A stretch of 20,000 nucleotides of DNA from an uncultured virus (IMG/VR IMGVR_UViG_3300010938_000022) (Duplodnaviria; Heunggongvirae; Uroviricota; Caudoviricetes), in the IMG/VR virus record IMGVR_UViG_3300010938_000022. One strand, 5' to 3'. The notes beneath the pieces were generated by a model. That model worked only from the letters and a program-made list of their open reading frames with translations. It searched no databases and was not told the origin of the DNA. Positions 1 through 20,000 of this stretch are shown here, one piece after another; the stretch's first letter is position 1; the number at the start of each line of letters is the position of its first letter. Both the position numbers and the translations under genes were made by a program.

Positions 1-13
1 TTCTAATTTTGAA

Positions 14-286
14 TCATTGTCTACCATTTTGAAATGCTCTCTTAGTAATAAAATGCATATCTGCTAAATCATTCATTGAAATACCTGGAAATTTGTTTAA
101 AAATGCTTCTATTGCCCCATACAAATCAGATAATTCTACAAGCATCATTAACTTACAATGCTGTGATTCTGCGTCTTTCAATTCATCTAATTCTTCCTGA
201 ATCTTTGAAATTTCACCAAGTTTACCTTTTTGAATTTTAGTTAGATGATAACCTGGATTTTCTATGCCTGCCTCTAAATTATCCAT
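14..286 (-). CDS. MazG/HisE-like all-alpha NTP pyrophosphohydrolase
   Basis: 90 aa ORF with KIQEELDELKDA...ELSDL (EExxE...ExxD) metal-binding pattern of all-alpha NTP-PPases. Confidence 0.6.
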   Translation of the reverse strand: MDNLEAGIENPGYHLTKIQKGKLGEISKIQEELDELKDAESQHCKLMMLVELSDLYGAIEAFLNKFPGISMNDLADMHFITKRAFQNGRQ

Positions 287-566
287 ATATTCCTTGGCTT
301 TTATTTTCTTTTATAAGATCATTAACTTGCTCTTCTAGTGATTTACTAAAATCACAATTTGCTACACATGAACTAGTAGCGGTAACAGCTTTTAACTCTA
401 TTATATGTCCAGATTTTAATTTCACTTTCACAATTTCTACATGTGATACTGTTCCACCTATCTTATCGTCAGATGAAGATGTTTTTGTTTTACTAATAAT
501 TTCTGTTGGTAGTGGGTCAACACCTAGTGTAGCAGCGATTCTGATAATTTGATGTAAAGCGTCCAT
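279..566 (-). CDS. hypothetical protein
   Basis: 95 aa ORF, AAGGA SD upstream, overlaps the downstream gene. Confidence 0.6.
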   Translation of the reverse strand: MDALHQIIRIAATLGVDPLPTEIISKTKTSSSDDKIGGTVSHVEIVKVKLKSGHIIELKAVTATSSCVANCDFSKSLEEQVNDLIKENKSQGIYG

Positions 567-569
567 TAT

Positions 570-1109
570 TTATTCCTTTTGCTTATCATGGTATTCTGGT
601 GGTGGGCCAAATTTTAATCTCATTAATACACCCCATGATATCAGTGATTGTGCTTTAAGAAGATCTTCGTCGGTCATGTCTTCATATTTCATACCCATTA
701 CATCTGAATCTTCTAATATAGCATAAACATAACTTTCTAATGTTTCTTCAGAGCCTTCTTTAAGTCCATTTTCAAAATTTTTCATTACTTTATCAACAGC
801 TCTCTCATATTCATTTATAGCAACTGCTCTGCAAGTATGTGTACCAACACCAACTATTTTAAGGATATCTCCAAATCCTGGTGTCCTGCCAATTATAAAT
901 GCTATAATTCCAGTTGTGCATCCTGGATTGCAAACAGCTGTATGTTTAATACCATCCCATAATATTCTTACAAATTTACCCTGTGGTTTTTCTTGTTTAT
1001 CCCATGATACTATAATACCACCTTCGTTTGGGTAAATTACATCATCAACTTTTGGCATTGGTGCTGCTTGGTGTTCTTTTCTATTTTTTGAGCGTATTGT
1101 ATTTTCCAT
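570..1109 (-). CDS. hypothetical protein
   Basis: 179 aa ORF tightly packed with neighbours. Confidence 0.7.
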   Translation of the reverse strand: MENTIRSKNRKEHQAAPMPKVDDVIYPNEGGIIVSWDKQEKPQGKFVRILWDGIKHTAVCNPGCTTGIIAFIIGRTPGFGDILKIVGVGTHTCRAVAINEYERAVDKVMKNFENGLKEGSEETLESYVYAILEDSDVMGMKYEDMTDEDLLKAQSLISWGVLMRLKFGPPPEYHDKQKE

Positions 1110-1138
1110 ACTTTGACCTTCGATACTATCACCTTAAA

Positions 1139-2077
1139 TTATACTGGAATATCTTTAATAATATAAACTATTTCTGTCTTCATATCAGATACTTTAACTG
1201 TATAAACTATATGAAATTTATCATTATGTATAATAGCATTTGGGTATGATCCTGGCCCAAAATTATATACTTCATGAGGTCTTAGACATACATCTAATTT
1301 AGCTAAAGTAAGATTATTTCTACCACGTTCATCATTATTATATATTATATATTTATGCTCATTTCCAAATACGTAGCATGAATTGTTACAGTTAGTTAGA
1401 CTTCTAATCAATATCGGATTTGACCATTTAATTAAATCAGTTGACTTGCAATACCATGCCCATGGGCCATACTTTCTTGGGTTAAAATTCCTGCTAAGAC
1501 AATTATATGTACCATACTTATCTTTCCATATTGTAGGTTGTATCATTACTGGATCTGGCTTATTAGCCTTAGTTGATAAGATTTCTAATTTGTTGTCAGA
1601 TTCTGGTTTAAAAAGTCCAAATACTAAATTTCCAGACCTATCTCCTTCTTGATATAATGGGAGAATTGTTCTATCTTTTTCAATTAGCGGATTGCATCTA
1701 GGTAGTAGTCTAGTATTCGATAGCGCAAATCTACTTGACAATTTTAATTTCTTTGGACTAAATAATCCAGCTAATTTTACCTCTTTATAGAGTAGTATTG
1801 TATTTTGCCATCTATCTATTGCATTAAATTTATTAAAGGGTGTCCTGAATCTTGAATATAAGATATATGGTTTATCATTATGGCAAAATACAATACTATT
1901 TCCTACTTTTTTATCAACTACTGTTGAATCAACTACTGTTTCGTCTTTTAACAATAATAAGTTAACTTGCTCATCGTCAGCACATTCTTTAGATGCAGAG
2001 TAAAATGTTATTAGTATATTATTTTTAGCTGCACATATTGATGCAGAATGATTGAATCTATCAATGCTAAATTGCAT
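1139..2077 (-). CDS. BNR-repeat (sialidase-fold beta-propeller) protein
   Basis: 312 aa; N-terminal NHSASI, QPTIW, Asp-box-like STDLIKWS, C-terminal SYPNAII...FHIVYT typical of BNR_2 proteins. Confidence 0.7.
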   Translation of the reverse strand: MQFSIDRFNHSASICAAKNNILITFYSASKECADDEQVNLLLLKDETVVDSTVVDKKVGNSIVFCHNDKPYILYSRFRTPFNKFNAIDRWQNTILLYKEVKLAGLFSPKKLKLSSRFALSNTRLLPRCNPLIEKDRTILPLYQEGDRSGNLVFGLFKPESDNKLEILSTKANKPDPVMIQPTIWKDKYGTYNCLSRNFNPRKYGPWAWYCKSTDLIKWSNPILIRSLTNCNNSCYVFGNEHKYIIYNNDERGRNNLTLAKLDVCLRPHEVYNFGPGSYPNAIIHNDKFHIVYTVKVSDMKTEIVYIIKDIPV

Positions 2078-2625
2078 TAGTATTTCTTTCCACCATGTTT
2101 AACTGGCCTAGTAGTATTATATGCATGTTTAGCTAGAATAGCTCCTAAATTGATCTGCTAAATCTAGGCAACGAATTATAACATCTGCTATCTCTTCTTC
2201 GATACCTGTAAATTCTGGAATATGCTCTGATACTTCTATATGATTCCTGTCAGCTTCCAATGCCTCACTTAATTCTGAATGTATTAATGCTATTGCTTCT
2301 CCAAAATTACATTCACGAGGCTTACCAGAGCGCCAACCTTTTTCTATGTTATTTTTCCTAATATCACTTTGCAATGCTGTTAAAACATCCCTAAAACGGC
2401 ATGGATTTGTTAATGAATTTGCTAAAGCGTATTGCCTAATATCCTTACCATTTAAAAAGCCTTCAATTTTATCAACAAGATCAGCAACTTCTGAACATCC
2501 AGGACTAAAGGTACCACCATAAGTATCATCTAAACCTTTAGACTTTAGAACTCTAACAGTTTCACGTAATAATTGACGCCCATTGTCGTTATCAGGTTGT
2601 AGACGGACTGCTTTTTATCAGCCAT
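2077..2625 (-). pseudogene. frameshifted MazG-like NTP pyrophosphohydrolase
   Basis: Core IALIHSELSEALEADR...IEEEIADVIIRCLDLA. The typical C-terminus INLGAILAKHAYNTTRPVKHGGKKY* is in another frame and ends in TAATG overlapping the next start. The frame is open upstream to ~2614 and the ATG at 2625 is one frame off. Confidence 0.75.
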
Positions 2626-2626
2626 A

Positions 2627-2809
2627 TTATTTCTCACAGAATTTTTTAACTCGTAAATCATCAGTCCAATCTAATAGCACCATTAGACCGACTAATGGTA
2701 ATGCGCCTACTGCTAGTATCGCAGCCGGAAACATCAATGCGAAAATAAACCATTGAAATAATGTATTCCAGCATTTAGTACCGTTTTTGTAAAATTCAGG
2801 TCTTGACAT
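2627..2809 (-). CDS. small membrane protein
   Basis: 60 aa with a long hydrophobic stretch; TAATG coupling with the HU gene. Confidence 0.6.
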   Translation of the reverse strand: MSRPEFYKNGTKCWNTLFQWFIFALMFPAAILAVGALPLVGLMVLLDWTDDLRVKKFCEK

Positions 2810-3102
2810 TATGCTAATGCATCCTTCAATGTTTTTGAAGCTGTTACCTTAACACTCTTACCAGCTGGCTTTGTCCATTGAGTGCCATTTGGTGCTGTTC
2901 CTGACTTAGCCTTTGTGGCCTTAACTGAGAAATTAGCAACTCCCTGTAGATTAACAGAATCTCCATTCTTTAAAGCCTTAGTGATAAAATCAGCCACTAA
3001 ATCAAGTACTTCACTAACAGTGGCCTTACTTAAATCCTTACCACTTGCAGTAAGAGTTTGAACTAAACTATCAATCATGTCAGACTTCGTTAACTTATTC
3101 AT
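2809..3102 (-). CDS. hup: HU-family DNA-binding protein
   Basis: LTKSDMID...LSKATVSEVLD...ITKALKNGDSVNLQGVANFSVKATKAKSGTAP...KPAGKSVKVTASKTLKDAL matches the HU/IHF fold; AAGGA SD. Confidence 0.9.
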   Translation of the reverse strand: MNKLTKSDMIDSLVQTLTASGKDLSKATVSEVLDLVADFITKALKNGDSVNLQGVANFSVKATKAKSGTAPNGTQWTKPAGKSVKVTASKTLKDALA

Positions 3103-3124
3103 ATTTATCCTTTTGTTATTGAAA

Positions 3125-3721
3125 TTAGCCTATAAATTTATTATATCCCTTTTTAATTAATTCATTTACAAATTTAGTGTATCCACCATCGCGTTCTTTG
3201 ATATCATATCTCTTTTTTGGAACTGATTTGCCACTCTTCTTTCCTAGTGAGCCATTATAAGTATTAAAGCATCTGTATGATTTATGATCAGCAGCAATTA
3301 AGCAATATCCAACAACCTTAATTTCTTTATGGTCAAATCCGCTTATATTTCTACTATAAAGTTCACTACCATCAGACATTAGATCATTTAAATTTAATGA
3401 TACCAATTCTAACTTCTTATCCGTTTTGGCCGGTTTTTGTTTTAAGTGCTTGGCCATTTTTGCTGTTTCCTTCGTTGGTTTAAATTTATCTGTAATGCTG
3501 GATTGTTTATCTGCCATACTGATAGAATTAGTAGCATTATCATTACATTCTAAAACTCTACTCTTATGAAATACTTGCTTGTCTTTAGTATTATTCTCTG
3601 GATGTACTGTCAATTTATTACTGTCTATAGATGAAACTATCCAATGAGTGCCGCCTTCGTGTGAAATTGGCTTTCCAAATTGGTTTGCTAATACAACTCT
3701 ATCATTCTTTCTAATATTCAT
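3125..3721 (-). CDS. hypothetical protein
   Basis: 198 aa ORF, Lys-rich. Confidence 0.75.
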   Translation of the reverse strand: MNIRKNDRVVLANQFGKPISHEGGTHWIVSSIDSNKLTVHPENNTKDKQVFHKSRVLECNDNATNSISMADKQSSITDKFKPTKETAKMAKHLKQKPAKTDKKLELVSLNLNDLMSDGSELYSRNISGFDHKEIKVVGYCLIAADHKSYRCFNTYNGSLGKKSGKSVPKKRYDIKERDGGYTKFVNELIKKGYNKFIG

Positions 3722-3723
3722 AT

Positions 3724-4260
3724 TTATTCCAATTTATTAAAAATATTTAATAACTGATTGTACATATCTTGATTAGTATCATAAAAACTAAGGTCTTTAT
3801 CCTCAGAATTTGACAAATTTCTACCACCAATTATGTAATGATTTGGTGAAACCAATATTAATTTTATATGACTATTATCGACAACTGAAAACTTTATTCG
3901 ATTCCATCTAGTCTTGATATGCTCAAATCTAGAATCCCATTTAGCACTTTTAGATACTGAAGAACAGTGACTAGCATCAAAAGTATTATTCACATCAGAT
4001 TCGATTATTTCTTCGTAAAGTTGGCATTTAAATGGTCTTGGAATTCCTATTTTAATATGTGTATGACAATCTTTTAATGAAAGATTGTCAAATAAAGCTC
4101 CAACTTCATTGAAGAATTTACCACCCCAATCGTTAGTATATCTTCCATCATCTAAAATACCAGTAAATATATTATATGTTGCTATATTAACTTCTGCATT
4201 TCTCTTTACAATAGTTCTTATTTTAGAGAAGAATAGCGACTTAGACTGCAGTATTTCCAT
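3724..4260 (-). CDS. phospholipase D-like (HxK) nuclease domain protein
   Basis: IATYNI near N-terminus and SHIKLILVSPNHYIIGGRNLS, an HxK...GxxN motif with a degenerate D. Confidence 0.65.
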   Translation of the reverse strand: MEILQSKSLFFSKIRTIVKRNAEVNIATYNIFTGILDDGRYTNDWGGKFFNEVGALFDNLSLKDCHTHIKIGIPRPFKCQLYEEIIESDVNNTFDASHCSSVSKSAKWDSRFEHIKTRWNRIKFSVVDNSHIKLILVSPNHYIIGGRNLSNSEDKDLSFYDTNQDMYNQLLNIFNKLE

Positions 4261-4314
4261 ATAATTATTATACTACTGTCGTACTGCAGACACAATAATT
4301 ATTACAACTTTTGC

Positions 4315-4325
4315 TCAAATATACT
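4315..4325 (+). promoter_or_regulatory. putative late-promoter-like motif TCAAATATACT
   Basis: Same motif recurs at 7385-7395(-) and 14586-14596(-), each 2-4 nt before an ATG. Confidence 0.45.
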
Positions 4326-4327
4326 AT

Positions 4328-4873
4328 ATGGATAAAGGTCTAGAACGAGTTAAGCAACTTCTTACTGATTTAGGGCTATTAGACATAAATGGTAATGCTA
4401 GCGGTGTAAGTACTACAGCAATACAAGCCTTATACGATGCAATTGTTAATACTGGAAGAACGCCAGCCGCTGCTGTGACTGATAATGAAGCTTTTAGTAT
4501 TTTATTAAATCAATTTTTAAATTTAGCCAATAGAGATATTAGAACAGATGATTCCACTAACAATGGTGCCGCATCAATTACCTTAAATCCAGCATCACTT
4601 GGAAAGTATGCATATCTAGATATAGATTCTAATTTAGAAATTAGTTTGGACACAACTGGCTCAGAATTTGGTGACGAATTCCATTTAGAATGCCATTTAA
4701 CAGGTTCTGGTGGTTGGACTGTAACTTGGGGGGCAGGATTATCAGCAACTAGTGTTGCAGCAGTAGCCCCATCATTTACTGGTGACAGAACATTAATAAC
4801 CTTTTTAAGAATGCATAGTAATGGTAGCGATAACAAATGGACTATGGTTGCAGCTAAAGAGGTCACAATTTAA
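4328..4873 (+). CDS. putative virion structural / fibre-associated protein
   Basis: 181 aa, Ser/Thr/Gly-rich beta-type C-terminal domain (GSGGWTVTWG...PSFTGDRTLITF...KW); TAATG-coupled to the Ig-domain gene. Confidence 0.55.
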   Translation: MDKGLERVKQLLTDLGLLDINGNASGVSTTAIQALYDAIVNTGRTPAAAVTDNEAFSILLNQFLNLANRDIRTDDSTNNGAASITLNPASLGKYAYLDIDSNLEISLDTTGSEFGDEFHLECHLTGSGGWTVTWGAGLSATSVAAVAPSFTGDRTLITFLRMHSNGSDNKWTMVAAKEVTI

Positions 4874-5880
4874 TGCTATTGCTTGGCCAAATTTTTGTTG
4901 ATCCACCCACAATTACCTCACCACCAGCCGGAGCTTTAACCCCTGGTACTGAAGATCAAGCATATTCAGTAATTATTACTGCAACCGGAACTGGAACACT
5001 AACATTCAGTATTAATGCTGGTACCTTACCAGCAGGAATCACTCTTGATTCTAATACTGGCATTATATCTGGCACTACTTCAGACCCAGCTAATTATTAT
5101 TTTACTGTTAGGGTAACAGATACTTATAACCAGCATCATGATAGAGATTATTCATTAACAATAAATGCAGTATCTCGCCCTGCTAGTACAACGATGTTAT
5201 TGATCGCTGATTCTGATGATACGCTTGACTTGACTGGCTCAGCTATTAATGCATTTCATGAACAAATTCAAGGGCTTGTAGATTTCACCAACGAATTTGG
5301 CGGTACAAAGTGGTCGCGCCAGACAGCCGTGCTTGACGGTAAGAATGTGGCTCGCACAGGCGGCGATTTCATTGAGTACTCAAGCCCAAACACCGCCGAT
5401 GGAAAACTGGACGCATGGATTGCTTCATCTGGCGATGTTGCGCCAGAAGGCTGTCTTGTGTTGGTGTTCTACCCGACAGCTGTTGATAATGGCAAAGCAT
5501 GGCTCAGCAGCCGTGTCAACTTGAACATTGAGGGCGGGATGATCAACGACGGCGAGGATAAGTTCCGTTTCAGAATCCGTAACACGGGCGGTGGTATGGA
5601 AGGGCCATCGGTTGCCTGTGCGCTGAACACGTGGCATTACGCCATCATGCGCTGGAACACAACACACGTTTATCTGTCAATTGACGGCGGCGCGGAAAGC
5701 AGCGTAGCACTGAGCGCGACCGGTGGCTGTAGCAACATGAATAATCGCATAGAAATCCTTGGTGATTCAGGTTCAGGGGAAGGTGCTAAAGGTGACTTCA
5801 TGGAACTCAGCATCATTGATCCTGCTGACATTGCTAATATGATTTCATTCTTGGAATCAGAATATCCAACATTAGCATAA
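4873..5880 (+). CDS. Ig-like (putative Ig / He_PIG) plus LamG/ConA-like domain protein, probable virion adhesin
   Basis: GTLPAGITLDSNTGIISGT...YYFTVRVTD Ig motif; LNTWHYAIMRWN...YLSIDG...KGDFMELSI LamG motif. Confidence 0.8.
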   Translation: MLLLGQIFVDPPTITSPPAGALTPGTEDQAYSVIITATGTGTLTFSINAGTLPAGITLDSNTGIISGTTSDPANYYFTVRVTDTYNQHHDRDYSLTINAVSRPASTTMLLIADSDDTLDLTGSAINAFHEQIQGLVDFTNEFGGTKWSRQTAVLDGKNVARTGGDFIEYSSPNTADGKLDAWIASSGDVAPEGCLVLVFYPTAVDNGKAWLSSRVNLNIEGGMINDGEDKFRFRIRNTGGGMEGPSVACALNTWHYAIMRWNTTHVYLSIDGGAESSVALSATGGCSNMNNRIEILGDSGSGEGAKGDFMELSIIDPADIANMISFLESEYPTLA

Positions 5881-5892
5881 ATGGAGAATAAT

Positions 5893-6189
5893 ATGTTGAT
5901 CAATGTTCGTTGTGGATTAAATTAAACGGAATTTGAAGCTAACTTGGTTGGATCAACAATTACTGTTGATTCAATGTCAGTAGAACAGATTCAGGATTGG
6001 TGTAGATTACATTCTGACTGCTCGTTCGAACACCCAAATCCACCAGAGTAGAAGGTAGGTAAACCGATACGCCAAATCGCAGCGGAATTGAAAGTTGAAA
6101 AAATAAAAGGTGTTGAAGCTGGTAAGACTCTAAATCAGGACTATGGAACACCAAATACCCCTCACTTGTTCCAGACTTGTAAATCTTAA
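5893..6189 (+). pseudogene. interrupted hypothetical ORF
   Basis: GGAG SD and ATG at 5893; 99-codon frame with in-frame TAA (5923) and TAG (6049). Confidence 0.4.
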
Positions 6190-6228
6190 TACTTCCATTC
6201 TTATCAACAACAACCTTTGGAAATTAAC

Positions 6229-6392
6229 TTAATAACGGGCGCTTATCTCCGTTGCCGTTAGGGAAAGCGGAACAGAGGATAGGCCGCCTTGATGTTAAGG
6301 TAAGGGTGAAAACAGCCAAGGGGTGACCCTAGCAACACTCTTGCTTTGCGAAGCTCGGACTTTCCTCGTGTTAACTTCTAACCCGTACTATT
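6229..6392 (-). ncRNA. rnpB: RNase P RNA gene, rearranged and partial
   Basis: GAGGAAAGTCC at 6367-6357(-). AGGGAAAGCGGAACAGAGGATAGGCCGCC...GGTAAGGGTGAAA and the GGG-GTGA-CCC P9 hairpin lie on the + strand at 6260-6332. AGATAAG plus a P2-like 3' strand follows. The 3' P4 strand was not found. Confidence 0.8.
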
Positions 6393-6759
6393 TAGATTTT
6401 TTATCTTTTTTCTTAAATACTTGGTTAATAACTTTGAATAAATCTTTATGTTTAATATCAAAATCAATATAAAACTTTTTAGCCTCATCTGATGACATTG
6501 CGTTACCGCGTTTTTCACCAAGATTATAAATTAAATCTATTAAAGATTCTAAGTCATCTTGGAATACTAATTTGTGTTTAAAAACTAAAAAGCAAATCAT
6601 ATCAACGTAGTAAACAGAATCTAATTTGTCATTTGAAAATTTCTTTTCAATTACTTTCCACAAATCTAAAATTCTCTTAGGATCAGGATCAGTTATCAAC
6701 ATCTTCTCAAAAAGATTTACCAGTTCTTGATGTTCTATTGATTTTAAATGTAGATCCAT
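6388..6759 (-). CDS. hypothetical protein
   Basis: 123 aa ORF downstream of a tRNA. Confidence 0.65.
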   Translation of the reverse strand: MDLHLKSIEHQELVNLFEKMLITDPDPKRILDLWKVIEKKFSNDKLDSVYYVDMICFLVFKHKLVFQDDLESLIDLIYNLGEKRGNAMSSDEAKKFYIDFDIKHKDLFKVINQVFKKKDKKSK

Positions 6760-6769
6760 GATTTATTTT

Positions 6770-6844
6770 TGGCCGCCGCAGGTGGTGCTGCCCCACCGAC
6801 TCTTCCTTATGAGAGAAGCGTTTTACTGTTGAAACTATACGGCG
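6770..6844 (-). tRNA. tRNA with CAT anticodon (elongator Met or Ile2)
   Basis: CGCCGTA/TGCGGCG acceptor, CTTCT-CTCATAA-GGAAG anticodon arm, T-loop GGCAGCA, encoded CCA; paired 1-72 so not a canonical initiator. Confidence 0.85.
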
Positions 6845-6859
6845 ATTAGTTACTTCTAC

Positions 6860-6933
6860 TGGAGCCACTTCGGAGAATCAAACTCCGATCTCTAGCTTAC
6901 GAGGCAAGCGTAATATCATTATACTAAAGTGGC
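6860..6933 (-). tRNA. tRNA-Thr(CGT)
   Basis: GCCACTT/AAGTGGC acceptor, loop CTCGTAA, CCA end. Confidence 0.9.
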
Positions 6934-7118
6934 TTACTTCCATAAATTTATTTCACGTTCTATATCTTCTAAAGAAACTGGTGAAAATATATTATTAAAC
7001 ATTTTAATATAATCCATTTTCCTAGCAAATGGTTGTGCTAATAGTTCAAATGGTACCTCTTGGATACCAACTATATCGTTATAAATCCAATTATGATCTA
7101 ATTCTATTCCAGATGATA
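6934..7118 (-). pseudogene. 5'-truncated ORF fragment
   Basis: Open frame ...GIELDHNWIYNDIVGIQEVPFELLAQPFARKMDYIKMF...INLWK* with no start codon at its 5' end. Confidence 0.4.
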
Positions 7119-7382
7119 TTACTTCTTCCTATATTTAACTTTATTGCCTTGTGCTCTTTGTTTTTTCTTATTAGAAGTAACTACAAGATTTCTCTCTGAA
7201 TTAGAGCCACCTTGAGCCAATGGTCTCTTATGATCTACTTCTTTACCGTCACCCTTCTTTAAACCCATTTTACGTCTAGCAGAATTGCGCATTGACCTTT
7301 GCTTAATATGCTCTGGCTTGCCATGATAAAGCTTGTATTCTCGCTTGTAATCCCTCTCTTCATATAATTTATTAAGCTTCAT
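7119..7382 (-). CDS. small HNH endonuclease
   Basis: KGDGKEVDHKRPLAQGGSNSERNL HNH-type motif; RDYKREY N-terminus. Confidence 0.75.
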   Translation of the reverse strand: MKLNKLYEERDYKREYKLYHGKPEHIKQRSMRNSARRKMGLKKGDGKEVDHKRPLAQGGSNSERNLVVTSNKKKQRAQGNKVKYRKK

Positions 7383-7396
7383 ATACTATATTTGAA

Positions 7397-7603
7397 TCAC
7401 TCTTCTTTTAATATCTCTGGATATAATTCTGTTTCATCCTTAGCATCCATATTAATTAATACATCTACCTCTTGCCCAACTTTGGCATCGTTGAAGATTT
7501 TTATATTTATAATCTTATGTGAAGACCATTGTGGTATTAATACCTTAACAATACCGAGTTTAGTATTTATCCCCATAACTCTTAATATTGTTTTGGACTT
7601 CAT
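7397..7603 (-). CDS. hypothetical protein
   Basis: 68 aa ORF abutting the lipoprotein gene. Confidence 0.55.
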   Translation of the reverse strand: MKSKTILRVMGINTKLGIVKVLIPQWSSHKIINIKIFNDAKVGQEVDVLINMDAKDETELYPEILKEE

Positions 7604-8248
7604 TTAATCTTTTGTTGTAATTACATTACCAATTGTAAGTTTATCACCATTAGGAAGTATAATAGTTAATACACCATTCTCATGAATAACTTCCCACCAT
7701 ACAGAATTTTCTCTGTCATCTTTAGTAATCTTACCTCTAGTTTCATGATTTACACCATACTTTGGATCTGGTGGCTCACCATTTGGGCCAGACTTCCACT
7801 GATAACTAGCATTGAAATACGGTCCTATATTAGTCTTTACGGAACCATCTCTATTTTGTGGAAGTTGTGCAAACATTCCTTCCCAGTCAACCCCCTCAAC
7901 GTTGGCAGGGTATAATCTCATCCTTCTAACTGTTTTTGGAAATGAGAACGAAATGGAATGTTGATCCCAATGATCTGGTAAAAAACTACCATCATCTAGT
8001 TTAAAATATTCAACTAAATATATATTAGTGTCTAACTCTATTTCTTGGGCTATCCCTTCAAATTCAGTCCATTCGGCAAATCTTACTTTTACTTTGTAAT
8101 GATATTTGTAAGTTTCTAACCCTATAACTTGAAACCCAACTTTAGCTTCCTTATTTGGTTGTTCTAAAGGTGGGAAGTCTTTTGCATAATTAACTATTGA
8201 GCAACCACTTAGTAGGCTTAAACACATTAGTAATATGAGTGTTCTCAT
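7604..8248 (-). CDS. putative lipoprotein
   Basis: MRTLILLMCLSLLSG-C signal peptide II and lipobox; start re-assigned to ATG 8248 because the longer ORF overlaps a tRNA. Confidence 0.8.
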   Translation of the reverse strand: MRTLILLMCLSLLSGCSIVNYAKDFPPLEQPNKEAKVGFQVIGLETYKYHYKVKVRFAEWTEFEGIAQEIELDTNIYLVEYFKLDDGSFLPDHWDQHSISFSFPKTVRRMRLYPANVEGVDWEGMFAQLPQNRDGSVKTNIGPYFNASYQWKSGPNGEPPDPKYGVNHETRGKITKDDRENSVWWEVIHENGVLTIILPNGDKLTIGNVITTKD

Positions 8249-8267
8249 ATTATATTTTTGGTTAAAA

Positions 8268-8354
8268 TGGCGGAATGCAAGGGACTCGAACCCCATCCAC
8301 TTGCGACCATCTAGCTTCCAACTAGCGCTGATACGCCTGCCCAGTTTGCATTCC
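8268..8354 (-). tRNA. tRNA-Ser(GGA)
   Basis: GGAATGC/GCATTCC-G-CCA, loop TTGGAAG, long variable arm, TTCGAGT. Confidence 0.85.
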
Positions 8355-8401
8355 AGATATTTAGCTTCCTACAGCTTCATCATCTGATTAAATAAACTCT
8401 G

Positions 8402-8810
8402 TTACTGGAAAATGTGCTCTACATTAAAAAGTAGTCTATAAAATTTAGGATTACGACATAAGAGGAGCAAATGGCTATAGGTATATTCAGAGATGATGGG
8501 ACACCAGCAACTTGGGCTGATGGGTATTTGGTGATGACAGACTTTTAAAATTAAAGAGAGCTGGACGTTCAGCGGCGCTATGCTGGCTAAGTAAAGTGAA
8601 ATAGCTTCTCCATTGAATGGAAATTCAAATTGTTCTACACCAAACTCAGTTGATAGATTAAATCCTAAAGCTGCTTTTGTAAATCCAGCATTTTTACGAT
8701 CAAAATATTTCTCTAAATCTTTAGTGTCCAAAAATTCTTTAGTATCTTTTAAAGAAAACAATATAGGATTTCTTGGGTTAAATTCGTGTTTAGCTATATT
8801 TCTAATATCT
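8402..8810 (-). pseudogene. chimeric or truncated ORF fragment
   Basis: Frame open upstream of 8761 (LDIRNIAKHEFNPRNPILFSLK) without a start. The 3' part overlaps a + strand SD/ATG fragment (AGAGGAG, ATG 8471), suggesting an inverted piece. Confidence 0.35.
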
Positions 8811-9111
8811 AACTAATTCTATTATGTTCTTCTTTCAGTTCATTGCATAATTTAACTAAGATATCGCCATGGCATGGTAAAGGTTTACAAAAACAGCCTA
8901 ACTTCTTGCCATCTAATGCTAATATGTTATTTCTCCAATCTTCATCTTTTAACATACGTCTTCTAGCATAAGATTCAAATAACTTTATAATCTCTTCCCT
9001 ACTTCCATCAGCTTCTGTAAATGGATTACCAAAATATCCATCATGACCCTTACCGGCTCTACCGATATAGACATCATATTCTTCATATTTTAAATTGACT
9101 ACTTTACACAT
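8809..9111 (-). CDS. DUF4326 domain protein
   Basis: VVNLK...YDVYIGR...FGNPF...L.GKKLGCFCKPLPCHGDIL signature. Confidence 0.9.
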   Translation of the reverse strand: MCKVVNLKYEEYDVYIGRAGKGHDGYFGNPFTEADGSREEIIKLFESYARRRMLKDEDWRNNILALDGKKLGCFCKPLPCHGDILVKLCNELKEEHNRIS

Positions 9112-9155
9112 AAATCTTTTCTACTTTCTCTTCTGGATCTCCATAATACTGTAAG

Positions 9156-9241
9156 TGGCGGAAAGGGTGGGAGTCGAACCCACAAGGCTTTCGCTCGCTT
9201 GTTTTCGAAACAAGTACCATCACCGATTGGCTTGCCTTTCC
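9156..9241 (-). tRNA. tRNA-Ser(CGA)
   Basis: GGAAAGG/CCTTTCC-G-CCA, CTTGT-TTCGAAA-ACAAG, long variable arm. Confidence 0.92.
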
Positions 9242-9508
9242 ATTTTCAATATGTCGTGATCTTTTTCAGCTGGTTGATATGGGTCTGTCATAGTACCAAT
9301 AACCAGTCTTTGTCCTGCAACTTGTTTTAACTCACCTGGTAATTTATCTTTAATATATTTACGAAGTCTGACAAATTCGCCCCATTCTTTTTCTTTATCC
9401 TTTACTAAAAATCGAATATAACAACCTACGTATGGATTTAAAATCATATGAACCAAAGTTTGTTTTTACTACTAATGGGCCTTTATTCGCATCAATGATT
9501 TTTATCAT
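9242..9508 (-). pseudogene. SPL-like radical SAM protein remnant
   Basis: LNPYVGC-YIRF (CxxxCxxC reduced to one Cys) and GTMTDPYQPAE motifs; frameshifted N-terminus (MIKIIDANKG...); truncated at the tRNA. Confidence 0.75.
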
Positions 9509-9534
9509 ATTCTTTCTTGAAATTATTTCAATAA

Positions 9535-9624
9535 TGGCGGAACCTATAGGATTCGAACCTATGAGCCTTTTTAGGGGCTGCCTCCTTAGCAAGAAGGTGC
9601 TTTTAGCCACTCAGCCAAGGTTCC
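9535..9624 (-). tRNA. tRNA-Ser(GCT)
   Basis: GGAACCT/AGGTTCC-G-CCA, loop TTGCTAA, TTCGAAT. Confidence 0.95.
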
Positions 9625-9625
9625 A

Positions 9626-10147
9626 TTATTTTAGATTACTTCTTAATGTTTTCACTAATTCATCAAAATCTTCTACTAAAATTGCATTTTTATAGAATGC
9701 ACATACTACATCAACATTACCTTTGCGCCAAAACCCATCTGGACAACAAACTATTAATAATTTAGTTCCTTTGACATGTAGTCCAAGTTCCATTAACGTA
9801 ATAGGACTTTTTGTTTTAGGATCGAAATACATCACTATCACATCAGAGTCTTCCATTCCTTGCAATTCCCATTCAACTTGCTCACGGAATTGCTTATTAC
9901 CTATTTCTTGTTTCCAGTTTTCATTCCAATCGTCCCTTCGTGGATTTAGAAACATTATATCTTCATTTTTGAATAATTTTACTAGTTTGTCTTGCCATGG
10001 TTCAGCTTTACCCATTTCTATAGAACCGGCTAGAAATATTTTAAACTTCTTAGATCCTTTATAAGAGTTTGGTGCCTTAATTTCTTGCATCTTGTCCTGT
10101 TTACCTTCAAATAAAAGATCATTTAATTTATTATTGATATCGGTCAT
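9626..10147 (-). CDS. nucleoside 2-deoxyribosyltransferase-like protein (Nuc_deoxyri_tr2 type)
   Basis: IFLAGSIEMGKAEPWQ, LNPRRDDW, QVEWEL, SPITLMELGL, CCPDGFWRKGNVD motifs; GGGAG SD. Confidence 0.9.
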   Translation of the reverse strand: MTDINNKLNDLLFEGKQDKMQEIKAPNSYKGSKKFKIFLAGSIEMGKAEPWQDKLVKLFKNEDIMFLNPRRDDWNENWKQEIGNKQFREQVEWELQGMEDSDVIVMYFDPKTKSPITLMELGLHVKGTKLLIVCCPDGFWRKGNVDVVCAFYKNAILVEDFDELVKTLRSNLK

Positions 10148-10298
10148 TTTAATTACTCCCTAAATTTCTATCTCGTAATCGTCACCATGTCCAGCATCCG
10201 CAGCGGGAAGCTGGTGAACTCCACACGAAGGGCAGCAAGTCCGCGCCTTCCTTACTGCCGAGCGATCGTGAGTGATCGCTAACCGGCGTGACAGCCAT

Positions 10299-10784
10299 TC
10301 ACGAAAGCACTGTCTTTGCTATTGGACCGGCGCAGGTACGCCCGCTGTCACGGCGCGCTTCGCGCGCTTCGCGCGCCGCTGAGCCGCGCTCATGCTTCTC
10401 GACCAGCGCATCGTTGCGCTCCTCCTCAGAGAACCACGGCTGTCTAAGTGTTCCACAGCGATAAATATTGCGGCCTTTGCGTGTTATTTTTATTCCTGTC
10501 TTGAGCGCGGCGTGCCCCTCGCTCGAAATGATGAGCAGCGTAAAGGTGTGCTGCTGCTTTGCCATGCCGTAACTATCGTTCGTGATAATGGCTGTGATGG
10601 TTCGTTTTCCGAGGAATTTTGATGACCTGTACGAACCGCCGAATACAGCCTCCTGAAATCTAATTATGTCGCCCGTAACGCAGTCCCCCGTGCAGTCAAT
10701 CCACGCGGTCTCATCGATTTTGCATGACCCAAATGGAGATACCAATTTGGCTCTGGAGGAAATCTTGTTAGAATTGCTTTGCAT
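10299..10784 (-). CDS. GC-rich hypothetical protein resembling a plant SAP/CCCH-associated domain (DUF7699-like)
   Basis: [30 protein letters not shown]...[20 protein letters not shown]; family recalled from memory. Confidence 0.6.
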
Positions 10785-10979
10785 TTGTTATTTGCTAAAT
10801 ATCGGTTATAAAAATTTTCATTTTAACCTATCGGGTTATATTCGCCATTTGAATCAATATTTTCTAAAATTGGTAAACTAACTTCCTTACCAGTTTTTAC
10901 TGAATAAGTTTTAACTTGCTTGATATTTGATACTTTAGCACCTATATCTAGTGGTTGATTTAGAAAATCCATCAATTTT

Positions 10980-11270
10980 TCAAATAAAATTATTAGTTCC
11001 ATTACTTCTCCCTAATTGATTTGCATCGAAGTCAAGAAATGGTAACGGACTTTCAGCATAGTTACCTAGTTGACCATACTTAAAAGGTTCATCTAAATAC
11101 TTTTCATCTACACCTAAGTATTGGACATTTTTAAGTATAGATAGGTCTTTAGCCTTATTGAGGAAATTTTCTTGTTCTGCTGCTGAATAACTATCCCAAA
11201 ATTCTGGTAATTCTATTTTATCACTAAAATTATAACCATGAACTTCAAATTTTATCATTAGAAACTTCAT
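10980..11270 (-). CDS. hypothetical protein
   Basis: 96 aa, ATGA overlap with the upstream gene. Confidence 0.65.
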   Translation of the reverse strand: MKFLMIKFEVHGYNFSDKIELPEFWDSYSAAEQENFLNKAKDLSILKNVQYLGVDEKYLDEPFKYGQLGNYAESPLPFLDFDANQLGRSNGTNNFI

Positions 11271-11668
11271 ACTTTGCCTTTCGCCATCTTAATGTTACCA
11301 ATTGTGATGTGATAACATTTCTTAGTAGATCCTAAATCACCGAATCTGAATCTTGGTAAGCCTAACTCTTCTCTGATATCGCCAATCCTGTCACTGTGTG
11401 CATTTAAGTAGAAATACGTTCCATCAAAGTTGATTTTCCCATCGTAATAATACTCAATAACTTCATTTTCATACTTATTCCAAAAATTAGTATTCCTTAC
11501 TTTTTCATATTTTGGTCTTACAACAGTTATATGTGGTGCATGCATTTGAGTTTGAGCATAAAAGTATTTTGGTATTAAATTAAAGTATAAATCGGCTATA
11601 CCTTTGTCAACCCAAACTACCGCTCTAAATTGAGAATTATATTGTAAGACCCCTGAACTTTTATACAT
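11267..11668 (-). CDS. 2H phosphoesterase family protein (LigT/Acb1-like fold)
   Basis: Two HxT motifs (PHITVV and YHITIG) about 75 aa apart; probable ATG start at 11668. Confidence 0.8.
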   Translation of the reverse strand: MYKSSGVLQYNSQFRAVVWVDKGIADLYFNLIPKYFYAQTQMHAPHITVVRPKYEKVRNTNFWNKYENEVIEYYYDGKINFDGTYFYLNAHSDRIGDIREELGLPRFRFGDLGSTKKCYHITIGNIKMAKGKV

Positions 11669-12082
11669 AAGACATTTACGTATATATTTACTTTTTAATT
11701 TTATAAACACTCAACATTTCAGACTTTGGCACACCAAATCCACCCCATCAGTCATCGTTATCCATGAGACATGGCTTACCATCAGTAAACCCTACCCATA
11801 CTGCTGTTACGGTGTATTTATTTGCTTTACGTTTCATCATGCTTCTCTATTAATGTTATTAGGAATGAGCCAATTTCCATTCACCCTCATAGAATCTTTT
11901 TGATGTTTCTATAGCTGGTTTAATAAGGACACATATTCTTTTTCAATACGTATGCAACTAGTGTCTACTCCATATTTTTTTAATAAACCTTCTACAGATT
12001 CACCTGGCTTTGGATATATTACTCTTACATATCTTTCAATTGCACCCGATCTTCGGTGTCAGATTATACTATAGGGCTTTAA

Positions 12083-12224
12083 TGGCGGAGAAGCTCATAG
12101 TTAAGTGACTAGGATTTTTAGTAACTCAGTGATAAAAGTTGCCATTCCTACCACTTCGGGTTGCCCCCTATCGCTTCGTGCTCGCGTACTCGCATAAGTC
12201 TTTATTAGCTTAGCTAACTTCCCC
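12083..12224 (-). ncRNA. 142-nt structured RNA with tRNA-like acceptor stem and CCA end, unknown class
   Basis: GGGGAAGTT/AGCTTCTCC-G-CCA terminal helix; internal long hairpin 12103-12156; GGG-GCAA-CCC GNRA hairpin; no canonical T-arm. Confidence 0.55.
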
Positions 12225-12468
12225 ATACTTTCTTTTAACTCTAAAAAAGTGTTATATTCTTGCTACTCTCTAATTTGTTTCCTAGCTCTCTCACGTTCTT
12301 CTGATTCAATCCTTTGCTTTTCTTCTGCTTCTTTAACAATTTTTGAATGTAATTCTTTATAATTCTCGATCCAGAGAAATTCAATAGGCAATTGATAGTA
12401 TTTATCATCATAATGTCCATACTGTGAAAGTTTACTTTGATATATGCGTAACCACGTGGTGCTACCAT
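12225..12468 (-). pseudogene. frameshifted hypothetical coiled-coil ORF
   Basis: Protein-like frame YGHYDDKYYQLPIEFLWIENYKELHSKIVKEAEEKQRIESEERERARKQIRE*QEYNTFLEL is out of frame with the ATG at 12468 and has an internal TAG. Confidence 0.45.
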
Positions 12469-12548
12469 TTTATGGAAATATGACTTTAGGGCTAGCTATC
12501 ATTTGTGTAATATTTGCGATAATCTTTACCATCCTTTTCAAGAAATTG

Positions 12549-12720
12549 TGGTGGTCCTGACAATCCTAACGATAGTCCACGGAGTTAATTTATGTCATTT
12601 AAAAAGATTGTGTGTCAGCCAATTCAAGTAAAAGTCATAATGGGCGTGGCGAGCCAGTTTATCATAGCTGGCTCGAAAGCGATTAAGGCATAAAGAACGT
12701 TTATCTCTTAAGGAGCAGGT
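12549..12720 (-). ncRNA. possible tmRNA 3' remnant or other CCA-ending structured RNA
   Basis: Ends TAACTCCGTGGA...GTCAGGAC-CACCA; strong hairpin 12650-12675; T-arm and 5' end absent. Confidence 0.3.
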
Positions 12721-12721
12721 T

Positions 12722-12777
12722 AAAACAACGGATTTCTGCTCCAAAGGCAGACGCGTTACTATTACGCTATGAGGCCA
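12722..12777 (-). pseudogene. 3'-truncated tRNA-Gln(TTG)
   Basis: TGGCCTC 5' strand, D arm and TCTGC-CTTTGGA-GCAGA intact; T-arm 3' half and acceptor 3' strand missing. Confidence 0.75.
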
Positions 12778-12780
12778 TAA

Positions 12781-12856
12781 TGGTTGGGGAAGTTGGACTC
12801 GAACCAACATGGCGCAGCTTCAAAGGCTGCTGAGTTACCAATTACTCTATTCCCCA
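12781..12856 (-). tRNA. tRNA-Gln(TTG)
   Basis: TGGGGAA/TTCCCCA, GCAGC-CTTTGAA-GCTGC, TTCGAGT, CCA. Confidence 0.93.
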
Positions 12857-12857
12857 A

Positions 12858-12941
12858 TGGTGCGCTAGGAGGGACTTGCACCCTCATGCCTTTCGGCACC
12901 ATATTCTAATTTGGCGTGTCTTCTAATTTTACCACCAGCGC
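12858..12941 (-). tRNA. tRNA-Leu (probably TAG; imperfect anticodon arm)
   Basis: GCGCTGG/CTAGCGC-A-CCA, variable arm TGCC-GAAA-GGCA; anticodon arm CCAAATTAGAATATGG appears 1 nt short. Confidence 0.75.
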
Positions 12942-13193
12942 TTAATACTTTCTGGTATAACCTTTAACCCACTTCCCGTTCCTATAATAACCAGCTATTA
13001 CAGCTTGTTTATTATATACATCAATGAATCTATCAATCTCTGTAATTGCCTGTTGTATAATTTCCTTATCTGGTTGAAAATTAATCTCTAAAAAATCATT
13101 ATTGAATAAAGCTTTATAATCAGATTTCAAAATTTCAAAGAGATTTAAAAATCTTTTAAACCAAACATTATTATCCCAAACACGATCTAACAT
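12942..13193 (-). CDS. hypothetical protein (possibly 5'-disrupted)
   Basis: 83 aa ending IAGYYRNGKWVKGYTRKY. Confidence 0.5.
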   Translation of the reverse strand: MLDRVWDNNVWFKRFLNLFEILKSDYKALFNNDFLEINFQPDKEIIQQAITEIDRFIDVYNKQAVIAGYYRNGKWVKGYTRKY

Positions 13194-13339
13194 TTCATTT
13201 AAATTAACTTTTTGCTTCTTTGCTACTTTTTGTAGACATTCAAGATTGATGATAGTTCATCGTATGCTTTGTGACAATTCATTAAATAATCATACACTAC
13301 AATATTTGATACTTTACTAATAAGCATATTTTATCCAAT

Positions 13340-13402
13340 TGGAGGCGGACCATAGAATCGAACTATGCTGACCTAGGAAGTGCACCAGCATTTATGTCCG
13401 CT
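13340..13402 (-). pseudogene. tRNA lacking anticodon loop (Cys-like acceptor)
   Basis: GCGGAC/GTCCGCC-T-CCA and perfect T-arm CATAG-TTCGATT-CTATG; anticodon arm reduced to CCTAGG. Confidence 0.7.
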
Positions 13403-13617
13403 GAGCTATGTTTGCTGCGATATTTTAATGATGCTTTTTATACAAATAGGTATGGTAAATTAACATATAAACGTTCATCAAGTCTTCATATTAATATAAC
13501 AGTATTCACAATACTAAAGTAAGTAATTCCAACAACTAATAATTCAAAGAAGATTATTTTAAATATGCAGATAATTCATTCCAATTATCAAATAATTCAT
13601 TTATTTTGAATCGAGCC

Positions 13618-13950
13618 TCATTTAAATCTTAAAGTAAATTTTACTTCAAAGCCTATACTTGATTTTCCAAAACTTAATTTTTCTCTTTTATACCAAAGTA
13701 ATAGGTTAGGCCCGAATGAAATACTATAATCTGGTAACTTGTACTCAACCAATAAAGCACTAGCTTCTATTTTGTCAACTACTGTGTAAATTTTAAAGAA
13801 AACAGAATCTTGTAATACAAGATTCAGCTTTGGACGTGATTCTAAACCTAGAAAAATGTTCCTACTTTGTTGCGGTTGACGTGTGATAGTAAAACTTTGA
13901 CTATATAATACATTGCATGATACTAATATGAATAGTAGTATTATTCTCAT
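13618..13950 (-). CDS. putative secreted / outer-membrane protein
   Basis: Signal-peptide-like MRIILLFILVSCNVLYSQ; beta-strand C-terminus IGFEVKFTLRFK. Confidence 0.65.
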   Translation of the reverse strand: MRIILLFILVSCNVLYSQSFTITRQPQQSRNIFLGLESRPKLNLVLQDSVFFKIYTVVDKIEASALLVEYKLPDYSISFGPNLLLWYKREKLSFGKSSIGFEVKFTLRFK

Positions 13951-13973
13951 ACTACTATTTACTTGACATTATA

Positions 13974-13993
13974 TGGTAGGGACGGTGGGATTC
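13974..13993 (-). pseudogene. tRNA 3' fragment
   Basis: GAATCCCAC-CGTCCCT-A-CCA only. Confidence 0.55.
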
Positions 13994-14002
13994 ACAACCG
14001 TT

Positions 14003-14581
14003 TCATATACCTAGCTCGTCTGGATTTTCGCCCTTTTCAATGGCCCTATCTATGATATCTTTTATGATATCTTTTGTAAAACCTTTAGAATCGGGCACAG
14101 ATCGATAAGCATCTGTCTTAGCATCAACAGCAGCTAAAAAATTAACGTACAAATCATCTTGCGCTTCCATCTCATACTTATTACTAGATATTAGAATCTC
14201 TATCTCACGAGGATTAAATGTCCACTGACCACTCATAATCCAATTCATAATCTGAACCAGAAAATCTTCATCTAATACTTTCCAATCTTTCCTAACTAAT
14301 GGGTGTACTCCCCATTGAACTAGTAATTGAATATATTTAGGATTATCTCCAAGTTCTAATAACTGTTGTTTAACTCTTTGTTGATCTTCTGAATTGAAGT
14401 TTAATAATATTCTACCAAGCTGCGGTTTCATATCTTTCAAGTAAGGGACAATCCTTTCACTTGGGATATGTTTCTTCATTAGCCTGAGTAATGTTATAAT
14501 ATCATCTGGATGAGGATCATCCTCTATCCTTTGTAGATATCCAAATGGTTCAAATTCCTCATATATTAGGCTTAGTTGCAT
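14003..14581 (-). CDS. hypothetical protein
   Basis: 192 aa acidic ORF, preceded by the TCAAATATAGT motif. Confidence 0.75.
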   Translation of the reverse strand: MQLSLIYEEFEPFGYLQRIEDDPHPDDIITLLRLMKKHIPSERIVPYLKDMKPQLGRILLNFNSEDQQRVKQQLLELGDNPKYIQLLVQWGVHPLVRKDWKVLDEDFLVQIMNWIMSGQWTFNPREIEILISSNKYEMEAQDDLYVNFLAAVDAKTDAYRSVPDSKGFTKDIIKDIIDRAIEKGENPDELGI

Positions 14582-14597
14582 TTAAACTATATTTGAG

Positions 14598-14758
14598 TGG
14601 TGTATGCTGTTTCGTCAGACGGCACAGCAGCGAAGCCTCTTTAGAACCCCAAACCGAGGGGGCAGATGGAAGACTTGCGGTGCGCACCGCCATTATTCCT
14701 AAACCCGCAACTAGTATTCGAGTTCTCTCGGTCTTCCCCCCGACGAGATTAAGGACCA
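14598..14758 (-). ncRNA. GC-rich structured RNA candidate, CCA-ending
   Basis: Nested helices 14612-14618/14740-14746, 14668-14674/14731-14737, 14675-14680/14705-14710; lies immediately 3' of tRNA-Gly. Confidence 0.5.
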
Positions 14759-14763
14759 TTAAA

Positions 14764-14838
14764 TGGAGCGACGTGCGGGTAACGCTCCCGCCTAATCCAG
14801 CATGGCAAGCTGGTGCACAACTTCTATACCAACGTCGC
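14764..14838 (-). tRNA. tRNA-Gly(GCC)
   Basis: GCGACGT/ACGTCGC-T-CCA, CCAGC-TTGCCAT-GCTGG; T-loop AGCGTTA. Confidence 0.9.
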
Positions 14839-14888
14839 TTGTTTTAATAATTTTAGCCAAGTTAAAATTATTGATAGAATCATGCTTT

Positions 14889-15140
14889 TTAACTTAGAAT
14901 CCATGCTTCAATTTCATCTTTATTTAGATTATTTACAACATACTTTATTAAATTAGTCTTATTTAAACCATAATAACCTTCTTGACCAACATGTAGCATA
15001 TCTCTAGCCATATCTCTGATAGAATTTATGCTTTGATCTTCAATCTGATAATCCCAGAATTCATCTAATCTATAGAGCAGATCTGATTTGGTTAATTTAT
15101 TAAGCAGGCAAAGAATAGACCTATTTGAAATTGTTTTCAT
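14889..15140 (-). CDS. hypothetical protein
   Basis: 83 aa, AAGGA SD; 3' end duplicated at 17100-17186. Confidence 0.7.
   Translation of the reverse strand: MKTISNRSILCLLNKLTKSDLLYRLDEFWDYQIEDQSINSIRDMARDMLHVGQEGYYGLNKTNLIKYVVNNLNKDEIEAWILS
14893..14979. repeat. 87-bp direct repeat, copy 1
   Basis: 4 mismatches to 17100-17186 by manual alignment. Confidence 0.9.
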
Positions 15141-15198
15141 ATTATTCCTTTAATAGTTTGCTTTACTTCTTCTGAAATTTGCATATTTTATTTACTTG

Positions 15199-15273
15199 GG
15201 GAGCGCCTAGTGAGACCTGCCCTCACCTCGCTAGTTTGGAAAACTAGCACATCGCTGTCTATGCTTTAGGCGC
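15199..15273 (-). tRNA. tRNA-Gly(TCC)
   Basis: GCGCCTA/TAGGCGC-T, CTAGT-TTTCCAA-ACTAG; T-loop GGCAGGT; ends CCC rather than CCA. Confidence 0.88.
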
Positions 15274-15279
15274 TTACTT

Positions 15280-15353
15280 TGGAGCTAGTACTCAGAATTG
15301 AACTGAGGTTTATTCCTTACCAAAGAATTGTTCTACCACTGAACTATACTAGC
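15280..15353 (-). tRNA. tRNA-Thr(GGT)
   Basis: GCTAGTA/TACTAGC-T-CCA, loop TTGGTAA. Confidence 0.93.
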
Positions 15354-15452
15354 GTTTCTTCGAGTCTATCACTTTTCACATTCTATGGAATCTTTAGCTA
15401 AAGATTTAAAAGTATCATCTAATTCAAATGCTTAAACACCATCATAATATTA

Positions 15453-15806
15453 TTATTTAAATTCCTTATTTAGGACTGACAGAAGCTTTGTTAAAGCATC
15501 AACTTCTGCTTGAAATCCTTTGTTAGTTGCTTTTTCTAAATCTGCTTCTACCATACCATAATATGATCTTAAATTCTTAATAAATATTTCATGTACTAAT
15601 TGTTTGTAACCTTTTATTGTTTTTCTAGGAGCGTGTCTTATAATACCATATGATTCACAATTCACAAAATTTCTTCTACCACTTACTAGATCATCTACTA
15701 ATTTTTCTGGTGTTACTGTTATAAACGATTTTGAAATTCTTTTTAAAGCATCCCTTTTATTGATTGGCTTCCATGTGATTCCATTTTTACTTATCTCTAA
15801 TTTCAT
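15453..15806 (-). CDS. hypothetical protein
   Basis: ORF from ATG 15806 (MKLEISKNG...), overlapping the end of the methyltransferase gene. Confidence 0.7.
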   Translation of the reverse strand: MKLEISKNGITWKPINKRDALKRISKSFITVTPEKLVDDLVSGRRNFVNCESYGIIRHAPRKTIKGYKQLVHEIFIKNLRSYYGMVEADLEKATNKGFQAEVDALTKLLSVLNKEFK

Positions 15807-16344
15807 ATTTTGCTTTCTTTTGAGTAAAATCATACATCACTATACCGGATGCTGTACCACAGTTTAACGATCTTACGCTACCAAACATATCTATTGCCAC
15901 TATTGTTGTACAAAGATCTTGAACTTCTTTTGTTAACCCAACACCTTCTTCTCCAAAAATTAAAAGAGTATTATCTTCCCATTTATGGTCTTTAAGGCTA
16001 ATAGAACCAGGTACATTATCAACTCCAACAAACTTATACTTATCTTTTAATTTTATTAAATCATTAATACTTGGTAAGTTAATAATATCTATATAATGAT
16101 TTGTTCCAACAGCACCTCTTTTATCCCATCTCTTTGGACCTAGGTAAAATACCTCTTTAGCATTAAATGCATTAGCATTCCTTACGCCAGTACTCATGTT
16201 AAAATCGCCAACCCAGTGTTCAAAACATACTGCATATGGGAAGGATGTTTCTTGTAATCTCTTTTTAATCTCTTCTGTTGGTAAATCTTTGTACTTATCT
16301 ATTACATTTCTTGATTGTAATTCTATATAATGGTTTGTATTCAT
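15787..16344 (-). CDS. SpoU/TrmH-family SPOUT RNA methyltransferase
   Basis: NMSTGVRNANAF (motif 1), LIFGEEGVGL (motif 2), IDMFGSVRSLNCGTASGIVMY (motif 3). Confidence 0.93.
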   Translation of the reverse strand: MNTNHYIELQSRNVIDKYKDLPTEEIKKRLQETSFPYAVCFEHWVGDFNMSTGVRNANAFNAKEVFYLGPKRWDKRGAVGTNHYIDIINLPSINDLIKLKDKYKFVGVDNVPGSISLKDHKWEDNTLLIFGEEGVGLTKEVQDLCTTIVAIDMFGSVRSLNCGTASGIVMYDFTQKKAKYEIRDK

Positions 16345-16500
16345 AATTATTTTATATAAGGGTCAAGATCTTCTGTTTCAAATAATTGACCCAAAGTGTA
16401 TTTAATAAGATGTAGATTTTATTTTGCTCATTTCCTTTCAATATTATTTGGCTTAGTATTTGTGTCGGCTAATTTAATTCTACCAGGCTAAAAACCAAAA

Positions 16501-16518
16501 TGGTGCCCTCAGGAGGAT
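16501..16518 (-). pseudogene. tRNA 3' fragment
   Basis: ATCCTCC-TGAGGGC-A-CCA only. Confidence 0.5.
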
Positions 16519-16526
16519 CTGCTTCA

Positions 16527-16602
16527 TGGTACCCCCGATTGGATTTGAACCAATATTGTTCGTTTAGGAAACGAATTTCTTATCCAGTTAAAAGACAGGG
16601 GC
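16527..16602 (-). tRNA. tRNA-Arg(CCT)
   Basis: GCCCCTG/CGGGGGT-A-CCA, TTCGT-TTCCTAA-ACGAA, TTCAAAT. Confidence 0.9.
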
Positions 16603-16723
16603 TTAATGGTTTTTACAGCACCTAAAGATATATTTAAATTTCTTGCGACTGCTGACTTTGATGAATTAATCAAAGTCCACCCATTATGAACAGGCTTGCG
16701 ATACCTAGTTTCTTTTTACATGA

Positions 16724-16966
16724 TCAAAATCCATCACAAAATTGATTTGATTCTTTATAGTTTGATAACCAAATTTGATTAGTTCTGTATACTACTAAGT
16801 TAGCTCTTATCTGTTCACGTCTAACAGGATCTTTATATCTTTCTTTAGAATATTTTGAGCAACATGTTTTACAAATCAATCTTTCTAAGTCCTTCACCTT
16901 TTTATGAAATTCTATTTTGTTCTTTCCAAGATTGCATTTGCCACAAATTTTCGTATTTAATTTCAT
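16724..16966 (-). pseudogene. truncated HNH/endonuclease VII-type homing endonuclease (Zn-finger N-terminus)
   Basis: KICGKC...EFHK...CKTC...WLSNYKES..C; catalytic domain absent. Confidence 0.55.
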
Positions 16967-16981
16967 AAATATTAAATACAT

Positions 16982-17059
16982 TGGTTGGCCCAGTGAGACT
17001 TGCACTCACACTCTTACGATTATCAATCGTATGCTTTGAACTAATTAAGCTATGGGCCA
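16982..17059 (-). tRNA. tRNA-Ile(GAT)
   Basis: TGGCCCA/TGGGCCA-A-CCA, TACGA-TTGATAA-TCGTA, T-loop TGCAAGT. Confidence 0.93.
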
Positions 17060-17099
17060 ATTTTAATCATTAGAATCCTTATAGAATTACTCTTTTGGG

Positions 17100-17186
17100 C
17101 TTAGAATCCATTCCTCAATTTCATCTTTATTTAGAGTATTTACAATATACTTTATTAAATTAGTCTTATTTAAACCATAATAACCT
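17100..17186. repeat. 87-bp direct repeat, copy 2 (orphan 3' end of a paralogue)
   Basis: Encodes GYYGLNKTNLIKYIVNTLNKDEIEEWILS on the minus strand without its N-terminus. Confidence 0.9.
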
Positions 17187-17199
17187 AGCGAATTTCTGC

Positions 17200-17440
17200 T
17201 TACTTGTTTCCATATTTTTCTTTCGATTTGGTTGGCCTATTTACTTTATCTGATAATTCACTTACAAATTTAATGAAATTTAGAATTATTAAATGGTCAA
17301 TATTTGAAATTCCTACCTCTGAATTTCTTAAACCTTTGTGGTTCTTGTACCCTTCTCCCCAATACAAGCCTAAAAAGCCCATAATTTTGGATTCAATGCT
17401 AAAGTAGCTTTCTTTGAATTTTCTTGTCTCGTATTCATTA
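17200..17440 (-). pseudogene. LAGLIDADG-like endonuclease fragment
   Basis: GFLGLYWGEGYK...VGISNID...LNFIKFV resembles a LAGLIDADG helix and following strand; truncated. Confidence 0.5.
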
Positions 17441-17452
17441 CTCTTTGAAATA

Positions 17453-17584
17453 CTACCAGTATTTGTACATATCTTTCAATTTCTTTTTAATACGTGCCTT
17501 CATGAAGCGTTTGCGTTTGCGTTTTCTTCTAAGGGGTCCTGTCTTAATTTTCTTATAAGGCTTCATTAGATAGATTTCTTTCAT
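17453..17584 (-). CDS. small highly basic protein
   Basis: MKEIYLMKPYKKIKTGPLRRKRKRKRFMKARIKKKLKDMYKYW. Confidence 0.45.
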   Translation of the reverse strand: MKEIYLMKPYKKIKTGPLRRKRKRKRFMKARIKKKLKDMYKYW

Positions 17585-17590
17585 TTTACG

Positions 17591-17659
17591 TGGTGCCTTG
17601 GATAGCACCCATATATGCTCTTTAGAAGAGAGCTGTCCTGTCTGTTGAACGACCAAGGC
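17591..17659 (-). pseudogene. tRNA-Arg(TCT) with internal T-arm deletion
   Basis: GCCTTGG/CCAAGGC-A-CCA, GCTCT-CTTCTAA-AGAGC intact; T-arm reduced to ATGGGTGCTAT. Confidence 0.8.
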
Positions 17660-17719
17660 AAATTCGGTTAGGTAGATCGGGCGTTACTCCAATTACTGGT
17701 TTCGGTTTCGAACCCTATT

Positions 17720-17795
17720 TGGTGGAGACGAAGGGATTTGAACCCTTATCCTTCACGATGCCATCGTGCTGCTCCGCCAGTTGAGCTACGTCCCC
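17720..17795 (-). tRNA. tRNA-Ala(GGC)
   Basis: GGGGACG/CGTCTCC-A-CCA with G3-U70, loop ATGGCAT. Confidence 0.93.
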
Positions 17796-17866
17796 ACTTT
17801 TGGATGGGTAGTTGAATTTGTGTGAATCATATGCCCATCAATTTCAATTAACAAATTTATCCTTTA

Positions 17867-17954
17867 TGGCGGAGTGCAGTGGTCTCGATCCACACCCATT
17901 TTCATGGGCCACCTGTTTAGCAAACAAGGCTGGAACCATTCCAGTTTACACTCC
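17867..17954 (-). tRNA. tRNA-Ser(GCT), second copy
   Basis: GGAGTGT/GCACTCC-G-CCA, loop TTGCTAA, long variable arm, T-loop ATCGAGA. Confidence 0.88.
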
Positions 17955-17958
17955 AATT

Positions 17959-18033
17959 TGGTAGCTCCACGGAGTATTGCACTCACGATTTCTAGGTTGA
18001 AAGCCTAGTTGCCTTCTCTTAGCAGATGGAGCC
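17959..18033 (-). tRNA. tRNA-Glu(TTC)
   Basis: GGCTCCA/TGGAGCT-A-CCA, CTAGG-CTTTCAA-CCTAG. Confidence 0.9.
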
Positions 18034-18387
18034 TCACTATTACTTTCTTGGCCCTTTTAATAAACTATCTATTAGTAACCAAGCTTCTTCTAATTCTTCA
18101 TCATGTTGCTCTGAATTAAAACACTTCTTTTTGCCTGCTGCAATAATTTAGCAGCTTTTGATATTTTCATATATTCTATATTATCTTTTGTACTTTCAAT
18201 CAGTAAGACACTGTTTACCTACTTCAGCATCTATCCAAAGTGTTAAAGATTCATTTACTACTTTCAAATGCTATCTTGGCTAATTTAGTGAATTCCTTCT
18301 TGTCTAAATGGTCTAAACATCCACCAGTTTCTAATTCATATTTTCTTTCATTTGGTAACATAAATGGGAAATTGTATTAGCCAATTT

Positions 18388-18804
18388 TTAAGTCCATAAA
18401 AAACTCCTAATTTTCATTAGACGGATTAATTTTTCTGTATCTTCTTTTATGAAATTACCCCACCAACCATCACGCTTTGGGAAAACATGTATCCACCAAT
18501 TATATAGCTCTTTAATTTCTTTTTCTGCTGCTGCAGCTTCTGGGCTAGTACCTTCCCAATCAATAACTTCAAATGGATTTTCGTTTTCTACAAATTCTTT
18601 TAGCAAACCGAAGTTGGCATATAGTATTCGAGTGTCAATATCGTAGTATCCAGGTTTCAAATCTATGTGATACTTTTCAACAATTCTATGTTTAAACCAC
18701 CATTTAATATCTTTAAACAACTTTGTAGGCTGGCACAACCTATGTTTAAACCACCATTTGAAACTCATAATTAACCTTTCGAGCCAAGGCTTTAGATAAG
18801 ACAT
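18388..18804 (-). CDS. hypothetical phage protein
   Basis: Trp-rich ORF with internal KWWFKHR repeat and EIKELYNWW...LIRLMKIRSFLWT end. Confidence 0.7.
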   Translation of the reverse strand: MSYLKPWLERLIMSFKWWFKHRLCQPTKLFKDIKWWFKHRIVEKYHIDLKPGYYDIDTRILYANFGLLKEFVENENPFEVIDWEGTSPEAAAAEKEIKELYNWWIHVFPKRDGWWGNFIKEDTEKLIRLMKIRSFLWT

Positions 18805-19074
18805 CTTTATGTATATCAACCTCTAGTTTCAAGTACAACAACTTCACGGGTTTTTGTATCGATTTCAATCAATACAATTTCACCATATTTTACAAATTTT
18901 GCAATGGCTTCTTCCAAATCTTATCTCAGCGAAGTCAGGGTCTGCTTCAAAATCTTCTCTTGAAATGCTACATTCTTCAAATCATCAATAAGGGGCAACT
19001 TCCTTCACTACGACATTCTGGGCAGATTTCCCATTTTGATGACATATTTGTTTCGACTTCATCACCTTCCTAAT

Positions 19075-19545
19075 CTAGGAAATTATAAATCCGATTTTAA
19101 CAATTGGTGGCCTTATTTTTAGGCCGAGGTTTGACAATTCCAATTTAATACGCTTTAAGTCTTTGGCTACTCTCTTAGAGATTAAATCTTCATAAAGGAA
19201 ACTACCACCAATAGTGATATTGTCACACCCATCTCTATCATCTTGTGTTTCAAGCACAGGCCCCAAAATATATTTAGAATCAGAGCCATCTCCAAGATAA
19301 TTTTTGGTTACTATACAATCACATTGAATATTCTGTGCAATAAATTGTCCAATATCTTCATTATAATCATACATATCTTCTAAATAAGTTTTAGCCGGAA
19401 TAAGTTTTGCTACAGCTTCAAGTTCTTTTTCAGTAAATTCATATCCAAATCCAATAGCGAATGAATATTCAATACTCATATTGTTCCTTTCAAGTGTGGA
19501 TTTTGTTGAATATGTTCTTTCTTTATTTTCAACGATTTTATTCAT
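19075..19545 (-). CDS. hypothetical protein
   Basis: 156 aa ORF; alternative start at MSIEYS preceded by AAGGA. Confidence 0.7.
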   Translation of the reverse strand: MNKIVENKERTYSTKSTLERNNMSIEYSFAIGFGYEFTEKELEAVAKLIPAKTYLEDMYDYNEDIGQFIAQNIQCDCIVTKNYLGDGSDSKYILGPVLETQDDRDGCDNITIGGSFLYEDLISKRVAKDLKRIKLELSNLGLKIRPPIVKIGFIIS

Positions 19546-19808
19546 CTACCCCAGATGATGAGTGAGATCACCAATACTCCCCAAATCCCAGTACTTCCAT
19601 ATTTTTCATAACTTTGTAGAGTTTTATAGATGGCGTATCCACAAAATCCTAAGCTTGCAGCACTAAAAATCATCCAAAACGGAATAATAAGAAGCATGAT
19701 TAAACCACCAATAATCAAGGATGGGATGCGTGATTCGTATAAAGCATCCATCAATAACTCTTTGATTCCGTAACTTGGAGTTTCACTAATAACCTGGCTC
19801 AGGAACAA
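19542..19808 (-). CDS. hypothetical membrane protein
   Basis: Hydrophobic segments; start codon uncertain. Confidence 0.55.
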   Translation of the reverse strand: MFLSQVISETPSYGIKELLMDALYESRIPSLIIGGLIMLLIIPFWMIFSAASLGFCGYAIYKTLQSYEKYGSTGIWGVLVISLIIWGR

Positions 19809-20000
19809 ATGTCTGTAATGTCATCTCCAGCCAAAATACCATGATCTGCAAACCACTGTTGAAGTTTATTCATATCTATTTTACGATGATTTACAACAGC
19901 ATGCAATTTATTATTAAGCAATGCAAGTACAGTTGCAACATCTGGTGATAAAGTTTCTTTATTGAACCAACTTTCATATGGTAATTCATTTACCACTAAA
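19799..20000 (-). CDS. hypothetical protein, partial (runs off window)
   Basis: Frame open to the window edge. Confidence 0.5.
   Translation of the reverse strand, partial: LVVNELPYESWFNKETLSPDVATVLALLNNKLHAVVNHRKIDMNKLQQWFADHGILAGDDITDICS

Follow-up and report, generated by a model that had tools for sequence, protein, structure and literature searches.

The window analysed here, the whole stretch of 20,000 nucleotides from an uncultured virus of the Caudoviricetes (IMG/VR record IMGVR_UViG_3300010938_000022), is part of a 78,366-base contig, is AT-rich (about 30-35% G+C) and has a phage-like gene content, with 6 of its 21 open reading frames (ORFs) matching PHROG families. The Pfam matches in it are to an HU-like protein, a nucleoside deoxyribosyltransferase-like protein, DUF4326, a SpoU methylase and, below threshold, an HNH-like protein. 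Two islands of higher G+C content (48-50%), at 5201-5600 and 10001-10800, may be recent acquisitions; the former lies inside ORF 4873-5880, which carries a He_PIG Ig-like domain and a weak laminin-G-like match, and the latter covers ORF 10299-10784 (DUF7699). The 10 to 13 tRNA genes of the window are all located on the minus strand. Beside tRNA-Gln, there are odd or decayed tRNA genes, namely an ARAGORN prediction at 12858-12941 (minus strand; Rfam tRNA 28.6 bits against a cut-off of 29) that has no assigned identity and an 'anticodon' of only two bases (ag), and an adjoining partial tRNA match at 12714-12770 (minus strand; model 7-64, 29.2 bits). The tRNA-Ala (ggc) gene at 17720-17795 (minus strand) also gives a sub-threshold tmRNA match (34.4 bits, cut-off 47), which probably concerns the tRNA-like part of that model.

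A fragment related to the RNA of RNase P, the ribozyme that trims tRNAs, is found between two convergent gene sets, the plus-strand genes ending at 5880 and ORF 6388-6759 being read from the minus strand (Table 1). To our knowledge, the RNase P RNA gene has been regarded as strictly cellular. The placement of the fragment at the edge of the tRNA array, made in the initial annotation of this DNA, is correct, with one ORF (6388-6759) lying in between. The product of this ORF has a lysine-rich tail, and in a collection of 5.8 billion clustered proteins it has three relatives (90, 82 and 66% identity), all of them from ENA/Logan, together with an identical fragment of 70 amino acids. Relatives of the locus were sought more broadly. 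The INPHARED phages gave nothing beyond tRNA-sized matches, IMG/VR gave no relative by neighbouring proteins or by exact words of the window, the JGI metagenomes nothing by protein alignment or by a 20-base word of block C, and the GTDB genomes nothing by protein alignment. At 74 IMG/VR loci that encode a nucleoside deoxyribosyltransferase-like protein, no RNase P match was obtained at E<=0.01, and each of these loci shares at most 1 of 20 other proteins with the window. The words of the window pointed to one run only, with a small share (0.11), and to no RNA data set, and among the contigs of three runs examined none spans 6242-6375.

Table 1. Positions of the RNase P-like elements, of the profile matches and of the neighbouring features in the window
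Feature	Positions	Strand	Basis or remark
P3-like mini hairpin, 4 bp, 5-base loop	6370-6382	-	cmscan alignment at P3
Block A: P4 5' strand (6356-6367), then P5/P7 and P8 5' strands	6333-6369	-	nhmmer
Block B: P8 3' strand and P9 hairpin with GUGA loop (6320-6329)	6314-6332	+	restoration gain
Block C: P10/P11 5' strands, J11/12 (ACAGAGGA), P12, J12/13 (GGTAAGGGTGAAA, 6299-6311)	6257-6313	+	RF00010, nhmmer
Block D: end of homology, possibly P13 remnant	6232-6256	-	low-posterior alignment, assignment uncertain
Viral profile match, columns 37-72	6369-6334	-	18.7 bits, E 1.6e-6 (block A score inflated)
Viral profile match, columns 75-151	6233-6312	+	20.8 bits, E 3.7e-7
Bacterial profile match, columns 8-53	6375-6330	-	26.2 bits, E 1.9e-8 (block A score inflated)
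Bacterial profile match, columns 71-125	6256-6312	+	16.1 bits, E 2.2e-5
Terminator-like hairpin, 7 pairs (4 G-C), -9.0 kcal/mol, then TGTTTTCA	6307-6333	-	consensus match
108-base module, 107/108 identical in a 7.8-kb contig of run X1 that is unlike the window elsewhere	6114-6221		contig comparison
123-aa ORF between the fragment and the tRNA genes	6388-6759	-	no Pfam or PHROG family
Nearest tRNA genes, end of the array	6773-6844 (39 bits); tRNA-Thr 6860-6933	-	tRNA search

On the native DNA, the P4 signature that had been read on the minus strand is present there (GGACTTTCCTC at 6357-6367 as written on the plus strand, which is GAGGAAAGTCC on the minus strand). With base 6356 it makes up a 12-mer ending in G (6356-6367, minus strand), for which 2x200/4^12 = 2.4e-5 occurrences would be expected within 200 bases on either strand under uniform composition. 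The P9 hairpin motif GGGGTGACCC (6320-6329) as well as AGGGAAAGCGGAACAG (6260-6275), GGCCGCC (6282-6288) and GGTAAGGGTGAAA (6299-6311) likewise occur at the places and on the plus strand where they had been reported. The Rfam model RF00010 gives a local match on the plus strand at 6262-6356 (model 104-213, covering P10-P12, J11/12 and J12/13) with 21.8 bits, the E-value being 5.7e-5 in 501 bases and 0.0023 over the whole 20-kb window; the high-posterior part of this match is 6262-6312 (model 104-160), comprising the P10/P11 5' strands, J11/12, a short P12 and J12/13. On the minus strand, the same model reaches 7.3-7.7 bits only, with the alignment fitting the consensus over the P4 5' strand and about 20 more bases, and no RF00010 match in the window attains the gathering score (100 bits). 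The P4 helix is incomplete, the 5' strand (GAGGAAAGUCC) being present at 6357-6367 of the minus strand and the pairing 3' strand having no match, with a 9-base blast word (E 2.9) as its only trace in the window. The specificity-domain module, in which J11/12 and J12/13 flank P12, is present at 6262-6312 on the plus strand, opposite to the P4 5' strand, and it lacks the 3' strands of P10/P11. Natively, the RNase P elements are not colinear on one strand, and they become so only after the re-inversion of the sequence in a script.

Two sequence profiles were used besides the Rfam model. The viral profile was constructed from 8 RNase P RNAs of IMG/VR contigs, which came from 18 loci found by the P4 15-mer; a match to RF00010 was present at 9 of the 18, and as the RNAs L002 and L004 are identical in score and coordinates, one of them was used. 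The bacterial profile was constructed from 9 genomic RNase P RNAs retrieved by a 27-base degenerate pattern of block A, namely from 5 Clostridia MAGs, 2 Fusobacterium, 1 Chloroflexi and 1 Dormiibacterota. Since both panels were selected by the block A motif, the scores of block A and a part of the identity figures are inflated, while blocks B-D are unaffected. With nhmmer (E<=50, filters off), each profile gives exactly two matches in the 20-kb window, which lie on opposite strands and are neighbours in the model. Block A is identical at 25 of 27 positions to the viral-contig RNA L002 by blastn, a figure touched by the panel selection, whereas block C, the tRNA-elbow-reading module on the strand opposite to block A, is untouched by it. 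Judged by sequence comparison, both matched pieces are genuine RNase P-derived DNA.

The initial annotation had proposed that two successive inversions (6257-6313, then 6309-6332), when undone, would bring the elements into line. The re-inverted versions were rebuilt from the window coordinates in a script and scored by the sequence profiles, not by the RF00010 covariance model, and the two-step re-inversion indeed yields a single colinear match and is the best restoration among the histories tested. With the bacterial profile, the two-inversion order scores 71.0 bits in one match, the native minus and plus strands 26.4 and 16.3 bits, respectively, and three chosen single inversions 55.5-58.0 bits. 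With the viral profile, the two-inversion order scores 61.3 bits; among 8065 single inversions the highest score is 58.0 bits (6231-6332), and the inversion of block C alone gives 55.2 bits. In a grid of 15,400 double inversions near the proposed breakpoints, scored with the bacterial profile, the maximum was 74.9 bits (6254-6312, then 6305-6332), with the proposed pair ranking 53; the breakpoints are known only to within a few bases. When 6000 double inversions were drawn at random within 6225-6392, 4327 of them gave any match, and none scored above 57.3 bits. With the bacterial profile, the two-inversion order thus stands out as an optimum of its own, exceeding every single inversion by 13-17 bits. 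The setting of block B between blocks A and C in plus orientation brings a gain of 13-15 bits over any single inversion, because block B supplies the P9 hairpin with the GUGA loop and a P8 strand; natively, it lies on the strand opposite to block A, and after block C rather than before it.

A single inversion, either of about 100 bases (6231-6332) or of block C alone (about 6251-6312), would be a simpler history than two events, with block B being a chance look-alike of the P9 hairpin or P9 with its loop flipped, as a hairpin reads as a hairpin on both strands. Inversion of 6231-6332 makes the native matches exactly contiguous in the model (columns 72/75), and on the viral panel the single inversions, with 58.0 or 55.2 bits, remain only 3-6 bits under the two-inversion order. 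On the bacterial panel, however, the distance is larger (55.5-58.0 against 71.0 bits and up to 74.9 in the grid, with random doubles at 57.3 or below), and block B in plus orientation bears the GUGA loop of P9 with its flanks and completes P8 together with the end of block A. A single inversion is therefore thought unlikely, though worth keeping in view, and two inversions are taken as the preferred history.

In the order restored by the two inversions, the last bases of block A and the first of block B oppose each other as the P8 strands, with a loop as in the RNAs L108 and L111 (GCTAACAGCC there), and block B aligns to P8/P9 of L108, L111 and L112. The restored piece spans the match columns 9-128 of 312 of the bacterial profile and keeps 60 of the 65 panel-invariant columns, against 28 in the native minus strand, so that the fragment shows little decay at conserved positions. 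The identity of the restored fragment to the panel members is 0.62-0.78, compared with a pairwise range of 0.65-0.99 (median 0.74) within the panel, these figures being in part inflated by the selection on block A. By local alignment, the closest RNA is that of a Ruminococcus MAG (L112), with 103 of 122 positions identical, followed by L108, L111 and the viral-contig RNA L008 with 100 of 122 each. With the Clostridia class A RNase P RNAs (L112 of Ruminococcus sp., L108 of Clostridiaceae and L111 of Clostridiales), the fragment shares the P4 5' strand, the P8 loop, the P9 hairpin with a GNRA-type loop, J11/12, the very short P12 (4 bp in block C, 6287-6300) and J12/13. It differs from a class A RNase P RNA in having two blocks on the other strand and in lacking P1/P2, P14, P15-P18 and the 3' P4 strand. 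By these resemblances, the donor lineage looks Clostridia-like.

A chance resemblance in unrelated DNA may be considered in view of the short motifs, as in IMG/VR wider RNase P homology is absent from 9 of the 18 loci with the P4 15-mer and from all 11 loci with the 16-mer of block C. Such a coincidence is scarcely credible, however, given two independent significant matches at a distance of 20-40 bases (RF00010 E 0.0023; profiles E 2.2e-5 to 1.9e-8) and the joining of the re-inverted pieces into one alignment of 120 columns with nearly all of the invariant positions in place.

The outer parts of the fragment are less well defined. The P3-like hairpin begins 6 bases past the stop codon of ORF 6388-6759 and is weak (fold -0.6 kcal/mol, z -1.29). 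There is no room for the 5' strands of P1/P2, because only 20 bases separate the stop codon of this ORF from the P4 motif. At the other end, block D aligns to the P13 loop region only in the best-scoring variant of the grid, and its hairpin (-4.1 kcal/mol) has a z-score of -0.19. The native strands are not unusually well folded (z -0.90 and -1.34), a result in keeping with a wreck but equally with other readings. A P1 closing helix appearing in the minimum-energy fold (6377-6390 with 6229-6240) was dropped as the fold is no better than those of shuffles (z -0.90) and as the same bases are able to close a P13-like hairpin instead.

The remainder of the gene is absent from the window. The catalytic core of bacterial RNase P RNA needs the 3' P4 strand, P15 and P18. 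The earlier remark that P15-P18 and the 3' P4 strand are missing has been confirmed over the whole window: neither in the window nor in the restored sequences is there a match past column 139 of the bacterial or column 166 of the viral profile (E<=50, filters off), and cmscan at E<=10 finds no 3' part of the RF00010 model anywhere in the window. In the same 20 kb, the rest of the catalytic domain, that is P1, P2, P5/P15 with the loop that binds the tRNA 3' end, and P18, was not found. The location of the 3' half elsewhere in the window, split off by an insertion, was considered and rejected, with no profile or cmscan match to indicate it. The description of the gene as restorable is not supported, as the re-inversion rebuilds only the columns 9-128 of 312 and, with P1/P2, P14-P18 and the 3' P4 strand absent window-wide, no catalytic core is obtained by it.

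The proposal of a compact ancestor, in which J12/13 would run straight into the 3' P4 strand, fared no better, since, when the breakpoints are shifted slightly, a weak alignment places the bases from 6252 to about 6238 (minus strand) in the P13 loop region. The homology stops near 6230; some 10 bases away, at 6221/6222, comparison with the 7.8-kb contig of run X1 reveals a mosaic breakpoint. A truncation at a recombination junction fits better than a compact ancestor, although the P13 assignment is weak. The gene is cut at both sides, upstream at the end of the ORF, 20 bases before the P4 motif, and downstream next to the mosaic junction. The X1 contig is unlike the window on both flanks of the segment 6114-6221, which lies on the other side of this junction and may be a small mobile or conserved module. 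No significant Rfam match was obtained for it (the best being RsaOG at 6057-6186, 15.6 bits, E 8.5), and a 22-base word from it has no exact match in IMG/VR.

Taken together, the segment 6232-6385 is probably the remnant, no longer functional, of a bacterial class A RNase P RNA gene, two pieces of which were inverted and both ends truncated. It measures about 155 bases, corresponds to roughly the initial two fifths of the RNase P RNA and has lost more than half of the gene. When the order of the blocks is restored, it retains a P3 stub, the 5' strand of P4, the 5' strands of P5/P7, then P8 and P9 as a whole, and further the P10/P11 5' strands, J11/12, the short P12, J12/13 and perhaps a P13 stub. 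The locus is read as the wreck of a gene and as neither a working nor a repairable ribozyme. As its RNA can form neither the P4 helix nor P15 or P18, it would be unable to cleave pre-tRNA, and the phage would be expected to depend on the RNase P of its host. Two features count against a non-functional relic: the nearly undecayed conserved positions could mean that selection is still acting rather than that the breakage is fresh, and two exactly adjoining inversions with two truncations make up a complicated history.

The main rival reading is a secondary use of the remnant, either as a terminator of the minus-strand unit of tRNA genes and ORF, or as an antisense or S-domain RNA which would alter tRNA processing during infection, with a read-through transcript carrying a 57-base antisense of the S-domain module of the host, or a free-standing plus-strand S-domain piece, binding the host RNase P RNA, its protein or pre-tRNAs. 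The terminator-like hairpin (Table 1) is composed of the flipped block B and the flipped J12/13, has 5 T among the 8 bases that follow it, lies where convergent genes meet, 55 bases past the stop codon of ORF 6388-6759, and exists only in the flipped arrangement. The near-intact conserved bases (60/65) would also suit a re-used RNA, and J11/12 and J12/13 are very similar to their counterparts in Clostridia RNase P RNAs, so that a host RNA of that type would base-pair with the antisense copy. However, the number of terminator-like sites (2 in 1500 bases) is not above that in shuffled sequences (0.8 +/- 1.0), the hairpin is ordinary (z -0.93), and the terminator stands upstream of most of the antisense segment, so that a terminated transcript would be devoid of it. 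A re-use of this kind is accordingly regarded as improbable. The stronger proposition, that the flipped arrangement has been kept because it functions, with the minus-strand transcript of the tRNA array ending in, or continuing through, an RNA in which the P4 5' strand in sense is joined to 57 bases in antisense to the tRNA-elbow-reading module of the host ribozyme and which serves as a terminator and/or as an antisense or decoy regulator of the host RNase P, is decidedly improbable. A non-functional relic continues to be the preferred reading.

As for its history, two adjoining segments would have been turned over in place, one of about 24 bases with the P8 3' strand and P9, and another of about 57 bases from P10 to J12/13. 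After these flips, the tRNA-elbow-reading module would read on the plus strand and the P4 5' strand on the minus strand. The inversions may have arisen by template switching during replication or by illegitimate recombination at inverted repeats of 3-5 bases (GTT/AAC, CTA/TAG), and, with hardly a conserved base lost, they are probably recent. Displacement amplification is a source of chimeras with inverted duplications, and the arrangement might in principle be an artefact of amplification or assembly, the true phage gene being colinear and perhaps complete. This would agree with the near-intact conserved bases, as expected of a living gene; moreover, no independent assembly or reads were found over 6229-6392, and the run sharing words with the window has no contig at 6242-6375. 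It is, however, very improbable: the breakpoint repeats of 3-5 bases are far below the word size of an assembler, so that an assembly graph should be unable to flip the segments; the flips are clean and in place, without loss or duplication, unlike the chimeras of displacement amplification; and the absence of the 3' half from the whole 20 kb would be left unexplained.

True inversions in the phage DNA are in keeping with what is described for other genomes. Template switching has been described as a source of small inversions in or near RNA hairpins (PMC5453318, PMC8794818, PMC8755829), and the micro-inversions treated there are likewise small, in place, bounded by very short inverted repeats and situated in or next to RNA hairpins. 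Those studies, however, concern eukaryotic genomes and living RNA genes, while in the fragment the mechanism is deduced from its product and the two events adjoin each other.

Intact RNase P RNAs on viral contigs provide another comparison. In IMG/VR, a complete class A RNase P RNA is encoded at 1501-1797 of L096 (148.8 bits), flanked by tRNA-Asp and tRNA-Ser within a series of 11 tRNA genes, and another at 1501-1840 of L093 (279 bits), between tRNA-Arg and tRNA-Asn; the score of 279 bits is that of L093/L013, and the score of 148.8 bits that of L096/L002 and L004. These genes and the fragment alike occupy a phage-like contig and lie within a same-strand tRNA array or at its end, but the former are complete, colinear and above the Rfam cut-off, whereas the latter is scrambled and truncated, with a 123-aa ORF before the nearest tRNA gene. 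As the genes of L096 and L093 sit inside tRNA arrays, the site of the fragment is an expected place for an RNase P RNA gene. The 'phage-encoded' origin put forward in the initial annotation is plausible, and the fragment might just as well have been captured from a gene of the host; by analogy, its position at the end of a tRNA array would favour a phage gene as the ancestor, since on L093 and L096 complete copies of the RNase P RNA gene are flanked by tRNA genes.

In the literature searched for a phage RNase P RNA gene, no title or abstract describes one, and the phrase 'phage-encoded RNase P' is absent from it. The RNase P RNA pseudogenes of eukaryotes, as treated in the main text of the Bcheck paper (PMC2996960), are likewise non-functional copies or fragments recognised by partial model matches; according to that text, they are dispersed extras beside a working cellular gene, whereas the fragment described here lies in a phage-like genome and carries internal micro-inversions, and the words 'phage' and 'virus' have 0 occurrences each in the main text.

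The value of the fragment consists in its being a marker of the turnover of RNase P RNA genes in phages. It suggests that phage lineages gain such genes or capture them from hosts, here Clostridia-like, and then lose them, and near relatives of the source phage are predicted to be possible bearers of a whole RNase P RNA gene. The fragment also offers a clean natural case of two adjoining micro-inversions within a structured RNA gene, which are recognisable only because the order of the parts of RNase P RNA is known.

Follow-up and report, generated by a model that had tools for sequence, protein, structure and literature searches.

A candidate 142-nt RNA with an acceptor-like helix and encoded CCA in a phage tRNA gene cluster

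Since the 1970s, phage tRNA gene clusters have been recognised as a source of stable RNAs whose ends resemble those of tRNAs, among them species 1 and 2 of T4 and RNAI, RNAIII and RNA1 of T5. T5 RNAI (rnaI, AY543070.1 30394-30500) is 107 nt long and annotated as a "stable RNA with unknown functions". It is preceded by U at position -1, its terminal helix GGCUC/GAGCC is followed by G and CCA, and its body is not a cloverleaf. RNAI is present in 306 T5-like records, with conservation over its whole length in 305 of the 306 and invariant ends in the four that were aligned. T4 rnaC (139 nt) and rnaD (119 nt), located at AF158101.6 70908-71171, are the species 1 and 2 RNAs, and T5 RNA1 (144 nt) is annotated as a "tRNA-like stable RNA". 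Neither Rfam nor ARAGORN detects T5 RNAI, RNAIII and RNA1 or T4 rnaC and rnaD; therefore, silence of these programs on a candidate does not argue against its belonging to this class. Literature searches found no paper for bacteriophage T4 species 1 RNA together with tRNA, and nothing pertinent on tRNA-like RNAs in huge-phage tRNA clusters.

A second group of relevant molecules keeps more of the tRNA. Mukai et al. 2017 (PMC5389517) describe non-canonical 8/4 tRNA-Ser genes of phages, as well as allo-tRNAs that carry G3:U70 or G73 and are charged with Ala or Ser. Here, we compare these systems with a 142-nt element found in a 20,000-nt window (the whole stretch of DNA analysed) from an uncultured virus, whose source contig is 78,366 nt long.

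Anatomy and genomic setting of the candidate

The first-pass annotation had described a 9-bp terminal helix followed by G-CCA, a G3-U70 pair combined with a G discriminator, two small hairpins and a long interrupted stem. That description of the sequence is accurate to the base. The helix and its G-CCA end are present at 12083-12224 on the minus strand, the wobble pair (G3-U136) and the discriminator (G139) are both there, and the GCG-AGTA-CGC and GGG-GCAA-CCC hairpins and the long stem all appear in predicted folds. The features of the locus are the following.

12083..12224, minus strand: candidate 142-nt RNA (RNA position i = window position 12225-i); sole match of covariance model R1; GC 0.46
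12216..12224, minus strand: 5' strand of the terminal acceptor-like helix, GGGGAAGUU (RNA 1-9); G3 belongs to the G3:U70-type wobble
12087..12095, minus strand: 3' strand of the terminal helix, AGCUUCUCC (RNA 130-138)
12083..12086, minus strand: discriminator G and encoded CCA (RNA 139-142)
12184..12193, minus strand: hairpin GCG-AGUA-CGC (RNA 32-41), seen in the minimum-energy fold
12158..12167, minus strand: hairpin GGG-GCAA-CCC with a GNRA-type tetraloop (RNA 58-67), seen in both folds
12103..12156, minus strand: long interrupted 54-nt arm (RNA 69-122), seen in both folds
12041..12056, minus strand: small hairpin CACCG-AAGAU-CGGGUG, 27 nt downstream of the candidate CCA and without a U tract
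12101..12226, minus strand: overlapping 41-codon ORF, judged not to be a gene (see below)

The 7-bp core of the terminal helix, GGGGAAG/CUUCUCC, is made of G1-C138, G2-C137, G3-U136, G4-C135, A5-U134, A6-U133 and G7-C132. U8-G131 and U9-A130 lengthen it to 9 bp, after which come G139 and C140-C141-A142. The element is flanked by U at -1 and starts with G at +1, and its 3' end reads GCCA-U. In the predicted folds, the arm at RNA 69-122 consists of 11 bp including a G bulge, then 3 bp and 5 bp, with an 8-nt loop as its cap. The hairpin loops are UAA, AGUA, GCAA and UUAUCACU, none of the four being a T loop, and a 7-nt single strand precedes the 3' acceptor strand.

The window has a GC content of 35%, in which the candidate forms an island of 46%; other such islands are mostly tRNAs. 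All tRNA genes of the window and nearly all of its ORFs lie on the minus strand. The tRNA-like genes comprise 10 called by ARAGORN, three found by Rfam only and two of the 8/4 type, all of them on the minus strand and all encoding CCA. Of the five neighbouring tRNA-like genes read, four have U at -1, as does the candidate, and the GCCA-U end is common to the candidate and the serine-type tRNAs of the window. The element is located in an ORF-poor gap (11841-12240), of which 11841-12100 holds no minus-strand ORF of at least 20 codons. A terminator scan of 11000-13500 gave no sites, and no promoter stood out there. The best phage matches of the 147-aa neighbour gene are to an uncultured 595-kb phage (LR756511, 54.5% identity), and the SpoU methylase encoded in the window best matches a 484-kb phage (LR756508, 46%). 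Given these protein matches, the window is a low-GC tRNA cluster of a huge-phage relative. None of the sequencing runs listed as containing the stretch is an RNA run, and contigs of one public DNA run (share 0.06) leave 11808-12743 uncovered. One 151-nt contig from the same run carries a 20-nt insertion behind window position 11666, which falls within the first codons of the listed 147-aa ORF and near the start of a shorter 133-aa call.

The 41-codon ORF (12226-12101) raises the question of whether a small protein is made here, with the RNA fold incidental. The ORF starts with ATG, spans RNA positions -2 to 124 and is in frame with an upstream 42-codon ORF across one TAG. However, a search of 1.84 billion representatives returned only its own entry and a spurious TPR-repeat protein, the purine run upstream stops 1 nt before the ATG, and there is no spaced Shine-Dalgarno sequence upstream. 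We consider translation of this ORF very unlikely. Stop codons of 27 ORFs (TAA 17, TGA 7, TAG 3) contain no hint of recoding, and translation table 4 gave nothing reading across the candidate. Since TAA, TGA and TAG are all used as stops, there is no sign of recoding in the window. Stop-codon recoding was accordingly rejected: the 42- and 41-codon ORFs merge only if TAG is read as Q, and all three stops close confident ORFs.

Additional elements of the cluster were noted. Two serine-type tRNA genes of 87-88 nt, 8268-8354 (minus) and 17867-17954 (minus), were missed by both ARAGORN and Rfam and emerged from a scan for a 7-bp acceptor followed by N-CCA. Both combine an 8-bp acceptor with a 4-bp T stem and a long extra arm, end in GCCA and match the phage (8/4) tRNA-Ser as characterized in PMC5389517. 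The fold of 17867-17954 is a clean cloverleaf of the 8/4 type (z = -3.4) that carries anticodon GCU. The anticodon of 8268-8354 reads GGA, and this gene is overlapped by the annotated start of ORF 7604-8296, which is probably placed too far upstream. An 84-nt, CCA-ended tRNA-like gene lies at 12858-12941 (minus); its "anticodon" is given by ARAGORN as two bases, and its Rfam score of 28.6 bits is just sub-threshold. Two non-coding stretches, 14582-14763 (minus) and 10148-10298 (minus), are GC-rich (0.57-0.67), one just downstream of a tRNA-Gly and the other beside a DUF7699 gene. They have no Rfam match, and their fold z-scores (-0.6 and -1.2) are unremarkable.

Known RNA families and chance expectation

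With default settings, ARAGORN called 10 tRNA genes in the whole window and none at the candidate. Rfam at gathering threshold (4227 families) gave 12 matches in the window, all of them tRNA and again none at the candidate. When 11900-12400 was searched at E <= 10, three noise matches were obtained (MALAT1, E 9; veev_FSE, E 3.1; RgsA, E 9.4), and the tRNA model RF00005 did not match the candidate at that level. ARAGORN with relaxed thresholds (-ps70/-ps80), with introns (-i) and in tmRNA mode found nothing on the candidate's strand; a single call at -ps60 was on the opposite strand. In tmRNA mode (-m) at -ps70, ARAGORN returned 0 genes, and the only sub-threshold RF00023 match of the window falls on tRNA-Ala 17720-17795. 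The candidate has the 7-bp acceptor stem, discriminator base and encoded CCA of a canonical tRNA, and lacks the D arm, the anticodon arm with its 7-nt loop and the T arm with its T loop. By inspection of the sequence, no 7/5, 8/4 or 9/3 T stem could be drawn beside the 3' acceptor strand.

Both programs agree with the first-pass annotation that the interior is without D, anticodon and T arms, and its statement that the element matches none of tmRNA, SRP RNA and tRNA-Sec holds. The comparison with all of Rfam that it had recommended found no family. Consequently, identification as a tRNA (with or without an intron), as an allo-tRNA or as tmRNA was rejected on the uniformly negative results of ARAGORN, Rfam and T-stem inspection. 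Identities as SRP RNA, 6S RNA, a Y-RNA-like or skipping-rope RNA, or another Rfam family, were rejected for want of a covariance-model match. A Ser-tRNA into which an insertion has come is likewise unsupported, as ARAGORN with introns was empty and D-arm likeness was non-significant.

The predicted fold of the candidate has an energy of -39.6 kcal/mol versus -32.6 +/- 3.6 for shuffled sequences (z = -1.94), with 8 of 200 shuffles equal or better. Pairing probability in the terminal helix is 0.46 for pairs 1-7, then 0.43 and 0.29. The value of 0.46 reflects competition from an internal GAAGC: a fold in which GAAGC pairs with the 3' strand (-39.6) is level with the acceptor-closed one (-39.4). 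Chance occurrence was gauged by scanning for a 9-bp helix (at most two G-U and at least four G-C pairs) plus NCCA with a span of 100-250 nt. The pattern occurs 0.24 times per simulated 20-kb strand, and real phage sequence (656,812 bases scanned) holds 37 instances. One of these, a look-alike in related locus L004, GGGGCGGCA/UGCCGCUCC with G3:U70, A and CCA, resides inside a proline-rich protein-coding repeat. A filter for 7 bp, at least four G-C pairs and NCCA gave 15 matches on the minus strand of the window, namely 13 tRNA-like genes, one overlap artefact and the candidate, and one match on the plus strand. Overall, the signal of the candidate above chance is only marginal.

These figures bear directly on the reading that the element is a GC-richer intergenic spacer or untranslated leader in which a 9-bp complement happens to lie beside CCA, with no discrete RNA produced. 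We regard this as unlikely, yet as an explanation of real weight. At least one such helix is found in 21% of 200 simulated strands, the L004 look-alike shows that even G3:U70 can accompany one within coding sequence, the z-score is modest, an alternative fold is equally stable, and no homologue was found. Chance accounts less well for a position on the tRNA strand in a non-coding gap, together with G(+1), U(-1) and a GCCA-U end as in the serine-type tRNAs. The GC content is likewise tRNA-like and not that of an AT-rich spacer, and the element contains several stable hairpins, one with a GNRA loop. As an orphan, the candidate is not yet distinguishable from a chance fold, and we give roughly even odds to the existence of a discrete RNA bounded by these ends.

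Homologue searches and neighbouring loci

No RNA match was found in phage GenBank (50,697 records) by megablast of 2.5 kb or blastn of 171 nt, and exact searches of IMG/VR with a 28-mer, and with a 22-mer of the neighbouring tRNA-Gln, gave no homologue of the RNA. Single-protein locus searches with both neighbour genes likewise yielded no RNA homologue. By blastn and nhmmer, the candidate RNA has no match in 48 related-phage loci: 46 in which the 147-aa protein has a homologue (25 from metagenomes, 21 from IMG/VR) and two from LR756511 and LR756508. Model R1 matched only itself in 323,905 bases (the window and the 48 loci, 49 sources), and the candidate occurs in 0 of 13 whole related phage records, a set outside which L004 and L048 fall. 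A degenerate junction-plus-GNRA pattern retrieved one stretch from IMG/VR and 90 from genomes; across 81 loci that were searched, likeness was confined to the pattern. Thus, the BLASTN search of phage metagenomes put forward in the first-pass annotation came back empty for the loci covered and left no input for R-scape. Many matches to the junction-plus-GNRA pattern come from a repeat in one Acidobacteriota MAG (L066, L077, L095, L097-L099, L102 and L118). This repeat contains GCACGAAGCGATAGCGAGTGATCGG with a partial inverse about 60-80 nt away, is present in at least 11 copies in one genome, some of them in tandem, and is unrelated to the candidate.

The 147-aa neighbour gene (11267-11710, minus) encodes two conserved H-x-T motifs that recall 2H phosphoesterases or RNA ligases, with H46-I47-T48 and H120 invariant in 35 sequences. 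It has 96 homologues and no Pfam match, and matches phrog_12204, where function is not assigned. Homologues sit inside huge-phage tRNA arrays in seven of nine loci examined, which suggests that the protein could have a role in tRNA repair or processing. The RNA gene nearest upstream of the homologue is tRNA-Phe in L004, ending 48 nt before it, and tRNA-Cys in L013, ending 9 nt before it. In another related fragment with 35% GC (L034, IMG/VR record G003), CCA is encoded in 14 of 15 tRNAs, and a tRNA at 5679-5753 has anticodon CUA, of the amber-suppressor type, and is labelled Pyl by ARAGORN.

That an ordinary tRNA occupies this upstream position in L004 and L013, with arrays at most loci, favours the possibility that the candidate is a decayed tRNA gene, perhaps of the alanine type, in which acceptor stem and CCA are left, the body has been replaced or scrambled, and function is lost. 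Decay of tRNA genes does happen in the window, because a truncated pseudo-tRNA-Gln (12714-12770, minus; Rfam 29.2 bits, model 7-64) lies 500 nt upstream of the candidate. It comes directly after an intact tRNA-Gln(UUG) and has the anticodon loop CUUUGGA, no acceptor stem and a decayed T arm. Furthermore, one pair and the discriminator set the acceptor GGGGAAG/CUUCUCC apart from that of tRNA-Ala in the window (GGGGACG/CGUCUCC). However, the 5' 28 nt of the candidate show no significant similarity to 150 tRNAs of the window and related loci: the best score of 9 (null 7.17 +/- 1.40) was matched or bettered by 11.7% of 300 shuffles, a share that rose to 82.6% when the D-arm part was taken by itself. 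There is also no T-arm remnant, ARAGORN with introns and low thresholds was empty, and a perfect 9-bp helix with an intact CCA is unlikely to outlive the tRNA body without selection. We regard decay as improbable, though together with chance it is still a contender.

Related phages were also surveyed for RNase P genes. Two of 13 related phage records, both of huge phages, encode miniature RNase P RNAs of class A that lack the specificity domain; the other 11 have none. The gene at LR756508.1 76010-76235 (L052:1501-1726, plus) is 226 nt long (49 bits, E 8e-15) and ends 2 nt before tRNA-Ser(CGA), whereas that of G008 (L147:1501-1698, minus) is 198 nt long (63.9 bits, E 2e-20). Both span the whole model minus the specificity domain, and RNAs of this form should not need the tRNA elbow. 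An HMM built from the two genes found no miniature RNase P gene in the window, and a literature search on phage-encoded or minimal RNase P gave no paper bearing on the matter by title or abstract. On the plus strand of the window, 6232-6356 gives a sub-threshold but specific match to the class-A RNase P specificity domain (model 74-213; 21.8 bits, E 1e-4 in a 900-nt search) and contains GGUAAGGGUGAAAA. Adjoining it on the minus strand, at 6351-6362, is an exact GAGGAAAGUCCG, a conserved motif of the catalytic core. This puzzling region may represent either a scrambled piece of rnpB or an antisense RNA directed at the RNase P core, and phage GenBank records contain no match to it.

A tentative reading and comparison with known phage RNAs

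We tentatively favour, with confidence somewhat short of even, the reading that the candidate is a small stable RNA of phage tRNA clusters, freed by tRNA end-processing. Consistent with this are its place on the tRNA strand in an ORF-poor gap, U(-1), the GC island, and its status as the sole non-tRNA match of the 7-bp filter besides an artefact. Against it stand the absence of a homologue from the searches, the chance rate of 0.24, the z-score of -1.94, the helix probability of 0.46, and the fact that neither a promoter nor a terminator stands out. Transcription would run through the candidate together with the tRNAs and small ORFs around it on the minus strand. RNase P would then cut between U(-1) and G(+1), steered by the 9-bp helix and the 3' GCCA, and 3' trimming would halt at CCA, freeing a 142-nt RNA and parting the upstream and downstream messages. 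The body of this RNA is predicted to be a three-way junction, with the GCAA-capped hairpin and the 54-nt arm, stacked under the terminal helix, which may itself stack on C52-G129 and A54-G57/C125-U128 above the junction. Sequence anatomy and genomic context are observed; transcription, both cleavages, stability and any function are inferred.

Bacterial RNase P cleaves substrates that consist of a helix plus RCCA and have no tRNA body; minihelices and the precursor of 4.5S RNA are examples. The candidate displays the substrate traits of an acceptor-type helix, G(+1), U(-1) and a 3' RCCA, and lacks the T-loop contact; having no T arm, it would therefore miss the usual contact between tRNA elbow and RNase P. 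The first-pass annotation had proposed an RNA that borrows tRNA-type ends for another role. Its non-tRNA part stands, while the end-processing part fits the genomic setting and the T5 RNAI precedent, and the decoy or scaffold role suggested as an example is purely inferential.

A long shot, in our estimation, is that the RNA mimics the acceptor end alone and serves enzymes that recognise just the top of a tRNA, being cut by an elbow-blind RNase P and then either charged (G3:U70/G73) or used as a decoy for a host enzyme. The target of such a decoy would be a tRNA-targeting defence or repair enzyme of the host, and the RNA would represent a new functional class of phage RNA and no relic.

Charging itself could instead be the point of the molecule, with AlaRS, or SerRS through G73 and the long arm, producing a charged decoy or donor distantly like the tRNA-like domain in tmRNA. 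AlaRS charges minihelices with G3:U70, and G3:U70, G73 and an encoded CCA are all present in the candidate. In E. coli, 8/4 and 9/3 tRNAs inserted Ala and Ser according to their identity elements, as Mukai et al. (PMC5389517) report. Nevertheless, the candidate has no T arm and no tag reading frame, yields no tmRNA call even at relaxed threshold, and has G as its discriminator whereas alanine tRNAs have A. We rate a chargeable mimic as most improbable.

Returning to the favoured reading of a stable RNA freed from the tRNA transcript, the closest relatives can be set against the candidate by structure. The 8/4 and 9/3 allo-tRNAs and phage (8/4) tRNA-Ser, as presented in PMC5389517, resemble it in the 8-9 bp acceptor, G73 and long extra arm. 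The allo-tRNAs, however, retain a D arm, an anticodon arm and a short T arm in a 12-bp acceptor/T branch, whereas the candidate has none of these arms and a 7-nt linker instead. With the tRNA-like domain of tmRNA (RF00023) it shares the GGGG start, the G3:U70 helix, CCA and a non-tRNA interior, but it has no T arm, pseudoknots or tag frame, its discriminator is G and not A, and it is only 142 nt long.

Within phages, T4 rnaC and rnaD and T5 RNA1 are comparable to the candidate in size (120-145 nt), in location within a tRNA cluster and in orientation along with the tRNAs. They depart from it in structure: T4 rnaC has a canonical T arm, CCGGGUUCGAAUCCCGG, beside its closing helix and no encoded CCA, whereas the candidate is without a T arm, and T5 RNA1, unlike the candidate, folds with tRNA-like arms. 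The closest known analogue by architecture is T5 RNAI. Both elements are encoded on the tRNA strand of a phage tRNA cluster, with U(-1) and G(+1); in both, a terminal helix followed by G-CCA closes a body other than a cloverleaf; and both are missed by ARAGORN and Rfam. They differ in helix length (5 bp in RNAI versus 7-9 bp) and in G3:U70, which occurs only in the candidate. Moreover, RNAI is a known stable RNA according to its record and is found in 306 records, whereas the candidate is an orphan known from sequence alone. Model R1, run with filters off on T5 and T4 loci (L001, L050 and L051), reached at best 8.8 bits (E = 1) and so found no similarity there; the likeness to the T5 RNAI type is one of architecture and not of descent.

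At present, the candidate is a single orphan sequence with marginal statistics, and the interpretation of it is reasonable, without independent support. If real, it would point to end processing or acceptor-end recognition as the selected feature, and would offer a convenient minimal substrate with which to probe recognition by the elbow-blind miniature phage RNase P RNAs. It would also add an unrelated example, from an uncultured huge-phage lineage, in which the acceptor helix and CCA alone are kept, and would thereby join T5 RNAI and its counterparts, a recognised but unexplained kind of phage RNA, as a new member unrelated to the others.
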